A stretch of DNA of 64,000 bases, taken from positions 11,942-75,941 of the forward strand of contig CAWHEJ010000034.1 in the NCBI GenBank assembly GCA_963828305.1, written 5' to 3'. Source of the stretch: an uncultured delta proteobacterium (GTDB lineage Bacteria; Desulfobacterota; Syntrophia; Syntrophales; UBA2192). The notes beneath the pieces were generated by a model that was not told where the DNA came from, made no database searches, and saw only the letters and a list, made by a program, of their open reading frames with translations. Below, in pieces: positions 1-64,000 of the stretch. Position numbers and translations under genes: made by a program. Numbering within the stretch: the first letter of the stretch is position 1; each line of letters opens with the position of its first letter.

Positions 1-2
1 AA

Positions 3-45
3 ACAGGGCGGGAACCGTTCATCGGTCCCGCCCTGTTTTGTTTTC
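3..45 (+). terminator. Rho-independent terminator closing an upstream + strand gene that lies outside the window
   Basis: 11-bp GC-rich stem ACAGGGCGGGA (3-13) / TCCCGCCCTGT (26-36) followed by TTTTGTTTT. Confidence 0.6.
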
Positions 46-152
46 TCAGCTAAGAAAAAAGACTCAGATTCCGGAAAACGCAGATCGCCCCGCTGGGTCG
101 ATGAACCCTCTCGGGGCGATCCCGCATACCCATTTACGCTCGTGAAGGGTTG

Positions 153-335
153 TTATGTTTCCTGGAACCGATACCAGAGAAATACCGCTCCGCAGAAGAT
201 GACAAGGGCTAGCATGGGGTGACCAACGAACTCGTCGAGCTTGCCGAAAGCTGATCCCAGGCAGATCATGATCACGGAGACAACGAACAGAAGTTCGACG
301 AGAACCTTCATGGGAGAGGGAAACCTGTTATGCAT
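153..335 (-). CDS. small hydrophobic membrane protein, unknown function (60 aa)
   Basis: ORF 153-449 trimmed to ATG 335, which is preceded by GGGAGGTG; two hydrophobic helices (LVELLFVVSVIMICLGSAF, MLALVIFCGAVFLWY); no family recognised. Confidence 0.4.
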   Translation of the reverse strand: MHNRFPSPMKVLVELLFVVSVIMICLGSAFGKLDEFVGHPMLALVIFCGAVFLWYRFQET

Positions 336-740
336 CGCACACCTCCCTGTGTCGTTATGTCTCTTCACCCTCTGCACTTTGCAAGAAAGGTGCCTCAGTT
401 GAGTTCGATCTACATTATTATGCCTTTGTGTTTTTTTCCGCCCCCTCACCCTCTTGGGACCTGATATCCAAGCCGGGCAATCGGATCCAGAGACTCATCA
501 AAAGGTCTTATTGGGATCTTTCCACGCCTCTCTACTACAAAAAATGTAGTTGGTTCTTCATCCGATGTAAAGACCCCGCAGGGAAAATACTCCTTGATCG
601 AATTTCAGCATCGAGACCAGGGAAGAATGCGAGACAGCAGGAGATGCGCAGATGGAGAAGAAGGGAAATGGAACGGTTGAGGAGTCGAGTAAGTAGTGTT
701 CATTCATTACGTTGAAATGCATCGCCTGTCAAATGAAAAC

Positions 741-872
741 GCTTGCACGCGCTTGCCCCGCAGCGCCTGACGTGAGCACTTGCCGTCAGCACCTGTCCTG
801 AGCCTGTCGAAGGATGTCAAACGGCACCGAACGTTGCTGCGTGGGGCAAGCGCGGCATGATAACAGATCAAC
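741..872. repeat. palindromic intergenic repeat, family F copy 1 (GCTTGCCCCGCAGC ... GCTGCGTGGGGCAAGC)
   Basis: Inverted-orientation homolog of 45663-45741 with shared ends (GTTATCATGCGCGC / GCGTGCAA); gives the spurious FDRLRTG / LRQAQDR peptides of ORFs 707-937 and 786-1055. Confidence 0.55.
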
Positions 873-1121
873 CCCTTCTCCAAGCAGGCCGGGCGTCCCG
901 TCCGGCAATCGTCTAAATTCCTGGCACACGGGTGCAAGGAACTTTAATCCTGTTGGCTGACATTCTCTGCGACGCGGGGTCCACGCGTCAGAAGACGTGG
1001 ACTCCTCCGATTTCACCCGCGTTTCAGCCGATTCTTTCACAAATCTTGCATGCATTTTTACAGTGATAGTGTCTTTGAAACCCTGGCCGTTCAGGAATCC
1101 GGGTCGTTTGAAGCGGGAGCT

Positions 1122-1757
1122 ATGAGGATCGGTCGCTACCTTGTTCTGATTATTCTCTTCGTCGGTTTCTTCATCATCTTCGGGAACCGGGGGCTCCTGG
1201 ACAATCAGTGCCTTAAGGAAAAGCTCTCCGAGCTGAGGGCCGAGAATTCACGGCTCGAGGCGGTGAACAGCGGCCTGAAGCGCGAAGTGGTGCTGATGCG
1301 CGAGGACCTCCGTTACATCGAGTCCGTGGCACGCAACGAGCTCGGCATGGTGAAACCGGGGAATTTCATTTACCGGTTCATGGATACGACGGTAAAGAAG
1401 GAGGAGCCGGCAGCCCCGCCCTCGTCGAAGGAGCGGGCAGCCTCACGAGAGCCCCCGAGGACACTGCCCCCAATCCCACCCAGCCGGGGTCGTCTATTTA
1501 GTCTATCTAGTCTATCTTGTCTGTCTGGTCAGCCCTCCTGCGTCCGATACACCCAGCCTACAGCCCGCAGTCTACAGCCGACAGTGAAAAAATCAAATCC
1601 CCCTTTCATCCCCCTTTTGCAAAGGGGGAAAGAGGGGGATTTTGCTGTGGGCTGTCGGCTGATTCGCTACACGCTTCTCAGGAGGTGCGCAGCGCATCGA
1701 CGATCTTCATCCTCGAGGCCTGCAGGGCCGGCAGCACTCCGCCCACAAAGCCCATGA
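1122..1757 (+). CDS. ftsB: septum formation initiator FtsB/DivIC family protein; the 3' ~300 nt run through repeats
   Basis: TM helix IGRYLVLIILFVGFFIIF, then coiled coil LKEKLSELRAENSRLEAVNSGLKREVVLMREDLRYIESVARNELGMVKPG. ATG 1122 follows GGGAG. No in-frame stop before 1757. Confidence 0.75.
   Translation: MRIGRYLVLIILFVGFFIIFGNRGLLDNQCLKEKLSELRAENSRLEAVNSGLKREVVLMREDLRYIESVARNELGMVKPGNFIYRFMDTTVKKEEPAAPPSSKERAASREPPRTLPPIPPSRGRLFSLSSLSCLSGQPSCVRYTQPTARSLQPTVKKSNPPFIPLLQRGKEGDFAVGCRLIRYTLLRRCAAHRRSSSSRPAGPAALRPQSP
1488..1678. repeat. composite repeat module: (GTCTATYT)n tract + family A palindrome (1554-1661) + CGCTACACGCTTC tract
   Basis: Tandem oligomers 1488-1530; arms CAGCCTACAGCC.. 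/ GGCTGTCGGCTG around core AAATCCCCCTTTCATCCCCCTTTTGCAAAGGGGGAAAGAGGGGGATTT; terminal tract shared with 17089-17113 and 38277-38307. Confidence 0.8.
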
Positions 1758-2844
1758 TGAGCGAGAACAGGAGGGCCTGCCAGACGATATTCACGGTGAG
1801 CGTAAAGGAGAAGGCCAGCTCCGAGAAGGTCTGGAAGTTGAGCGTCGAGATCGTCAGCAGCTGCAGGAAGGAGGCAAAGAATAGCCCCACGGCCCCCCCG
1901 ATGAACCCCAGCAGCAGCGCCTCCATGAGGAAAGCCCCCAGGATGCTGCGCCGCTGAAATCCCAGGGCCCTCAGCGTACCGATCTCGGCGGTGCGGTTTG
2001 CCACGGCGGCGTACATGGTGATCATGGCTCCGATGACGGCGCCCAGCGAGAAGATGATCGTGAGTGACATCCCCAGGATCCGGAGAAACTTCGCCATCAT
2101 CTCCGACTGATCGGCATAGAAGCGCGTTTCCCTCTTGGCCTCCACGGTAAGCCGCGGGTCGCTCTCCACGCGGGCCTTGAAGGCGTCGAACGCGGAGGCA
2201 TCGCGAAGCTTGAAGATCACCGACGAGTACACGGGACGCCGGAAGGCCTGCATGAGCTGGTCCACATCGCCCCAGATTTCGGAGCTGAAACCCGTGCTCC
2301 CCGCGTCGAAGATCCCCACCACCGTCCAGTCCCGCATGCCGAAGCGCAGCGTCTCACCGATCCCGGCGCCCTGGAACCGCCTGGAGACGCTCTCGCCGGC
2401 AATAATCTCCGAGGAACTCGGCCTCGGCATCCTGCCCTCCACGAGCTTCACCTGGGGGCGCATCGCCATCGACTCCTCGCTCACCCCGCGGATGATGACG
2501 TTCGAGGGCTTGTCGGTGCCCCGCTTGGGCAGGCTGATGAGCACCACGACCTCCTTGGCGAGCATCTTCCTTCCGCCGGCCCCTGCGGCCACCTCGGGCT
2601 GTGTCTCGATGACGGAGGCCTGCAGCCGCTCGATGCCGCTCTGGACCTCCGACTGGGACCCCTTGCGGATGAGGACCACGTTGTCCCAGGATCCCGTGTC
2701 GACAAGGGTCTTCTGCAGGCCCTCGGCCAGCATGAGGATGGCGGCAAATACGAAGACAACGAGCGCCATGCCCCCCGCCGTGAGGATCGTCGTGAGGCGT
2801 CGTGTCCAGAGATTCCGGAAGCTGTACGAAACGGGGACTTTCAT
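1678..2844 (-). CDS. ABC transporter permease, FtsX/MacB-like
   Basis: 388 aa; N-terminal TM, large periplasmic domain, C-terminal FtsX-type 3-TM bundle (TAEIGTLRALGFQRRSILGAFLMEALLLG). Confidence 0.85.
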   Translation of the reverse strand: MKVPVSYSFRNLWTRRLTTILTAGGMALVVFVFAAILMLAEGLQKTLVDTGSWDNVVLIRKGSQSEVQSGIERLQASVIETQPEVAAGAGGRKMLAKEVVVLISLPKRGTDKPSNVIIRGVSEESMAMRPQVKLVEGRMPRPSSSEIIAGESVSRRFQGAGIGETLRFGMRDWTVVGIFDAGSTGFSSEIWGDVDQLMQAFRRPVYSSVIFKLRDASAFDAFKARVESDPRLTVEAKRETRFYADQSEMMAKFLRILGMSLTIIFSLGAVIGAMITMYAAVANRTAEIGTLRALGFQRRSILGAFLMEALLLGFIGGAVGLFFASFLQLLTISTLNFQTFSELAFSFTLTVNIVWQALLFSLIMGFVGGVLPALQASRMKIVDALRTS

Positions 2845-2920
2845 GTTTTCAGGTCCGAGTTTAACGCCTTCTCTGTCTTTTCCGCTCTTCTGCTCTTCCT
2901 CACTTCCGATCTTCCGGTCC

Positions 2921-4078
2921 TCAGCCGATCCTCCTCAAACCATCGGCAATGCGGATATTCACGGCGCGCCAGGTGGGGAAAAGCGCCGCCACGATCCCCA
3001 CGAGGGTCCCTGCGGCGATGTCCATGTACACCGTCTCCCGCTCCACGAAGAAGATGGGGAAGAAGGTCCCCAGATAATCGGCAAATGCCGCCGCAACGGG
3101 GAAGGTGAGCCCGATCCCGATCGCCGTCCCCGTGAGGCTGATGACGAGCGACTCCCCGAAGATGAGCCCCGCGATGAACCAGCCCCCGAAGCCCAGGGTC
3201 TTGAAGACGGCGTACTCGCCGATCCGCTCGCGGGCCGTCATGGCCATCGTGTTGGCGACAACGGCCATGATGATGACAATGATCACGATGGAGACGAGCT
3301 GGATGGCGACGAGGATTGCCTCCGTCATGGAGACGAAACTCATCTGGAAGGCCTTCTCCGTCTCCGTGAGGGTCTCGGCAAGCGAATTCTTGAAGGTTCC
3401 GTCGATCGTCGTGCTCACCTCGCCCGCGAGGTTCGGGTTCGCAATGCCGATGATGTAGTACCCCGCCTGGTCCGCACGCCGCGGCGACGCCTTCCTCATC
3501 GTCTCGTTCAGGTAATCCCAGTGGAAGAAGAACTGGGTCTCGTCGACGCTGCGGTCCTTGCCCCGGTAGATGCCGCGGATGGTGAACTCCCAGTTGCCGG
3601 GGAAGATCGTCCCCTTGAGGGTGACCGTGTCCCCCACCTTCCAGCCGAACTTCTCGGCGATTTTCTTCCCGGCGACGGCGCCCTTGCGGTCGTTCAGGAA
3701 CGCGGCACGCTGCAAATCCGGGATGATGTACTCCGGGTAGAGGGCAAGGAAGCTGCGGGGGTCCACGGCGAAGTTGGGGAAAAAATTCTTCTCCTCGATG
3801 TAGACGCCGCCGAACCAGTTGCCCCAGGAGACGAGGGTCACGCCGCCGACCTGCCGGATCTTGTCCTTGTAGGCCAGCGGCAACGGGAAGACGAGCGAGA
3901 TGGCATTGCGGATCACGAGGCGGTTGGCCGAGGAGGCTTCCACACCTGCGTACCAGGCGCTCACCATGGTCCGCAGCATCCCGAAGGCGAGGATGGCGAT
4001 GGTGATGCCCAGGATGGTGAGCCCCGTTCTCAGCTTGTGGCGAAAGGCGTTGCGGATGAGGAGCTTAAGAATGCGCAT
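2921..4078 (-). CDS. ABC transporter permease, FtsX/MacB-like (second permease of the operon)
   Basis: 385 aa; same architecture (RERIGEYAVFKTLGFGGWFIAGLIFGESLVISL); overlaps the ATPase gene by 14 nt. Confidence 0.85.
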   Translation of the reverse strand: MRILKLLIRNAFRHKLRTGLTILGITIAILAFGMLRTMVSAWYAGVEASSANRLVIRNAISLVFPLPLAYKDKIRQVGGVTLVSWGNWFGGVYIEEKNFFPNFAVDPRSFLALYPEYIIPDLQRAAFLNDRKGAVAGKKIAEKFGWKVGDTVTLKGTIFPGNWEFTIRGIYRGKDRSVDETQFFFHWDYLNETMRKASPRRADQAGYYIIGIANPNLAGEVSTTIDGTFKNSLAETLTETEKAFQMSFVSMTEAILVAIQLVSIVIIVIIMAVVANTMAMTARERIGEYAVFKTLGFGGWFIAGLIFGESLVISLTGTAIGIGLTFPVAAAFADYLGTFFPIFFVERETVYMDIAAGTLVGIVAALFPTWRAVNIRIADGLRRIG

Positions 4079-4805
4079 TGTTCAGGGAGCCCTTGTCCAG
4101 GTGGCGGATCACCTGGGCCGCCTCGGCGGCCTTGGGGTCGTGGGTCACCATGATGATGGTCTTTCCCGACTCGCGGCTGAGCCGGCACATCAGCGACATG
4201 ATCTCTTTCGCCGAGGCGCGGTCCAGGTCCCCCGTGGGCTCGTCGGCCACCAGGATCGTGGGGTCCGTCACGACGGCCCGGGCGATGGCCACGCGCTGCT
4301 GCTCGCCGCCGGAGAGCTGCGAGGGGTAGTGATCCATCCGGTGCGCGAGGTTCACCACGCTCAGGGCCATCTCCACGTGCTCTCTCCTCTCCGACCGGGA
4401 GAGCCCCGTGAGCTGAAGGGGCAGCTCCACGTTCTCGAAGGCCGTAAGCACCGGGATCAGGTTGTAGAACTGGAAGATGAACCCCACGTTCGTGGCCCGC
4501 CAGTGAGCCAGTTCCGTCTCTCCGAGGGCCGTGATGTCGACGCCGCCGATGACGATCGAGCCGCTGTCCACCTTGTCGATCCCGGCAATGAGGTTCAGAA
4601 GTGTGCTCTTTCCCGACCCCGAGGGGCCCATCAGCGCGAGAAACTCTCCCTCGCGGATGTCGAAGTTAATCTCCTGGAGCACGGGGATGACGTGGCTGCC
4701 GCGCAGGTAGGCCTTGTTGACGTTTCTGACCTCGACGATGACGGGCCGGTTCTCCAGCTCGGGTGCAGGCCCTTGCTCATCGCAGGTTGTGATCGGGTCG
4801 GCCAT
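4065..4805 (-). CDS. ABC transporter ATP-binding protein (MacB/LolD-like ATPase)
   Basis: Walker A GPSGSGKST, signature LSGGEQQRVAIARA, Walker B ILVADEPTGDLD. Start moved to ATG 4805 because the upstream 22 codons are repeat B1. Confidence 0.9.
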   Translation of the reverse strand: MADPITTCDEQGPAPELENRPVIVEVRNVNKAYLRGSHVIPVLQEINFDIREGEFLALMGPSGSGKSTLLNLIAGIDKVDSGSIVIGGVDITALGETELAHWRATNVGFIFQFYNLIPVLTAFENVELPLQLTGLSRSERREHVEMALSVVNLAHRMDHYPSQLSGGEQQRVAIARAVVTDPTILVADEPTGDLDRASAKEIMSLMCRLSRESGKTIIMVTHDPKAAEAAQVIRHLDKGSLNNAHS

Positions 4806-4820
4806 GGTCTTGCTCGAATC

Positions 4821-4928
4821 AAGAAGTTGAGAGGGTGAGAGGGTAAGAAGGTTGGAAAAGCCGGCGGTCAATCGTTTGCCCTGTGCTTTGCCGACCTTCT
4901 CACCTTCAGACCTTCTTACCTTCTGTCT
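4821..4928. repeat. family B palindrome copy 1 (GAGGGTAAGAAGGTTGG ... CCGACCTTCTCACCTTC)
   Basis: Arms of GAAGGT/GAGGGT-type tandem units, inverted around a ~45-nt non-conserved centre; lies inside the efflux operon between adaptor and ATPase genes. Confidence 0.8.
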
Positions 4929-6167
4929 TTATTTCTCGGCCTGCTTGACGCGGCTTCCGCTCTTGAGGCCCTTGGGCGGGTTCAGGACAACCCGGTCACC
5001 CGCCTTGACGCCGCCCGTCACGACGAGCAGATCCCCCAGTTTCTCGCCCGTCGCGATCTCCTGCTCCTCCACCTGGCCGCCCTTGACGACAAAGACCACG
5101 GTCTTGTTGTTCCGGCTCATCACGGCGGCGGGGTTGATCGTCGTGAGGGACTTCTCCTCGCCGGGTCCCACCGGTTTGGACAGGAAGGCCACCTTGGCGC
5201 TCATCTCCGGGAGGATCCGGGGGTCCTTGTCGAGAAAGCGGACCTTGACCATGACGGTCGCCTTGCTTCGGTCCGCCGTGGGGATGACCATGTGGACCTC
5301 TCCACGGAAACGCTTGTCCGGCAGGGCGTCGAGCTGGATCTCGCAGGGCTGTCCGGCCTTTACCTGTTCGAGGTTCGACTCCGACACGTCGGCCTCCACC
5401 TGCAGCGAGTTCATGTCTGCAATGGTGACGACGGCCGCCTTGGCGTTGGCGGCGGCGCCCAGGGGCGTTATGATGTCACCGATGTCGGCATTCTTGGTGA
5501 GAACGACGGCGTCGAAGGGTGCCCGGACGAGGGTGTACTCCACGCTCACCCTCGCCCCCTCGAGGGCGGCCTCGGCGGCCTTCACGGCGGACTCGGCGCC
5601 GGAAACGCCTGCGACGGCCTTCTTGTAGCGGGCCTCGGCCGCGTCATGCTGGGCCTTTGTCGTGTACTCCTGGGACAGGAGTCCCTTCTCCCGCTCGTAG
5701 GAGATCTTGGCATCCTCCCGCTCCGCGCGAGCCTGGGCAAGGCTGTATCGGGCGACACTGACGTTCGCCTGGGCCTGTTCCCGGGCCGCGGCTGCGTCGG
5801 CTCCTTCGAGCCTCGCAATGATGTCCCCCTTCTTCACGCGGCTGCCTTCCTCGACGTTGATCTCCAGAAGCTGGGCCGTGATCTTCGAGGCGACGGCGGC
5901 TTTGCGCTGGGCAACCACATAGCCGCTGGCATTGAGAAGCGTGAAGGACTGGGAGGGGTAGGTCTGGCTCACCGTGGCCACTTCCACCGACTGGGCGGGG
6001 CTGAAGACCCCCATCCAGAACAGGACGGCCGCCAGCACCACAAGGGCCGCACCGCCGATGATGAGCATCGGCTTTTTTCGCCGGCCCTGCTGGACGGACT
6101 TTGCGGACTTGTCGATCTTGAGCCGGGAGAGATCGTCAGCTGCCATAGGGTCACTCTTTCGTCGCAT
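4929..6167 (-). CDS. efflux transporter periplasmic adaptor subunit (HlyD/MacA family)
   Basis: TM anchor LIIGGAALVVLAAVLFWMGVF, long coiled coil (AAAAREQAQANVSVARYSLAQARAEREDAKISYEREK), beta-barrel C-terminus. Start ambiguous (ATG 6218, 6167 or 6146). Confidence 0.85.
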   Translation of the reverse strand: MRRKSDPMAADDLSRLKIDKSAKSVQQGRRKKPMLIIGGAALVVLAAVLFWMGVFSPAQSVEVATVSQTYPSQSFTLLNASGYVVAQRKAAVASKITAQLLEINVEEGSRVKKGDIIARLEGADAAAAREQAQANVSVARYSLAQARAEREDAKISYEREKGLLSQEYTTKAQHDAAEARYKKAVAGVSGAESAVKAAEAALEGARVSVEYTLVRAPFDAVVLTKNADIGDIITPLGAAANAKAAVVTIADMNSLQVEADVSESNLEQVKAGQPCEIQLDALPDKRFRGEVHMVIPTADRSKATVMVKVRFLDKDPRILPEMSAKVAFLSKPVGPGEEKSLTTINPAAVMSRNNKTVVFVVKGGQVEEQEIATGEKLGDLLVVTGGVKAGDRVVLNPPKGLKSGSRVKQAEK

Positions 6168-6316
6168 GGATACGAAAAAAACCGGTTGAAACCGGTCTTC
6201 CACCCCAGTACGGATCATCGAGGCGATTGATGTACAATCGTTTATAAGATACCTTCTCGCCCCGATTTGTCAACAGGATTGAAAAGATCCGCCGAGCGGC
6301 CGGTGACAGTTTTTCG

Positions 6317-6345
6317 TTGAAGTTCGGGCTTATCGATACTATGAT
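6317..6345 (+). promoter_or_regulatory. sigma-70-like promoter for the ABM/MBL genes
   Basis: TTGAAG (6317-6322) - 17 nt - TATGAT (6340-6345), 40 nt upstream of ATG 6387. Confidence 0.35.
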
Positions 6346-6386
6346 GAAAACCGAAGCGTTGGAAATCCAAGAGAGGAGGCGTGGAC

Positions 6387-6719
6387 ATGCTCGTCAAAGT
6401 GCTTATCAAACGCAAGGTCACGCAGGAAAAGGAAGCGGCTCTTCTGGATCTCATCACGCAACTCAGGACGCTGGCGTCCCGTCAACCGGGCTACATCTCC
6501 GGCGAGACGTTGCGCAGCGCCGACAACCCCGAAGAGTATCTCGTCATCAGCACCTGGCAGGCAATGGACGACTGGAAGAAGTGGTTCGGGAGCAAGGAGC
6601 GCTCGACACTCCAGGACAAGATCGACAAAATCCTGGGCAAGAAAACCGGCTACGAGATCTTTCAGTATCCCGAGAAATCGGTCTCCCTTCGCAGCTTCAA
6701 AGGCTACGAGGGGGGTTGA
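6387..6719 (+). CDS. antibiotic biosynthesis monooxygenase (ABM) domain protein
   Basis: Ferredoxin-like ABM pattern (LVKVLIKRKV..., PGYISGETLRSADNPEEYLVISTWQAMDDWKKW). ATG 6387 follows GAGAGGAGG. Confidence 0.75.
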   Translation: MLVKVLIKRKVTQEKEAALLDLITQLRTLASRQPGYISGETLRSADNPEEYLVISTWQAMDDWKKWFGSKERSTLQDKIDKILGKKTGYEIFQYPEKSVSLRSFKGYEGG

Positions 6720-6729
6720 TCTCCGGACC

Positions 6730-7626
6730 ATGGGACGTCCATCGCAAGAGACTGCGGCAATCTTCCCCCAACGCCTGGCAGAGGGTCTCTGGGTCCTGGG
6801 CAATTCCTTTTTCAACCTCTATCTCGTCCGGGGGAAAGCGGCGTCGGCCCTCGTCGACACGGGGATTTCCGCCATGGCCGACGAGGTCATCGGCCAGATG
6901 GAGAAGCTCGGGGTAAAGCCCGATACCCTTATCGTCACCCACCCGCACCCCGATCACATCAACGGGCTCGATGCCCTGAGGGAGCGCTACCCCGAAGCCC
7001 GCGTGGTCATCGGACCGGGCGCGCGGGAATTCCTGGCCCACCCCAGGACCGAGGCGGCCCTCGTGGCCGAGGACCGCTTCATGTCGGAGTTCCTCGAATC
7101 GCAGGGATACCACCCCGGCCGTCCCCCCATCGGGCGCCCTCCTTCCGTGAGCGGCGCCGAGGCCGCCAGCGACAATGAAACGATTGACCTGGGCGGGTTG
7201 ACGCTCCGGATACTTCATGTCGGAGGCCACGCCATCGGCAACATCCTCGTCCACGTCCCGAAGCTCCAGGCCCTCATGGCTTCCGACAGCCTGGGTTTCC
7301 GCATCCCCAGCATCGGGTTCTTCCCGATCTTCTTTACGGGGTATGCGGACTACATGGCCGCAATCGACCGGCTGGAAGCCCTGAAGCCTCGAATCCTCTG
7401 CCTGGCCCACCAGGGGCCGCTTGTGGGAGAAGAGGCCCGGAAGGCGTTCAAAGACGCCCGCGAGGCCGCCCGGTCCCTCTACGAGGAGATCCGCAACGAT
7501 CCCCGTGACGAGGATGCGGTGATCCAAGACCTATACCCGCGGTTCTACCGCGACGAACTGGCCCTCTACACACGCGAAAACATCGTCGGCTGCTGCCGCC
7601 TCGTGATCCGGCGCAGCCGGGCCTGA
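6730..7626 (+). CDS. MBL-fold metallo-hydrolase
   Basis: HxHxDH motif THPHPDHINGLD; downstream His/Asp ligand regions (HVGGHAIG, LAHQGP). Confidence 0.85.
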   Translation: MGRPSQETAAIFPQRLAEGLWVLGNSFFNLYLVRGKAASALVDTGISAMADEVIGQMEKLGVKPDTLIVTHPHPDHINGLDALRERYPEARVVIGPGAREFLAHPRTEAALVAEDRFMSEFLESQGYHPGRPPIGRPPSVSGAEAASDNETIDLGGLTLRILHVGGHAIGNILVHVPKLQALMASDSLGFRIPSIGFFPIFFTGYADYMAAIDRLEALKPRILCLAHQGPLVGEEARKAFKDAREAARSLYEEIRNDPRDEDAVIQDLYPRFYRDELALYTRENIVGCCRLVIRRSRA

Positions 7627-7630
7627 ATCC

Positions 7631-7670
7631 GGTCTATCTTGTCTGTTTCGTCTATTTCGTCTGTTTGGTC
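7631..7670. repeat. tandem-oligomer tract (GTCTRTTTCG-type), family D
   Basis: GGTCTATCTTGTCTGTTTCGTCTATTTCGTCTGTTTGGTC; related tracts at 1488-1530, 16743-16790, 58043-58077. Confidence 0.6.
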
Positions 7671-7728
7671 AGGCCGCAGCCGGAATGGGGCATCGGTCGT
7701 CCGGAATTCGGACTCTGCTTCCACCTCT

Positions 7729-7766
7729 TCACTCAGACACTTAAACACTCAGGCACTCAGACACTT
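7729..7766. repeat. family C tract (ACTCAGACAC units), half-site
   Basis: CACTCAGACACTTAAACACTCAGGCACTCAGACAC; complement of units at 17612-17660 and the left arm of 53173-53278. Confidence 0.6.
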
Positions 7767-8037
7767 TTTTCTCTTTCACGGGTCACTAAAAAAAGGTCCC
7801 CCCGGGTGGTGCGGCCCAGGGGGAGAAGGAAGAAAGGAGAAGATAGGAACGCTGTCAGCCGGAACAAGGGATGAAGCGGGCCAGGTCCGTCCGGGCGGGG
7901 AATCCCCGGGGCTCGTGACAGCCCGGCGCCGGTTCCAACCAGTGTCCTTGATCTATCTATCGGCATTCCATCGCCGAACTTGAGAGGGAATGATCGACAG
8001 CCTGTTCGCGAAACCAGGACAAAGGAGGGAAAGGGCC

Positions 8038-8502
8038 ATGCTCAGGGCCAGGGACATCATGACGAAGGAGGTGGTCACCGTCACACCCGACACGGAGATC
8101 ACGCAGGCGGCAAAGCTCCTCCTGGAGAATCACTTCAACGGGCTGCCCGTCGTCGACGACAGGGGCAAGCTCATCGGGATCATCTGCCAGGACGATCTCA
8201 TCGTCCAACAAAAAAGGCTCCCCCTGCCCTCCCTGTTCACCTTTTTTGACGGCCTCATTCCGCTGACCTCCTACCGGAGTCTGGAGAAGGAAGTGGAAAA
8301 GATCGTAGCCACAACCGTCTCCCGGGCCATGACGATGGACCCGATCACCATCGACCCCGATGCAAGCCTGGAGGACATCGCAACCCTCATGGTCAACAAC
8401 AACATCCACACGCTTCCGGTCCTGGACGGCGGCCGCCTCGTCGGCATCATCGGCAAGGAAGACATCCTGCGGACCATCATGCCTGCAGGAAACAAAGTCT
8501 GA
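8038..8502 (+). CDS. CBS domain pair protein
   Basis: Two CBS motifs (ARDIMTKEVVTVTPDT..., VSRAMTMDPITIDPDASL...). ATG 8038 follows AAAGGAGGG. Confidence 0.85.
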   Translation: MLRARDIMTKEVVTVTPDTEITQAAKLLLENHFNGLPVVDDRGKLIGIICQDDLIVQQKRLPLPSLFTFFDGLIPLTSYRSLEKEVEKIVATTVSRAMTMDPITIDPDASLEDIATLMVNNNIHTLPVLDGGRLVGIIGKEDILRTIMPAGNKV

Positions 8503-9022
8503 TCGAGGAATCACCCCTTACGTTTTTTTCTTGCTTTTTCGAAAAACAGACCGTATATTGTATACAAGATGTTCCGCATAGAGGAACATTTTTCCATTTT
8601 GTAAGACAAAACCGGGCATTTTTGCAGGAGTCTATCCGACAGGAAAATCAGAGTTGCTCCGATATACCCATGCTTCTTCTTCGGGTATAAACCAAGTGAA
8701 AAAGCGAAGGGAATCGAAAAGGGCAATCTGATGAACGTAAGAAAGAGCTCCACCGTAAACTTCAGGTTCTGGTTCGAGCGGCAAGTTCGCAACGCAAGAA
8801 AACCGAAAGGTTCTTTCGGCGCCGCGGAAGGCAGGCTCTATTTCGAAAAACTGCTCGGCAAGACGAAATCGGAAGGACGGCATGAGATAAAACAGCCCTC
8901 GGGCGCACATAGAACTCTCTCTGTCATCTACCTCTCTCCTATTCGTTCATGGGGGGGATCAACGATGTTCTCCTCCATGAATGACGCCATTATTGTCACT
9001 CTTTACCTGTAAACCCCCTTTC

Positions 9023-9055
9023 AAGGGCTTGCCTCGGGCGAGGCAAGCCTTTTAT
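9023..9055 (+). terminator. orphan intrinsic terminator-like hairpin in an AT-rich gap
   Basis: GGCTTGCCTCG / CGAGGCAAGCC stem followed by TTTTAT; no convincing CDS upstream. Confidence 0.45.
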
Positions 9056-9294
9056 ATGATCTATTACCCTTCAAGCCGCTCCGGTCCTTGCCGTTATCCA
9101 TTTGAAGCAACTCGCTTTAACCCCTTGAATGGATTTCAAAACTGCGTTATCGTGCCCATCATGCACTTTCCACGGTCGGCCGGTTTGCTTTCCCCGACCC
9201 GAATCGAGTCCGGCACAGAACCGGCGGTTTCAATCCGGGTCTTCCCGCCGAGTCTTCCCGGCGGGAAGGCCCATGGCGAGATCAGGGGGTTCCC

Positions 9295-9990
9295 ATGGCA
9301 GAACGAAATCCGGAAGATCTTCGCAACTATCTCCAGCCGACGCTCTATATCGACTCCGACTCTCCGGTGGTGATCGACTTCGCGAAAACCCATGCACGGG
9401 GTGAAACGGCGAGGGAAAAAGCCATCAGCCTTTTCCGGGCCGTCCGCGACGAGATCCTCTACGACCCCTATAACATCCGGCTTGTCCCGGAAGAGTACAA
9501 GGCAAGCGTCATCATCGGAAAGCGCAGAGGGTACTGCGTGGCGAAGGCCATCGCCCTGGCCGCCGCCGCCCGGGCATCGGGGATTGCCTCGCGGGTCGGG
9601 TTTGCCGATGTAAAAAACCATTTGAGCACGGAGCGGCTCAGGAAGATCATGAAAACAGACGTTTTTGTCTTCCACGGTTACGCGGAACTGTTCCTGGAGG
9701 GGCACTGGTTCAAGGTCACGCCGACCTTCAACATGAGCCTCTGCGAGAAGTTCGGCGTCAGGCCCCTGGAATTCGACGGCAAATCGGATTGCCTCTTCCA
9801 CGAATACGACAAGCAGGGGCACAGGCACATGCAATACCTGCGCGACCACGGGGCCTTTGCGGATGTCCCCTTTGACCGGATCGTGGACGAGTTCCATCGG
9901 CACTACCCGGAGTTCTTCCCCAAAGACGGGGGCCCCGTCGGAGGCGACTTCGCCGGGGAAGCCGCAAAAGAAGCGGACGGCAACCGTTGA
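9295..9990 (+). CDS. transglutaminase-like cysteine protease superfamily protein
   Basis: Catalytic-core pattern: Cys in GKRRGYCVAKAIALAAAARASGIASR, His in VFHGYAELFLEGHWFKVTP. Confidence 0.75.
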   Translation: MAERNPEDLRNYLQPTLYIDSDSPVVIDFAKTHARGETAREKAISLFRAVRDEILYDPYNIRLVPEEYKASVIIGKRRGYCVAKAIALAAAARASGIASRVGFADVKNHLSTERLRKIMKTDVFVFHGYAELFLEGHWFKVTPTFNMSLCEKFGVRPLEFDGKSDCLFHEYDKQGHRHMQYLRDHGAFADVPFDRIVDEFHRHYPEFFPKDGGPVGGDFAGEAAKEADGNR

Positions 9991-10044
9991 GATCAAGGCA
10001 CGGCGACAGACGGCATCAGGCGGGAGGCAAGGACTTACTTCAAG

Positions 10045-12726
10045 ATGTTATCCGTCATTTTCTATTTCCAGTTCCATCACCCGTTCCTGCTCCATCCCGA
10101 GCGGGACAAGTTCCTGTGGGATGAGCGAAACCGGGAGCTCTTCACCGATAAGGCGAGGCAGTGCTACCTTCCCGCCATCCGGACGCTGACGTCGCTCGTC
10201 GTGAAACAGCCCGAGTTCAAGCTCACCGTGGGCCTGTCCGGGACGTTTCTGGATCAGGCGGAACTCTACCAGAGCGAGGTCATCAAGGCCCTCCAGGACC
10301 TCCTCGACACCGGCCGGGAGGGTGAGCGCGTCGAGTTTCTCGACGAGACGCACTATCACTCCCTGGCAAGCCTCTTCGAAGATCCCCGCAAGCAGGAATT
10401 CCGGGACCAGGTCTCCCTCCACCGGGACCGGATGGCCAAGCATTTCGGGACTCGCCCCACGTCCTTTTGCAACACGGACCTGATCTTCAACAACGACATC
10501 GCCGCCGTCGTCACCGACATGGGATACACGGCAATGCTCTGCGAGACGGCTCAGCCCGGGGCCGCAAGCGGGACGTTATACCGGGCGCAGGGGACGGATC
10601 TGCTCGTCATCCCTAGAGATCGCGAGTTGAGCGATGATGTCCAGTTCCGCTTCGCGCAGCACCCCCTCACGCCACGCGGGGTTTTGGAGCGCATCGCGAA
10701 GGGCACAGGAGGGGTCGTGCTCCTGGGAACCAACGTGGAGCACATGGGCGCACCGGGCCCGGAAAGCATCGGGATCCATGACTTCTGGAGAGGTGTGGCC
10801 GAGGCGATACCGGAATTTTCGGGCATCGAGGCAGCCACTCCGGCAGAGCTGGCCCGGCGTTTCCGGGACGCCGACTGCCCGGAGACGGACATCCCCGCAC
10901 CGGCCGTCGCCGACCGGGCAGCAATGGAACGGCAGACGGGCGGCTGGCTCGACGACCCGGCACAGTTCGATCTCTTCCGCGACATCGAGAAGATGGAGGA
11001 AATCGCCCGCAAGGCCGGAGGGGAGCTCCTGACCCACTGGCGCCACCTCACGGCATCGGATCACCTCTACGCCATCCACCAGCGGACAGGCAGGGAGTCC
11101 TCGCTGGGCGCCTATGAGAACCCCTTCGGGGAATCGCTGGCCAGCGCCGTCCACATCCTGACGCGAAAGATCGACATCCTCACGGTCACCATCTTCCGCT
11201 TCGAGATCCTCACGCGAAAAGAGAGGCCCGCCGTCCTCATCATCACGCCGGAAACGGGCCGGCTGCCAGAGGATCTGGGGGGCCTCGCCAAGTACATCTC
11301 CGGAAAGAGCGGAGGCCAGGGCGAGGTCATCTCGGCGTTGTGCGAGGGCCTGACGGAGCGGGGCGTCGACGTTCACCTGGCCGTTTTGAATCTGAAAAAA
11401 CGATTCCAGAGAGAATCCCGGCTGAGCGCGCAGCAGTGGCGGGAGGTCCGCTACAAGATCGATCCCGAAAAGATCCACCTGGTCAGCTCGGGGGTATATT
11501 CCGATCTGCTGAGCGCTTACGGGGGAAACCCGTTGCTCAACGCCGCAGAATTCCAGCGCGAGATCGTCAACAACGTCATCAAGGCCGTGAGCGCCCGCCA
11601 TGGCGGAAGGCTCATCGTCCACACCCACGATTGGATGGCGGGCGGGATCATCAACGCCTACCTGAAGGCCCGGGGAGTACCCGTCCTGCACACCGTCCAC
11701 AATGTCTTCACGGGCCATGTCCCGCTCGACATGCTGTTCGGCGTGGACCTGGAGGACTTCTCCGAGAACATCTATTACTCGTCGGAGTACGGCAGGCGCT
11801 GCATCGACAGCCAGGCCACGGCCATCAAGAACGCAAACCTGATTAATTTCGTGGGCGAGCAATTCCTCAAGGAGGTGGTCTACGACTACTTCATGGACCG
11901 GCCCCTCGTGCCGCCCGGCGTGAGGATGGAGGTCAAGGCCAAGTACTTCCACGGGACGGCCATCTCCATCATCAATGCGCCGCCGCCCTACATGTACCCG
12001 GAGCGATGCGATTTCTGCGTCGAGAAATTCGGCCCCGACGACGACGTCCTGGAGGCCAAGCGCATCAACCGCGTGGAATTCCAGAAACGGATGGGGCTCA
12101 ACGTCGATCCCGACGCGATCCTTCTTTTCTGGCCCTCCCGCCTCGACCCCACACAAAAGGGGGTGGCGCTGCTGGAGCAGGTGGCGGGGCCCTTCGTCGT
12201 CGATCACCCCGACGTTCAGATCGCCATCGTGGGCGACGGGGTGGGCAGCGACCGGACCCACGTGGAGGTGCTGGGGCGGATCGCCTACGCCTCGGGCGGG
12301 CGGATCGGTTACCAGCCCTTCAGCGAGGAGCTCTGCATGCTGGGCTACGCAGCGGCAAGCGACGTCTTCGGGGCTTCGCTCTACGAGCCCTGCGGCCAGA
12401 TCGACCAGGTGGGGAACATCTTCGGCGCCACAGCCACAAACCGCGACACGGGAGGCTACCACGACAAGATCCGGGAGCTTCGCCTGAAGAGCGCCGGCGC
12501 GCCCCAGGACGTGGGAAACGGCTTTTTGTTCCGGGACTACGACGCCCGGGGGCTGTGGTACGGCCTCGAGAACAGCGTCAGGTTCCACCGGAAGCCGCCC
12601 GAAATCCGCGAGCCCCAGATCCGGCGGATCATGCGCGAGACCCGGCAGCGCTACAGGCTCGAGAACATGATCGCCGCCTACATCCGCGCCTACGAGCGGA
12701 TCAACGACGGCGAGCCGATCGTTTAA
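10045..12726 (+). CDS. fusion protein: N-terminal GH57-like domain + C-terminal GT5/GT1 glycogen(starch) synthase-like domain
   Basis: 893 aa. N-terminus has FQFHHPF and ERVEFLDETHYHSLASL (GH57 regions I/II-like). C-terminal half has KSGGQGEVISAL (GGLxDV-like), FWPSRLDPTQKG, YEPCGQIDQVG (GlgA-like). Confidence 0.7.
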   Translation: MLSVIFYFQFHHPFLLHPERDKFLWDERNRELFTDKARQCYLPAIRTLTSLVVKQPEFKLTVGLSGTFLDQAELYQSEVIKALQDLLDTGREGERVEFLDETHYHSLASLFEDPRKQEFRDQVSLHRDRMAKHFGTRPTSFCNTDLIFNNDIAAVVTDMGYTAMLCETAQPGAASGTLYRAQGTDLLVIPRDRELSDDVQFRFAQHPLTPRGVLERIAKGTGGVVLLGTNVEHMGAPGPESIGIHDFWRGVAEAIPEFSGIEAATPAELARRFRDADCPETDIPAPAVADRAAMERQTGGWLDDPAQFDLFRDIEKMEEIARKAGGELLTHWRHLTASDHLYAIHQRTGRESSLGAYENPFGESLASAVHILTRKIDILTVTIFRFEILTRKERPAVLIITPETGRLPEDLGGLAKYISGKSGGQGEVISALCEGLTERGVDVHLAVLNLKKRFQRESRLSAQQWREVRYKIDPEKIHLVSSGVYSDLLSAYGGNPLLNAAEFQREIVNNVIKAVSARHGGRLIVHTHDWMAGGIINAYLKARGVPVLHTVHNVFTGHVPLDMLFGVDLEDFSENIYYSSEYGRRCIDSQATAIKNANLINFVGEQFLKEVVYDYFMDRPLVPPGVRMEVKAKYFHGTAISIINAPPPYMYPERCDFCVEKFGPDDDVLEAKRINRVEFQKRMGLNVDPDAILLFWPSRLDPTQKGVALLEQVAGPFVVDHPDVQIAIVGDGVGSDRTHVEVLGRIAYASGGRIGYQPFSEELCMLGYAAASDVFGASLYEPCGQIDQVGNIFGATATNRDTGGYHDKIRELRLKSAGAPQDVGNGFLFRDYDARGLWYGLENSVRFHRKPPEIREPQIRRIMRETRQRYRLENMIAAYIRAYERINDGEPIV

Positions 12727-12827
12727 AGACAGTGGCCAGTGATCAGTGATTAGTGACCCGTGGAGGAAAAAGAAAAATCCTCTTGCCCTTCGGAAATGCG
12801 GTGCGTGAGGGAAGAAAAGGAGGGGAA

Positions 12828-13166
12828 ATGAAAAGAGCCACTCTACCCGTTGTCGTTTCGATGGTGCCGGTACTTGTCTTCTTCGTGATCATGGCCTCCA
12901 TAAACGGCTGCGCCAGCGCTGCCAAAAAAAAAGAGGCGTACTGGAATTCTCAAATTGGTCAAGCCACCTATAACGATGTCGTCGCCCAGCTTGGGCCGCC
13001 CGTAGCGAAGGAAACGTTGTCCGACGGAAGCATGGTAGCCAAATGGGTCAGAACGTCCTATGGGACAACGCGATCATCTGCCATGGCCGATAATTGGACC
13101 GAAGAACTGGTTCTCAGGTTTTCACCCGGCGGCCTGCTCACGCAATCGTCACTGCATGAGTATTGA
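12828..13166 (+). CDS. small lipoprotein, unknown function (possibly BamE/SmpA-like)
   Basis: Signal peptide with lipobox MASINGC. ATG 12828 follows AAAGGAGGGG. Confidence 0.55.
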   Translation: MKRATLPVVVSMVPVLVFFVIMASINGCASAAKKKEAYWNSQIGQATYNDVVAQLGPPVAKETLSDGSMVAKWVRTSYGTTRSSAMADNWTEELVLRFSPGGLLTQSSLHEY

Positions 13167-13255
13167 GCCCCCCATCGCATCACGTTGTACGCCACCGCTT
13201 CGGCAAGACAAACATGCATCCGAGATTTTTTAACCAAGACGGAGGATACCTGACC

Positions 13256-14494
13256 ATGAATCATCTGGCAAAGACAGGCTGGACCGTGACGGTCGCAATT
13301 CTGCTCCTTACAGGATCGCCTGCTGCAGCGGCCGAGAAAGCAAAGACCCCCGTGACCCAGTACTGGGTAAGCGTCGCAACGCAGAACATGAGCATCCCGG
13401 GCATGCCCCGGGAAGGGATGTCGGGACTTCAGGGAATAATCGTCGGAAAGATGGCGGGAGTGGGGCCGAAGAAAAGCCTTCACCTGCAGCTCAATTCGCC
13501 GAGGACAATGCCGTCAGGCCCTGAAGCGACCCACGACATCCCGCCCGGCCTGAACATGGGAAAGACCCTGCCCCTGCTGATCCCCGAGCGTGAAAAGCCC
13601 GTGCGCGGCGGTGAAGAGCCGGAACGAAAGATGGAGAAACCGAAGATGCGCATGCTCCTTTACTGGGGATGCAGCGAGGCGGTGCGGCCGGGCCAGCCGA
13701 AGGTGCTCGACACGGAGAAGATGAGCATGCCGGAATTCGGCAAAGCCATGTCAGGGCGCACCGGTTCCGGACAGTCGCCCCCTTCACGGAGGTCAGGATG
13801 GGCCTACGCGGAATGGCCCAACCAGAAGGACCGCCAGGATGTGCCGACTAGCAGCTCCCTTTCGGGAGAGCACTTCATTCACGGCAACTACACGCCGGAT
13901 ATCAAATTCGCCGTCGGCGAGAGGCATGACTTCATGGCGCCGGTCGAATTTACCTCCGCCACAGGAGGGCTGACGGACAGCATCACCTTTCAATGGAAGA
14001 AGATCCCCACGGCGATCGGCTATTTCGCCATGGCCATCGGCCATCACGAAAAAACCGGCGAGACGATCCTCTGGTCGTCGAGCGATGCTCAGGACCCGGG
14101 ATACGGCCTCATGAACTATCTCCCCCCGGCCGATGTCAGCCGGTTCATCCGGGATAAGGTGGTCATGGGTCCCGACGTGATGAGCTGTTCGGTGCCCAAG
14201 GGGATCTTCAAGGATGCGAACGGGGCTGCACTGCAGTTCATCGGTTACGGCGACGAGTTGAACATCGCTTATCCGCCGAAACCCAGGGACTCGACAAAAC
14301 CGCACGAAACCATATGGGCTGTGAAACTGAGGAACAAGTCCACCGGGATGCTCCCGCTCGGGCAGGAAGGGATGAAGGGAACCAAGGAAAGCCGGCCCAA
14401 GCAGGATGAACAGCCGGCGGAGCCGAAGCGCGGAGAGTCCCCCGACCCCGTGAAGGACACGTTGGACAAAATGAAAAACATTCTTAAGTTTTGA
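13256..14494 (+). CDS. secreted protein of unknown function (412 aa)
   Basis: Signal peptide MNHLAKTGWTVTVAILLLTGSPAAAAE. ATG 13256 follows GGAGGA. No domain recognised; terminator follows. Confidence 0.6.
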   Translation: MNHLAKTGWTVTVAILLLTGSPAAAAEKAKTPVTQYWVSVATQNMSIPGMPREGMSGLQGIIVGKMAGVGPKKSLHLQLNSPRTMPSGPEATHDIPPGLNMGKTLPLLIPEREKPVRGGEEPERKMEKPKMRMLLYWGCSEAVRPGQPKVLDTEKMSMPEFGKAMSGRTGSGQSPPSRRSGWAYAEWPNQKDRQDVPTSSSLSGEHFIHGNYTPDIKFAVGERHDFMAPVEFTSATGGLTDSITFQWKKIPTAIGYFAMAIGHHEKTGETILWSSSDAQDPGYGLMNYLPPADVSRFIRDKVVMGPDVMSCSVPKGIFKDANGAALQFIGYGDELNIAYPPKPRDSTKPHETIWAVKLRNKSTGMLPLGQEGMKGTKESRPKQDEQPAEPKRGESPDPVKDTLDKMKNILKF

Positions 14495-14549
14495 TGGCTC
14501 GACCCCTGTCGGCCACATCCCATTTTTCCAACCTGAACAAAACGAAAAG

Positions 14550-14587
14550 AGGGGTAACACCGGCCAGGATGTTACCCCTTTCATTTG
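14550..14587 (+). terminator. Rho-independent terminator after the 13256-14494 gene
   Basis: AGGGGTAAC / GTTACCCCT stem followed by TTCATTT. Confidence 0.55.
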
Positions 14588-15065
14588 AAGACGAGAACAC
14601 CGGAACAGTCGCCCGACTCTTTTTTAAGCATTCCTTTCTGAAACGACAGAACCGCATTTCCGAATCGGACAGAAGATGACAAACGGATACGGTGTCCATT
14701 CATGGACATTCCCTCCGCTTGGCGAATTTGCTTGCCTTCGATGTAAAAAAGAATAGAATTATTTACGAAGCGTTTTCCGCACAAGCAATTATATCCACCA
14801 ACGCCCAGGCGTCATTCAACATCAAACCCAGGCTTTCCAGGTTCCCTCTTGCAAGAGGGGTGTTCGGTTTTCCGCAAACATTTTCCGTCATGGACGGACA
14901 AGCTTACGTCGTATGGATCGGTGCCGCACCGTGACAAGCTCAGCCAGGGCATCGACATGATCAAGAAGATGTTTTAGGGCCGCTGCCCCCCCGGCAAGGA
15001 GCCGGGAGGGCAGGTTGAACGAAGATCTATGGACAGACGTACAAAACAAAAAGGAGGGAGAATCA

Positions 15066-15731
15066 ATGGCTATGTTTCATCCGATTGACAAACGCGTATT
15101 CCTTTCAAAATGGACCTCGTGCCGCGGACAGGGCAACACGGCTTTTCTGGTCGTCATGGTGTGCATCATCATCCTGGTCTTCCTGCAGCTCCGGTACTGC
15201 GCACCCACGCCGCCGGCCCCAGCCGTGAAGCCGGCCGTTGACGCGGCGACCAAGGCAGTAATGGACAAGCTCGGCAAATTCATGGCAACCAAGCTGCCGA
15301 ACGGGGTTGAGCTCAACCTTCCCGAGTTCGGCGTCGAGAAAAAACTGATTGCCTTCATCGAAGACAAAAACAAGCCTGTTGACAAAACGACCTGGTTTTC
15401 CTTTGATCGATTGGATTTCGAAACGGGAAGCGCAACGCTGAAACCGACCTCAGCGGAGCAGCTGAAGAACATCGCGGAGATCATGAAAGCCTATCCGAAA
15501 GTTGCACTGAAGCTTGGAGGGTACACGGATAATGTGGGCAATGCAGACGCCAATCTCAAGCTATCCCAGCAGAGGGCTAAAAACACCATGCAGGAGCTTG
15601 TCAAGTCAGGCGTCGATGCCAAGAGGCTGGAGGCCGAAGGGTATGGGGAGAAGTTCCCGGTTGCCGACAACTCTACGGAAGAAGGACGCGCGAAGAACCG
15701 GAGAATCGATCTGAGGGTAACGGGCAAGTAA
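15066..15731 (+). CDS. OmpA/MotB-family peptidoglycan-binding protein with N-terminal membrane anchor
   Basis: C-terminal OmpA-like domain (LKLGGYTDNVGNADANLKLSQQRAKN ... GRAKNRRIDLRV). ATG 15066 follows AAAGGAGGGAG. Confidence 0.85.
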   Translation: MAMFHPIDKRVFLSKWTSCRGQGNTAFLVVMVCIIILVFLQLRYCAPTPPAPAVKPAVDAATKAVMDKLGKFMATKLPNGVELNLPEFGVEKKLIAFIEDKNKPVDKTTWFSFDRLDFETGSATLKPTSAEQLKNIAEIMKAYPKVALKLGGYTDNVGNADANLKLSQQRAKNTMQELVKSGVDAKRLEAEGYGEKFPVADNSTEEGRAKNRRIDLRVTGK

Positions 15732-15967
15732 GGGAAGCGCTCGCTTCGTGGGAGATGGCCGGTAAGCCTTGTCAACAACGGGGTCAGGGGGCTGCCGGGC
15801 GCCATGTCGGCGTCCGGCAGCCTGTCCCCCGCTGACCCAAAATCCGATGGCCATCGACCTCGAGTCTTATGCAACAGGATCAAGGAAGACGGGATCGTTC
15901 ACCGCGCGGGCTGACCCGACAGCCCTGATCCTTGTTTTTCACAAGCCGGAGAAAGGAACTACAGGAA

Positions 15968-16465
15968 ATGGCCACGCAAGCCGCATTTACACCAGAGGAA
16001 TGGACTCTTCTCAGGATCGTGCCTTCGCTCGTCGTCGGTGGCGTCTCCGCCGCCGATCCGAACGGCATCTTCGGCGCCGTCAAGGAAGCCGCGGCCGGAA
16101 TGACGGAAATGATCGCGTCGCTCCAGAAAGGCTCAAAGCTCGAGCTCTTGGACGCGATGCTGGCGGACAAGAGCATTCCCGGGATGCCTGATCCGAAGAC
16201 ACTCGTCGGTGAGGGCAATCGTGAACAGCAGATGGCAAATCTCAAATCCGCCGTGCTGGGTCGCATCGGGGAGGTGGTAAACCTGGTAAGCCGGAAGGCA
16301 ACACCCGATGAGGCAAAGGCTTACAAGCAGATGATCATGAGTGTGGCATCAAAGACGGCGAATGCGTCCAAGGAAGGCGGGTTTCTCGGCTTCGGCGGCG
16401 TTCGGGTGAGCAGTGCCGAAGAGTCCTTCCTCAATGAGGTGAAGGCTGTCCTGCAGCTCACCTGA
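15968..16465 (+). CDS. hypothetical protein (165 aa)
   Basis: Coding-like composition; ATG 15968 follows AAAGGA; C-terminal GGFLGFGGVRVSSAEESFL motif that I recall from uncharacterised proteins. Confidence 0.55.
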   Translation: MATQAAFTPEEWTLLRIVPSLVVGGVSAADPNGIFGAVKEAAAGMTEMIASLQKGSKLELLDAMLADKSIPGMPDPKTLVGEGNREQQMANLKSAVLGRIGEVVNLVSRKATPDEAKAYKQMIMSVASKTANASKEGGFLGFGGVRVSSAEESFLNEVKAVLQLT

Positions 16466-16566
16466 GCTTCGAGGCGCGCGGCTCAACCGTAACGTTACTC
16501 TCTTTCAATACGTAATCCCCCTGTCTGACAGTTGTCCACCTCTGAGCAGTCGAAGGTGAAAGAAAT

Positions 16567-16611
16567 AAAAAAAGCCCCCGTCCCGGCGCTCATCCGGGAT
16601 GGGGGCTTTTA
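16567..16611 (+). terminator. Rho-independent terminator (bidirectional shape)
   Basis: AAAAAAAGCCCCCGTCCCGG ... CCGGGATGGGGGCTTTTA. Confidence 0.65.
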
Positions 16612-16683
16612 CTTGGAGGACCTTTCAGCCGCTCCGCGGCAGGCATCAGACTTCAGGCATCGGGCTTCAGGATCAAGAGAACG

Positions 16684-16720
16684 AAAAACCCGCCGCGGAT
16701 TCACTCCGGGCGGGTTTCTT
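16684..16720. terminator. second terminator-like hairpin
   Basis: AAAAACCCGCC ... GGCGGGTTTCTTA. Confidence 0.5.
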
Positions 16721-16807
16721 ATAGGAGGACCTATCTGGCCGCTTTTCGTTTCTTTCGTTCTTCGTCTATTTCGTTTCTTTCGTTTTCCGGTCGTTCCTCG
16801 ATCCTGC

Positions 16808-17062
16808 TCAGCCTTTCACCTGGGGCCTGCGTTCGATCCGGTCCCAGGCGTCCTTGTAGAGCCTGCCGATGCAGAGCGCCAGCCCCAGGAAGAACAGCCC
16901 CAGCATGAACGTCGGCGGCGTGTTGAGCATCTCGTCGATCAGGTGACCCACGTACAGGAAGAGCATCGAGGCAATCACGATCGCAAACCCCCAGGCGCCG
17001 ATCACAAGGATGTGTGAGAAATCGATCTGCCGCGGTCTTGTCTTGATTGCTGTCTGTGCCAT
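16808..17062 (-). CDS. small two-TM membrane protein, AtpZ/AtpI-like (tentative)
   Basis: 84 aa; two TM helices with LIDEMLNTPPTFMLGLFFLGLALCIG pattern, reminiscent of AtpZ/AtpI family; no ATP synthase genes nearby. Confidence 0.45.
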   Translation of the reverse strand: MAQTAIKTRPRQIDFSHILVIGAWGFAIVIASMLFLYVGHLIDEMLNTPPTFMLGLFFLGLALCIGRLYKDAWDRIERRPQVKG

Positions 17063-17114
17063 GACCTGCTCCTCCTTTCTTTCGTTTTACACGCTACCCG
17101 CTACACGCTTCTTC

Positions 17115-17387
17115 TTACATCAGGTTCTTGATCGCGTCGGCCACGGGGCTCGTGAACAGGGCCACCATCACCGCGTACATCGCGAAGCTGCCAACGGCCT
17201 CGCTCAGGTAGAGCTTCTCGTACTTCTGCTTCAGCGAAACGATCGTCATGCCGCCCACGATCAACGCGCCCAGGTGGAAGTAGGGGAAGCTGCCGGCGCC
17301 GGCTGCGGAGTACTCGGCGAAGCTGAAGGTTGCGGTGATGAGCACTACGACTGCGCTGAGAATCAGGGTGGAAAGCGTCTTTTTCAT
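17115..17387 (-). CDS. small membrane protein with signal peptide, unknown family (paralog of 17858-18145)
   Basis: 90 aa; MKKTLSTLILSAVVVLITATFSFA signal; shares GG-T-VSL-K-Y ... MV-LF-SP--DA pattern with the next gene. Confidence 0.55.
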   Translation of the reverse strand: MKKTLSTLILSAVVVLITATFSFAEYSAAGAGSFPYFHLGALIVGGMTIVSLKQKYEKLYLSEAVGSFAMYAVMVALFTSPVADAIKNLM

Positions 17388-17611
17388 TTTGAGGTCCTCC
17401 TCGGTGTTTTTGTTTGTTGCCTATTGGTATTGGAAGGACCGTGCCAGGACGGGCGCCGGGCGAAAGATAGTTTGCAAGTCGCTGAATCATAAAGGGAAAC
17501 TGCGACGCGAGGGCTTGCACGTCCCTCCCTCCGAAGCCCTCGAAAAGGCCCCGTTTTGAAAGAAACGTTCAACCGGGGGTGAACGAAACATCGAAGAAAG
17601 GGTATCGGGAC

Positions 17612-17660
17612 AAACAAGAAGTGTCTGAGTGTCTGAGTGCTTGAGTGTCTAAGTGAAGAG
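17612..17660. repeat. family C tract (GTGTCTGAGT units)
   Basis: GTGTCTGAGTGTCTGAGTGCTTGAGTGTCTAAGTGAAG. Confidence 0.6.
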
Positions 17661-17700
17661 GACAAAGGGACTGGCTACCAGGATACAAAATGAAATCCTG

Positions 17701-17868
17701 GGTCCTCGAACCTCGCTCCTCGCGCCTGCTTTGGAGTTCATGTTCAGGCGGGTCAAAAATGGCCAGATGCAAGGCGCCCGAAAGCCCGAGGAGCGAGGCG
17801 TACTATTCCGTACATTGAGCGACGAGGGCAGAGGGCAACGCCGCAGATGGCCGTTTTTCACCCGCCTG
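17701..17868. repeat. interleaved inverted repeats
   Basis: CCTCGCTCCTCG (17711-17722) / CGAGGAGCGAGG (17788-17799), and CAGGCGGGTCAAAAATGGCC (17745-17764) / GGCCGTTTTTCACCCGCCTG (17849-17868). The last arm overlaps the 3' end of the 17858 gene. Confidence 0.45.
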
Positions 17869-18145
17869 ACCGAGTAAGGTAGGCAGCGAGGGCATCCACC
17901 AACCCCGGGGAAAACAGGGAAACCATGAGGATGTACAGGAAAAAAATGGTGGCGGCCGAGACGAGATCCAGGCCGCTGTAGCGCTTGAAGAGGGAGACGA
18001 CGGTGATTCCGCCGAGGACAATGGCGATTCCCTGCACTGCCAGGAAGATGCTGAAACCCGACAACGGCACAACAGCCGCAACAAAGAGGAAGGCCATTCC
18101 CGTCATGACGAACAGAAGCATCCGGGTTTCACCCTGTCGTTTCAT
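17858..18145 (-). CDS. small membrane protein, paralog of 17115-17387
   Basis: ORF trimmed to ATG 18145 (MKRQGETRMLLFVM...); 3 hydrophobic helices; alignable by eye to the 90-aa neighbour. Confidence 0.5.
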   Translation of the reverse strand: MKRQGETRMLLFVMTGMAFLFVAAVVPLSGFSIFLAVQGIAIVLGGITVVSLFKRYSGLDLVSAATIFFLYILMVSLFSPGLVDALAAYLTRSGG

Positions 18146-18398
18146 CCTTCCTCTCCCCTCATGTGAACGGTTTGTGAACGGTTGACGACAATCTGGACTA
18201 TCCATACCACAAAACGGGGGGCTCTGTCTCAGGACTTTTTGCCTGGGCGATCACGGGTATGATCCGTGCAGGGAAGCGGGGGTCGCTGCGGATGAAAAAA
18301 GGATTTCTGTTTTCAATCCCTTGTGATATCGTTTCACATCGCGACCCGGAACGGGTGGGCTGATGCCCTGTTCTAACCACAACAAAGGAGATGTTGAG

Positions 18399-19295
18399 AT
18401 GAAAAAATTGTCGGCAGGCGCTCTGGTAATCTTCATGCTTTTGTTCATCTTCACCTCCGCTGACCTCCTGGCGGCGGAAAAAGCAAAGAAGGACGTGCTT
18501 GCGAAGGTGGGAGCCAAGGAAGTGACAAAAAGCGACATCCAGGCCTACGCCGGGCTTTACCCGGAGCAGCAGCAGGCCCTCATCAAGGCCGACCCCCGCA
18601 TGGAGGAGGTCCTGGTGAAAAATCTCGTCAGCATCATGGTCGTATCCGACGTGGCCAAGAAGAAAGGCCTCGACAAGAATCCGGCGATCAAGAAGCAGAT
18701 CGAGATCATGAAGGATGAGTACCTGGCCAGGATGTACGTCCAGAAGGAGATCCTCGGGAAGATCAACCTCACGGACAAGGACTACGAGACCTACTACAAC
18801 ACCCACAAGAAGGAGTTCGAGAACCCCGAGATGGTGAGGGCCCGCCACATCCTCGTAGCCGTGAAGCCCAACGCCACGGAGGACGAAAAAAAGGCGGCGC
18901 TGAAAAAGGCCGAAGAAATCCTCGATAAGGCGAAGAAAGGCGAGGACTTTGCCAAGCTCGCCTCGGAGTATTCCGATGATCCCGGTTCCAAGGCAAAAGG
19001 CGGAGACCTGGGATTCTTCACGCAAGGCAGCATGGTCGGCAAATTCGAGCAGGCCGCTTTCGGCCTGAAGCCCGGTGAGTTGAGCCCCGTCGTCGAGACG
19101 GAATTCGGCTACCACATCATCAAGCTCGAAGAGCGCAAGGCCGCCGAGCAGCAGCCCTACGAGTCGGTCAAGGAGCAGGTCAAGGCGAAGGCCACCCAGG
19201 CCATCCAGCAGGAACGCCTCAATGCCTTCCTCGAGAAGGCGATGAAGGATGCCAAGGTGACCTACTACGGGCCTGAACCCCCGAAGCAGCAGTAA
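18399..19295 (+). CDS. parvulin-type peptidyl-prolyl cis-trans isomerase (SurA/PrsA-like), secreted
   Basis: Signal peptide MKKLSAGALVIFMLLFIFTSADLLAA; rotamase motifs VRARHILV and GGDLGFFTQGSMVGKFEQAAF. Confidence 0.85.
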   Translation: MKKLSAGALVIFMLLFIFTSADLLAAEKAKKDVLAKVGAKEVTKSDIQAYAGLYPEQQQALIKADPRMEEVLVKNLVSIMVVSDVAKKKGLDKNPAIKKQIEIMKDEYLARMYVQKEILGKINLTDKDYETYYNTHKKEFENPEMVRARHILVAVKPNATEDEKKAALKKAEEILDKAKKGEDFAKLASEYSDDPGSKAKGGDLGFFTQGSMVGKFEQAAFGLKPGELSPVVETEFGYHIIKLEERKAAEQQPYESVKEQVKAKATQAIQQERLNAFLEKAMKDAKVTYYGPEPPKQQ

Positions 19296-19321
19296 CAGGA
19301 ACAGGGGGCAGCAAATCGGGG

Positions 19322-20239
19322 ATGGAAGACCTGACCAAGCCCAGACTCGACGCGGGTCGGTGCACCGGCTGCGGGCTCTGCCTTGATGTCTGTCCCTCCG
19401 ATGTGCTTGTCCTGGAAAACGGGAGCATCACCCTCTCCCGGGAGGGCTGTTTCGGTTGTGATCACTGCGCCGCTGTGTGTCCCACAGGGGCCATCACGAT
19501 CGATTCCGTCAGCACCGGGAATCTTGCGCTTGCCACGGTAGAGACGGGCGGTCGTTGGCTTCCCTTCGGGGAGTTCGACACCGCCCTTCTTGTCCGTCTT
19601 CTTTACTCACGCCGTTCCTGCCGATGTTTTACGGAAGAGCCCGTCGAAAAGAACGTTCTCGAGGATCTTGCCCGGATCGGCACCATGGCCCCCTCGGGAA
19701 CCAACAGCCAGCGCTGGATTTTCACGATCGTACCCGACCGGCAGGCCCTGCTCGGCTTCGGGCATCGGATCGGCCGCTTCTACGAGCGCCTCAACCGTCT
19801 TGCCGCAAACCCCGCAGCCCGTCTCTTCTCGAGCCTTTTCATGCAGGACAAGCTGGGACACTACTACCGGCGATACCACGCCCAGGTGGAGGATGCCCTG
19901 CGTCAGTTCAGTCAGACCGGGCGCGACAAACTCTTCCACGGCGCCACGGCGGCGATCCTCGTCGGGACGGAGCCCGGCGCCTCGTGCCCGCGGGAGGACG
20001 CGCTGCTTGCCGCCCAGAACATTGCCCTGGCCGCTCATGCCATGGGCATCGGGACCTGCCTCATCGGCTTTGCCGTCGAGGCCATGCGCCGCGACCGCAC
20101 CATCCAGCGATCCCTCGGCATCCCCGAGACGGAGGACATCCACGCCGTCATCGCCCTGGGAAAACCGGCCGTCACCTACCTCAGGCCCGCCGGGCGCAAA
20201 CCTGCCAGGATCCGGTATGCCTTCCGCACCAAAACATGA
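19322..20239 (+). CDS. nitroreductase family protein with N-terminal 2x[4Fe-4S] ferredoxin domain
   Basis: CTGCGLCLDVCP and CFGCDHCAAVCP clusters; nitroreductase core RRSCRCFTEEPV ... APSGTNSQRW. Confidence 0.85.
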   Translation: MEDLTKPRLDAGRCTGCGLCLDVCPSDVLVLENGSITLSREGCFGCDHCAAVCPTGAITIDSVSTGNLALATVETGGRWLPFGEFDTALLVRLLYSRRSCRCFTEEPVEKNVLEDLARIGTMAPSGTNSQRWIFTIVPDRQALLGFGHRIGRFYERLNRLAANPAARLFSSLFMQDKLGHYYRRYHAQVEDALRQFSQTGRDKLFHGATAAILVGTEPGASCPREDALLAAQNIALAAHAMGIGTCLIGFAVEAMRRDRTIQRSLGIPETEDIHAVIALGKPAVTYLRPAGRKPARIRYAFRTKT

Positions 20240-20374
20240 TAAGCTGATTACTGAAGCCCGACGTTCGCAAAGTCAGGAAGTAAGGAAGAACAGAGAATGC
20301 GAATACTTTTCCGATCTTCTTCACTTCCGATCTTCGTAAGCAAATGCTCGACCGGGGCGCACGAAGGCACCCGT

Positions 20375-21319
20375 ATGAAAGACATCGGTCAGTCAACCAT
20401 GATGGAACCCGTCGTCCAGGCAGATGCCCTCAGAAAAACCTTCGGCGCCTTCACCGCCGTCGACGGGATCTCCTTTTCCGTCAGGCGCGGGGAGTGCTTC
20501 GGCATTCTAGGGCCCAACGGCGCCGGCAAGACGTCGACGATCCGGATGATCTACGGCTTCTCGCCCCTTTCGGGAGGCTCGCTGCACGTGCTCGGACAGG
20601 ATGTCACCCGGAGGCGGCAGCTGCGCAAGGTCAAGTACCGCATCGGCGTCTGTCAGCAGGACAACAACCTCGATCCCGAACTCTCCATCCTGCAGAACCT
20701 GGAGGTCTTCGCGTCCTATTTCGACGTGCCCCGTCCGGCGGCCACCGCCAGGGCCTTGGAGCTGCTGAAATTTATCGCCCTGGAAAACCGCAGGGACACA
20801 CCCATCCCGGAGCTTTCGGGGGGGCTCATGCGCCGGGTCGTACTCGCGCGGGCCCTGATCAACGAGCCCGACCTCCTGATTCTCGACGAGCCCACGACGG
20901 GCCTCGACCCCCAGTCGCGCCACCAGATCTGGGAGCGCCTGGAGGGGCTCAGGGCCCGGGGCATCTCCATCCTGCTCACGACGCACTACATGGAGGAAGC
21001 CTCGCGGCTCTGCGACCGGCTCATCATCATGGACCACGGGAAGATCCTCGTGGAGGGGCGGCCGCAGGATCTGATCCGGGAGCACGCCGGCAGGGACATC
21101 ATCGAGGTCTCGGAGCCCGGCGAGGAGCTTCGCTCCTTCCTGCGGGAGCGCAACCTCCGGTACGATGACCTGGGGCACCGCCTCCTTGTCTACTGCGACC
21201 AGCGGGATGAGCTCTACCGGGAGGTGAGCGGGCGCTACTGCCGGGACGGCTGCACCCTGCGGACGGCCACCCTGGAGGATGTTTTTCTGAAACTCACGGG
21301 GAGGGAGCTGCGCGAATGA
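20375..21319 (+). CDS. ABC transporter ATP-binding protein (ABC-2/DrrA/NodI-like)
   Basis: Walker A GPNGAGKTS, signature LSGGLMRRVVLARA, Walker B LLILDEPTTGLD; ATGA overlap with the permease gene. Confidence 0.9.
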   Translation: MKDIGQSTMMEPVVQADALRKTFGAFTAVDGISFSVRRGECFGILGPNGAGKTSTIRMIYGFSPLSGGSLHVLGQDVTRRRQLRKVKYRIGVCQQDNNLDPELSILQNLEVFASYFDVPRPAATARALELLKFIALENRRDTPIPELSGGLMRRVVLARALINEPDLLILDEPTTGLDPQSRHQIWERLEGLRARGISILLTTHYMEEASRLCDRLIIMDHGKILVEGRPQDLIREHAGRDIIEVSEPGEELRSFLRERNLRYDDLGHRLLVYCDQRDELYREVSGRYCRDGCTLRTATLEDVFLKLTGRELRE

Positions 21320-22107
21320 GCAGGACAGCCATGCCGGTCATCTCTTCGCGGTTTCTCCGCATCTGGCAGCGCAATTTCGCGGTTTACCGCAAGACCTGGA
21401 AGGTGAGCTTCATGCCGCCCCTGCTGGAGCCGCTTCTTTACCTTGCGGCCTTCGGCCTGGGGATGAGCGCGCTCGTGGGGGAAGTCTCCTGGCGAAACCA
21501 GTCCGCCTCCTACATCGTATTCATCGCGCCGGCCCTGCTTTCCGTCAACATGATGTACAACAGCTTCTTCGAGACCACCTACGGCTCCTACGTGCGGATG
21601 TACTACCAGAAGACCTTCGACGCCATGCTGGCCACCCCGCTCTTCCTCGAGGAGATCATCACGGGCGAGATCATCTGGGGCGCCACGAAGTCCGTGATCG
21701 CATCGTCCATCATGCTCGCCATCATCAGCCTCTTCGGCCTCATCCGTTACCCCGAGGGCCTGCTTCTCGTCCCGCTTTCCTTTCTGGCCGGCTTCGCCTT
21801 CGCGTCGATCGGGATGTACTTCACGGCCGTCGTTCGCAACATCGACCTGTTCAACCTGCCCATCTTCCTCTTCATCACGCCCATGTTTCTCTTCGGCGGG
21901 ACCTTCTTCCCCCTCGACACGCTCCCCGGGTGGGCCCAGGCCCTGGCCTGGTTCCTGCCGCTGACCCACCTGGTGGAGATCACCCGGGCCATCGCCATCG
22001 GCCCCCTCGACGGCTTCGCCCTGTGGAACCTGCTCTACCTCACCCTTTTCAGCGCCCTCTTCTTCCCGCTGGCCCTCAAAAAAATGCGAGTGCGCCTTAT
22101 CAAGTAA
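21316..22107 (+). CDS. ABC-2 type transporter permease
   Basis: 263 aa, 6 hydrophobic helices; translationally coupled to the ATPase. Confidence 0.85.
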   Translation: MSRTAMPVISSRFLRIWQRNFAVYRKTWKVSFMPPLLEPLLYLAAFGLGMSALVGEVSWRNQSASYIVFIAPALLSVNMMYNSFFETTYGSYVRMYYQKTFDAMLATPLFLEEIITGEIIWGATKSVIASSIMLAIISLFGLIRYPEGLLLVPLSFLAGFAFASIGMYFTAVVRNIDLFNLPIFLFITPMFLFGGTFFPLDTLPGWAQALAWFLPLTHLVEITRAIAIGPLDGFALWNLLYLTLFSALFFPLALKKMRVRLIK

Positions 22108-22117
22108 GGCGAACTCG

Positions 22118-22196
22118 CATGGCAAAAGGTGAAGGGCTTATGGCAAAGGGCCCGAGACTTCTTTACCTTTTGCCTTACGCCTTTAGCCGTTAGCCG
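22118..22196. repeat. tandem-oligomer palindrome (GGCAAAAGGTGAAG / CTTTACCTTTTGCC)
   Basis: ATGGCAAAAGGTGAAGGGCTTATGGCAAAGGGC ... CTTTACCTTTTGCCTTACGCCTTTAGCCGTTAGCCG, between convergent permease and SemiSWEET genes. Confidence 0.6.
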
Positions 22197-22444
22197 TTTT
22201 TTATTTTCATATAGATGATGTAGGCGGCCATGGCGCAGGCGATGGCATTGCCCAGGATAATCGGCAGGGCGCCGAGGAGAAGGCCGTAGATCAGCCAGAG
22301 GGAAAGACCCGCGAAGAGGAGGATATAGGATCCCAGGGACAGATCCCGGGTCATCCTGGTTCTGTGAATCTTGATGACCTGCGGTGCAAAGCCCAGGGTG
22401 GAAATGGCAGCAGCCAGCAGTCCGATCAGGGTGACGCCGTCCAT
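22190..22444 (-). CDS. SemiSWEET (PQ-loop/MtN3) family transporter, 84 aa
   Basis: ORF trimmed to ATG 22444; 3 TM helices with PQ motif (GFAPQVIKIHRTRMTRDLSLGSYILLFAGLSLWLIYG). Confidence 0.8.
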   Translation of the reverse strand: MDGVTLIGLLAAAISTLGFAPQVIKIHRTRMTRDLSLGSYILLFAGLSLWLIYGLLLGALPIILGNAIACAMAAYIIYMKIKNG

Positions 22445-22611
22445 GTCGATACCGGGGTCCCACGGGCGGCGCGATGCGGGCGCAGGGAACGGGGCATCTG
22501 AAACCCCAAGAAATTCCCTGCACTTGAAATTTTCCGCCGCACGGCACGGCACCGTTTTTGTTTGACAGAAGGGATCTAAGTCCCTATACTTTCGCTTCAT
22601 TCTTCTAACAG

Positions 22612-23811
22612 GTGAGGCCGGTGGACACAAGCAAAATAGCCATCGTCGGTCCGGGGCGACTCGGGACGGCGCTGGCCTACATCTACGGCCGCAACGGCAG
22701 ACGCGTGACGATGTACTATCACGACGCCGAGGTGTGCCGTACCATCAATGAGGAGCACCTCAACCCGACGCACCTCACGACGGACCTGGCGCGCCTCTAT
22801 GGCGGGATGGCTAACGTGCCCCGACTGGCGCCCGAGGTGACGGCATCGAGCGACCTCGAGCAGGTCGTCCACGAGCACGACTTCATCTTTCTCACGATCA
22901 CCATGAACCGCCTGTCGGGACTGCTGGACTACCTTCGCCCCATGATCGCCAAGAAGCGGGGCAAGACGTGCATCATTTCGGCCATCAAGGGCCTCGTGGC
23001 CGACGAGAAGACGAAGGAGCTGATCACCCCTTCCCAGATGATCCAGAGCGATCTCAACCACATCCAGCACAAGTTCAAGGTCGTCGCCATGGGGGGCCCC
23101 TTCTTCGACGTGGACATCGCGCTGGGCAAGCCGGTGGCCCTGACCATTGCCGGCCCGCGAAGCGTGGCGCAGACCGTCCGGAAAGAGGTCCTGAACTTCG
23201 ACAGGCGCGAGATCACATCGTATTACAACTTTGACATCGTGGGGATCGAGGCCTGCGGGGCCCTCAAGAACATCGTCGCGAACATCAAGGGAGTCACGGA
23301 CCGCATGAACCTGGGGAATTCCATCCCCGGGACGATCTTTGCGCGATCCGGCGTCGAGATCCGCTCTTTGGCGCGGCTTCTGGGCGGAAGCTTCCAGGCC
23401 TTCTACAGCCAGGCCGGGGTGGGCGATCTCTACGTAACGTTGTCCTCGGACGCCAGCAAGAATTACCGCTACGGGAAGCTCTTCTACGACCTTTTCGACG
23501 GCAACCCGATCCAGACGGACAAGAAAGTGCTGGCCCAGATCGACGGGACGCCGGAAGGGCCCAACACGATCCGCAACGTGTACCGCTACCTGGAAAAGAA
23601 AAACATGTACAGCCCCATCTTCTGCTGCGCCTACCACATTTTCAACGAGACGGGCGACCGAAAGCAGATCGAGGAGCGGCTCATCGAGTCCATCCAGTTC
23701 GACAAGCGCTCCCAGGAATACATCGGCCCTGTCTCCCGGGTCCTCTACCGGATGTTTCCGAACTGGTGGTATCGGCGGAACAAGGGGCTACCCTCCATGC
23801 TGGACTTCTAG
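22612..23811 (+). CDS. NAD(P)H-dependent glycerol-3-phosphate dehydrogenase family protein (divergent, long form)
   Basis: GTG start; Rossmann IAIVGPGRLGTALA; GpsA-like core (GALKNIVA, AGVGDLYVT). Confidence 0.7.
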   Translation: MRPVDTSKIAIVGPGRLGTALAYIYGRNGRRVTMYYHDAEVCRTINEEHLNPTHLTTDLARLYGGMANVPRLAPEVTASSDLEQVVHEHDFIFLTITMNRLSGLLDYLRPMIAKKRGKTCIISAIKGLVADEKTKELITPSQMIQSDLNHIQHKFKVVAMGGPFFDVDIALGKPVALTIAGPRSVAQTVRKEVLNFDRREITSYYNFDIVGIEACGALKNIVANIKGVTDRMNLGNSIPGTIFARSGVEIRSLARLLGGSFQAFYSQAGVGDLYVTLSSDASKNYRYGKLFYDLFDGNPIQTDKKVLAQIDGTPEGPNTIRNVYRYLEKKNMYSPIFCCAYHIFNETGDRKQIEERLIESIQFDKRSQEYIGPVSRVLYRMFPNWWYRRNKGLPSMLDF

Positions 23812-23839
23812 GCTGCCATGGCGGCCTGGGGCCGCATGG

Positions 23840-24002
23840 CAGCCTACAGCCTACAGTCGACAGCCTACAGTAAAAAAACAAATCCCCCTCTTTCCCCCTT
23901 TGATAAAGGGGGATGAAAGGGGGATTTTTCTTGTGGCTTTTGGCTGTTTGCTGTCGGCTGTTGACTGTAGGCTGTAGGCTGTCGGCTGTCGGCTTTTGGC
24001 TG
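23840..24002. repeat. family A composite palindrome, largest copy
   Basis: (CAGCCTACAG)n left arm, core AAATCCCCCTCTTTCCCCCTTTGATAAAGGGGGATGAAAGGGGGATTT, (GGCTGTMG)n right arm, filling the gap between convergent stops. Confidence 0.85.
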
Positions 24003-24004
24003 CG

Positions 24005-24919
24005 TCAGCCAGCCGAGGCTGGCGCCTCGAGGGCCTTCAGCTTTTTGAGATACAGGCCCCTGTAGCTGAGGTTGCGGTAGTTGACCATGTCGTCCATGAG
24101 CTGGGCGACGGGGGGTTTGATGTCCACATTGAAGCGGTTTGCCTTCTCCACGTTCGCCCGGTCCACGATGAGGACGGAATAATACGTGGCAAGGATTCGA
24201 GTCTTGGAATCCCGCCGCCACAGATAGGCCTTTCCGGACAGGGTGGTCAGGAAAAAGGCGGCATACTCGTAGAGTTCCTTCTGCGTCATCCGGATCTCGG
24301 GGCTCTTCGCCTCGATCCCCTTGTTGAGCCAGTCGTAGACCATCTCAGCCGTCGACTCCATCAACTCCGTCTCGTGGGCAAAGATGTCGAGAAGCAGCTC
24401 GATGTTCTCCCGCCCGATGACTCTCAGGAAGTGCTCCTGGTTCAGCTTGAGCTTATAGGGGTCGGTGGCCTCTCCGTTTACGATGGGTGGATAGGCGGCC
24501 AGGTCGTTCAGGATTTTTACGAACTGCCGGAAGGTCCCTTCGGGGAGCTGATGGGTTTTGATGTACTCCCGCCCGTCGAGATAGCGGCAGAAGCGCATCA
24601 TGTCCTGCTCGAGATCCTCAAAATCCTTCCACTCTTTCGGTATCTTCTGGCTCCGCAGCTTCTTGCGGTAGACGCGGTTGTTCTGGACGTCGGGGGCCTC
24701 GCCGGGGGTGTGCTTCGCAATATGGGACTGGGCGAACCCGGTCCGCACGATGCCCAGATCTTCGAGGCCGCCACGCTCCAGGTATACCCCGACGCTGAGC
24801 ACTGCAACGATGCAGAGGATCGTGCCGATTCCGATGAGGATGGTGCGGTTGTCCACGATGGAAACTCCGGCTGTTGGGTAAAGACCGGCAGGGGAAGCAA
24901 TTTCCCGCGTCCCCACCAC
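24005..24919 (-). CDS. membrane-anchored hypothetical protein (304 aa)
   Basis: One N-terminal TM (ILIGIGTILCIVAVLSVGVYL), then a soluble Lys/Glu-rich domain; coding-like composition; no family recognised. Confidence 0.55.
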   Translation of the reverse strand: MVGTREIASPAGLYPTAGVSIVDNRTILIGIGTILCIVAVLSVGVYLERGGLEDLGIVRTGFAQSHIAKHTPGEAPDVQNNRVYRKKLRSQKIPKEWKDFEDLEQDMMRFCRYLDGREYIKTHQLPEGTFRQFVKILNDLAAYPPIVNGEATDPYKLKLNQEHFLRVIGRENIELLLDIFAHETELMESTAEMVYDWLNKGIEAKSPEIRMTQKELYEYAAFFLTTLSGKAYLWRRDSKTRILATYYSVLIVDRANVEKANRFNVDIKPPVAQLMDDMVNYRNLSYRGLYLKKLKALEAPASAG

Positions 24920-25020
24920 AACTGAGAATGAGCAATTTCTGTGCCCGCCGGCTCATCGGTCCACGATTTCCCGGGTCCCTTCAGTCACGGCGACCGGGAG
25001 GGGCCAGAGCATCGACCCGT

Positions 25021-25128
25021 CAGAAGGTAAGAAGGTGAGAAGGTATGAAGGTTGGTGGGGCATCCGGCGTGCGATTACCCGTCGGCTCATCCAAACTTCT
25101 TACCCTCTCACCCTCTCAGACGGACGGA
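25021..25128. repeat. family B palindrome copy 2
   Basis: CAGAAGGTAAGAAGGTGAGAAGGTATGAAGGTTGG ... CCAAACTTCTTACCCTCTCACCCTCT, just downstream of the M16 peptidase stop. Confidence 0.8.
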
Positions 25129-25138
25129 ACGTCCGGCG

Positions 25139-28117
25139 TTAGCCCATCAGGGGTTCGACGACGAGCTTCGGCACCAGGGTCTCATTGGCCCGGGCGAGCC
25201 GGTCCTCGCCGGCGTAGACCGCCACGGAGGATTCCTTGAGAATGGGGACGAGGACCTCCCGGACCGTCTTCAGGAGATCTTCCGGGGAAAGGCCGAGGAC
25301 CCGCTCCCGGAAGGCCTGACGGTTGTCGTCGGTAATCCCTGCAAAGTGCCGGATCATGGAAAGGTAGCCCTTCCCGGCAGGGTCCGCCGGCCGGTCCAGG
25401 GACCCGATCGTGCCCATGATGGTCTTTTCCAGTTCCTCCTCGCCGATCCCCGCATCCAGCAGCCAGCGGGCGGCCCCGTCGTAAACCTTCAGGGTTTCCG
25501 CCAGGTGGGGGTCGCGGTAGGACAAAAAGGAGAAGATCCTCCCGAGGGGATCGTAGAGGGACATCCCCCCGTAGGCGCCGCCCTGTACCCGGATCCGGTT
25601 GTAGAGATATCCCTTCGAGAGCTCTCTCGATACCACGGAGAGCGCCGCCGCGGACGGGTCGAGGTAGCCCGGCGCTGCGGCCGCCCGCGCCACGTAGCAG
25701 ACCTGGGCTGCAATCGAGATTCCCAACTGAGCCGGCTCCGGCCGCATCGTTGCCGTCACCCCTCCGGGTGCCGCATCGCCAATCCGTTCCATCAGCGGCC
25801 CGGCCTGATTCAGCAGGAGCTCGATCCCGGCAGCATCGCCCGTCACGTTGAGAAGCAGCCCCCCGCGACGGAAAACGAGCTTTTTGAGGCGCTCCATGGC
25901 CTCGACGAGCGGGTCGGCCGCAAATCCTTCGGAAAGGCCGCTCAAAAGCCGCAGCTGGAGGCGCCCGTTCCACTGCTCGTCCCTGTAGGACGCCAGGTTC
26001 AGCGACGCTGCCGCCGTTCGCTGGGCAAAGAGATGTCCCGAGGGGACGACGGCGGCCTGCAGGCCGTTTCGCTTCTCCAGGACCAGGTCTTCCATCCGCC
26101 TGCGGTCCGTAAGGTCCCCCGCCGCGAGAATGTCGCCAAGAAGTGCCACGGCCTCGGGGATATTGCGTTGCAGAGCCCGCACGCGGAAGATCATCTTCTG
26201 CCAGGTCTCCTTCCCGTCCCGGCCGAATCCCGAGGCAAGCTGAATCCCCAAACCTCCCATGGTCATGGAGATCCGCGTGGCCATCTCGTCGTATCGGCGC
26301 CCGGCGGCCCCCATGCCCCTTGCAAATTTACCAAGCAGCGGCAGGTACGGTTGCAGGTCTTCGGGTACATGGGATACGTCAAAGGCGCAATCCAGGTAGA
26401 CGATCCCGTTGCCGAAGACCTTGTGCTTCAGGATGGGAATACCCCCGACACGGCCCTCCTCGGAAGGGATCCGCTCCACTCCGCGGGGGATGTCGGAGCG
26501 CTTGAGCCGGGGCAGCGCGGCAAGGGCCTCAGGTGTTTCGGGCTGCGCCTGGAGAGCCTTCAGGCGTGACGCCTCGTCCCGGATCCTCTCGCGTTCCTTC
26601 TCCGAGAGGGTCGCCTTCAGCTCCGCCATCCGCTGCCGGAACTCCGCCTCTTCCTCCTCCATGCAGCTGTGGCTCGGCTCCATGACGGAGGCAAGCCGGT
26701 GGGGGTTATCCAGGAACCAGCGTCGGATCACTTCCCGGAAGAGCCCGGGCTCCTTCTCCAGGCGTTCCCGGATTCGCTCGATGAGGAGGTTGAACTTCAG
26801 CGGGACCAGGGGGTCCCCGTCGTAGAGCCAGGTATGGAAGGCGCGGCCCATCAGGGTGATCCCGTAGGGGTAGCCGCCGCGGACGATCTCCTTGCCGTGG
26901 AATTCCACCTGGTGCAGGGCCGCCTCGATGAGGTCCCGGTCGAACCCCTTTTGCGCCAGAACCTCCAGAGTCTTCAAGACCAGATCCTCAATGGCGCCGG
27001 CCTTGTCGGCATCGGTTCCGCGCAGACCCACGGCAAAGACGACCTGCCTCAGGTCGGATTCGAGTCCCGTGACGGGCGAGAGGTCCTCACCCAGGCCCGA
27101 GTCGACGAGGGCCTTTCGAAGGGGGCCTGCCGCCGTGCCGACCAGGGCGTGTGCGGCAATGCGAAGCAGCAGCACCTCCTCGGGGTCCGTATTTTCCGCC
27201 ATCATCCAGGCCAGGTTCACGGCCGTTTTCCGCGCGAGGCTCTCTCCCTTGCCCACGGGGTAGCAGTCCCGCACCGAACGCGGCTTTGCCCACCGGGGCT
27301 GGAGCCCGATGGCCGAATCGACGCGCACCTTGCCGAATCCGCGCAGGACGTCCTCCAGAAAGGCCAGGTGATCCTCCGGCGGGATGCTGCCGTAGAGGAA
27401 AAAATAGGCATTCGTGGGGGAATAGTAGAGCCGGTGGAACTCCCGCAGCTGCTCCCAGGTAAGCCGCGGGATGACCGCGGGGTCGCCGCCGGAATCGAAC
27501 CCGTAAGGGTTGTCGGGGAAAAGGTTCTGCTGGAGCGCCTTGTACATGAGCCCGTCTGGCGACGAGTAGGCACCCTTCATCTCGTTGTAGACGATGCCCG
27601 ATACGGTGAGGTCGCTTGCGGGGTCGTCGGGGCTCACGAACTCCAGGTGATGCCCTTCCTGGAGAAAGGTCTCCTTCAGGATCCGGGGCTTGAGCACCAG
27701 GTCGGTGTATACCCGCGCCAGGTTGAAATAATCGACGGGCACCTGGCTTGCCACGGGGTACAGGGTCTTGTCGGGGTAGGTGAAGGCGTTGATGAAGGTC
27801 TGCAGGGTTGCCCGCGAAAGCTCGTTGAAGGCGTCCTTCACGGGGTAGGCCTCGGAGCCGGCCAGGACGGAGTGCTCCAGGATGTGTGCGATCCCCGTGG
27901 AGTCCCAGGGCGGCGTGCGGAACCCCGCGGCGAAGAGGTTCTCGCTGTCGTTTCCATGAAGGTGCAGGACCTTCGCCCCCGTGGCGAGGTGCTCCATCTC
28001 GTAGGCCGTGCAGCAGATGTCGCCGACGGCCTCGACCCTGCGGACGATGAAGCCGTTCACGTTCTCCCCCACCCGGAGTCGCGGGGCCGGGCACTTTGCC
28101 GATTTTTCCATAAGCAC
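25139..28117 (-). CDS. M16 family (insulinase/PreP-like, M16C) zinc metallopeptidase
   Basis: 992 aa; inverted zinc motif HILEHSVLAGS with downstream E; PreP-like length and layout. Confidence 0.9.
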   Translation of the reverse strand: MLMEKSAKCPAPRLRVGENVNGFIVRRVEAVGDICCTAYEMEHLATGAKVLHLHGNDSENLFAAGFRTPPWDSTGIAHILEHSVLAGSEAYPVKDAFNELSRATLQTFINAFTYPDKTLYPVASQVPVDYFNLARVYTDLVLKPRILKETFLQEGHHLEFVSPDDPASDLTVSGIVYNEMKGAYSSPDGLMYKALQQNLFPDNPYGFDSGGDPAVIPRLTWEQLREFHRLYYSPTNAYFFLYGSIPPEDHLAFLEDVLRGFGKVRVDSAIGLQPRWAKPRSVRDCYPVGKGESLARKTAVNLAWMMAENTDPEEVLLLRIAAHALVGTAAGPLRKALVDSGLGEDLSPVTGLESDLRQVVFAVGLRGTDADKAGAIEDLVLKTLEVLAQKGFDRDLIEAALHQVEFHGKEIVRGGYPYGITLMGRAFHTWLYDGDPLVPLKFNLLIERIRERLEKEPGLFREVIRRWFLDNPHRLASVMEPSHSCMEEEEAEFRQRMAELKATLSEKERERIRDEASRLKALQAQPETPEALAALPRLKRSDIPRGVERIPSEEGRVGGIPILKHKVFGNGIVYLDCAFDVSHVPEDLQPYLPLLGKFARGMGAAGRRYDEMATRISMTMGGLGIQLASGFGRDGKETWQKMIFRVRALQRNIPEAVALLGDILAAGDLTDRRRMEDLVLEKRNGLQAAVVPSGHLFAQRTAAASLNLASYRDEQWNGRLQLRLLSGLSEGFAADPLVEAMERLKKLVFRRGGLLLNVTGDAAGIELLLNQAGPLMERIGDAAPGGVTATMRPEPAQLGISIAAQVCYVARAAAAPGYLDPSAAALSVVSRELSKGYLYNRIRVQGGAYGGMSLYDPLGRIFSFLSYRDPHLAETLKVYDGAARWLLDAGIGEEELEKTIMGTIGSLDRPADPAGKGYLSMIRHFAGITDDNRQAFRERVLGLSPEDLLKTVREVLVPILKESSVAVYAGEDRLARANETLVPKLVVEPLMG

Positions 28118-28352
28118 CTCGATGGGTTGCGTCTTCCCTGCCGGCGGCGCCGGCTGACAAAACGGTACTGGAAAAGCTCTGAAGAGTCAAGGCGCAGTCT
28201 CCGGACAGGGCCTCCAGGGAGGGCGGATCGGGCGGAAGGCCCCGCGGCGGGACGCGAAACGCAACCATTACGAATTTGTAATTGACAACCCTGTCTATTG
28301 ATGATAGGCACCATCGGCAAGCCATTGCCGATTCATTTTCATCCGGACCGCC

Positions 28353-29360
28353 ATGACTCCCGACATCGAAAAAAAATTGCTGCTGATCCTCCGGATCCTT
28401 CGCGACTCCGGGCAGCCGATGGGGGCGCGCATCATCGCGCGGCGCATGGCCGACCACGGGATTCCCCTGAGCGAGCGGATGGTCCGATACCATCTGGAAC
28501 TGACCGACGAGCGCGGCCTGACGGAGCTGGCCGGGCAGCGCGACGGCAGGGCCATCACGAAACGGGGAATCGAGGAGATCGGCAGCGCCCGCGTCCGCGA
28601 CAAGCTCAGCCTGGCCATCTCCCGGATCGAGACGCTCGCCTTCCGGACCACCTTCGACCCGAAACGGAAACGCGGGCTGGTGCCCGTGAACATCTCCCTG
28701 ATCCCCCGCGAGAAGTTCCGCCGTGCCGCAGAGGCCATGCAGTCTGCGTTCGATGCGGGGTTTTGCGTGAGCGACCTCGTCGCCATGGCTCGAGCGGGCG
28801 GGAAACTCGGCGAGACGGTCGTCCCGGAGGGCAAGATCGGCTTGGCCACGGTGTGCAGCATCGTCGTCAATGGCGTGCTGCTGAAACACGGCATCCCCAT
28901 GGATTCAAAGTTCGGGGGCATCGTGCAGATCTCCCGGGGAGAGCCCCTGCGTTTCGTCGAGCTCATCCACTACTCCGGATCTTCCCTCGATCCCTCGGAG
29001 GCCTTCATCCGGGCGCGGATGACCTCCGTGCGGGATGTGATCGACGCGGGGGAAGGCAGGATCCTCGGAAACTTCCGCGAAATCCCGGCCCTGAGCCAAA
29101 GCCTCACGGAAAGAATCGTGAAGGACATGCGGGCCTCGGGCATCAACGGCGTGCTTGCCATCGGCAAGGTCAGCGAACCCGTCTGCGAGGTTCCCGTAGA
29201 CATGAACAAGGTGGGCATGATCCTCATCGGGGGTCTCAATCCCGTATGCTGCGCCCAGGAGGCGGGGATCCCCGTCGAAAACCTGGCCATGTCCGCCGTC
29301 ATGGATTTCGGCGAGCTGAGGCCATTCAAATCCGCCGTCGCGCAGGGACGGGCGGGTTGA
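28353..29360 (+). CDS. nrpR: NrpR-like transcriptional regulator (winged HTH + one NRD/DUF128 domain)
   Basis: N-terminus LLLILRILRDSGQPMGARIIARRMADHGIPLSERMVRYHLELTDERGLTE and C-terminal SSLDPSEAFIRARMTSV ... ILGNFREIP match my memory of archaeal nitrogen repressor NrpR. Confidence 0.7.
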   Translation: MTPDIEKKLLLILRILRDSGQPMGARIIARRMADHGIPLSERMVRYHLELTDERGLTELAGQRDGRAITKRGIEEIGSARVRDKLSLAISRIETLAFRTTFDPKRKRGLVPVNISLIPREKFRRAAEAMQSAFDAGFCVSDLVAMARAGGKLGETVVPEGKIGLATVCSIVVNGVLLKHGIPMDSKFGGIVQISRGEPLRFVELIHYSGSSLDPSEAFIRARMTSVRDVIDAGEGRILGNFREIPALSQSLTERIVKDMRASGINGVLAIGKVSEPVCEVPVDMNKVGMILIGGLNPVCCAQEAGIPVENLAMSAVMDFGELRPFKSAVAQGRAG

Positions 29361-29373
29361 CGAGGACGGGGGA

Positions 29374-29387
29374 CGGAAAGATTTCCG
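29374..29387. promoter_or_regulatory. perfect palindrome CGGAAA-GA-TTTCCG between nrpR and gdhA (candidate operator)
   Basis: GGAA-N4-TTCC inverted repeat, 14 nt after the nrpR stop and 96 nt before the gdhA ATG. Confidence 0.3.
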
Positions 29388-29482
29388 CAGCGGCTCCATC
29401 CGAACCGGGGCCCCGACAGGCAATCGTTCGTGAAGAAACGATCATGAAATCAATAAAACCAAACTACTGAAGGGGGTATCGT

Positions 29483-30841
29483 ATGTCCGTGATCAAAGAT
29501 GTCATCGCCAAAGTCAAACAGGTCGATCCCAACGAGCCCGAGTTTCACCAGGCCGTGGAAGAAGTCATGGAGTCGCTGGAGCCCACGACCAAGCGGCACC
29601 CGGAGTTCGTAAAGGCCAACATCTACGAGCGCATCGTGGAACCGGAGCGGACGTTCATTTTCCGCGTACCCTGGGAAGACGACAAAGGAAAGATTCACGT
29701 CAACCGCGGGTTCCGCATCCAGTTCAACAACGCCATCGGTCCCTTCAAGGGCGGGCTGCGCTTCCACCCCTCCGTCAATCTCAGCATCCTTAAGTTCCTC
29801 GGCTTCGAACAGATCTTCAAGAACTCCCTGACGACGCTGCCCATGGGAGGCGCAAAGGGCGGCTCCGATTTCGACCCCAAGGGCAAGTCGGACCGCGAGG
29901 TCATGCGGTTCTGCCAGTCCTTCATGCGCGAGCTCTTCCGTTACGTCGGCGCGGAGTGCGATGTGCCTGCGGGTGACATCGGCGTCGGCGGGCGCGAAGT
30001 GGGATTCATGTTCGGCTACGACAAAAAGATCCGCAACGAGCACACGGGCGTCTTCACCGGGAAAGGGCTCTCCTTCGGCGGCAGCCTGATCCGCCCCGAG
30101 GCCACCGGCTACGGCTGCGTCTACTTCGCCGCCGAGATGCTGGCCACCCGCGGCCTCGATTTCAAGAACAAGGTCGTGGCGATCAGCGGCTCCGGCAACG
30201 TGGCCCAGTACGCCGTCGAGAAAGTCAACCAGATGGGCGGCAAGGTGATCTCGCTGTGCGACTCCGGGGCCACCATCGTGGACGAGGAGGGCATCGACCC
30301 GAAGAAGCTCGACTTCATCCTGGAGCTCAAGAACGTCAAGCGCGGCCGGATCAAGGAGTACGCGGATAAATACAAAAAGGTCCTGTGCGTGGAAGGCAAG
30401 AACATCTGGGAGGCCATCAAGGATCAGGGGATCAAGATCGACATCGCCCTGCCCTGCGCGACACAGAACGAGATCGACGGGGCCTGCGCCCAGGCCATGG
30501 TCAAGAACGGCTGCATCTGCGTCTCCGAGGGTGCGAACATGCCTTCGAACCCCGACGCCGTCAAGATCTTCCAGGACAACAAGGTCCTCTACGGCCCGGG
30601 CAAGGCCGCCAACGCCGGCGGCGTTGCGACCTCCGGTCTCGAAATGAGCCAGAACAGCATGAAACTGTCGTGGATGCGTGAGGAAGTGGACGCGCGCCTG
30701 CTCCTCATCATGAAGAGCATCCACAAGTCCTGCGTCGAGACCGCCGAGGCATACGGCAGGAAAGGCGACTACGTGGCCGGTGCCAACATCGCCGGGTTCA
30801 CCAAGGTCGCCAATGCCATGCTGGCCTACGGGATCGTCTAG
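29483..30841 (+). CDS. gdhA: NADP-specific glutamate dehydrogenase
   Basis: 452 aa; Glu/Leu/Phe/Val dehydrogenase active-site region LPMGGAKGGSDFDPKGKS; Rossmann GSGNVAQYA; GAAGGGGG SD. Confidence 0.95.
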   Translation: MSVIKDVIAKVKQVDPNEPEFHQAVEEVMESLEPTTKRHPEFVKANIYERIVEPERTFIFRVPWEDDKGKIHVNRGFRIQFNNAIGPFKGGLRFHPSVNLSILKFLGFEQIFKNSLTTLPMGGAKGGSDFDPKGKSDREVMRFCQSFMRELFRYVGAECDVPAGDIGVGGREVGFMFGYDKKIRNEHTGVFTGKGLSFGGSLIRPEATGYGCVYFAAEMLATRGLDFKNKVVAISGSGNVAQYAVEKVNQMGGKVISLCDSGATIVDEEGIDPKKLDFILELKNVKRGRIKEYADKYKKVLCVEGKNIWEAIKDQGIKIDIALPCATQNEIDGACAQAMVKNGCICVSEGANMPSNPDAVKIFQDNKVLYGPGKAANAGGVATSGLEMSQNSMKLSWMREEVDARLLLIMKSIHKSCVETAEAYGRKGDYVAGANIAGFTKVANAMLAYGIV

Positions 30842-30884
30842 GAATCCCCTCCATGGGGCGGATGCTCCCATGAGGAATCAACCG

Positions 30885-30921
30885 AAAAGAGCCCGGGCCG
30901 TGTGGCCGGGCTCTTTTTTTT
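30885..30921. terminator. strong bidirectional Rho-independent terminator between convergent gdhA and the NifA-like gene
   Basis: AAAAGAGCCCGGGCC GTG TGGCCGGGCTCTTTTTTTT. Confidence 0.8.
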
Positions 30922-30974
30922 GTGCTTCCCGGCGCAAACGCCCGTGGCGCGGCGGGGAAAAGCGGGAGAGCGGG

Positions 30975-32513
30975 TCAGCCCGTCGGCTTTGCCGCTTTGA
31001 ATTTCGCGGGGTCGATTCCGAGCTTGCGGATCTTGTACTGGACGATGCGTTTCGTCGTACCGAGAAGCCGCGCCGCCTGGCTCTGGTTGCCCCGGGCTTC
31101 CTTGAGGGCCTCGATGATCATGGAGCGCTCCTGCGCCCCGATGACGGCGCCGAGTTTGCCCGGGTCCTTCCCCGGGTCGTCGTGCCCCTTGATCTGCAGC
31201 GACGGGGGAAGGTGCATCATCTCGATCGACTGCCCCTTGGCCAGCAGGACGGCCCGCTCGATGCAGTTTTCCAGCTCCCGCACGTTTCCGGGCCAGGGAT
31301 GCGACAGGAAGGCCTCGATGACGGCGCTCGTGATCCTCTTCACAGGCTTTTTCAATTCTTTCGAGTACTTGAGAACGAAATGATCCGCCAGCAGGATAAT
31401 GTCGTTGCCCCGCTCCCTCAGCGGGGGCAGGAAGATGGGAAACACGGTGAGACGGTAATAGAGATCCGTCCGGAATTGCCCGGCCGAAACGCAATCCTCC
31501 AGGCGGCGATTGGTCGCGGCGATCACGCGGGCATTGGTCGTCACCAGCCGGGACGAACCCAGGGGCTGGAACTGTTTTTCCTGGAGGACCCTGAGGAGCT
31601 TGGCCTGCGCCGCAGGGGAGAGCTCCGCCACCTCATCGAGGAAGATCGTGCCGTTGTTGGCTTCTTCGAACCGGCCCCGGTGCTGCCGGAAGGCTCCCGT
31701 GAAGGCCCCCTTCTCGTGACCGAAGAGCTCGCTCTCGATGAGGGTCTCGGGAATGGCCGCACAGTTGACCTTGACCAGCGGCCCCTTTCTCCGGGGGCTG
31801 TTGGCGTGGATCGCCTTGGCGACCAGTTCCTTGCCCGTCCCGGTCTCCCCCAGGATGAGGGCCGTCGTCGCGGAATCGGCCACGTGCCGGATCAACGCGT
31901 AGACCTCCTGCATGCCCTTCGACTGCCCGATGATGTCGAGACCGGCGGCATTTTCGGGGTTGACCATGCGGCGCAGGCGCCGGTTCTCATCCTCCAGGGC
32001 AAGGATATGGACCGCCTTGGCGATGAGTTCCGCCACAGAGGCGAGCATCGCCAGTTCCCGGTCCATTTCCGTAACGTCCGTTGCCGGCTTGTCGGCCGAC
32101 AGGATGCCCACCACCCGCGAATCATAGATGATGGGGACACACAGGAAGGCCAGTTCGTCCCGGTTCGCCAGGTGCCTGCGCGCCCCGGTGCGATCCAGGA
32201 AGAGGGCCTCCTGCCCCAGGCTCGGGACGGCGATGGGTTGACCCGTCTGGGCAACCTTGCCGGTGATTCCCTCACCGGCCCGGTAGGAAACGTCCACGCC
32301 CTCCAGATCGACCCCGTGGGCCACCTCCAGCATCGCTTCACCGGAGTCCCTGTCCAGAAGCGAGATCATCCCCCGCTGCATGCCGAGCCGGGCGCTCATC
32401 TCGCCGAGAACCTGCTCGAGCTGGTCCCTCAGGTCCCACGGTTGCGCCAGGGCCTTGGCAATGGCATGAAGGGCCGCCAGTTCTTCGAAAGTGTGATTGC
32501 TCATATGGAACAA
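30975..32513 (-). CDS. sigma-54-dependent transcriptional activator, GAF-AAA+-HTH (NifA-like architecture)
   Basis: GAF N-terminus; Walker A GETGTGKE; GAFTGA loop; C-terminal Fis-type HTH QSQAARLLGTTKRIVQYKIRKLGI. Confidence 0.85.
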   Translation of the reverse strand: MFHMSNHTFEELAALHAIAKALAQPWDLRDQLEQVLGEMSARLGMQRGMISLLDRDSGEAMLEVAHGVDLEGVDVSYRAGEGITGKVAQTGQPIAVPSLGQEALFLDRTGARRHLANRDELAFLCVPIIYDSRVVGILSADKPATDVTEMDRELAMLASVAELIAKAVHILALEDENRRLRRMVNPENAAGLDIIGQSKGMQEVYALIRHVADSATTALILGETGTGKELVAKAIHANSPRRKGPLVKVNCAAIPETLIESELFGHEKGAFTGAFRQHRGRFEEANNGTIFLDEVAELSPAAQAKLLRVLQEKQFQPLGSSRLVTTNARVIAATNRRLEDCVSAGQFRTDLYYRLTVFPIFLPPLRERGNDIILLADHFVLKYSKELKKPVKRITSAVIEAFLSHPWPGNVRELENCIERAVLLAKGQSIEMMHLPPSLQIKGHDDPGKDPGKLGAVIGAQERSMIIEALKEARGNQSQAARLLGTTKRIVQYKIRKLGIDPAKFKAAKPTG

Positions 32514-32626
32514 AATTGAAACGTTTTTTTAGTCCATGTAAATTAGAACATTTTGGTCATAAAAACAATGGAAAATGAGGTTGAATCTGATATGATTCGC
32601 CCGATCAACTATCGCAGAGGTTGCCT

Positions 32627-35218
32627 ATGAAATCGCTCTCCCGTGTCAGCACAGGCATCAAGGGGCTCGACAAGGTCCTCGGCCACCTGCAGACAGGCGA
32701 CAATGTGGTCCTGCAGGTCGATTCCATCGAGGATTACAGGAGCTTTGTCACCCCCTTTGTCAGAGAGGCCCTCGACAACAACGAGCGGGTCGTCTACATG
32801 CGTTTTGCCCGCCACGCACCCCTGCTCGAGGAAACCCGGAAGGTCGCCGTCTACAAGCTCAACCCCGACACGGGCTTCGAATCCTTCTCCACCCAGGTTC
32901 ACAACATCATCCGCCAGGAGGGGCGGGACGTGTTCTACGTCTTCGATTCCCTCTCGGATCTTCTGCTGGCCTGGGCAACCGACCTGATGATCGGCAATTT
33001 TTTCGTGATCACCTGCCCGTACCTCTTCGAACTCAACACGGTGGCCTATTTTGCCATCCTGCGGGGCCGCCACTCCTTCAAGACCGTCGCCCGCATCCGT
33101 GAAACCACCCAGGTCCTTCTGGACGTCTACAACTTCGAGGGAAAGACCTGCGTTCATCCCCTGAAATCCTGGCAGCGATACTCACCCACCATGTTCCTGC
33201 CCCACATCAGGGAGGAAGAGACGTTCGTCCCGATCATGAACAGCGTCGACGCCACCCGGCTCTTCGCCGCTCTCTCCGACCGGAGCACCGTAGACGCGGA
33301 GAGGCACCTCGATTACTGGGACCGTATTTTTCTCAAAGCGCGCGAGGTTGCCGGGGATGAATCGGCTCTGGCCGAGAGAAAGGAACTGGTCGATCAGCTC
33401 TCGCGGGTCCTGATCGGCCGGGAAAAGCGTATGCTCTCCCTCGTGAAGGAGTTCTTCACCCTGGAGGATCTCCTGGAGATCAAGGACCGCCTCATCGGGA
33501 CGGGCTTCATCGGCGGCAAATCGGTGGGCATGCTCCTGGCGAGAAACATCCTCCGCAGGGACCGGGACTTCGACTGGCCGCGGCACCTGGAACTGCACGA
33601 CTCCTATTTCATCGGCTCCGACGTCTTCTACTCTTACATCGTCCAGAACAACTGGTGGAAAACCCTCATGGCCCACAAGACCCGGGAGGGGTATTTCGAG
33701 AGCGCCCGGGAGCTCAAGGCCAAAATGCTCAGCGGCGCCTTTCCGCAGGAGGTGAAGGAGCAGTTTCACCTGATGCTGGAGTACTTCGGCCAGTCGCCGA
33801 TCATCGTGCGCTCCAGCAGCCTCCTGGAGGACGCCTTCGGCAACGCCTTTGCGGGCAAGTACGAGAGCTACTTCTGCGTCAACCAGGGCACGCCGGAGAG
33901 GCGCTACGAGCTCTTCGAGGAATCGGTGCGCCGCATCTTCGCCAGCACCATGAACGAGGATGCCCTGACCTACCGGCTGCAGCGCGGCCTCGACCAGCAC
34001 GACGAGCAGATGGCCCTGCTCGTCCAGCGAGTCTCCGGCACGTACCGAAAGCACTACTTCTTCCCCGAAGTGGCCGGGGTGGGCCTCTCGTACAACCCGT
34101 TCGTGTGGAAACAGGGGATGGACCCCCGCGCCGGCATGCTTCGCATCGTCTTCGGCCTGGGGACACGCGCCGTCAACCGGGTGGAAAACGACTACCCCCG
34201 CATCGTGGCCCTCGATGCGCCCCTGGTGAAATCACACGGCGGCATCGCCGACGCCCGGCGCTTCTCGCAACACGACGTGGACCTCCTGAATCTCGATGAC
34301 AACCGGTTTCACTCCATCTCCCTGATGCAGGTCATTCATGAAGGGGTCGAGGCCCGGCTCGACCTGATCGGCGTGCGGGACGAAGAAACCGTGGAGCGGA
34401 TGCGTTCGACGGGCCACGCCGGGGAGGACGTCTGGATCCTGACTTTCGACGAACTGCTTTCCGGGACGGATTTTACGTCCATCATGTCCCGTATGCTCAA
34501 AGACCTCGAGGAGGTCTATCAATATCCGATCGACATCGAGTTCACCGCAAACTTCAACGCCGAGGGGCGCCTTCAGGTCAATCTTCTGCAGTGCCGACCG
34601 TTCCAGACGAAGGGGCAGAAAGCCCAGGTCGAGATCCCGGAGAGGATTCCCAAGAAGAGGGTCTTGATCCGGCAGGAGGGGAACTTCATGGGAGGGAGCA
34701 TCTCCCAGTCCCTTGCCCGCATCATCTACATCGATCCGAAGGGATACACGAAGCTGACCCTTTCGGAAAAGTACGACATCGCCCGTCTCGTGGGTCGTCT
34801 GAATAAACTGATCGAACGGCGGGAGGACATGCCGACGGCGGTGTTCGGGCCCGGGCGCTGGGGCACGACCACGCCGGCCATGGGGGTGCCCGTGACGTTT
34901 TCGGAGATCAGCAAGATCGCGGTCATCGCGGAAATTGCCTACCGGGACGGAAGCCTCATCCCGGACCTCTCCTTCGGAACGCATTTCTTCCAGGACCTGG
35001 TCGAAACGGACATCTTTTACATGGCCATCTACCCGGAGAAGGAGAAGGTGTTCTTCAACACCGGCTGGCTGGAGAGCCTGCCGAACCGGCTCCTGGACCT
35101 GCTGCCGCAGGAGGGTCGTTACGCGCAGGTCGTCCGGGTCTACGATGTAAGGGAGAAGGATCTGAGGCTGGTGTCGGACGTGGTCAACCAGAAGCTGATC
35201 TGCTACTCCGCCTCTTGA
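32627..35218 (+). CDS. PEP/pyruvate-binding (PPDK_N) domain protein with N-terminal degenerate KaiC/RecA-like domain
   Basis: N-terminus GIKGLDKVLGHLQTGDNVVLQVDS resembles KaiC-type but has no GxxGxGKT. Central IGGKSVGMLLARNIL and IVRSSSLLEDAFGNAFAGKYESY are typical of PEP-utilising N-terminal ATP-grasp. ATG 32627 follows AGAGG. Confidence 0.7.
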   Translation: MKSLSRVSTGIKGLDKVLGHLQTGDNVVLQVDSIEDYRSFVTPFVREALDNNERVVYMRFARHAPLLEETRKVAVYKLNPDTGFESFSTQVHNIIRQEGRDVFYVFDSLSDLLLAWATDLMIGNFFVITCPYLFELNTVAYFAILRGRHSFKTVARIRETTQVLLDVYNFEGKTCVHPLKSWQRYSPTMFLPHIREEETFVPIMNSVDATRLFAALSDRSTVDAERHLDYWDRIFLKAREVAGDESALAERKELVDQLSRVLIGREKRMLSLVKEFFTLEDLLEIKDRLIGTGFIGGKSVGMLLARNILRRDRDFDWPRHLELHDSYFIGSDVFYSYIVQNNWWKTLMAHKTREGYFESARELKAKMLSGAFPQEVKEQFHLMLEYFGQSPIIVRSSSLLEDAFGNAFAGKYESYFCVNQGTPERRYELFEESVRRIFASTMNEDALTYRLQRGLDQHDEQMALLVQRVSGTYRKHYFFPEVAGVGLSYNPFVWKQGMDPRAGMLRIVFGLGTRAVNRVENDYPRIVALDAPLVKSHGGIADARRFSQHDVDLLNLDDNRFHSISLMQVIHEGVEARLDLIGVRDEETVERMRSTGHAGEDVWILTFDELLSGTDFTSIMSRMLKDLEEVYQYPIDIEFTANFNAEGRLQVNLLQCRPFQTKGQKAQVEIPERIPKKRVLIRQEGNFMGGSISQSLARIIYIDPKGYTKLTLSEKYDIARLVGRLNKLIERREDMPTAVFGPGRWGTTTPAMGVPVTFSEISKIAVIAEIAYRDGSLIPDLSFGTHFFQDLVETDIFYMAIYPEKEKVFFNTGWLESLPNRLLDLLPQEGRYAQVVRVYDVREKDLRLVSDVVNQKLICYSAS

Positions 35219-35326
35219 CCCCAGGAATCGCATCACCCATCGCGGGTTCTCACAAGCCCACACTTCCGGCATCGGCCGGTAAACCGGGATTTCTTTTTTT
35301 GCGGTTCGGGAAGCAGCCCGGACCGC

Positions 35327-35587
35327 TCAGGCCCCGGGCCCCTTCTTTTCCACCGCAGGCTTTCCGTAACGTCGCAGAGAATGACCCGTTTTCGTAGCGC
35401 CTTTTTCCTTCGGGCAAACGAACAGGCATTCGGTCCCGGAGCTATGGAAGACGACCGATGAGGGCATCTCCCGGGACTTGAAGCCCATGGCCCGGCAGCC
35501 GGAGGGGTGGGCCGGCTCGTGGGTGATGAAGAAGTGCCGGCATTCGAAGCAGTTGATTTTCTTGCCCTCACGCTGCTCGTCGTTCAA
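35327..35587 (-). CDS. small Cys-rich protein (86 aa), unknown function
   Basis: INCFECRHFFITHEPAHPSGCRAMGFKSREMPSSVVFHSSGTECLF. TTG start at 35587 inferred from GGTGGAGGGG 5 nt upstream; the longer ORF would run into repeat B3. Confidence 0.45.
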   Translation of the reverse strand: MNDEQREGKKINCFECRHFFITHEPAHPSGCRAMGFKSREMPSSVVFHSSGTECLFVCPKEKGATKTGHSLRRYGKPAVEKKGPGA

Positions 35588-35719
35588 CTCGCCCCTCCAC
35601 CCTTGCCCGCCGGCAAGGGGATTCCTGGTTGAGAATTTGAAGCATTCGTGATAGTTGGCATCACGTACTGTGTGAGTCCCCTGCCTACGTGTTGGCAAAT
35701 TCCATGCCGGGCATCGGAA

Positions 35720-35826
35720 AGACAGAGGGTAAGAGGTTGCGAAGGTAAGAGGGTCGGAGAGGCGGAGAGCTTGAATCGAGCCGCCGGTTTTCCAACCTTC
35801 TCACCCTCTAACCTTCTTAACCTCTG
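35720..35826. repeat. family B palindrome copy 3
   Basis: AGACAGAGGGTAAGAGGTTGCGAAGGTAAGAGGGTCGG ... CCAACCTTCTCACCCTCTAACCTTCTTAACCTCT, in a divergent promoter region. Confidence 0.8.
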
Positions 35827-35877
35827 CATTCAGGTTGGATGCACCCCGGTCAGAAGCTTGTAATGAAAGGATTGAAA

Positions 35878-36945
35878 ATGGCATTCAACAACCTGCTGGT
35901 CACCGGCGGCTGCGGCTTCATCGGCAGCAACTTCATCCGCTATCTGCTCGAGAAATCGGGCTTCGCGGGCCGCATGGTGAACGTCGACAAGCTGACCTAC
36001 GCCGGAAACCCGGAGAATCTCCGGGATCTCGAGCAGCGCTTTCCGGGCCGCTACGTCTTCCTGCGGGAGGACATCTGCAATCTCGAGAGGATGAACGCGA
36101 TCTTCACCGACTACCGGATCGACGCGGTGTGCCACTATGCCGCCGAGAGCCACGTGGACCGATCCATCAAGCGGCCCGCCGAGTTCATCTTCACGAACAT
36201 CGTGGGCACCTTCAACCTTCTCGAGGCGGCTCGCAACCACGCGGAGGGCTTCAGCCTATTTCACCACGTGAGCACCGACGAGGTCTACGGGAGCCTCGGG
36301 AAAGAGGGCCTCTTCACCGAGACGATGCCCTACAAGCCCAACAGCCCCTACAGCGCCTCCAAGGCATCCTCGGACCACCTGGTGAGGGCCTATTTCAAGA
36401 CCTACGGTCTGCCCGTGACGATCTCCAACTGCTCCAACAACTACGGCCCCTGGCAGTTCCCGGAGAAGCTCGTCCCGCTGATCACCCTCAATGCATTGGA
36501 GGGCAAGCCCCTTCCCGTCTACGGCGACGGGAAGAACGTCCGCGACTGGCTCTACGTGGAGGACCACTGCGAGGCCATCTGGACGATCATGAACAAGGGG
36601 CGGCGCGGCGAGACCTACAACGTCGGCGGCAACTCCGAGGAGGAGAACATCGCCGTCGTCCACGCCATCTGTGACATCCTCGACGAGATTCGCCCCAGGG
36701 CGGGCAGCGGCCCCCGGAGGGAGCTCATCACCTTCGTCAAGGACCGGCCGGGGCACGACTGGCGCTACGCCATCGATTCCAGCAAGCTCCAGGCCGAGCT
36801 GAAGTGGGCTCCTCGCGAATCCTTCCGCACAGGTTTGCGCAAGACGATCGTCTGGTACCTGGAGAACAGCGACTGGATTTCGCGTGTGCGCAGCGGCGAG
36901 TACCTGAAATGGATCGACGAGCACTACGGGAAGGCAGGCAAATAA
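35878..36945 (+). CDS. rfbB: dTDP-glucose 4,6-dehydratase
   Basis: [12 protein letters not shown] Rossmann; catalytic [11 protein letters not shown]; typical length. Confidence 0.9.
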
Positions 36946-37059
36946 ACCTCAAATCTTTTTGCATCCTTCCCGTTGAATTGTCCCGTGAATTGTTGTAATA
37001 TTTTCGCTTGCGAGCACATCCGCATCGTTTTTGCCAGTCGTCCAGAAGGGGGAGATACT

Positions 37060-38154
37060 TTGGGGAAGATCCGGATTGCAATCGCTGGGATCGGAAACTG
37101 CGCCTCATCGCTGATCCAGGGGATCGAGTACTACCGGAAGAAATCACCGAAAGACCGGATCGGCCTTATGCACTGGGATCTCGGCGGCTACCGGCCCTCC
37201 GACATCGAGGTGGTCTGCGCCTTTGACATCGACCGCCGCAAGGTCGGAAAAGACGTCGCCGAGGCCATTTTCCAGCCCCCCAACTGCACCGCGGTATTCC
37301 AGCCCAGGGTCCCGAAAACAGGGGCAAGGGTAAAGATGGGGAAGATGCTCGACAGTGTGGCCCCCCACATGAGCCAGTACGACCCCCGGTTTGCCTTCGT
37401 GCCGGCCAGGCAGAAGGAAGCCACGAAGAAGGACGTGGTAAACGCCCTGAAGGATTCCGGGGCGGAGATCCTGCTCAACTACCTGCCGGCAGGCTCCGAG
37501 GAGGCGACGCGGTTTTACGCGGGCTGCGCCCTCGAGGCCGGCGTCGCCTTGATCAACAACATCCCCGTCTTCATCGCCAGCGACCCCGAGTGGGCAAAGC
37601 GCTTCGAAAAGAAGGGCCTTCCCATCATCGGTGACGATGTCAAGAGCCAGCTCGGGGCCACCATCATCCACCGGGTGCTGACACACCTATTCAACCTGCG
37701 GGGGGTGAAGCTCGAGAGGACCTATCAGCTCAACACGGGGGGCAACACGGACTTTCTCAACATGCTGGACCGCAGCCGCCTGAAATCGAAGCGCATCTCC
37801 AAGACGGAGGCCGTGCAGTCCCAGACGGGCAAGCGGCTCGCCCCGGAAAACATCCACATCGGCCCCAGCGACTGGGTGGCCTGGCAGAAGGACAACAAGG
37901 TCTGTTTCCTCAGGATGGAGGGAAGCATCTTCGGGGATGTGCCCATGCACCTGGAGATGAGGCTCTCCGTCGAGGATTCGCCCAACTCGGGCGGCGTCGT
38001 CATCGACGCCATCCGCTGCTGCAAGATCGCCCTCGACAACGGGATCGGCGGAATCCTCTATGGCCCCTCGGCCTATTTCATGAAGCACCCGCCCCGGCAG
38101 TTCACCGACGAGGAGGCCTGCGAGATGACGGAGGCGTTCATCAAGGGCAAATAA
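37060..38154 (+). CDS. ino1: inositol-3-phosphate synthase (archaeal/bacterial-type MIPS)
   Basis: IRIAIAGIGNCASSLIQGIEYY N-terminus; NYLPAGSEEATRFYA; GDDVKSQLGATI. TTG start at 37060 follows AGGGGGAG. Confidence 0.85.
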   Translation: MGKIRIAIAGIGNCASSLIQGIEYYRKKSPKDRIGLMHWDLGGYRPSDIEVVCAFDIDRRKVGKDVAEAIFQPPNCTAVFQPRVPKTGARVKMGKMLDSVAPHMSQYDPRFAFVPARQKEATKKDVVNALKDSGAEILLNYLPAGSEEATRFYAGCALEAGVALINNIPVFIASDPEWAKRFEKKGLPIIGDDVKSQLGATIIHRVLTHLFNLRGVKLERTYQLNTGGNTDFLNMLDRSRLKSKRISKTEAVQSQTGKRLAPENIHIGPSDWVAWQKDNKVCFLRMEGSIFGDVPMHLEMRLSVEDSPNSGGVVIDAIRCCKIALDNGIGGILYGPSAYFMKHPPRQFTDEEACEMTEAFIKGK

Positions 38155-38307
38155 AGCCGACAGTCTACAGCCTGCAGTCCACAGCCAAAAAACAAATCCC
38201 CCGGTTCTTTGATCCCGGGGGATTTTCTGTTTTCTGTTGGCTTTTTGCTTTTGGCTGTTGACTGTTTTCTTTCCGACACGCTACCCGCTACCCGCTACAC
38301 GCTTCTT
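38155..38307. repeat. family A palindrome (38155-38264) + (CGCTACC)n tract (38277-38307)
   Basis: Starts right after the ino1 stop; the terminal tract supplies the last three codons and stop of suhB. Confidence 0.8.
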
Positions 38308-39110
38308 ACGAGTCGCGCGTCCATCGGGTCCGTTCCCTTCAGCACCTCCTCCATCGCCCCGTGAATCCTGCCGTTTGTCGCCAGGATGTGGGGCGAATAC
38401 AGATCGAAGGGCCCGCCGAAGAGATCCGTCACCACCCCGCCCGCCTCGGTGACCATGAGGCATCCCGCCGCCGTGTCCCAGGGGTGCAGTTTCAGTTCCC
38501 AGAAGCCGTCGAATCTGCCCGCCGCCACGTAGGCCAGATCCAGGGCAGCAGCGCCCGCCCTGCGGATGGCCTGCGCCCGGACGGCCATGGCGCTGAAATA
38601 GTTGATGTTGTTGTCGGGGTTCACCCGGATGTCGTAGGGAAAGCCCGTGGAAAGCAGGCCCCTCGTGAGTTCCGCGGTAGCCGAGACGGCAAGACGCTTC
38701 CCGTTCAGAAAGGCCCCCTTGCCCTTCTCGACGACGAAGAGCTCATCCATCATGGGATTGCAGATCGCCCCGACGATCACCTCCCCATCGCACTGCAGGG
38801 CGATGGAGACGCAGAACACGGGATACTGGTGGGCATAGTTTGTCGTCCCGTCCAGGGGGTCGATGATCCATGTGAACTCTTTTTTCTCCGCCGATCCCCT
38901 CGTCTCTTCTGCCAGAATCCCGTGGACCGGAAAGGCCTTTTCGATGCGGGCAATCAACAGCGCCTCGCAACCCCGGTCGGCCTCCGTGACGAGGTCGATC
39001 TCCCCCTTGTAGGTAATGTCGTGTGCCTCGTGGAATTTCCCCTTGAGAAACTTCCCCGCCTCGAGGGCAATCTCCACGGCAAAATCCCTGTACGATCCCA
39101 TGGCCACCAT
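38295..39110 (-). CDS. suhB: inositol monophosphatase family protein
   Basis: Motifs ILAEETRG and WIIDPLDGTTNYAH, WDTAAG. Confidence 0.9.
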   Translation of the reverse strand: MVAMGSYRDFAVEIALEAGKFLKGKFHEAHDITYKGEIDLVTEADRGCEALLIARIEKAFPVHGILAEETRGSAEKKEFTWIIDPLDGTTNYAHQYPVFCVSIALQCDGEVIVGAICNPMMDELFVVEKGKGAFLNGKRLAVSATAELTRGLLSTGFPYDIRVNPDNNINYFSAMAVRAQAIRRAGAAALDLAYVAAGRFDGFWELKLHPWDTAAGCLMVTEAGGVVTDLFGGPFDLYSPHILATNGRIHGAMEEVLKGTDPMDARLVRSV

Positions 39111-39267
39111 CCGGATGTTGTTTAAAGCGATTTACCTTATCTCATCGGGACTCTCCTGTGAAGAGAAAAACCGCCCCCGGAGGCCGGGACATTTTCTGTT
39201 GCGCACCCCGCAAATTGGTGATACTCCTAGCCAAAATCGAGAATGGAAGAGGCATACAGGCAAAACC

Positions 39268-40242
39268 GTGGATAAAACGGATCTGCAGAGAGACGAGTTT
39301 TTCCAGGAGCTGAAACGCATCCGGGAATCGAAAGGCCTCCGCCTGGAAGACATATCCAACCGGTACAAGATCCGGCCGTCTTTCCTGGAATCCATCGAGA
39401 GCGGCAGCTTTGAGGATCTGCCGGAGCCCGTCTACACGAAGACCTTCATCAAGACCTATGCGGGGCTTCTGGGGGTGGACACCGGCCCGATCCTGGCGCG
39501 ATACGCAAAATATATTGAACAAACCATGCCCGCACCCCCGCCCGAGGCGCCGAGGGAGCAGGTTCGAGAGGCGCGCGCGGAAAATGCCATTTTCGACAGG
39601 CTGGGAAGCATGGGAAGCAGGATCGGCTGGGCAGTCCTCGCCCTGACCGTGGTCGTGATCCTGGGCATTTACGTCTTCCAGGACAGCGGGGAGAGGCCCG
39701 TACCGGCAAAAACGGTGGCCCGTGAGGCCGTAAAGCCGGCGGAAAAACCACCGGAGACTCCTCCCGCCGAAGCGCCTCAGCCCCCCGCGGTTCAGCAACC
39801 GGACGCCGCCTCGCAGCAGCAGGCCCCGTCACAAACGGTCGCCCCGACGCAAGCGGCCGCCCCGACACTGACGGCCGCCCCGGAGCAAAAGAAGCCGGAG
39901 GCCCCGCCCCCCGCGGAGAAGAAGGAGCCGCCACCGCCGGCACCGTCTGCCGCGGGAGCCCTCAGCCTGACGATCGAGGCCACCGAAGCGGCCTGGGTCC
40001 AGGTGAAGGCGGACAGGACGCCGGCCGTGCAGAAACTCATGCAGGCGGGGGAAAAGTTGACGACCGAGGCGAAGGAGAGAATCACCCTCGATCTCGGAAA
40101 CGCGGGCGGTGTCCAGATCACCTTTCAGGGACAATCCCTGGGGAGCCCCGGGAAGCGCGGCGAAGTGATTCACCTGGTCTACCCGGAGGGAAAGCGCACG
40201 GAGAAGAAGAAACCCGAAGAGCTGAAACCGGCCACGGAATAA
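39268..40242 (+). CDS. rodZ: RodZ-like cytoskeleton protein (HTH + TM + Pro/Ala-rich linker + DUF4115-like C-terminus)
   Basis: Xre-type HTH LKRIRESKGLRLEDISNRYKIRPSFLESIE; TM WAVLALTVVVILGIYVF. GTG start at 39268 inferred (no in-frame ATG clear of suhB). Confidence 0.7.
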   Translation: MDKTDLQRDEFFQELKRIRESKGLRLEDISNRYKIRPSFLESIESGSFEDLPEPVYTKTFIKTYAGLLGVDTGPILARYAKYIEQTMPAPPPEAPREQVREARAENAIFDRLGSMGSRIGWAVLALTVVVILGIYVFQDSGERPVPAKTVAREAVKPAEKPPETPPAEAPQPPAVQQPDAASQQQAPSQTVAPTQAAAPTLTAAPEQKKPEAPPPAEKKEPPPPAPSAAGALSLTIEATEAAWVQVKADRTPAVQKLMQAGEKLTTEAKERITLDLGNAGGVQITFQGQSLGSPGKRGEVIHLVYPEGKRTEKKKPEELKPATE

Positions 40243-40302
40243 ATCATCGTGAAGCCCCCGGCATGAAGCGCGGAGGGCTTCGGTTGCAAGGAGACAGGAA
40301 CC

Positions 40303-40482
40303 ATGTTTGGATTGGGAATGCCAGAACTGATCATCATCCTCGTCATCATCCTCATTGTCTTCGGAGCGGGGAAACTCCCCGAAATCGGGGGGGCCATCGG
40401 CAAGGGGATCCGGAATTTCAAGAAGTCCTCCAAGGAAGGCGAGGAAGAAGCCGAGGCGAAGAAACTCGAGGACAAGAAATAG
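40303..40482 (+). CDS. tatA: twin-arginine translocase subunit TatA/E (59 aa; below the ORF-track cutoff)
   Basis: Hand translation [59 protein letters not shown]; AAGGAGA SD. Confidence 0.85.
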
Positions 40483-40561
40483 CTCCGGTCCCGTCGGGCA
40501 GATGAGGGGCAACAAACCCTGCAGTCTGCAGGTCCCCGAACGCTCGCATCCCCGAAATCAC

Positions 40562-40601
40562 AAAAAAAGAAAGCCCGGTTTCACGACCGGGCTTTCTTTT
40601 G
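40562..40601. terminator. bidirectional terminator between tatA and ssb
   Basis: AAAAAAAGAAAGCCCGG TTTCACGA CCGGGCTTTCTTTTG. Confidence 0.75.
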
Positions 40602-40642
40602 TCTAACATCTTCAGCCTGTGGCCTGTAGCCTGTTTCCTTCT

Positions 40643-41056
40643 TCAGAACGGCACATCCTCGTCAGGGGGCTGCTCGCCTCCGCCATAGGGGGGTGCTCCG
40701 CTGCCGGCACCGGTTTCTTCCCGGCCACCGCCTTTGGATTCGAGCATCTGCATGTTGGACGCGACGATCTCCGTCGTGAATCGTTTCTGTCCATCCTTGT
40801 CTTCCCAGGATCTCGTCTGCATCTTTCCCTCGATGTAGACGAGCCTTCCCTTGGACAGATAATTCCCGCAGATCTCGGCCAGTTTTCGAAAAGCGACCAC
40901 CCGGTGCCACTCCGTACGCTGAACCTTCTCCCCGTTCTTGTCCTTCCACTGCTCGTCCGTGGCGAGCCGGAAGTTCGTGACCATGGTCCCGTCCTGCATG
41001 TAGCGCACTTCGGGATCCGCCCCGAGCCTGCCGACCAGGATAACCTTGTTAACCAT
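40643..41056 (-). CDS. ssb: single-stranded DNA-binding protein
   Basis: OB fold [19 protein letters not shown] ... TEWHRVVAF; Gly-rich tail ending DEDVPF. ATG 41056 follows AAAAGGGGGG. Confidence 0.95.
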
Positions 41057-41344
41057 CAGTTCCCCCCTTTTCATTTCGTTCCGTCATGTGCCCACCCCAT
41101 CCAGCTGTCGAGGGCAGGAACTGGGTTCTTCCTACCCGTGAATCACCTGTAACGATCCATACAGGCGTCGGCCATCATATAGAAGACCGTCCCTCTTCGC
41201 AACGAAATTATCGCAAGCGGCCGAGAGGCCCGAAAGGGCCGTGTTTACGCGGGAAACAGCCAGATTCCCTGTTGACTTCAACAGGCATATCAAGTAGAAA
41301 TAACAGGTTAAATTTCAAAAATCATTGCCTTTTTCAGGACCCTT

Positions 41345-41593
41345 ATGTTCCGTTCGGCCATCCTGGTCATCCTGGGGACATCGATTACCGCCTTCGTCTC
41401 GTTTTTTGTCGTCGTCTCCTACGGCCTCTTTCCCCGCGGGGAGTACACGACCCATCGGGTTTCCGTCCTCTGGGCCAGGATGCTTCTCTGGATCACGAGC
41501 GTCGAGGTGGAGGTTGTCGGGCAGGGCAACGTGCTCCGGGGCAGGCCGCCTGAGCCTGCCGGGTGCCGGCGTCTCATCCTGAAACGGACATGA
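41345..41593 (+). pseudogene. possible 5' remnant of a 1-acyl-sn-glycerol-3-phosphate acyltransferase (PlsC-like) gene
   Basis: 82-aa ORF resembling a PlsC N-terminus (TM helix, VLWARMLLWITSVEVEVVGQGNV) but ending before any HxxxxD motif; it abuts the ftsK start. Confidence 0.35.
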
Positions 41594-43857
41594 AGCAAAG
41601 AAAAAGTATGGCTGATCGCAAACCACTGCAGGGGCGGGCGCGGGAAATCGCGGGGGTGATCCTCTTTGCCCTGGCGGTCTTTCTGTTCCTGGCCGTGATC
41701 TCCTATACCCCGACGGACCCGTCGCTCTCCAACTACGAGACCTCGACATCGAAAATCTCCAACATCGGCGGCATTTTCGGGTCCTACCTGGCCGACATCC
41801 TGATCCGGTTCCTGGGGCTTAGCGCCTACTGGCTGCCGCTGTTTCTGCTCATCACCTCCGTGAAGCTCTTCCTCGATGCGGGCTTCCTCTTCCGGCCGGG
41901 CTGGATCGGCGGGTTCATCGGCCTCGTCGTAACGACCTCGGGGCTCTTTGCCCATGTCTACAAGCTCATTCCGCTGATTGATTCACCCTTTGCGGCAGGC
42001 GGGTTCGCCGGCACGCTGCTCTCCGAATACCTCAACGCCCTGTTCAACCCCGGCGGGACCTTCATCTTCCTCCTCGTGGGCCTCATCGTCTCGCTCATCG
42101 TCACGGTGGACCTCTCCGTCGTCACGGCGCTGCGGAAAGCTGCCGCCGTAGCCCGGAGCACCGGCCGCGGGATCCGCTCCTACACGGAGATGGGACGGGA
42201 AAAAATGACGGACTACCTGAAGGAAGATCCGATCGAGGAGCGCGAAGAGCCCCAAAAAGCCGAGAAGCGCCCGCCCCCCGTGATCCGCGAAGAGAAGACC
42301 CCGGCACCGGAGAGAACGAGAAAGAAGAAGGTCGAACAGACCCTCTTCGAGTTCGCCGAGCCGAAGGGGGATTACATGCTTCCGCCGCTCACCCTGCTCG
42401 ACGATGTGCCCCGCCGGGACACGAAGCAGCGGCGCGAGAACCTGATCGCCAATGCCCGGCTCCTGGAAAAGAAGCTGGCCGATTTCGGCGTCGAGGGAAA
42501 GGTCGTGGAGGTCAAGCCGGGGCCCGTCATCACCATGTACGAGCTCGAGCCGGCGCCGGGCGTGAAGATCAACCGGATCGCGAACCTCTCCGACGATCTG
42601 GCCCTGGCCCTCAAGGCGCCCAGCGTGCGCATCGTCGCGCCCATCCCCGGCAAGGCCGCCATCGGGATCGAGATCCCCAACCCCGAGCGCGACGCCGTCT
42701 ACCTCCGGGATGCCATCGACAACGAGGCCTTCGCCCAGGCCAAACACCGGCTTCCCATCGCACTGGGCGAGGACATCACGGGGATGCCCGTGATCGCCGA
42801 TCTCATCCGGATGCCCCACCTGCTCATCGCGGGGACGACGGGCTCGGGGAAAAGCGTCTTCCTCAACGCGCTCATCTGCAGCCTGCTCTTCAAGGCGCCC
42901 CCGGACGAGGTGAAATTCATCATGATCGACCCCAAGCGCCTGGAGCTTGCGGCCTACGAGGGGCTCCCGCACCTGCTGCACCCCGTCGTGGTGGACGCCA
43001 AGGAGGCCGCCTCGGTCCTGCGCTGGGCCGTCGAGGAGATGGAGAGCCGCTACCGAATCATCGGCGAGACGGGCGAGAAGAGCATCGACAAGTTCAACCG
43101 CTTCGTGGAGAAGAAGCAGCAGGGCCGCGAGCGGATCATCGACGAGGGGCAGGCGAAACTGCTCATGGCCGATGCGGCTGCTCCCGAGCCCAAACCGCTG
43201 CCGGCGAAGCTCCCCTACATCGTCATCGTCATCGACGAACTGGCCGATCTGCTGATGGTGGCGCAGCGAAATGTCGAGGAGTCGCTCACGCGGCTTGCCC
43301 AGATGGCCCGGGCCTCGGGGATCCACCTCATCCTGGCGACCCAGCGGCCTTCCGTGGACGTCATCACGGGCATCATCAAGGCGAACTTCCCCACGCGAAT
43401 CTCCTTCCAGGTCTCGTCGAAGGTGGACTCGCGGACGATCCTGGATCAGCTGGGCGCCGAGCAACTCCTGGGCCAGGGCGACATGCTCTTCATGCCCCCG
43501 GGGACCTCGAAGCTGCAGCGCATCCACGGCGCCTTCGTCTCCGACCGGGAGATCTCGCGCATCGTGAGCTTCATCCGCAAGCAGGAAACGCCCGTCTACG
43601 ACGAGTCGATCCAGAAGTTCAAGGCGGAGTCCACGGAAGGTGAAAAGACCGATGGCGATTTCGACGCGAAGTACGACGAGGCCGTGGAGCTGGTCACCGA
43701 GCTGGGCCAGGCCTCGGTTTCGCTCGTGCAGCGCTACCTCAAGGTGGGCTACAACCGCGCCGCCCGGATGATCGAGCGGATGGAGAAAGAGGGGGTCGTG
43801 GGCCCCTCCGACGGCGTGAAACCGAGAAAGGTCCTGGCCAGAAAGCTGCCGCGCTAA
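41590..43857 (+). CDS. ftsK: DNA translocase FtsK
   Basis: N-terminal TM helices; Walker A GTTGSGKSV; Walker B VIVIDELADL; C-terminal gamma domain VSLVQRYLKVGYNRAARMIERME. Confidence 0.95.
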   Translation: MKQRKSMADRKPLQGRAREIAGVILFALAVFLFLAVISYTPTDPSLSNYETSTSKISNIGGIFGSYLADILIRFLGLSAYWLPLFLLITSVKLFLDAGFLFRPGWIGGFIGLVVTTSGLFAHVYKLIPLIDSPFAAGGFAGTLLSEYLNALFNPGGTFIFLLVGLIVSLIVTVDLSVVTALRKAAAVARSTGRGIRSYTEMGREKMTDYLKEDPIEEREEPQKAEKRPPPVIREEKTPAPERTRKKKVEQTLFEFAEPKGDYMLPPLTLLDDVPRRDTKQRRENLIANARLLEKKLADFGVEGKVVEVKPGPVITMYELEPAPGVKINRIANLSDDLALALKAPSVRIVAPIPGKAAIGIEIPNPERDAVYLRDAIDNEAFAQAKHRLPIALGEDITGMPVIADLIRMPHLLIAGTTGSGKSVFLNALICSLLFKAPPDEVKFIMIDPKRLELAAYEGLPHLLHPVVVDAKEAASVLRWAVEEMESRYRIIGETGEKSIDKFNRFVEKKQQGRERIIDEGQAKLLMADAAAPEPKPLPAKLPYIVIVIDELADLLMVAQRNVEESLTRLAQMARASGIHLILATQRPSVDVITGIIKANFPTRISFQVSSKVDSRTILDQLGAEQLLGQGDMLFMPPGTSKLQRIHGAFVSDREISRIVSFIRKQETPVYDESIQKFKAESTEGEKTDGDFDAKYDEAVELVTELGQASVSLVQRYLKVGYNRAARMIERMEKEGVVGPSDGVKPRKVLARKLPR

Positions 43858-43858
43858 G

Positions 43859-45202
43859 TTGAGCGAAAAAAGCGTCTACATCCTGAGCCTCGGCTGCCCG
43901 AAGAATCTCGTCGACAGCGAGGTCCTCTCCGCCCTGCTCGCGCGCTCCGGCCTGCGCATCACCGACCGGCCCGACCGGGCCGACACGATCGTCGTCAACA
44001 CCTGCGCCTTCATCCTGCCCGCCCGGGAGGAATCCATCGAGGAGATCCTCCGGATGGCGGCCTGGAAGAAAAAGGGCCGCTGCCGGAGGCTTGTCGTCAC
44101 GGGCTGCCTCCCCCAGCGCTACGGCGCCGAGCTTGCCCGGGAGATGCCGGAGGTGGACCTCTTCCTCGGCACGGGCGATTTCCTATCCATCCTCGAGCAC
44201 CTGAAGCTCCTCGACGAAGGCTGGAAAAAAGGCCCTCTGCTCAGGGTCGGCAAGCCCCTCTTTCTCATGGACGCCGCGACCCCGCGGACGGTCTCCACGC
44301 GGTTCTACAGCTACCTGAAGATCGCCGAGGGGTGCTCGAACTGCTGCGCCTACTGCGTCATCCCCTCGATCCGGGGGCCCTTCCGGAGCCGGCCCATGGG
44401 CGACATCGTCGCGGAGGCCGAACGGCTCGCCGCCGAGGGGACGCGGGAGCTCATCCTCATCGCCCAGGACACGACGGGCTGGGGCCGTGATCTCAAGGGG
44501 CGCCCCACGCTCAACGGCCTTCTCAAGCGGCTCTGCGCCATCGAGGGGCCTCGCTGGATCCGGCTTCTCTATGCATACCCGAAGAACATCACCGCCGAGC
44601 TTCTCGCCACGATGGCCCTGGAGGACAAGATCTGCCGGTACCTCGACATCCCGGTGCAGCACATCGACGACAGGATTTTGCGCTCCATGAACCGCAAGGG
44701 CACCTCCGCCTTCATCCGGAAGAAGCTCGCCGAAATCCGTGAGGCCGTTCCGGGTATTGCGCTCCGGACATCGCTCATTGTGGGGTTTCCCGGGGAGACG
44801 GAGAAGCAGTTCGAAGGGCTTCTGCGCTTTGTCGAGGAGACTCGTTTCGAGAGCCTGGGGGTCTTTACCTATTCACCGGAAGAGGGGACGGAGGCGGCGG
44901 GGATGCCCGGGCAGGTGCCGGAAGAGGAAAAGGCGCGGCGCCAGGGCCGGATCATGGAGGCCCAGGCGGCCATCTCGGACGAGATCAATCTCACGCGCGC
45001 AGGCGCGGCGGAAGAGGTGCTCATCGAGGGAAAGACGGACAGGACCGATTTTCCTTTTTACGGCCGTACACGCTTCCAGGCCCCGGAGATTGACGGGATC
45101 ACCTACGTGCGCGCCGGCAAACTCACCGCGGGCGACATCGTAAGCTGCAAAATTACCGCAGCGGAAATCTACGATCTGTGCGCAGAAGAAGCGGGCGACT
45201 GA
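43859..45202 (+). CDS. rimO: ribosomal protein S12 methylthiotransferase RimO
   Basis: TTG start; MTTase N-terminus LSLGCPKNLVDSE; radical SAM CSNCCAYC; C-terminal TRAM. Confidence 0.9.
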   Translation: MSEKSVYILSLGCPKNLVDSEVLSALLARSGLRITDRPDRADTIVVNTCAFILPAREESIEEILRMAAWKKKGRCRRLVVTGCLPQRYGAELAREMPEVDLFLGTGDFLSILEHLKLLDEGWKKGPLLRVGKPLFLMDAATPRTVSTRFYSYLKIAEGCSNCCAYCVIPSIRGPFRSRPMGDIVAEAERLAAEGTRELILIAQDTTGWGRDLKGRPTLNGLLKRLCAIEGPRWIRLLYAYPKNITAELLATMALEDKICRYLDIPVQHIDDRILRSMNRKGTSAFIRKKLAEIREAVPGIALRTSLIVGFPGETEKQFEGLLRFVEETRFESLGVFTYSPEEGTEAAGMPGQVPEEEKARRQGRIMEAQAAISDEINLTRAGAAEEVLIEGKTDRTDFPFYGRTRFQAPEIDGITYVRAGKLTAGDIVSCKITAAEIYDLCAEEAGD

Positions 45203-45235
45203 GGATCAATCGCCCGCTTGCCTCAAGGCTCAGTC

Positions 45236-45345
45236 AAAACGTCATTGCGAAGGAGCGAAGCGACTGAAGCAATCTCACAGGACATGGAAAATGCGGAGAT
45301 TGCCGCGCTCCCTTCGGTCACTCGCAATGACAAAAAAGGATTGCA
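45236..45345. repeat. palindromic repeat, family G (GTCATTGCGAAGGAGCGAAGCGAC ... TCGCAATGAC)
   Basis: Inverted arms GTCATTGCGA / TCGCAATGAC and AGCAATCTC / GAGATTGC; yields the pseudo-peptide SLRRSEATEAISQ. Confidence 0.6.
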
Positions 45346-45390
45346 TCACGGTCTCCAAAGGAGGAGCACAAAGGGTGTTGCACTATTTCT

Positions 45391-45552
45391 TCAGGCCAGC
45401 CCCAACTGCTTCCTTCTCTTCTTTTCGTCACCCTCCATGCAGCAGCGCTTGTATTTCTTGCCGCTCCTGCAAGGACATTGCTCGTTGCGGCCGATTTCCT
45501 CTTTTTTCGCGGTACTCTCACCTGTGCTGAACAGTTTTTCCAGAAATTTCAT
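45391..45552 (-). CDS. small SEC-C motif protein (53 aa; below the ORF-track cutoff)
   Basis: Hand translation MKFLEKLFSTGESTAKKEEIGRNEQCPCRSGKKYKRCCMEGDEKKRRKQLGLA; CPCxSGKKYKxCC is the SecA C-terminal metal-binding motif; GAGGAAAGG SD. Confidence 0.65.
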   Translation of the reverse strand: MKFLEKLFSTGESTAKKEEIGRNEQCPCRSGKKYKRCCMEGDEKKRRKQLGLA

Positions 45553-45662
45553 CGTTGCCTTTCCTCGTTGCGGTAGCGGATCGTGTCGGCCGCCGCCGTT
45601 TATTAAAATTCCTCGAACGAAGGTGCGAGGAATCAGAGTCTCATTTTCCTGTTCATGGATCC

Positions 45663-45741
45663 GTTATCATGCGCGCAACCCCTCAGCGCCTTACGTGAGC
45701 TTGTCGAACGTTGCTGCGGGGGTTGCGCGTGCAACCGCTTT
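45663..45741. repeat. family F palindrome copy 2 (inverted relative to 741-872, shorter centre)
   Basis: GTTATCATGCGCGCAACCCCTCAGCGCC ... GCTGCGGGGGTTGCGCGTGCAACCGCTTT. Confidence 0.55.
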
Positions 45742-45743
45742 CA

Positions 45744-46193
45744 TCAGGCCGGGTCCGGCGACGGGCCCGTCTCCACGATCTCGATGTCGAATACGAGGGT
45801 CTTGCCGGCCAGGAAGTGATTCAGGTCCATCTTGACCACTTCGTCGAGGATCTCGAAGACCTCGGCGGGGATCTTGTTTCCCTGCGGGTCGATGAGCTCA
45901 ATCATCATCCCCTTCTCCAGCTCCATGTCCTCGGGAACCGTGTTTTTCGGAATGTCTACGATCAGTTCCACCTGCCGGGGGCCGTAGGCCATTTCGGGTA
46001 AAATCGTCACGGTTTTCTTCTCTCCCACGGTCATGCCGACCACGGCCTCATCGAACCCGCGGATGATCTGACCGCAGCCGACGGTGAACGTGAGGGGCCG
46101 CCGGCCCGACGAGGAATCGAAGACCTCGCCGTTCTCGACCTTTCCCGTGTAATGGACGCTGACCCTATCCCCCGACTGGATGGCTTTTATCAT
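45744..46193 (-). CDS. FKBP-type peptidyl-prolyl cis-trans isomerase (SlyD-like with IF insert)
   Basis: VSVHYTGKVENGEVFDSS ... GQIIRGFDEAVVGMTVGEKK ... HFLAGKTLVFDIEIV. Confidence 0.9.
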   Translation of the reverse strand: MIKAIQSGDRVSVHYTGKVENGEVFDSSSGRRPLTFTVGCGQIIRGFDEAVVGMTVGEKKTVTILPEMAYGPRQVELIVDIPKNTVPEDMELEKGMMIELIDPQGNKIPAEVFEILDEVVKMDLNHFLAGKTLVFDIEIVETGPSPDPA

Positions 46194-46414
46194 CGCTGTT
46201 CCTCCCCATAAAAAAATCCACCGGCCTCTGCGGAGCCCGGTGATCTTGACTGCGCCACAAAAATCGTCTTCGATGAATCTCAGACCCTCAATATCCCTTG
46301 AGGTTCCGTTGTTTTGGTTATATATATAACTCTTACAGAAAAGTGAAGTGCTTTTTATCCCCTATAATTCCAAAGCCGAAATCCATGCGGGAAGTCCGCA
46401 TCCCTGATCCAGCC

Positions 46415-47059
46415 ATGCAGTCACAGCCGATTCAAATTGAAGAACTCGTCAACAGCCTCACCCACGGCATGGGGGCTCTCCTGAGCGCTGCGGGGTTCGG
46501 TGTGCTCGTCTTCCTTGCGTACAAGAACGGCACGATGCTTCATCTCGTGAGTTGCAGCATCTTCGGCGCGACCCTGGTGCTTCTCTACACGGCATCGACG
46601 CTCTACCACTCCGTCCGCTCGCCGAGACTGAAACACATTTTCAAGGTCATGGACCACTCGTGCATCTACCTGTTGATCGCCGGGACCTACACGCCCTTCA
46701 CGCTCGTGACGCTGCAGGGAAGCTGGGGATGGACCCTGTTCGGGCTGATCTGGGTGCTGGCCGCCGCGGGGATTATCTTCCAGATCTTCTTCGTCTACCG
46801 GTTCAAGATCCTGGCCACGATCGCCTACGTCCTGATGGGGTGGCTCGCCGTCTTCGCCGTCAGGCCCCTCCTCGACGCCCTGCCCGCAGGGGGGTTCGCC
46901 TGGCTCCTGGCCGGGGGACTCGTCTACACCGTGGGCGCCCTTTTCTACCTCATCAAGAGTCTGCCCTACAACCACGCCATCTGGCACCTCTTCGTGCTCG
47001 GCGGGAGCGCGTGCCACTACGTGGCCGTCCTGCTCTATGTCGTCCCCGCAAATTTGTAG
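46415..47059 (+). CDS. hemolysin III / PAQR family membrane protein
   Basis: 7 TM helices; motifs NSLTHG, STLYHS, DHSCIYLLIAGTYTPF, HLFVLGGSACHY. Start could also be ATG 46385. Confidence 0.85.
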   Translation: MQSQPIQIEELVNSLTHGMGALLSAAGFGVLVFLAYKNGTMLHLVSCSIFGATLVLLYTASTLYHSVRSPRLKHIFKVMDHSCIYLLIAGTYTPFTLVTLQGSWGWTLFGLIWVLAAAGIIFQIFFVYRFKILATIAYVLMGWLAVFAVRPLLDALPAGGFAWLLAGGLVYTVGALFYLIKSLPYNHAIWHLFVLGGSACHYVAVLLYVVPANL

Positions 47060-47240
47060 ACGTCTTCCGGTCCCGGATGACAGGCGCCTCGGCAGGCTTG
47101 TCCGCAGTGGGCCTTTTTCCGAGAGACTTCGCGAGAGGGTGCTCTACGCATCCGATTTCCCGATGGATCGCCTGGATGTGGTGTCCTGCAACCATGCCCG
47201 AATGGATGAGAAGGATTTGAAATTTGCAGCTGAAATAGAT

Positions 47241-47277
47241 AAAAAAAGCAGGGCCGTTTTCGGCCCTGCCGCCTTTC
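47241..47277. terminator. bidirectional terminator between the hemolysin III and Cache genes
   Basis: AAAAAAAGCAGGGCCG TTTT CGGCCCTGC CGCCTTTC. Confidence 0.7.
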
Positions 47278-47336
47278 TATTGTTTCCCTATTTTTCGCCA
47301 GACACCTCAGCTGTCATGGCTGCACGGAGATGAGAT

Positions 47337-47876
47337 CTAGTAGCGATACTCTACTGACTCTACGCGTGGTGCAAAGCTCGGAGAGCCCTGAGGCTCGTTC
47401 TGCCAGACGCCGCAGCAGACGATGTAGTCTTTACCGGCGTGCCGGAACAACTTCGCATAAGTATGCTTCATGCTGATCTTGCCCGTTGAGGCATTCATGT
47501 ACGGGTAATCGGTCCAGCCGCTCCCCTTTTTCAGGGCCTTTTGCACCATGATCTCCGAGACCTGGTAATTGTTGACGACAGGGTCTTTCCCCTTGAACGA
47601 TACGCCGATGACATCGTGCCTCATGGAATCGGCAATCAGCACGACATCTTTGCTGTATACAAAAACGTAAAGATTTCGTTCCTTGTCGCAACATCTGCCC
47701 GATGGATCGCTGATCACCGCAAGGGCGCCATCACCCATCACTTCGATCAGTTTGCCGGCCATCTCGACCATCTGCACGGCGTCCCCTTCCGTTGCCGTTT
47801 CGGCCGGATAAGACGTCCGTGGTAAGACAACAAGAACCGCGCACAGCAACGTGATGATAAGAATCTTGCTTTTCAT
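47337..47876 (-). CDS. secreted stand-alone single-Cache (sCache_2-like) domain protein
   Basis: Signal peptide MKSKILIITLLCAVLVVL; Cache-like core LYVFVYSKDVVLIADS ... GSGWTDYPYMNASTGKISMKHTYAKL ... YIVCCGVW; GGGAGGTGA SD. Confidence 0.65.
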   Translation of the reverse strand: MKSKILIITLLCAVLVVLPRTSYPAETATEGDAVQMVEMAGKLIEVMGDGALAVISDPSGRCCDKERNLYVFVYSKDVVLIADSMRHDVIGVSFKGKDPVVNNYQVSEIMVQKALKKGSGWTDYPYMNASTGKISMKHTYAKLFRHAGKDYIVCCGVWQNEPQGSPSFAPRVESVEYRY

Positions 47877-48062
47877 GTCGCTCACCTCCCTCATTAAAGT
47901 TGATCATCGAACCTCTGGCCCTCAACGGATCCAACTAACGCCAACCTGAGCTTATTCCTCGAACAGGCTGAGAAACGACAGAATGAGCTTTGAGGGTGAG
48001 GATGAGTGAGTGTGATATCGAATTGGCGAAAAGCAAACAGAATCAATGTTTCGGCATAGCGA

Positions 48063-48359
48063 TCATACCGGGGCGGTGAGAGCGCTACTGTTACGCAAGA
48101 TCTCTATCGTGCCTTCCGACCGTATCCCGTCAAGCATGACCCAGGGGAAATGCTCTTCAATAATCCTGTAACAGTCTTCCATATCTGAACAATGCATGAA
48201 GTTAAGGCCCGACCGGTCCGTAACAAAGAAAATCGTTCCCCCAATGGACCGGACCCTGTGGATCACGGCATCGGCATGGCCTGTGGGAAAGATTTCCCAG
48301 TGCATGGCAGGGGATCGGTGAAAAACCTCCCCTTTGGGTTCTACTTCCATGAATTTCAT
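48063..48359 (-). CDS. hypothetical protein (98 aa)
   Basis: ATG 48359 follows AAGGGGTG; lower-GC region; no family recognised. Confidence 0.4.
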   Translation of the reverse strand: MKFMEVEPKGEVFHRSPAMHWEIFPTGHADAVIHRVRSIGGTIFFVTDRSGLNFMHCSDMEDCYRIIEEHFPWVMLDGIRSEGTIEILRNSSALTAPV

Positions 48360-48610
48360 GGTGTTACACCCCTTCTTGGCGTCTGGTATCGAATGGTAAA
48401 GATCCAGGCGGAAACGGGTGTGAGTCGGGTTTGCGTTAGGGTTGAGTTTAATGGGTCAACAACGGATCTGAATCGAGATGAATGATAAACGGGAGCCTGA
48501 GACCGAGAACACCTAAATCCAGTCATTTCAACTATTTTATTAGAAATATAATCGGATTGAAGGGAGAAGCAATAATGAAAGATTCGTGAGAAAATAGTGA
48601 TAGAAAACCA

Positions 48611-49858
48611 CTATTTTGAGAGAGAGGACAGGTAAGTCCTGAGATTGGCTTTTTTCTGGGTCAACCCCAGTTTCTTTCTAAGATGGGCTCGGTGGGTATC
48701 GATGGCAAATCTGGAGATATTCATAAATCGGGCAATCTCCTTTGTCGTCTTCCCTTCCCTGATGAGCTCGGCAACCTGCATTTCTTTCGGCGTGAGATTT
48801 AAATACTGCAGGGACAATTTCTGTGCAAAGGGGGAAATGATCCCCTGAAGGTTGGATTCTAGAATGTGGACGTGGGTCAGTTCCTTGTAACCGGAAAGGC
48901 ATTTTTTCAATTCCTGCACATGAGGCATGACAAGTTCTTTCACGCTCGTCAATACGCTATTTTCGAGCTCTATCTTATCCGCCTCTCGTTGTTTCAGCAG
49001 GACCCTCAAGGCCGCGTTCATCTCTCCGAGGGCTTCTTTACTGCGATTTCTGTCCGAAATATCCATGAAAGTGGCAACGCTTGTCGTGGTCCCCGGGATC
49101 ATGTCGATATTGACGAGGATATCCCTGCGGTTCCCCTGTCTGTCGGCAATTTGCGTCTCATATCTTTTCGGGGCGGCAGCGGCATTGATCCTTCTCGACC
49201 GGTGGTAACCTAGAATTTTATTCCGTTCGTCTTCCTGGGGGAAAAGGACCGTCCAGCTTAACTTACCCTCTGTCTCGTCCCTGGCGTATCCGGTGATTTT
49301 TTCGAATTCGCTGTTCGCCAGGGATATGATCGTGTCCTCTTCGATAATCAGGGTCGCAACCCCGGTGGTCTCGAAAATGACCCGGTATCTGCTCTCCGAC
49401 TCCTTGAGCGCCTCTTCCATCCGCCTGCGCTCGGTGATGTCCTGTACGAGCGACATGACACCGATGATATGGCCGTCGTCGTCAACCAGGGGGGTATTGA
49501 ACCACTCGCAGAGAATGATCCTTCCATCCTTGGTGAGGTTTTCGTTCGTGTTGTATTCCCCACCCTTCAGACTCAAGAGCTTTTCCCATACGACATCGAG
49601 TTCCCCCAGTATTTCCCTGGGGAGGATCAGCTCGCGGGCATGGCGGCCAAGCGCTTCTTCACGGCTGTACCCAAAGATCGCCTCCGCCGCCGGGTTCCAT
49701 TCATTCACCTGAAACTCCGCGTTCCACTCGATCACGCCGAGCAGCGTCTGCTCGAAGTGCAGCGCGAGCTTTCTTTCCAAATAATTGAGCGATTCCTTCG
49801 CCCGCCTGTACTCGGCTTCCGCGTGTTCTCGTTTGGAAATGCGATGGCTCATTGTCAC
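48611..49858 (-). CDS. PAS-PAS-LuxR transcriptional regulator
   Basis: Two PAS domains (NPAAEAIFGYSREEALG..., ANSEFEKITGYARDE...) and C-terminal LuxR/FixJ HTH LTPKEMQVAELIREGKTTKEIARFMNISRFAIDTHRAHLRKKLGL. Confidence 0.85.
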   Translation of the reverse strand: MTMSHRISKREHAEAEYRRAKESLNYLERKLALHFEQTLLGVIEWNAEFQVNEWNPAAEAIFGYSREEALGRHARELILPREILGELDVVWEKLLSLKGGEYNTNENLTKDGRIILCEWFNTPLVDDDGHIIGVMSLVQDITERRRMEEALKESESRYRVIFETTGVATLIIEEDTIISLANSEFEKITGYARDETEGKLSWTVLFPQEDERNKILGYHRSRRINAAAAPKRYETQIADRQGNRRDILVNIDMIPGTTTSVATFMDISDRNRSKEALGEMNAALRVLLKQREADKIELENSVLTSVKELVMPHVQELKKCLSGYKELTHVHILESNLQGIISPFAQKLSLQYLNLTPKEMQVAELIREGKTTKEIARFMNISRFAIDTHRAHLRKKLGLTQKKANLRTYLSSLSK

Positions 49859-50046
49859 AGATCCTGAACCGTGGACTTTAACGCAAGGTGTGATTCCTGC
49901 GGCCCGGTGACAATCGAGATAAACCGCTGGCGAGACGGAATCGGAGAAATGCGGAAGAGGATGTTATGGACGGTAACGGATTGTGGCTAAGAATTCAGGA
50001 TCAGACGAGGTTTAAAGTCGGGAGTGTGATTAAAAAATAGCACTGT

Positions 50047-50898
50047 TTATTGCCAAGTCAAGCGCATTCTTTGTTCCGTATTGCGGGAAGCAATGCATGA
50101 TTCCTGTCTCCGGTAAAGGCAGGACACTGCCGGGTGAGGGTTGAAGCCCTTCAGGAAATCGGGCAGGTGCTCCTTTTGCCCGATGACGAGAAACCCGTCC
50201 ATCACAAGACTGCCAGCGATCACCGGAAGAGCTGCCTCGACGATCTCATCCCGATAGTAGGTGAGGAGGTTGTTCCGGAGAAAAATGAGGTGGAAGTCCC
50301 GCGCAGGCGGCTGATCGGCGGTGAGGTCATGAACCTGCCAGCGGATGCCTTGCCGCAGCTCGTCTACAACACGGAAGCTCGCCCGCCCGGCAGGCCTGAA
50401 GAAGCGGGGTCTCTTCTCTGCAGGGATTCGCGCAAGGGCCCCTGCGGGGTAAATCCCCTCGATCGCCCGTTTCAGGTAAGCCGGGTTGACGTCGGTCGCC
50501 CAAAGCTCGAGGGGGGGCATGGAGGTTGTCTTTTCTGCCAGGAGGGCCCAGAGAATCCGGAGGCTGTATGCCTCCTGCCCCAGGGCGCAGCCCGCCGACC
50601 AGGCCCGCACCCCCCCGGGATGCTCCGCGATGAGCGAAGGGAGGATCTCCGCTTCCAGGGTTCGCCACAACAGTTCGTCGCGGAAAAACCGGCTGATCGA
50701 GACGTCCATGAGGCGCCGCGCTTCATGCTCCGCGGCCCCATCGGTGTCGAGGCGCTCGAGGTAGGCCTTCATCGAGGGGCATCTCAATTCCTGCATGTGC
50801 CTGACGATGCGCTTCTGCACCCCCTTTCGCACCTTCCGGTACCCTTCGGGGGAGAGGGCAAAGCGGTCAAGCATGGCGGCAAATTCACTTTCATGCAT
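50047..50898 (-). CDS. CheR-type SAM-dependent protein-glutamate methyltransferase, orphan
   Basis: CheR N-terminal helical domain + SISRFFRD, VRAWSAGCALGQEAYS, IFLRNNLLTY motifs; no other che genes in the window. Confidence 0.8.
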   Translation of the reverse strand: MHESEFAAMLDRFALSPEGYRKVRKGVQKRIVRHMQELRCPSMKAYLERLDTDGAAEHEARRLMDVSISRFFRDELLWRTLEAEILPSLIAEHPGGVRAWSAGCALGQEAYSLRILWALLAEKTTSMPPLELWATDVNPAYLKRAIEGIYPAGALARIPAEKRPRFFRPAGRASFRVVDELRQGIRWQVHDLTADQPPARDFHLIFLRNNLLTYYRDEIVEAALPVIAGSLVMDGFLVIGQKEHLPDFLKGFNPHPAVSCLYRRQESCIASRNTEQRMRLTWQ

Positions 50899-51019
50899 CG
50901 ATCCGAACAGCCTTTCAGATCCGCAATTACTTTTTGTGACAGTGGAAGAAAGAGGGTTTTCATTTCTCCCGTAAGGATTATATTATATTCGTATCCATCG
51001 TGCAAAAGGAGGGGACCCC

Positions 51020-51472
51020 ATGGAGATCAAAAGCAGCGCCTTCGGCAGCGGTGAGATGATCCCGACAAAGTACACCTGTGACGGGGCCGACTTTTCGCCT
51101 CCGCTGGAGTGGGCGGGAAGCCCCGCAGGCACAAAGAGCTTTGCCCTGATCTGCGACGACCCCGATGCGCCCATGGGGACCTGGGTGCATTGGGTGATCT
51201 TCGACATCCCGCCGTCGGCAACCATGCTGGGCGAAGGGATCACCCGGGAGAAGGACCTGCCCGGAGGAGGGACGCTGGGGATCAATGACTTCCGCAAGAT
51301 CGGCTACGGGGGGCCCTGCCCTCCCGGCGGGACGCATCGGTACTTCTTCAAGCTCTACGCCCTGGACGCTACACTCGGCCTCAAGCCCGGGATCACGAAG
51401 GACCAGCTCCTGACAGCCATGCGGGGACACATCCTCGGCGAGGCGCAGATTATGGGAACATACCGCCGCTGA
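51020..51472 (+). CDS. YbhB/YbcL family Raf kinase inhibitor-like (PEBP) protein
   Basis: LICDDPDAP ... WVHWVIFDIP ... GPCPPGGTHRYFFKLYALD. Confidence 0.9.
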   Translation: MEIKSSAFGSGEMIPTKYTCDGADFSPPLEWAGSPAGTKSFALICDDPDAPMGTWVHWVIFDIPPSATMLGEGITREKDLPGGGTLGINDFRKIGYGGPCPPGGTHRYFFKLYALDATLGLKPGITKDQLLTAMRGHILGEAQIMGTYRR

Positions 51473-51489
51473 CGCGGCAGGACAAAGGC

Positions 51490-51555
51490 ACGAGGCTCGA
51501 GGATCGAGGATTTTTGCTGTCCTCGGACCTCGTTCCTCGGTCCTCGATCCTTTTT
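51490..51555. repeat. tandem-oligomer palindrome (GGATCGAGGA ... TCCTCGATCC)
   Basis: GGCTCGAGGATCGAGGATTTTTGCTGTCCTCGGACCTCGTTCCTCGGTCCTCGATCC. Confidence 0.6.
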
Positions 51556-51556
51556 T

Positions 51557-52495
51557 ATGAGCGAGCCATCTTATTTGAAATTATATCGCGAAGGCGTGCT
51601 ACGGGAGCGCGCCCGGGAGGCCGTCGAGCGCCTGCGGGAATGCAGGCTCTGCCCCCGGGACTGCAGGGTGAACAGGCTGGAGGGCGAGCAGGGCTTCTGC
51701 AAGACGGGGCGCAAGGCCATCGTTTCGAGCTTCGGGCCTCACTACGGCGAGGAGTCACCGCTCGTGGGCTCGCACGGCTCGGGGACCGTCTTCTTCAGCT
51801 CCTGCAATCTCCTTTGCACTTTTTGCCAGAATTATGATATCAGCCACCTGCGGGAAGGCGCGGAGGTCGAGCCGGGCAAACTCGCCGCCGTCATGCTTCA
51901 CCTGGCCCGGGGCGGGTGCCACAATATCAACTTCGTCACCCCGAGCCACGTCGTGCCGCAGATTCTCGAAGCGCTGATCCCGGCAGTCGAGGGCGGGCTG
52001 AACGTTCCGCTGGTCTACAACACCGGCGGGTACGATTCCCTGGAAACGCTGAAGCTCCTCGACGGGGTCTTTGACATCTACATGCCCGACTTCAAGTTCT
52101 GGGACAACGAGTGGGCAAAACGTCTCTGTCATGCCGATGACTACCGCGAGCGGGCCATGGCGGCCCTGCGGGAGATGCACCGGCAGGTGGGGGATCTCGA
52201 GATCGACGAGGCCGGCGCGGCCACCCGGGGACTTCTCGTCCGCCACCTCGTCATGCCAGGCGTCGTGGCGGGCACCGAAGGGGTCATGCGTTTCCTGGCC
52301 GAGGAGATCTCGAGGCACACGTACGTCAACGTCATGGACCAGTACCGCCCGTGCTGGAAGGCCGAGAAGGACGCAGCGATCAGCCGCCGGATCACCCGCG
52401 GGGAATACGAACAAGCCCTGGAGCAGGCGCGCAAGGCGGGGCTGTACAGGCTGGACAGTCGCGCGAGAAGAGAAGGTCTGAAGGTGAGAGGGTAA
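51557..52495 (+). CDS. radical SAM protein, PflX-like (COG1313-type pyruvate formate-lyase activase homolog)
   Basis: CRLCPRDCRVNRLEGEQGFC N-terminal Cys cluster, then SCNLLCTFCQNYDIS radical SAM motif. The last ~10 codons lie in repeat B4. Confidence 0.8.
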   Translation: MSEPSYLKLYREGVLRERAREAVERLRECRLCPRDCRVNRLEGEQGFCKTGRKAIVSSFGPHYGEESPLVGSHGSGTVFFSSCNLLCTFCQNYDISHLREGAEVEPGKLAAVMLHLARGGCHNINFVTPSHVVPQILEALIPAVEGGLNVPLVYNTGGYDSLETLKLLDGVFDIYMPDFKFWDNEWAKRLCHADDYRERAMAALREMHRQVGDLEIDEAGAATRGLLVRHLVMPGVVAGTEGVMRFLAEEISRHTYVNVMDQYRPCWKAEKDAAISRRITRGEYEQALEQARKAGLYRLDSRARREGLKVRG

Positions 52496-52575
52496 GAAGG
52501 TTGGATAAGCCGGAGACTGGAATCATCCTCGCCGCTTCTCCAACCTTCTCACCTTCAAACCCTCTTACCTTCTAC
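52466..52575. repeat. family B palindrome copy 4
   Basis: AGAAGAGAAGGTCTGAAGGTGAGAGGGTAAGAAGGTTGG ... CCAACCTTCTCACCTTCAAACCCTCTTACCTTCT; the left arm encodes the C-terminus and stop of the radical SAM CDS. Confidence 0.8.
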
Positions 52576-52640
52576 ATATCGTGGCCTTGCAGACAGGCTG
52601 ATGCGCATGGCCGGATACTGGACAAGGATGGTGAGACCAT

Positions 52641-52850
52641 ATGCCGATTTTTGAGTTCCGTTGTGAAAAATGCAAGAAAACCTTCGAGACCCTCGTCTTC
52701 GGCAGCCAGGAGGTGTCCTGCCCGAAGTGCAAGAGCAAGAAGGTCAAGAAACTCATGTCCGCCTTCAGCCACTCCAGCGACGGCAAGTTCGCGAGCTCGC
52801 AGGGTTCGGGCTGCGGGACCTGCAGCGCCACCAGCTGCGGCCCCTCCTGA
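52641..52850 (+). CDS. FmdB family zinc-ribbon protein
   Basis: MPIFEFRCEKCKKTFE ... SCPKCKS CxxC pairs. Confidence 0.85.
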   Translation: MPIFEFRCEKCKKTFETLVFGSQEVSCPKCKSKKVKKLMSAFSHSSDGKFASSQGSGCGTCSATSCGPS

Positions 52851-52968
52851 GGAGGCTGATGAAACGGCCGAAGGTTTCGGCCGACGACAAGAAAGCGGAT
52901 GGCGGCATGTTCCTGACAACGGGTTCCGGTTGGCCCGGTGGTTGATCGACGAACGGTTGAGGTGAAAG

Positions 52969-53175
52969 ATGGAAGAAAAGAATCTGCTGAACACATTCAA
53001 GCGATCGCGGAAGGACAAGTGGCTGGGCGGGATCTGCGGGGCCCTGGGCGCCATGACGCCCCTGCCCTCGTGGGTCTGGCGGCTGATCTTTACGCTTGCC
53101 GTCATCCTCTACGGCACCGGGCTTCTGATCTACATCCTTTTGTGGATCTTCGTGCCGCAGGAACCGGAACAGTGA
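52969..53175 (+). CDS. PspC domain-containing membrane protein
   Basis: RSRKDKWLGGICGALG ... RLIFTLAVILYGTGLLIYILLWIFVP. Confidence 0.8.
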   Translation: MEEKNLLNTFKRSRKDKWLGGICGALGAMTPLPSWVWRLIFTLAVILYGTGLLIYILLWIFVPQEPEQ

Positions 53176-53278
53176 AGAAGTGTCTGAGTGTCTGAGTGTC
53201 TGAGTGTCTAGTGCCTAAGTGAAAAAGGTAGTTCTTTTTCTTCACTCAAACACTTTTGCACTTAGACACTTAAACACT
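53173..53278. repeat. family C full palindrome ((GTGTCTGA)n ... (TYAGACAC)n)
   Basis: GTGTCTGAGTGTCTGAGTGTCTGAGTGTCTAGTGCCTAAGTGAAAAAGG ... CTTTTTCTTCACTCAAACACTTTTGCACTTAGACACTTAAACAC, between convergent pspC-like and kinase genes. Confidence 0.8.
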
Positions 53279-53284
53279 ATCCCC

Positions 53285-54928
53285 CTAGTCTCCGAAGGGA
53301 ATCTCGTCCCTCTCCCCGTCCAGGACCTCGCGGACCTTTTTCAGCATGTCCTCGAGCCGGTAGGGCTTCGCCATGAACCCCGTGGCGCCCGCTTCCAGAA
53401 TGCTCTGGACGGTTTGGGTGGCCGCGTATCCGCTGGCGATAAGCACCTTCACCGCCGGGTTCATGCGCAGGATCTCCCTCAGGCATCTCTCCCCCCCCAT
53501 CCCCGGCATCCCCAGATCGAGAATGACCAGGTCGATGCGATCCCCCTGCCGGGAGTAGGTCTCTACGGCCTCTTCGCCGTTTCGCGCCGTGAGGACCGTG
53601 TAGCCGAACTGCTCGAGGGTGTTCTGGCCGATATCAATGATGTCGGGCTCGTCATCGACGATGATGATGGTCTCGGCGCCGCGGTAGTCGCCCCTCTTGC
53701 GCTCCTCCTTCGCCGGGGCTGCCCCCTCTCTTTCCTGGGCCGGCAGGTAGACGCGGAAGGTCGTCCCTTTATCGAGATTGCTTTCGCACAGGATGAGCCC
53801 GTGGTGGCTCTGGACGATGCCGTAGACAATGGCAAGGCCCAGCCCGATCCCCGAGCCCACCCCCTTGGTCGTGTAGAAGGGCTCGAAAATCCTCTCCAGG
53901 GTTTCCCGATCCATCCCGTGGCCCGAGTCCGCAAAGGTGAGCTCCACGTAGGCACCGGGCTTGACGCCCACGAGATTGCGGCAGAACGCCTCATCGAGCT
54001 GGACGTTTCGCGTTTCGATGACGATCTTTCCGCCATCGGGCATGGCGTCTTTCGCGTTGATCCCCAGGTTGAAGAGAACGTGCTCGAGCTGCACCGCGTC
54101 GCCGTCAACGGAGGCAATCTCGGCGGCCAGCCTCAGCTCCGCCGTAATGGATTCCGGAATGGTCCGGGCCAACGTCTTCTGGGCCTGGCGGACCACCTCG
54201 TTGAGATCGATGGGTTCGAGACGGCTCTCCTCCTTGCGGCTGAAGATGAGCAGTTGCTTGGTGAGGGCTGCAGCCCGCTTGACGGAGCGCTCGATCTGGA
54301 GCAGCCATCCCTGTTCGGTGCGGTCCCGGTCGCCCCGCATCATGAGCAGCTGGATGTAGCCCGAGATGCCCTGCAGGTGATTGTTGAAGTCGTGGGCGAT
54401 CCCGCCGGCAAGGGTACCGACGGCTTCCATCTTCTTGGCGTACAGGAGCCGCGACTCGAGATCCCCCTGCCGGGTCGCATCCTGAATCAGGCAGAGCATG
54501 GCGGGCCGATCCTCCCAACTCACGGGGATGACCCGGGTCGTGGCCTGAAAAACCTCGCCCCCTTTGCGGATGACGCCAAAGGTGATCGAAGCCAGTGAGG
54601 TCTTACCGGCCAGTACCTGCCTGTAAAGGGCGAGGACCCTGTCCCGATCGCGAGAATCGATGACTTCGGAAAAAGGGACCGAGCCAAACTCGCCGGCCGA
54701 ATACCCGCTGATGATCGATGCGGCGGGATTTATGGACTTGACCGTGTCGTCCTGGACAAGCACGACGGCCTCCTGGACCCTGTCCACCAGGAACCGGTAC
54801 TTTGTTTCCGAATCCTTCAGCGCCCGGGCGAGCGTGGCAAATTCCTTCTCCACCTCCTCGAGGTACCGGACGCGCTCGCGAAGCGCCGCGAGCTCTTTCA
54901 TGGCCAGCTCTTTCTCGAACTCTGTCAC
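53285..54928 (-). CDS. hybrid sensor histidine kinase/response regulator (coiled coil-PAS-HisKA-HATPase-REC)
   Basis: H-box AHDFNNHLQGISGY; G-boxes DSGHGMD and GVGSGIGL; receiver IIIVDDEPD ... LVILDLGMPGMGG. GTG start at 54928 follows GGGAGGAG, 4 nt after the rarA stop; ATG 54901 is the alternative. Confidence 0.85.
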   Translation of the reverse strand: MTEFEKELAMKELAALRERVRYLEEVEKEFATLARALKDSETKYRFLVDRVQEAVVLVQDDTVKSINPAASIISGYSAGEFGSVPFSEVIDSRDRDRVLALYRQVLAGKTSLASITFGVIRKGGEVFQATTRVIPVSWEDRPAMLCLIQDATRQGDLESRLLYAKKMEAVGTLAGGIAHDFNNHLQGISGYIQLLMMRGDRDRTEQGWLLQIERSVKRAAALTKQLLIFSRKEESRLEPIDLNEVVRQAQKTLARTIPESITAELRLAAEIASVDGDAVQLEHVLFNLGINAKDAMPDGGKIVIETRNVQLDEAFCRNLVGVKPGAYVELTFADSGHGMDRETLERIFEPFYTTKGVGSGIGLGLAIVYGIVQSHHGLILCESNLDKGTTFRVYLPAQEREGAAPAKEERKRGDYRGAETIIIVDDEPDIIDIGQNTLEQFGYTVLTARNGEEAVETYSRQGDRIDLVILDLGMPGMGGERCLREILRMNPAVKVLIASGYAATQTVQSILEAGATGFMAKPYRLEDMLKKVREVLDGERDEIPFGD

Positions 54929-54932
54929 CGGA

Positions 54933-56297
54933 TCACTCCTCCCGTTCTTCCTTCTGGTCCCGGTCCCTGGCTGCCTGCTCCCGGATCCTGCGCCATTTCG
55001 ACAGACGCTCCCGGATAACCTTCTCGTACCCGCGGTCCGTGGGCGAATAGTAGACCTGCCCCTGGAGCTTCTCCGGAAGATGGTCCTGCGGTACGATGGC
55101 CTCCTCGTAATCGTGTGCGTATTTGTACCCTTTGGCATAGCCGAGATCGCGCATGAGCCGCGTGGGCGCGTTGCGGATGTGCAGGGGCACGGGCAGGGTC
55201 CCCGTTTTGCCGATGACGGATTTCACCTTGCCGTATGCGCGGTAGACGGCGTTGCTCTTGGGGGCCGTGGCAAGGTAGACGGCCGCCTGCGCCAGCGAAA
55301 GCTCGCCCTCCGGCAGCCCGATGAAATGAAAGGCCTGCATGGCCGCCATGGCCACTGTGAGGGCCATGGGATCGGCGTTGCCGATGTCCTCGGAGGCAAA
55401 ACGGATCATGCGCCGGGCGATGTAAAGGGGGTCCTCGCCCGCCTCGATCATGCGCGCGAGCCAGTACAGCGCCGCGTCGGGGTCGCTCCCCCGGAGGCTC
55501 TTGTGCAAGGCAGAGATGATGTTGTAATGCTCCTCGCCCGCCTTGTCGTACTGCAGGGCCTTGCGCTGCAGGGCCGTCTCGGCCAGTGCCAGGGTGATGG
55601 TGCGCTCCGCGGCGGCCCTGCCGGCCATGAGCGAGGCCGCGGCCTCGAGGTTGTTGAGGGCCGTTCGCGCATCGCCGTCGGCGGCGCGGACCATGTGGTC
55701 GAGCGCCTCGGGCTCCGCCTCGATCGAGAGCCCGCCCAGGCCCCTCCGGGTGTCGCGGAGCGCCCGCCGGAGGATCTCCGCAAGCTCCTCTTCGGTGAAG
55801 GGCCGCAGGACCATGACGCGAGTGCGGGACAGAAGCGGCGAGATGACTTCGAAGGACGGGTTTTCCGTCGTGGCTCCGATCAGCGTGATGAGGCCGCTCT
55901 CCACGTGGGGCAGGAAGGCGTCCTGCTGGGCCTTGTTGAAACGGTGGATCTCATCGACAAACAGGATCGTTCTCCGGCCCGTCCGCTCGAGCTCCACCCG
56001 GGCTTCTTCGATGACGCCCCGGATCTCCTTGACTCCGGAGAGAACCGCCGAAAAGGTGGCGAAATGGGACTTCGTCTCGCCGGCGATGATGCGGGCAAGG
56101 GTGGTCTTCCCGGAGCCGGGCGGCCCCCAGAAGATCATGGAAAAGAGGCGGTCTTCCTCGATGGCCTTGCGCAGCAGCCCCCCCTTTTCCAGGATGTGGG
56201 ACTGACCCACATATTCCTCGAGGGTTTCCGGCCGCATCCGGTCCGCCAGGGGGCGGGCATTTTTCAGTCGTTCATCGGAGGAGTCCATTCGCTCCAC
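54933..56297 (-). CDS. rarA: replication-associated recombination protein A (AAA+ ATPase)
   Basis: Walker A GPPGSGKTTLA; Walker B ILFVDEIHRFNK; MgsA C-terminal domain (HYNIISALHKSLRGSDPDAALYWLARM). Confidence 0.95.
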   Translation of the reverse strand: MERMDSSDERLKNARPLADRMRPETLEEYVGQSHILEKGGLLRKAIEEDRLFSMIFWGPPGSGKTTLARIIAGETKSHFATFSAVLSGVKEIRGVIEEARVELERTGRRTILFVDEIHRFNKAQQDAFLPHVESGLITLIGATTENPSFEVISPLLSRTRVMVLRPFTEEELAEILRRALRDTRRGLGGLSIEAEPEALDHMVRAADGDARTALNNLEAAASLMAGRAAAERTITLALAETALQRKALQYDKAGEEHYNIISALHKSLRGSDPDAALYWLARMIEAGEDPLYIARRMIRFASEDIGNADPMALTVAMAAMQAFHFIGLPEGELSLAQAAVYLATAPKSNAVYRAYGKVKSVIGKTGTLPVPLHIRNAPTRLMRDLGYAKGYKYAHDYEEAIVPQDHLPEKLQGQVYYSPTDRGYEKVIRERLSKWRRIREQAARDRDQKEEREE

Positions 56298-56308
56298 GGG
56301 ACCTTGAA

Positions 56309-56418
56309 AAGACAGAAGGTAAGAGGATCTGAAGGTAAGAAGGTTGGAGAAGCGGAAAGCAGGAACATGGCCGTCGCCGTATCCAACGTTCTCACCCTCT
56401 CACCTTCTCAACTTCTCT
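56309..56418. repeat. family B palindrome copy 5
   Basis: AGACAGAAGGTAAGAGGATCTGAAGGTAAGAAGGTTGG ... CCAACGTTCTCACCCTCTCACCTTCTCAACTTCT. Confidence 0.8.
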
Positions 56419-56553
56419 ATCCCGCGGTGCACGCCCCCGGTCAACAGCCTGCCGGTCGCCTTCCCCGCGGGCGGCGAAAAGATAACATGGAACCTTGCAA
56501 AACACAATCACACAGACCCGGATGAATCCGCACGAGGACCGGGATGCCGGGAC

Positions 56554-56640
56554 AAAAAAATCCCCCTGCCCTCCCCCTTTTATAAAGGAGGAAAGAGGGG
56601 GATTTCTCTGTCTTCTGTTGGCTGTCGGCTGTCGGCTTCA
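56554..56640. repeat. family A copy 4 (core + right arm only)
   Basis: AAAAAAATCCCCCTGCCCTCCCCCTTTTATAAAGGAGGAAAGAGGGGGATTT + CTGTTGGCTGTCGGCTGTCGGC, just downstream of the trpB2 stop. Confidence 0.75.
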
Positions 56641-56657
56641 GACTGCCGCGCAGCGGC

Positions 56658-58028
56658 CTACCGCCCGATACACTTCGGGTGCTTCTCGATGGCCTTGAGG
56701 GCCCTCTGGATCTCCTTGTCGGGCAGCTCGTGGGGCTCGAGCTTCCCCGAGAGGTAGTTATCGTAGGAGGCCAGGTCGATGATCCCGTGGCCGCTGTAGT
56801 TGAAGAGGATGACCTTCTCCTTGCCCTCTTCCCGGGCGCGTTTCGCCTCGTCCACAACGGCGGCGATGGCATGGTTCGTCTCGGGGGCGGGGATGAACCC
56901 CTCGGTGCGGGCAAAGAGAACGCCCGCCTCGAAGGTCTCGAGCTGGTTGTATGACCGGGGCTCGACAATCTTCTCGTTGACGAGGTGGCTCACGATCGGC
57001 GCCATCCCGTGGTAGCGAAGCCCGCCTGCGTGGATCGACTCGGGGATGAAGTCGTGGCCGAGGGTGTGCATGGGAAGAAGCGGGGTCATCTTGGCCACGT
57101 CGCCGAAGTCGTAGGCGAAGGGACCCTTGGTGAGGGTCGGGCATGACGCGGGCTCGGAGGCGATGATGTGAACCTTTTTCCCGTTGATCTTGTCCCGCAC
57201 GAAAGGCAGGCTCACGCCGCCGAAGTTGCTTCCGCCGCCGGCACAGCCGATGACCACGTCGGGGTATTTGCCGATCTTCTCGAATTGCTTCTTCGCCTCG
57301 AGGCCGATGACGGTCTGATGCATCAGCGTGTGGTTCAGCACGCTCCCCAGGGAATAGCGACAGTCCTTGGTCGAGACCGCGTACTCGACGGCCTCGCTGA
57401 TGGCCACGCCGAGACTGCCGGGGCAATCCGGATCCTGGGCGAGGATGTTTCGCCCCGCCTGGGTCCTCTCACTGGGGCTCGGGGTGCAGTTGGCGCCCCA
57501 CGTCATCATCATCATGCGCCGGTAGGGCTTCTGGTTGTAGCTCACGCGGACCATGAAGACCTCACACTCCAGGCCGAACATCTGGCAGGCCATGGCCAGG
57601 GCGCTTCCCCACTGCCCCGCGCCCGTCTCCGTCGAGAGCTTCTTGATCCCGAAGACCTTGTTGTAATAGGCTTGCGGGATGGCCGTGTTGGGCTTGTGGG
57701 AGCCCGGGGGGCTCACGCTTTCGTCCTTGTAGTAAATCTTGACGGGGCACTTCAGGGCCTTCTCGAAATTGAGGGCGCGCCTCAGCGGCGTGGGCCGGTA
57801 CAGGAGGTACTTGTCCAGGACCTCGTCGGGAATCGTGATCAGGCCCTCCGTGCTCACCTCCTGCTCGATGATGTTCATGGGAAAGATGGGGGCCAGGTCC
57901 TGCGGGCCGACCGGCTTGCCGGTGCCGGGGTGAAGGGGAGGATTCATGGGAGTCGGCAGGTCGGGTATGATATTGTACCATTGCCTGGGAATCTCCGCTT
58001 CGCTCAGCATGATCTTTCGCTCTTCCAT
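56658..58028 (-). CDS. trpB: TrpB2-type tryptophan synthase beta chain (stand-alone, no trpA adjacent)
   Basis: PLP-lysine region [11 protein letters not shown]; TrpB2-style N-terminal extension ([13 protein letters not shown]). ATG 58028 follows GAAGGAGG. Confidence 0.85.
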
Positions 58029-58133
58029 CTTTTTTGCCTCCTTCATTTCGTTTCTTTCGTTTATGCGTTTATTTTCGATTATGAAGTCTCTTTCTTTGTT
58101 CCCCACCTGAGAAACAGCTCCATCTGATTCGAA

Positions 58134-58214
58134 GAAAATCCCCCTCTATCCCCCTTTTTAAAAGGGGGAAGCGTTATGACTCCCTCCTTTGCAAAAGGAG
58201 GGTTGGGGAGGATT
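58134..58214. repeat. family A copy 5 (degenerate double-hairpin core, no arms) in the trpB2 5' UTR
   Basis: AAAATCCCCCCTCTATCCCCCTTTTTAAAAGGGGGAAGCG ... CTCCCTCCTTTGCAAAAGGAGGGTTGGGGAGGATTT. Confidence 0.65.
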
Positions 58215-58272
58215 TGATACGTCATGCTTCTTCCCTGGACACCCCGGTGTCCGGGGACGGTTCCGGACACGC

Positions 58273-58310
58273 AAATAACAAAAAAGCCATGGGAATTTCT
58301 CCCATGGCTT
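58273..58310 (-). terminator. attenuator terminator of the trp leader
   Basis: Minus strand: 11-bp stem AAGCCATGGGA (58310-58300) / TCCCATGGCTT (58294-58284), loop GAAAT, then TTTTGTTATTT. Confidence 0.7.
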
Positions 58311-58360
58311 TATACTTTGGCTGAGCCATGGGTGATCTTCCTCACCCACAGCCCCTTATG

Positions 58361-58441
58361 TCAATAAGAGGGCCCCGTGGGCAGGGTCCTGTTGCCCTGC
58401 CACCACCAGCCGAACGTGTTGATTGCGAAAAGCCTGTTCAT
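58361..58441 (-). CDS. trpL: tryptophan leader peptide (26 aa) with three consecutive Trp codons
   Basis: Hand translation MNRLFAINTFGWWWQGNRTLPTGPSY*; TGG TGG TGG at 58408-58400; sits between a promoter-like site and a terminator/antiterminator, upstream of trpB2. Confidence 0.65.
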   Translation of the reverse strand: MNRLFAINTFGWWWQGNRTLPTGPSY

Positions 58442-58460
58442 AATCGATACCTGCCTGCCC

Positions 58461-58487
58461 ATTATCACAGGCTTTTTCCCCTGTCAA
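58461..58487 (-). promoter_or_regulatory. sigma-70-like promoter for the trp leader/trpB2 transcript
   Basis: Minus strand TTGACA (58487-58482) - 15 nt, ending in TGT (extended -10) - GATAAT (58466-58461). Confidence 0.5.
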
Positions 58488-58667
58488 GTCCTTCCCATAA
58501 AGTTTGGCGCCCCTCCTGCAAACCCGTCGGGGTGACCTTTTCGGGCATCAGGCAGGGCCCGCCACGGCTGCCCCCGCAAGGAGAAAACGTCAGAATGGGC
58601 TTATTTTATTGAAAAAAAAGTGCTTTTCTGTTAACTAGAAAAAGCCATCGGCACATGGCCCAAATCT

Positions 58668-59276
58668 ATGCTTCTGTCGATCAACGAGAAGAACCCGCAG
58701 GTGCGGCTGATCCGAAAAGCCGTCGAAGCGCTGCGAAACGGGGGGATCATCATCTATCCCACGGACACGGTCTACGGGATCGGCTGCGATCTTTACAACA
58801 AACGGGCGATCGAGAAGATCCACGAGCTCAAGCGCCGCAGCCAGAAGCAGCCCTTCAGCTTCATCTGTGCCGACCTGAGTGACATCAGCCAGTATGCCCT
58901 TGTCACCAATTACGCCTACAGGACCATGAAACGGTTGTTACCGGGGCCCTACACGTTCATCCTCCCCGCGTCGCGTCTCGTCCCCAAGATCCTGATGACG
59001 AAACGGCAGACCACGGGAATCCGGGTCCCTGCAAACGAGATATGTCTGTCGCTCGTGCGCGAGCTGGGACACCCCATCATCAGCACCAGCGCATCGACGG
59101 ACAAGGACGAGATCCTGAGCGACCCGGAAGAGATCCGGGACCGCTACGGGCATGCCGTGGAGCTCATTCTCGACGGGGGCATCCTCACATCGGAGATGTC
59201 CAGCGTCATCAGCCTCGTGGACGACGTTCCCGAGGTGATACGCGCCGGTAAGGGCGACGTGAGCGAGTTCCAGTAA
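58668..59276 (+). CDS. tsaC: L-threonylcarbamoyladenylate synthase (YrdC/TsaC type)
   Basis: YrdC domain IIIYPTDTVYGIGCD ... KRRSQKQPFSFI ... TSAS. Confidence 0.9.
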   Translation: MLLSINEKNPQVRLIRKAVEALRNGGIIIYPTDTVYGIGCDLYNKRAIEKIHELKRRSQKQPFSFICADLSDISQYALVTNYAYRTMKRLLPGPYTFILPASRLVPKILMTKRQTTGIRVPANEICLSLVRELGHPIISTSASTDKDEILSDPEEIRDRYGHAVELILDGGILTSEMSSVISLVDDVPEVIRAGKGDVSEFQ

Positions 59277-59316
59277 TGCCCGTTTAACCGGGTGGGGGAC
59301 AGCGAGGAAAACTTTC

Positions 59317-61095
59317 ATGAAAAAGATCATGCTCATCAACGCCGTGGACCAGGAACTGAGCCGGATGGCCGTCCTGGAGAGCGGCAAACTCGTGGAGTAC
59401 AACATCCAGATGTCGGCCCGGGAGCCGATCACGGGCAACATCTACAAGGGGATCGTCCTCAAGGTCGAGCGGGGCCTCCAGGCGGCCTTCGTGGACTACG
59501 GCGCCAGGAAGCACGGGTTTCTGCCCCTGCACGACGTGAGTCCCGAGTACTTCCGCGCAAACTACGAGGAGGCCGAGGAGGAAGGCCACCGGCACCGGAG
59601 CAGGCCGTTCCTGCGCAACGGTCAGGAGATCATCGTGCAGGTCGCCCGGGACGAGAAGGACCACAAGGGCGCCATGCTCACGACCTTCATCTCGCTTCCC
59701 GGACGCTACGTCGTCCTGATGCCGAACCGGCAGAGCACGGGGATTTCCCGCAAGATCGACGACGACGAGTCGCGCAAAAGCCTGATGGAGCTCATGGAGC
59801 AGATCTCGGCCGAGGAGCGGGTGGGGTTCATCGTCCGCACCGCCGGGATGAACCGGACCAAGCAGGAGCTCTCCCGCGATTACTATGTCCTGCTCAAGAT
59901 GTGGCGCGAAATCGAGAACAAGGCCAAGACCGCCCACGCGCCGGCCCTGATCCACCAGGAGGGCGATTTCGGGGTGCGCTCGCTCAGGGACTACTTCACG
60001 ACGGAGATCTCGGAGATCCTGGTCGACGACATGGAGACGTACCGGAAGATGCGCCTCTACATCAACACGGTCGCCCCCCGCAACGTCAAGATGATCACGC
60101 TCTACCAGGACAAGACGCCGCTGTTCGACCGCTACCACCTGGAACCCCAGCTCGACGCCATCTACAAGGAACGGGCGGACCTCAAGAGCGGCGGCTACCT
60201 CATCATCAACCCCACGGAGGCGATGATCACCATCGACGTCAACTCGGGCAGGGCCTCGGACCGCCGCGACGTGGAGGAGACGGCCTTCCGGGCAAACCTC
60301 GAGGCGGCCGAGGAGATCGCCCGGCAGTTGAGGCTTCGCGACCTCGGGGGGCTCATCGTCATCGACTTCATCGACATGAAGGACCGCAAACACATCGCCG
60401 AGATCGAGAAGACCTTCAAAAAGGCGCTCAGCCTCGATCGGGCCCGGACCCAGATCTCGCGCATCTCCAAGTTCGGGATGATGGAGCTCTCCCGCCAGCG
60501 CAAGAAATCCAACATCCAGGAGATCAGCCACGTGACCTGCCCCCACTGCAAGGGCGCCGGCATGCGGCCCTCGCTCGAGTACGCGGCGCTCAGCACCTTT
60601 CGCAAGATCCGCCTAAACGTCCTGAAGGGGACCTACGCGTCCGCCCGGATCACGCTGCCCCACGAGATCGCCAATTACCTTCTCAACCAGAAGCGCAGCG
60701 AGATCGTCGATCTGGAGAGCCTCCACAGCGTGTCGATCCTCATCTCCGGCAACCCCGACATGCTCTGGGAGGAGGCAAAGTTCGAGTTCGTCGAACGGGA
60801 GACGATCCCTGTGCCGACGCTCGAAGCGGAGGAAGGAAAGGGCGAGCAAGCCCGGGCGGAAGGCGCCCCCGGGGAAGCAAGCCGGGCGCCCCGGAAGAAG
60901 CGCTCGCGGCGCGGCCGGAGAAAGCCCGGAGAGAGGATTTACGAGCCTGCCCAGGAAGCCGGCGAGGCCCCCTCGGAATCTCAACCCTCCCCCGAGCCAG
61001 GGCCGGCGGAGCCCCCGCCGCAGCAGGAATCGACCGACGAGAAGAAGCCCGGAGGGGGCATCATCACAAGGATTTACGATATCTTCAAGTTCTAA
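59317..61095 (+). CDS. ribonuclease E/G family endoribonuclease
   Basis: S1 domain GNIYKGIVLKVERGLQAAFVDYG; DNase I-like core; Zn-link CPHCKGAG; basic/Pro-rich C-terminal tail. Confidence 0.9.
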   Translation: MKKIMLINAVDQELSRMAVLESGKLVEYNIQMSAREPITGNIYKGIVLKVERGLQAAFVDYGARKHGFLPLHDVSPEYFRANYEEAEEEGHRHRSRPFLRNGQEIIVQVARDEKDHKGAMLTTFISLPGRYVVLMPNRQSTGISRKIDDDESRKSLMELMEQISAEERVGFIVRTAGMNRTKQELSRDYYVLLKMWREIENKAKTAHAPALIHQEGDFGVRSLRDYFTTEISEILVDDMETYRKMRLYINTVAPRNVKMITLYQDKTPLFDRYHLEPQLDAIYKERADLKSGGYLIINPTEAMITIDVNSGRASDRRDVEETAFRANLEAAEEIARQLRLRDLGGLIVIDFIDMKDRKHIAEIEKTFKKALSLDRARTQISRISKFGMMELSRQRKKSNIQEISHVTCPHCKGAGMRPSLEYAALSTFRKIRLNVLKGTYASARITLPHEIANYLLNQKRSEIVDLESLHSVSILISGNPDMLWEEAKFEFVERETIPVPTLEAEEGKGEQARAEGAPGEASRAPRKKRSRRGRRKPGERIYEPAQEAGEAPSESQPSPEPGPAEPPPQQESTDEKKPGGGIITRIYDIFKF

Positions 61096-61119
61096 CGGAG
61101 AGCCCCAAGCCACAAGGCT

Positions 61120-61216
61120 AAAAAAATCCCCCTCTGTCCCCCTTTTGATAAAGGGGGATGAAAGGGGGATTTTCTTTTTCTGTTGGCTGTCGGCTGCAGG
61201 CTGTTGACTGTCGGCT
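61120..61216. repeat. family A copy 6 (core + right arm)
   Basis: AAAAAAATCCCCCTCTGTCCCCCTTTTGATAAAGGGGGATGAAAGGGGGATTT + CTGTTGGCTGTCGGCTGCAGGCTGTTGACTGTCGGC, between convergent RNase E/G and proC. Confidence 0.8.
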
Positions 61217-61273
61217 TTTTCTGATCCCGAATCCTGAAGCCCGATTCCCGACGCCCGTAGGCCCCGAGGGGGC

Positions 61274-62089
61274 CTACTTGCCTTTGCCCAGCTCCTTCGA
61301 GCGCAGCGTCGCCGCCTCGACAGCCAGGATGAGGGCCGAGCGAAGGCCGCCTTCCTCCAGGGCCTGGATGCCGGCGATCGTCGTCCCGCCGGGCGAGGTG
61401 ACCATGTCCCGCAGCTCGCCGGGGTGCTTGCCGCTCTCCAGGAAGAGCTTTGCCGCCCCCAGAAGCGTCTGGGCCGCCAGCTTGAGTGCCACGTCCCGGG
61501 GCAGGCCCATGAGGACCCCCCCGTCGGAGAGCGCATCGATCATGATGAATGCGTAGGCGGGACCGCTTCCAGAGAGCCCCGTCACGGCGTCCATGAGGTC
61601 TTCCTTGACGACGACCGTCACGCCCAGGGCATCGAAGATCTCCCGGGCCGCAGCCAGATCGGCCCCGGAGGCATTCTCGCCCGCCGCCAGCGCCGCCGCG
61701 CCCTCGCCGACGAGAGCCGGCGTGTTGGGCATGACCCGGACGACAGGCACGCCCTTCTTCAGGTGCTCGGCGATGAACCGGATGGGAATGCCGGCGGCGA
61801 TGGATATGACAAGCTTCTTGCGGTCGATGACGGTGGCCAGTTCCTTGAGCACATCGCCCATCCCCTGGGGTTTGACGGCCAGAACGATGATATCGGCCTC
61901 CCGGGCGGCCCTGCGGTTGTCCTCCGTGGCGGCCACGGCGTACTTGCCCTTCAGGTAGGCCAGCCGGTCGGGGACGATGTCGGTCACGGTCACACTCCCC
62001 GGCTGGCCCAGCCCGGCCGACAGGATGCCGCCCATAATGACCTCGCCCATCTTCCCCCCGCCGATGACGGCAATCTTCTTTCCCTTCAT
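61274..62089 (-). CDS. proC: pyrroline-5-carboxylate reductase
   Basis: IAVIGGGKMG Rossmann; C-terminal PGGTTIAGIQALEEGG motif. Confidence 0.95.
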   Translation of the reverse strand: MKGKKIAVIGGGKMGEVIMGGILSAGLGQPGSVTVTDIVPDRLAYLKGKYAVAATEDNRRAAREADIIVLAVKPQGMGDVLKELATVIDRKKLVISIAAGIPIRFIAEHLKKGVPVVRVMPNTPALVGEGAAALAAGENASGADLAAAREIFDALGVTVVVKEDLMDAVTGLSGSGPAYAFIMIDALSDGGVLMGLPRDVALKLAAQTLLGAAKLFLESGKHPGELRDMVTSPGGTTIAGIQALEEGGLRSALILAVEAATLRSKELGKGK

Positions 62090-62278
62090 GATTTCAGCTC
62101 CCTCCTATTTTTTCCGTCCAGCCGGACAAATGGCCGCCCGTCTGGCATGAATCTTGTTATCAAGTCCTCATGGCACCGGAATGCACACCCGTTTCGAGGG
62201 GGCAACCGGAATGGCCACCGCGGAGGCCACCTCCGGGAAATCCCGCACCGGAAGCGGGTTTCCGCCAGAATATATGCC

Positions 62279-62307
62279 TTGACATTTACGAACTCAACTT
62301 TTATTTT
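62279..62307 (+). promoter_or_regulatory. sigma-70-like promoter for yggT-divIVA
   Basis: TTGACA (62279-62284) - 17 nt - TATTTT (62302-62307). Confidence 0.4.
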
Positions 62308-62337
62308 CGAACTTCTGCATTTTCCGAAGGGTAAGCG

Positions 62338-62640
62338 ATGTTCCTTGTGGCCAATTTGATAGAGGCTTTTGCCAAGATCCTTGACGTAGTCCTGAGCCTC
62401 TATACCTGGGTGATCATCATTCGGGCCCTTCTCTCCTGGGTGAACCCCGACCCCTACAACCCCATTGTCCGGTTCCTGTACCGGGCAACGGAACCGGTCC
62501 TGCGGCCGGTCCGGCGGTGGCTTCCCTTTGGAAATTTCGGCATCGATCTGTCACCGCTTGTCGTGATCCTGGCGATCATGTTCCTGCAATATTTCCTGGT
62601 CCCGAGCCTGAGCCAGCTGGCATTCAAGCTCCGGGCCTGA
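62338..62640 (+). CDS. yggT: YggT family membrane protein
   Basis: 100 aa; YTWVIIIRALLSWVNPDPYNPIVRFLYRATEPVLRPVRR is the typical YggT motif. Confidence 0.9.
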   Translation: MFLVANLIEAFAKILDVVLSLYTWVIIIRALLSWVNPDPYNPIVRFLYRATEPVLRPVRRWLPFGNFGIDLSPLVVILAIMFLQYFLVPSLSQLAFKLRA

Positions 62641-62643
62641 TGG

Positions 62644-64000
62644 ATGGCGTTAGTGAAGATATCCCCGAAGGACGTGAGACAACGGCAGTTTAAGAAAGGC
62701 TTCACGGGATTCGACCCCGAAGAGGTCGGCGCGTACATGAAGTCCGTGGCCGCCGAGCTGGAACGCCAGATCGAGCAGAATGCCCGTCTGTCCGACCTCA
62801 TCGCCGACCTGGAAAAGAAGCTCACCGTCCTGAAGGTCAAAAAGATCTTCGGGGGCAAGGAAAAAAGCGAGGACATGCCCCTCGAGATCAAGAAGGACGT
62901 GGACCAGATCCTCGCCGAGGCGAGGGCCAGGGCCGAGGAGCTCGTCGGCTCCGCCAAATCCGAGTCGGAGGCTCTGCGGGCAAAGGTCAAGGAGGACTCC
63001 GCCAAGGAGTTCGAGAAGCAGTACGGCCAGATGCTCGAGGAGGCACGGGCCCACCAGCTCAAGACGCAGCTTTTGCAGCTGCAGGCCGAGGAAAACTACA
63101 ACAACACCGTGGCCCAGGCAAAGGCCAAGGCCGAGGAAATCGTCCGGGAAGCCACCACGAAGCGAGAAGATACAGCAGCCCGGATCCGCGATGAATACCG
63201 CGCCGAGGCCGAGAAGCTCATGGCCGATGCGAGGGCCAGGGCCGAGCAGATCGTGGAGCATGCCCGTGCCGAGGCAAGCACCATCGGGCCCGCAGCGGGC
63301 ATCGAAGGCGCCGAGGAGCAGTCAAACGAGATCGTGGCCCACGCCAGGGCCCGCGCCGAGGAGATCGTGAACGCAGCCCGGCAGGAGGCCGAAAGCCTTG
63401 CCGTCCAGGAGCTGGAGGCCGCCAGGAAGGAAATCGAGCGCGCCAGGGCAGAGGCGGAGTCGATCGCGAAAAAGGCCCGGGATGAGGCGGCCGCTCTGAA
63501 GGGGAAGCAGCAGGCCGACCTGGCAAAGGAAGTCGAGCAGAAGACGAAGGAGCTTTTCGCCAGGGCGCAGGCCCAGGCCGAGCAGATCGTCAAGGACGCC
63601 GAGGCAAAAGCGAAAGAGATCGAGCCCAAGACAAAGGACCTCCTCGCCAGGGCGCAGGCCCAGGCCGAGCAGATCGTCAAGGACGCCGAGACAAAAGCCA
63701 AGGAGATCGAGCCCAAGACAAAGGACCTCCTCGCCAAGGCGCAGGCCCAGGCCGAGCAGATCGTCAAGGACGCCGAGGCAAAAGCCAAGGAGATCGAGCC
63801 AAAGACAAAGGACATCTTCTCCAGGGCGCAGGCCCAGGCCGAGCACATCGTCAAGGAAGCCGAGGCGCACGCGGCGGATTTGAAGGCCAGGCAGGAAAAG
63901 GTCCTGGTCAAGGATCTCGAGAACAGACGCCAGGGGGTCATCAATCAGGCACAGGCCGAGGCGGAGTCCATCCTTAAGAAGGCGCGGGAAGAAGCCGCCG
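62644..64000 (+). CDS. divIVA: DivIVA domain protein with long reiterated coiled coil (3' end outside the window)
   Basis: Not in the ORF track because no stop is reached. MALVKISPKDVRQRQFKKGFTGFDPEEVGAYMKSVAAELE is a DivIVA N-terminus. ATG 62644 lies 3 nt after the yggT stop. The remainder reiterates the ARAxAEEIV motif. Confidence 0.85.
   Translation, partial: MALVKISPKDVRQRQFKKGFTGFDPEEVGAYMKSVAAELERQIEQNARLSDLIADLEKKLTVLKVKKIFGGKEKSEDMPLEIKKDVDQILAEARARAEELVGSAKSESEALRAKVKEDSAKEFEKQYGQMLEEARAHQLKTQLLQLQAEENYNNTVAQAKAKAEEIVREATTKREDTAARIRDEYRAEAEKLMADARARAEQIVEHARAEASTIGPAAGIEGAEEQSNEIVAHARARAEEIVNAARQEAESLAVQELEAARKEIERARAEAESIAKKARDEAAALKGKQQADLAKEVEQKTKELFARAQAQAEQIVKDAEAKAKEIEPKTKDLLARAQAQAEQIVKDAETKAKEIEPKTKDLLAKAQAQAEQIVKDAEAKAKEIEPKTKDIFSRAQAQAEHIVKEAEAHAADLKARQEKVLVKDLENRRQGVINQAQAEAESILKKAREEAA
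63541..63860 (+). repeat. in-frame 87-nt tandem repeat (about 3.7 copies) inside divIVA
   Basis: Units start at 63541, 63628, 63715, 63802; each encodes KTK(E/D)L(F/L)A(R/K)AQAQAEQIVKDAE(A/T)KAKEIEP; near-identical at DNA level. Confidence 0.9.

Follow-up and report, generated by a model that had tools for sequence, protein, structure and literature searches.

A stand-alone trpB2 gene and its upstream region

A trpB2 gene that lies apart from other trp genes raises the question of what its product is made for and which signal governs its synthesis. The physiological role of non-operon TrpB2 was not yet identified as of 2007 (PMC1854888), and the later proposals cited in PMC11917138 are indole scavenging and O-phosphoserine-dependent tryptophan synthesis. 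The gene considered here is found in a 64-kb stretch of DNA (hereafter the window, whose positions and minus strand apply to all coordinates below), at 56658-58025. It encodes a TrpB2-type tryptophan synthase beta-like PLP enzyme of 455 residues and carries a GGAGG 8 nt upstream of its ATG. The protein matched the TrpB2 profiles NF009057 (734.3 bits, cutoff 366, residues 2-439) and TIGR01415 (651 bits, cutoff 519), while the canonical trpB profile TIGR00263 gave only 149 bits (cutoff 392), and TrpB2 homologues align with it from residue 1. The divergent neighbour is a TsaC-type gene, and both flanking genes are what a first-pass annotation of this DNA had taken them to be. The same annotation had described trpB2 as free of adjacent trp genes, and this holds across the clade: when trp genes were sought beside trpB2 in relatives, the neighbours turned out to be gpsA-like, UbiA-type prenyltransferase and rarA genes. 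It had also stated that the gap between the two genes lacks any ORF of 60 aa or more, which is incorrect, as mechanical ORFs of 63, 63 and 94 aa are present there; none of them is coding-like.

A promoter-like site had been noted in this gap, and it is indeed present, with a -35-like TTGACA hexamer (58482-58487) and, 15 nt past it, an extended -10 element, TGtGATAAT (58461-58469, with the hexamer itself at 58466-58461), both read directly from the sequence. The two closest relatives (L001 and L002) have the same -35-like hexamer, whose sequence is not conserved at more distant loci. By our own scoring, TGtGATAAT reached a promoter score of 11, the top of the set, and a strong promoter motif was seen only in the window and these two relatives. 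A consensus promoter scan of the region did not report the site, because its 15-nt spacer falls outside the 16-18 nt that the scan requires. Judging from these motifs, the promoter and the transcription start site would lie just upstream of the leader ORF described below. At the other end of the region, the attenuator is separated from the ribosome-binding site of trpB2 by an inserted copy, about 85 nt long, of a dispersed hairpin repeat (58134-58217), which is not part of the switch and of which the window holds at least five copies against 0.02 expected. The insertion of this copy accounts for the distance of about 248 nt between terminator and gene in the window, which is much shorter in most relatives.

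A leader ORF with three tandem tryptophan codons

Between the promoter-like site and trpB2 lies an ORF of 26 codons plus stop (58361-58441), encoding MNRLFAINTFGWWWQGNRTLPTGPSY, with its ATG at 58441 and its stop at 58363-58361. Three tandem Trp codons, UGG UGG UGG (58400-58408), are found inside it and constitute the proposed sensing site; ORF, codons and stop all stand where they had first been placed. The ORF is preceded by an AGG 8 nt upstream of the ATG, a weak Shine-Dalgarno (SD)-like motif, and the peptide ends in GPSY. The sequence TGGTGGTGG occurs a single time in the 64-kb window, both strands counted. The leader ORF is presumably translated.

Short ORFs containing WWW proved to be concentrated upstream of trpB2. 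They were present in 17 of the 74 sense-strand regions upstream of trpB2 homologues, which had been found via the protein, and in none of the 74 antisense regions, and their frequency in control tiles was 6 in 2102 (0.3%), which represents an enrichment of about 80-fold. In the protein-retrieved alignment (A1), most Trp-codon columns are invariant, among them those for the U and G of the first codon, two bases that take no part in the helix involving the Trp codons (0:1, see below). The invariance of this first codon, in spite of its position largely outside the helix, argues for selection at the codon level.

Six RNA segments and five alternative helices

From the Trp codons onwards, the leader RNA is predicted to contain six segments able to form five mutually exclusive helices: 0:1, 1:2, 2:3, 3:4 (the antiterminator) and 4:5 (the terminator, followed by its U-tract). 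Segment 0, GUGGUGGCAGGG (58395-58406), was found by RNAalifold; it comprises Trp codons 1-3 and CAG, and its partner is segment 1. Segment 1, CCCUGCCCACGGGGCCC (58370-58386), lies within the leader ORF, contains a conserved CUGCCCA block and can pair with segment 0 or segment 2. The latter, GGGCUGUGGGUGAGG (58340-58354), pairs with segment 1 in the read-through state or with segment 3 in the termination state, and segment 3, UCACCCAUGGCU (58324-58335), which emerged from staged folds, pairs with segment 2 or with the 5' arm of the terminator. Segments 4 and 5 are the terminator arms, AAAGCCAUGGGAG (58299-58311) on the 5' side and UUCCCAUGGCUUU (58283-58295) on the 3' side, both delimited by the terminator scan and by comparison with relatives. 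They are followed by a U-rich tract, UUUGUUAUUU (58273-58282), read directly and included in the terminator scan, where premature 3' ends would be expected.

The intrinsic terminator with U-tract had already been recognized by eye, and an independent scan called it as a 13-bp stem (58311-58283) followed by TTTGTTATTT. The hand-drawn helices of the first-pass annotation were likewise each reproduced by computation, that is, the antiterminator formed by CCCAUGGCU with the terminator 5' arm, the occupation of the CCCAUGGCU segment by GGGCUGUGGGUGA in the alternative state, and the pairing of GGGCUGUGGGUGA with the leader-coding CCCACGGGGCCC instead. What had been missed is a fifth helix, in which the Trp codons and CAG pair with CUGCCCAC. 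The duplex energies of the five helices are balanced, ranging from -16.6 to -21.0 kcal/mol (-16.6 for 0:1, -21.0 for 1:2, -20.2 for 2:3, -17.5 for 3:4 and -20.8 for 4:5).

A probable ribosome-controlled switch

Sequence anatomy, spacing, conservation, covariation and plausible thermodynamics lead to the reading that the stand-alone trpB2 is very probably controlled by transcription attenuation of the ribosome-mediated leader-peptide type, with charged tRNA-Trp as the signal that is sensed. The sequence hallmarks of such attenuators are found here: tandem Trp codons in a short ORF that precedes a biosynthetic gene, a terminator between ORF and gene, a mutually exclusive antiterminator with competing helices, and a placement of the Trp codons and the stop suited to a decision by ribosome position. 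In the proposed mechanism, when tryptophan is scarce, the ribosome would stall on UGG-UGG-UGG and cover segment 0, and segment 1, just past its leading edge, would pair with segment 2; segment 3 would then be available as a partner for the 5' arm of the terminator, so that RNA polymerase could continue into trpB2. When tryptophan is sufficient, the ribosome would reach the stop codon and mask segment 1 together with the central part of hairpin 1:2, 2:3 and 4:5 would form, and the transcript would end near 58275. Without translation, 0:1, 2:3 and 4:5 would form, leading again to termination. A response of the leader to tryptophan in vivo is what this anatomy predicts.

Folding computations were used to evaluate this scheme. 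The 185-nt region folds at -77.9 kcal/mol, with z = -5.2 relative to shuffled sequences. The RNA left free by a stalled ribosome adopted 1:2 and 3:4 (-41.5 kcal/mol), with the terminator 5' arm engaged at 10 of its 13 bases, while that left by a ribosome at the stop folded into 2:3 plus the terminator. The logic put forward by the first-pass annotation, in which stalling at WWW gives read-through and arrival at the stop gives termination, is borne out when the window and most relatives are folded in stages. At equilibrium, the terminator state is always favoured in the minimum free energy (MFE) fold of the full RNA, which implies that the switch depends on co-transcriptional kinetics, and it becomes visible only in staged or constrained folds. 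In the truncated folds representing the absence of a ribosome, the terminator 5' arm was often paired rather than cleanly free, and super-attenuation is consequently a prediction that these folds do not clearly support.

Conservation and covariation in relatives

The first-pass annotation had made its proposal dependent on conservation, and the ORF, stems, spacing and terminator are retained ahead of trpB2, with covariation, in more than 100 independent contigs. Genome bins showing the same design before trpB2 number about 20, and most carry the label Syntrophales or Smithella or a generic delta-proteobacterial one. A search pattern built on the RNA only, holding no trpB2 sequence, matched at least 120 metagenome stretches; a TrpB2 start follows 100-410 nt downstream in 105 of them, and 8 more reach the contig end first. 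Among the genome-derived WWW loci checked, all but one showed a hairpin with U-tract 45-100 nt past the leader stop; at L021, the terminator and U-tract were missed by the finder and are visible in the alignment. The terminator arms in relatives read GCCAUGGG/CCCAUGGC, with compensatory variants. Searching 1.46 Mb of contigs for further copies of the attenuator yielded none.

Pairing was quantified mainly on a second alignment (A2) of 95 rows, 74 of which had been retrieved by a pattern that fixes some columns. Helix 0:1 is paired in 97.5% of cells in A2 and in 95.2% in A1, with compensatory changes at two distal pairs. Helix 1:2 is paired in 82.7%, and one of its pairs covaries (C-G 41 : U-A 41) in such a way that G-U wobble still lets both columns pair with their alternative partners. 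The antiterminator, 3:4, is 82.2% paired over the 95 sequences, and the terminator helix, 4:5, 96.8%, with compensatory variants. Taken by state, the termination-state helices are paired in 93.7%, compared with 38-51% when the partners are slid, and the read-through-state helices in 82.5%, compared with 37-46%. In a set of 21 sequences free of ascertainment bias, the corresponding values are 89.4% and 77.4%. Some loci depart from the scheme: in L025 the antiterminator contains two mismatches at its centre, as read from the alignment, L029 and L010 are divergent, and several close relatives have no element at all.

A chance origin, with an ordinary terminator or hairpins and a fortuitous short ORF that have no regulatory role, has in its favour that GC-rich intergenic DNA often contains short ORFs and hairpins and that hairpin repeats occur nearby in the window. 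Against it stand the single occurrence of the motif in the window, its enrichment of some 80-fold over control tiles, the fold z of -5.2, and the retention of order, spacing and pairings, with covariation, in over 100 independent contigs. Such a chance juxtaposition has a negligible probability, and the comparative data can be said to refute it effectively.

The geometry of the leader with respect to the ribosome is retained as well. In 95/95 leaders, the last Trp codon is followed at a distance of 11-17 nt by the start of segment 1, the footprint of a terminating ribosome (taking textbook values for footprint sizes) overlaps segment 1 in 93/95, and the stop always lies 5' of segment 2. An in-frame start is present in all 95 leaders, which have a median length of 19 aa, and an SD-like motif was detected ahead of it in only 39 of them. 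The peptides diverge between loci, while WWW(Q), the spacing of the segments and the position of the stop codon are retained; outside WWWQ and the RNA-constrained codons there is no conservation.

Could the conserved RNA operate without translation, riboswitch-like or by binding a protein, its UGG run being kept only for pairing and its ORF being incidental? Some of the UGGUGGCAG block can indeed be put down to pairing with CUGCCCAC, UGG has no synonymous codon and so escapes the usual codon-level test, and the low incidence of SD-like motifs points in the same direction. However, the first UGG is invariant while mostly outside helix 0:1, every leader has its in-frame start, and the stop lets a terminating ribosome cover segment 1 in all but two. 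Sequence variants, moreover, still hold Trp codons (WCWW in L010, WWWW in several loci), and Bacteroidales trpB2 genes are preceded by a different W-rich short ORF. As neither a T-box or other Rfam family nor TRAP-type (G/U)AG repeats were matched either (see below), an RNA that dispenses with translation is considered very unlikely.

The ends of the leader peptides bear on another possibility, namely that free tryptophan is sensed in the ribosome tunnel, as in TnaC, and that the decision is taken by release arrest at the stop rather than by tRNA-Trp stalling at UGG. A Pro-stop is a slow-release context in TnaC, and the leaders of many relatives terminate in VCP-stop; a ribosome arrested there would mask segment 1 and cause termination at high tryptophan, the right direction for a biosynthetic gene. 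The window leader, in contrast, ends in GPSY and not in Pro-stop, the stop position spans about 35 nt among loci, and the RNA segments encoded there account for the sequences of the tails. Since three tandem Trp codons are, in addition, a hallmark of tRNA-charging sensors, arrest of this kind seems extremely improbable, and stalling at the UGG run is retained as the probable sensing event.

Comparison with known tryptophan attenuators

An Rfam scan of 57900-58800 with permissive filters (E <= 10) returned only spurious miRNA and terminator-like matches, and the Trp_leader model RF00513 did not match under these same settings. The scan of 20 relatives without the leader gave no match and no T-box, and the T-box model matched neither the window region nor the 20 related loci. 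TRAP leaders have 9-11 (G/U)AG triplets spaced 2-3 nt; no run of five or more such triplets was found within 58490-58026. T-box (Trp) and TRAP leaders of Firmicutes provide Trp-responsive transcription attenuation upstream of trp genes, as is predicted for the element, but in the former uncharged tRNA binds the RNA directly, and in the latter the TRAP protein binds the (G/U)AG repeats.

The element is analogous to RF00513, not a member of it. As in Escherichia coli trpL, there is a short ORF with tandem Trp codons, control would be exerted on tryptophan supply, and overlapping anti-antiterminator, antiterminator and terminator hairpins would let ribosome position decide on termination. Unlike trpL, it has three Trp codons instead of two, placed in an extra 5' segment, and five alternative helices instead of three, with no homology in sequence or structure; its target is a monocistronic TrpB2 gene and not trpEDCBA, and its lineage is Syntrophia (Thermodesulfobacteriota). 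In its architecture it recalls the his attenuator of Salmonella and E. coli, which has six segments (A-F), contains 7 His codons and governs an entire biosynthetic operon. In the model proposed here, it shares with the his system an alternating chain of helices, in which a stalled ribosome masks the first segment and the effect is propagated to the antiterminator, and termination as the default without translation; in the his system, histidine is sensed, and the sequence is unrelated.

Attenuators with UGG-containing leader peptides have also been described in actinobacteria (Seliverstov et al. 2005, PMC1262725), where one of them precedes 'trpB2A' of C. diphtheriae. They share with the present element conserved complementary 'triples' common to antiterminator and terminator, and their sequence conservation was attributed to multiple pairing constraints (PMC1262725). 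They differ in lineage and in having a GGCC-type conserved motif, and the gene named trpB2 there is a second trpB copy linked to trpA. In Sinorhizobium meliloti, a Trp leader-peptide attenuator likewise precedes one gene and not an operon, in that case trpE(G) (PMC6614838), and trans functions have been shown for the released RNA and peptide.

This precedent (rnTrpL and the peptide peTrpL; PMC6614838, PMC7298713) makes it reasonable to ask whether termination at this locus serves primarily to release a small RNA and/or peptide that acts in trans, cis control of trpB2 being secondary. The terminated transcript would be stable, highly structured and about 180 nt long. Nevertheless, the lack of peptide conservation beyond WWWQ and the RNA-constrained codons, and the location of the element, nearly always directly upstream of trpB2, render a primarily trans-acting role very improbable. 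A trans-acting product would be compatible with cis attenuation.

Rodionov et al. 2004 was considered as a prior report of a delta-proteobacterial Trp attenuator and rejected, since tryptophan is not mentioned in that paper; Naville and Gautheret 2010 mention neither trpB nor these taxa. The suspicion in the first-pass annotation that no such leader had been annotated for TrpB2 genes is consistent with the absence of an Rfam match and of any description in a limited literature library. The switch is of a classic type, in an apparently undescribed version that is widely conserved in syntrophic anaerobes. As the mechanism is a textbook one, the conceptual surprise is modest; a compact, covariation-rich five-helix attenuator is, on the other hand, a candidate for RNA family databases and could improve the annotation of Syntrophales genomes.

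Implications for TrpB2 and possible further targets

The placement of a conserved, probable sensor of tRNA-Trp charging directly before a monocistronic trpB2 provides regulatory evidence that TrpB2 is synthesized under tryptophan shortage. The sequence thus suggests that the stand-alone TrpB2 serves tryptophan supply and would be made when tryptophan is short. This evidence is independent of enzyme assays and comes from an arrangement found on more than 100 contigs.

More tentatively, and with rather less than even confidence, the element may define an RNA family not catalogued so far, a Trp attenuator with five helices ('WWWQ / CUGCCCA / CCAUGG') that extends across Syntrophia and relatives, with TrpB2 as the dominant target and trpE and a Liv-type transporter as minor ones, such that TrpB2-based formation of tryptophan from indole (with serine or O-phosphoserine) might be the main response of these syntrophs to tryptophan starvation. 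If this were true, the physiological role of non-operon TrpB2 in bacteria would be settled, and the arrangement could reflect indole cross-feeding in anaerobic consortia.

The presumed minor targets come from loci in which the same scaffold was also found upstream of a trpE-like gene and of a Liv-type amino-acid ABC transporter operon. Both fit a regulon for tryptophan supply, and with them the contours of a small Trp regulon emerge in a group that has received little study and is difficult to culture.

Anatomy of the trpB2 Leader

The trpB2 gene (ATG at 58025) is separated by 642 nt from a divergent gene for a TsaC-type L-threonylcarbamoyladenylate synthase (ATG at 58668), and a putative attenuator can be read on the minus strand of this gap. 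It begins with a −35-like TTGACA (58487-58482), separated by 15 nt from an extended −10 element, TGtGATAAT (hexamer at 58466-58461), both read from the sequence. An AGG found 8 nt 5' of the leader ATG (58441) precedes a 26-codon ORF, MNRLFAINTFGWWWQGNRTLPTGPSY, which contains three consecutive UGG codons (58408-58400) and ends at a stop codon at 58363-58361. In an independent scan, a terminator hairpin was called whose 13-bp stem spans 58311-58283 and leads into the U-tract TTTGTTATTT. The promoter-like motifs, the WWW ORF and the hairpin with its U-tract lie where the first-pass annotation had put them; its statement that the gap holds no ORF of 60 aa or more did not stand, as mechanical ORFs of 63, 63 and 94 aa are present. 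Its 15-nt spacer kept the putative promoter, which is conserved in the nearest relatives only, from being reported by a consensus promoter scan. At −77.9 kcal/mol, the predicted fold of the 185-nt leader region lies 5.2 SD below those of dinucleotide shuffles, and TGGTGGTGG occurs once in the 64-kb window, both strands counted.

A dispersed hairpin repeat (58134-58217), which yields spurious miRNA-like Rfam matches, is inserted 3' of the attenuator terminator and 5' of the trpB2 ribosome-binding site. Its core, CCCCCTTTTAAAAAGGGGGA, is present with up to three mismatches in at least five copies in the window (0.02 expected), the others being located at about 1609, 23893, 56572 and 61137; one copy is found just 3' of trpB2.

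The trpB2 product is of the TrpB2 type: it scores 734 bits with NF009057, whose cutoff is 366, and only 149 bits with the canonical trpB model. The nearest relative, with 93% TrpB2 identity, is a Syntrophaceae MAG (Thermodesulfobacteriota, Syntrophia), in agreement with the earlier impression of a deltaproteobacterial genome. As had also been proposed, the gene stands alone, and this holds across the clade, where it is flanked by gpsA-like, UbiA-type prenyltransferase and rarA genes and no trp genes adjoin it. A rarA-type AAA ATPase gene (54933-56297, minus strand) lies 3' of trpB2, and this order, on one strand and with a gap of 100-500 nt, is shared by the window and most Syntrophales relatives (for instance, L022:4651-6003).

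Conservation of the Leader among Relatives

TrpB2 protein similarity alone retrieved 80 genomic loci, 74 of them with sufficient upstream DNA. A WWW-containing short ORF was found upstream of trpB2 on the sense strand in 17/74, on the antisense strand in 0/74, and in 6/2102 control tiles. The N-terminal parts of these peptides diverge widely; what they have in common is WWW(Q/R) and a short tail, LTVCP-stop for example. In almost all WWW loci a hairpin plus U-tract follows 45-100 nt past the leader stop (the terminator of L021, overlooked by the terminator finder, was seen in the alignment). The terminator arms in relatives read GCCAUGGG/CCCAUGGC, with the compensatory variants GCCACGGG/CCCGUGGC and GCUGUGGGA/UCUCACGGC.

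Metagenome contigs were searched with a pattern composed of leader RNA blocks only (TGGTGGTGGCAG N6-20 CTGCCC N18-45 TGGGYRRG), which matched at least 120 stretches. Among the matches listed, 105 are followed 100-410 nt downstream by the start of a TrpB2 with 70-92% identity, 8 have downstream DNA too short to judge, 4 are chance matches within coding sequence, and the remaining three are genuine leaders that precede a trpE-like gene (L114) or a complete ABC operon for LivHMGF and a binding protein (L119 and L126). No second leader copy was found in the 1.46 Mb of contigs searched. Conservation of the WWW ORF and of the stems, a check set by the first-pass annotation, is thus borne out, and these comparative data exclude a chance juxtaposition.

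Three relatives deviate (L025, L029 and L010), and the leader is absent from the close Syntrophales relatives L005, L014, L016 (upstream of position 3001), L007 and L009, where trpB2 lies about 90 nt after the gpsA-like gene or about 300 nt after the UbiA-type prenyltransferase gene. No Rfam element was found upstream of trpB2 in these leaderless relatives, the attenuator having thus been lost or replaced in some lineages.

Mutually Exclusive Helices

Two leader alignments, A1 (21 protein-retrieved sequences) and A2 (95 sequences), define six conserved segments on the minus strand: segment 0 (58406-58395, GUGGUGGCAGGG, Trp codons plus CAG), segment 1 (58386-58370, CCCUGCCCACGGGGCCC), segment 2 (58354-58340, GGGCUGUGGGUGAGG), segment 3 (58335-58324, UCACCCAUGGCU), and segments 4 (58311-58299, AAAGCCAUGGGAG) and 5 (58295-58283, UUCCCAUGGCUUU), the 5' and 3' arms of the terminator. 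Because adjacent segments are complementary, five mutually exclusive helices result, of which RNAalifold recovers 0:1 and 4:5. In the window, the five are evenly matched in duplex energy: −16.6 (0:1), −21.0 (1:2), −20.2 (2:3), −17.5 (3:4, the antiterminator) and −20.8 kcal/mol (4:5). The termination state (0:1 + 2:3 + 4:5) pairs 93.7% of cells in A2 and 89.4% in A1, versus 38-51% and 34-49% in slid controls; the read-through state (1:2 + 3:4) pairs 82.5% and 77.4%, versus 37-46% in both. In A2, 74 rows were retrieved with the pattern, by which some columns are fixed; the A1 counts lessen this concern, being unbiased toward RNA because retrieval was via protein only.

The most telling covariation is one helix 1:2 pair that is C-G in 41 A2 sequences and U-A in 41, while G-U wobble lets both columns still pair with their alternative partners (G-U or G-C in 0:1; G-U or A-U in 2:3). 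This is the pattern expected of a base serving two predicted structures, and it also accounts for the arms showing sequence conservation instead of free covariation.

Ribosome Position and Proposed Mechanism

The core of segment 1 starts 11-17 nt (median 14) past the last Trp codon in 95/95 leaders, just past the leading edge of a ribosome holding UGG in its A site. The stop position varies, always 5' of segment 2, and a ribosome terminating there, with a textbook footprint of about −15 to +13, overlaps the segment-1 core in 93/95. When the window RNA is folded with a stalled ribosome and the terminator 3' arm unmade, a long 1:2 hairpin and the 3:4 antiterminator form (−41.5 kcal/mol, with 10/13 bases of the terminator 5' arm paired); with the ribosome at the stop codon, helix 2:3 and the terminator form instead. 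Most relatives behave likewise. The alternative pairings previously folded by hand were all reproduced, helix 0:1 being extra. Equilibrium folding prefers the terminator in all cases, so function would depend on kinetics. The truncated folds with "no ribosome" were not clean, and SD-like motifs were found in only 39/95 leaders.

In the proposed mechanism, low charged tRNA-Trp would stall the ribosome at WWW, allowing 1:2 and 3:4 to form and transcription to read through into trpB2. With sufficient Trp, the ribosome would reach the stop, and 2:3 and 4:5 would end transcription near 58275; if translation were absent, 0:1, 2:3 and 4:5 would likewise give termination. Such a switch would follow E. 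coli trpL logic with one added tier, an arrangement for which the his attenuator is a precedent. The first UGG codon is invariant though almost wholly outside helix 0:1, and leader variants also retain Trp codons (WCWW, WWWW), observations that argue for selection on the codons themselves, beyond pairing. It is very improbable that the conserved RNA acts without translation, equally so that a trans-acting RNA or peptide is its primary product, and TnaC-like arrest deserves even less credit; none of these is needed for the data.

About half of the A2 leaders (e.g., L017:462-642) end in VCP-stop, since CUGCCCAUAA doubles as segment 1 and Pro-stop; that of the window ends in PSY. Pro-stop is a slow-release context and might prolong the masking of segment 1.

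Relation to Known Systems

In its working, the element resembles the classical leader-peptide attenuators, and it has all their defining features testable in silico. The Rfam Trp_leader model gave no match, so the element does not belong to that family. Against a T-box leader stands the lack of an Rfam match, and against a TRAP-regulated leader the absence of (G/U)AG runs. As far as sequence can tell, the element is an uncatalogued RNA family, abundant in anaerobic metagenomes. The searchable literature yielded no account of a Trp leader in front of TrpB2-type genes or in Syntrophales, consistent with an earlier hunch. The nearest report concerns an attenuator before "trpB2A" of Corynebacterium diphtheriae (PMC1262725), which differs in being a trpA-linked second copy, in another lineage and with other motifs. 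What part stand-alone TrpB2 plays in tryptophan supply was long unclear (PMC1854888; Hettwer and Sterner 2002 and Busch et al. 2014, both cited in PMC11917138). The main value of the element is as regulatory evidence for such a role; the finding is solid and useful, and the mechanism an expected one.

Other Putative Targets and Related Leaders

In the metagenome stretch L114, the same leader scaffold (16-185; VRKLVSFECWWWQAL-stop, competing stems and terminator) precedes a 465-aa gene (201-1598). Among NCBIfam models this gene is matched best by anthranilate synthase component I, with a score of 367 bits that falls short of the equivalog cutoff. In L126 (1-4724) and L119 (minus strand, about 4100-5180), the scaffold (ending QAWWWWQGLVCPLRA-stop) precedes an ABC operon for LivH/LivM/LivG/LivF and a substrate-binding protein, which may encode an importer of tryptophan or aromatic amino acids that is itself subject to Trp attenuation.

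Upstream of trpB2 in two Bacteroidales and Bacteroidetes loci (L079:2813-2899 and L076:2815-2904) lies a W-rich short ORF of another kind (NSWRWRWWHK and NNCWCWRWWY), which suggests a separate Trp leader for trpB2 in another phylum; a simple scan found no clear terminator there. In two further stretches (L120:553-701 and L124:7554-7702), the 2:3 hairpin (GCCGUGGGUGAGG…CCCCAUGGCUC) is followed by its own U-run, where the terminator finder halted; these may represent a shortened architecture or two tandem terminators.
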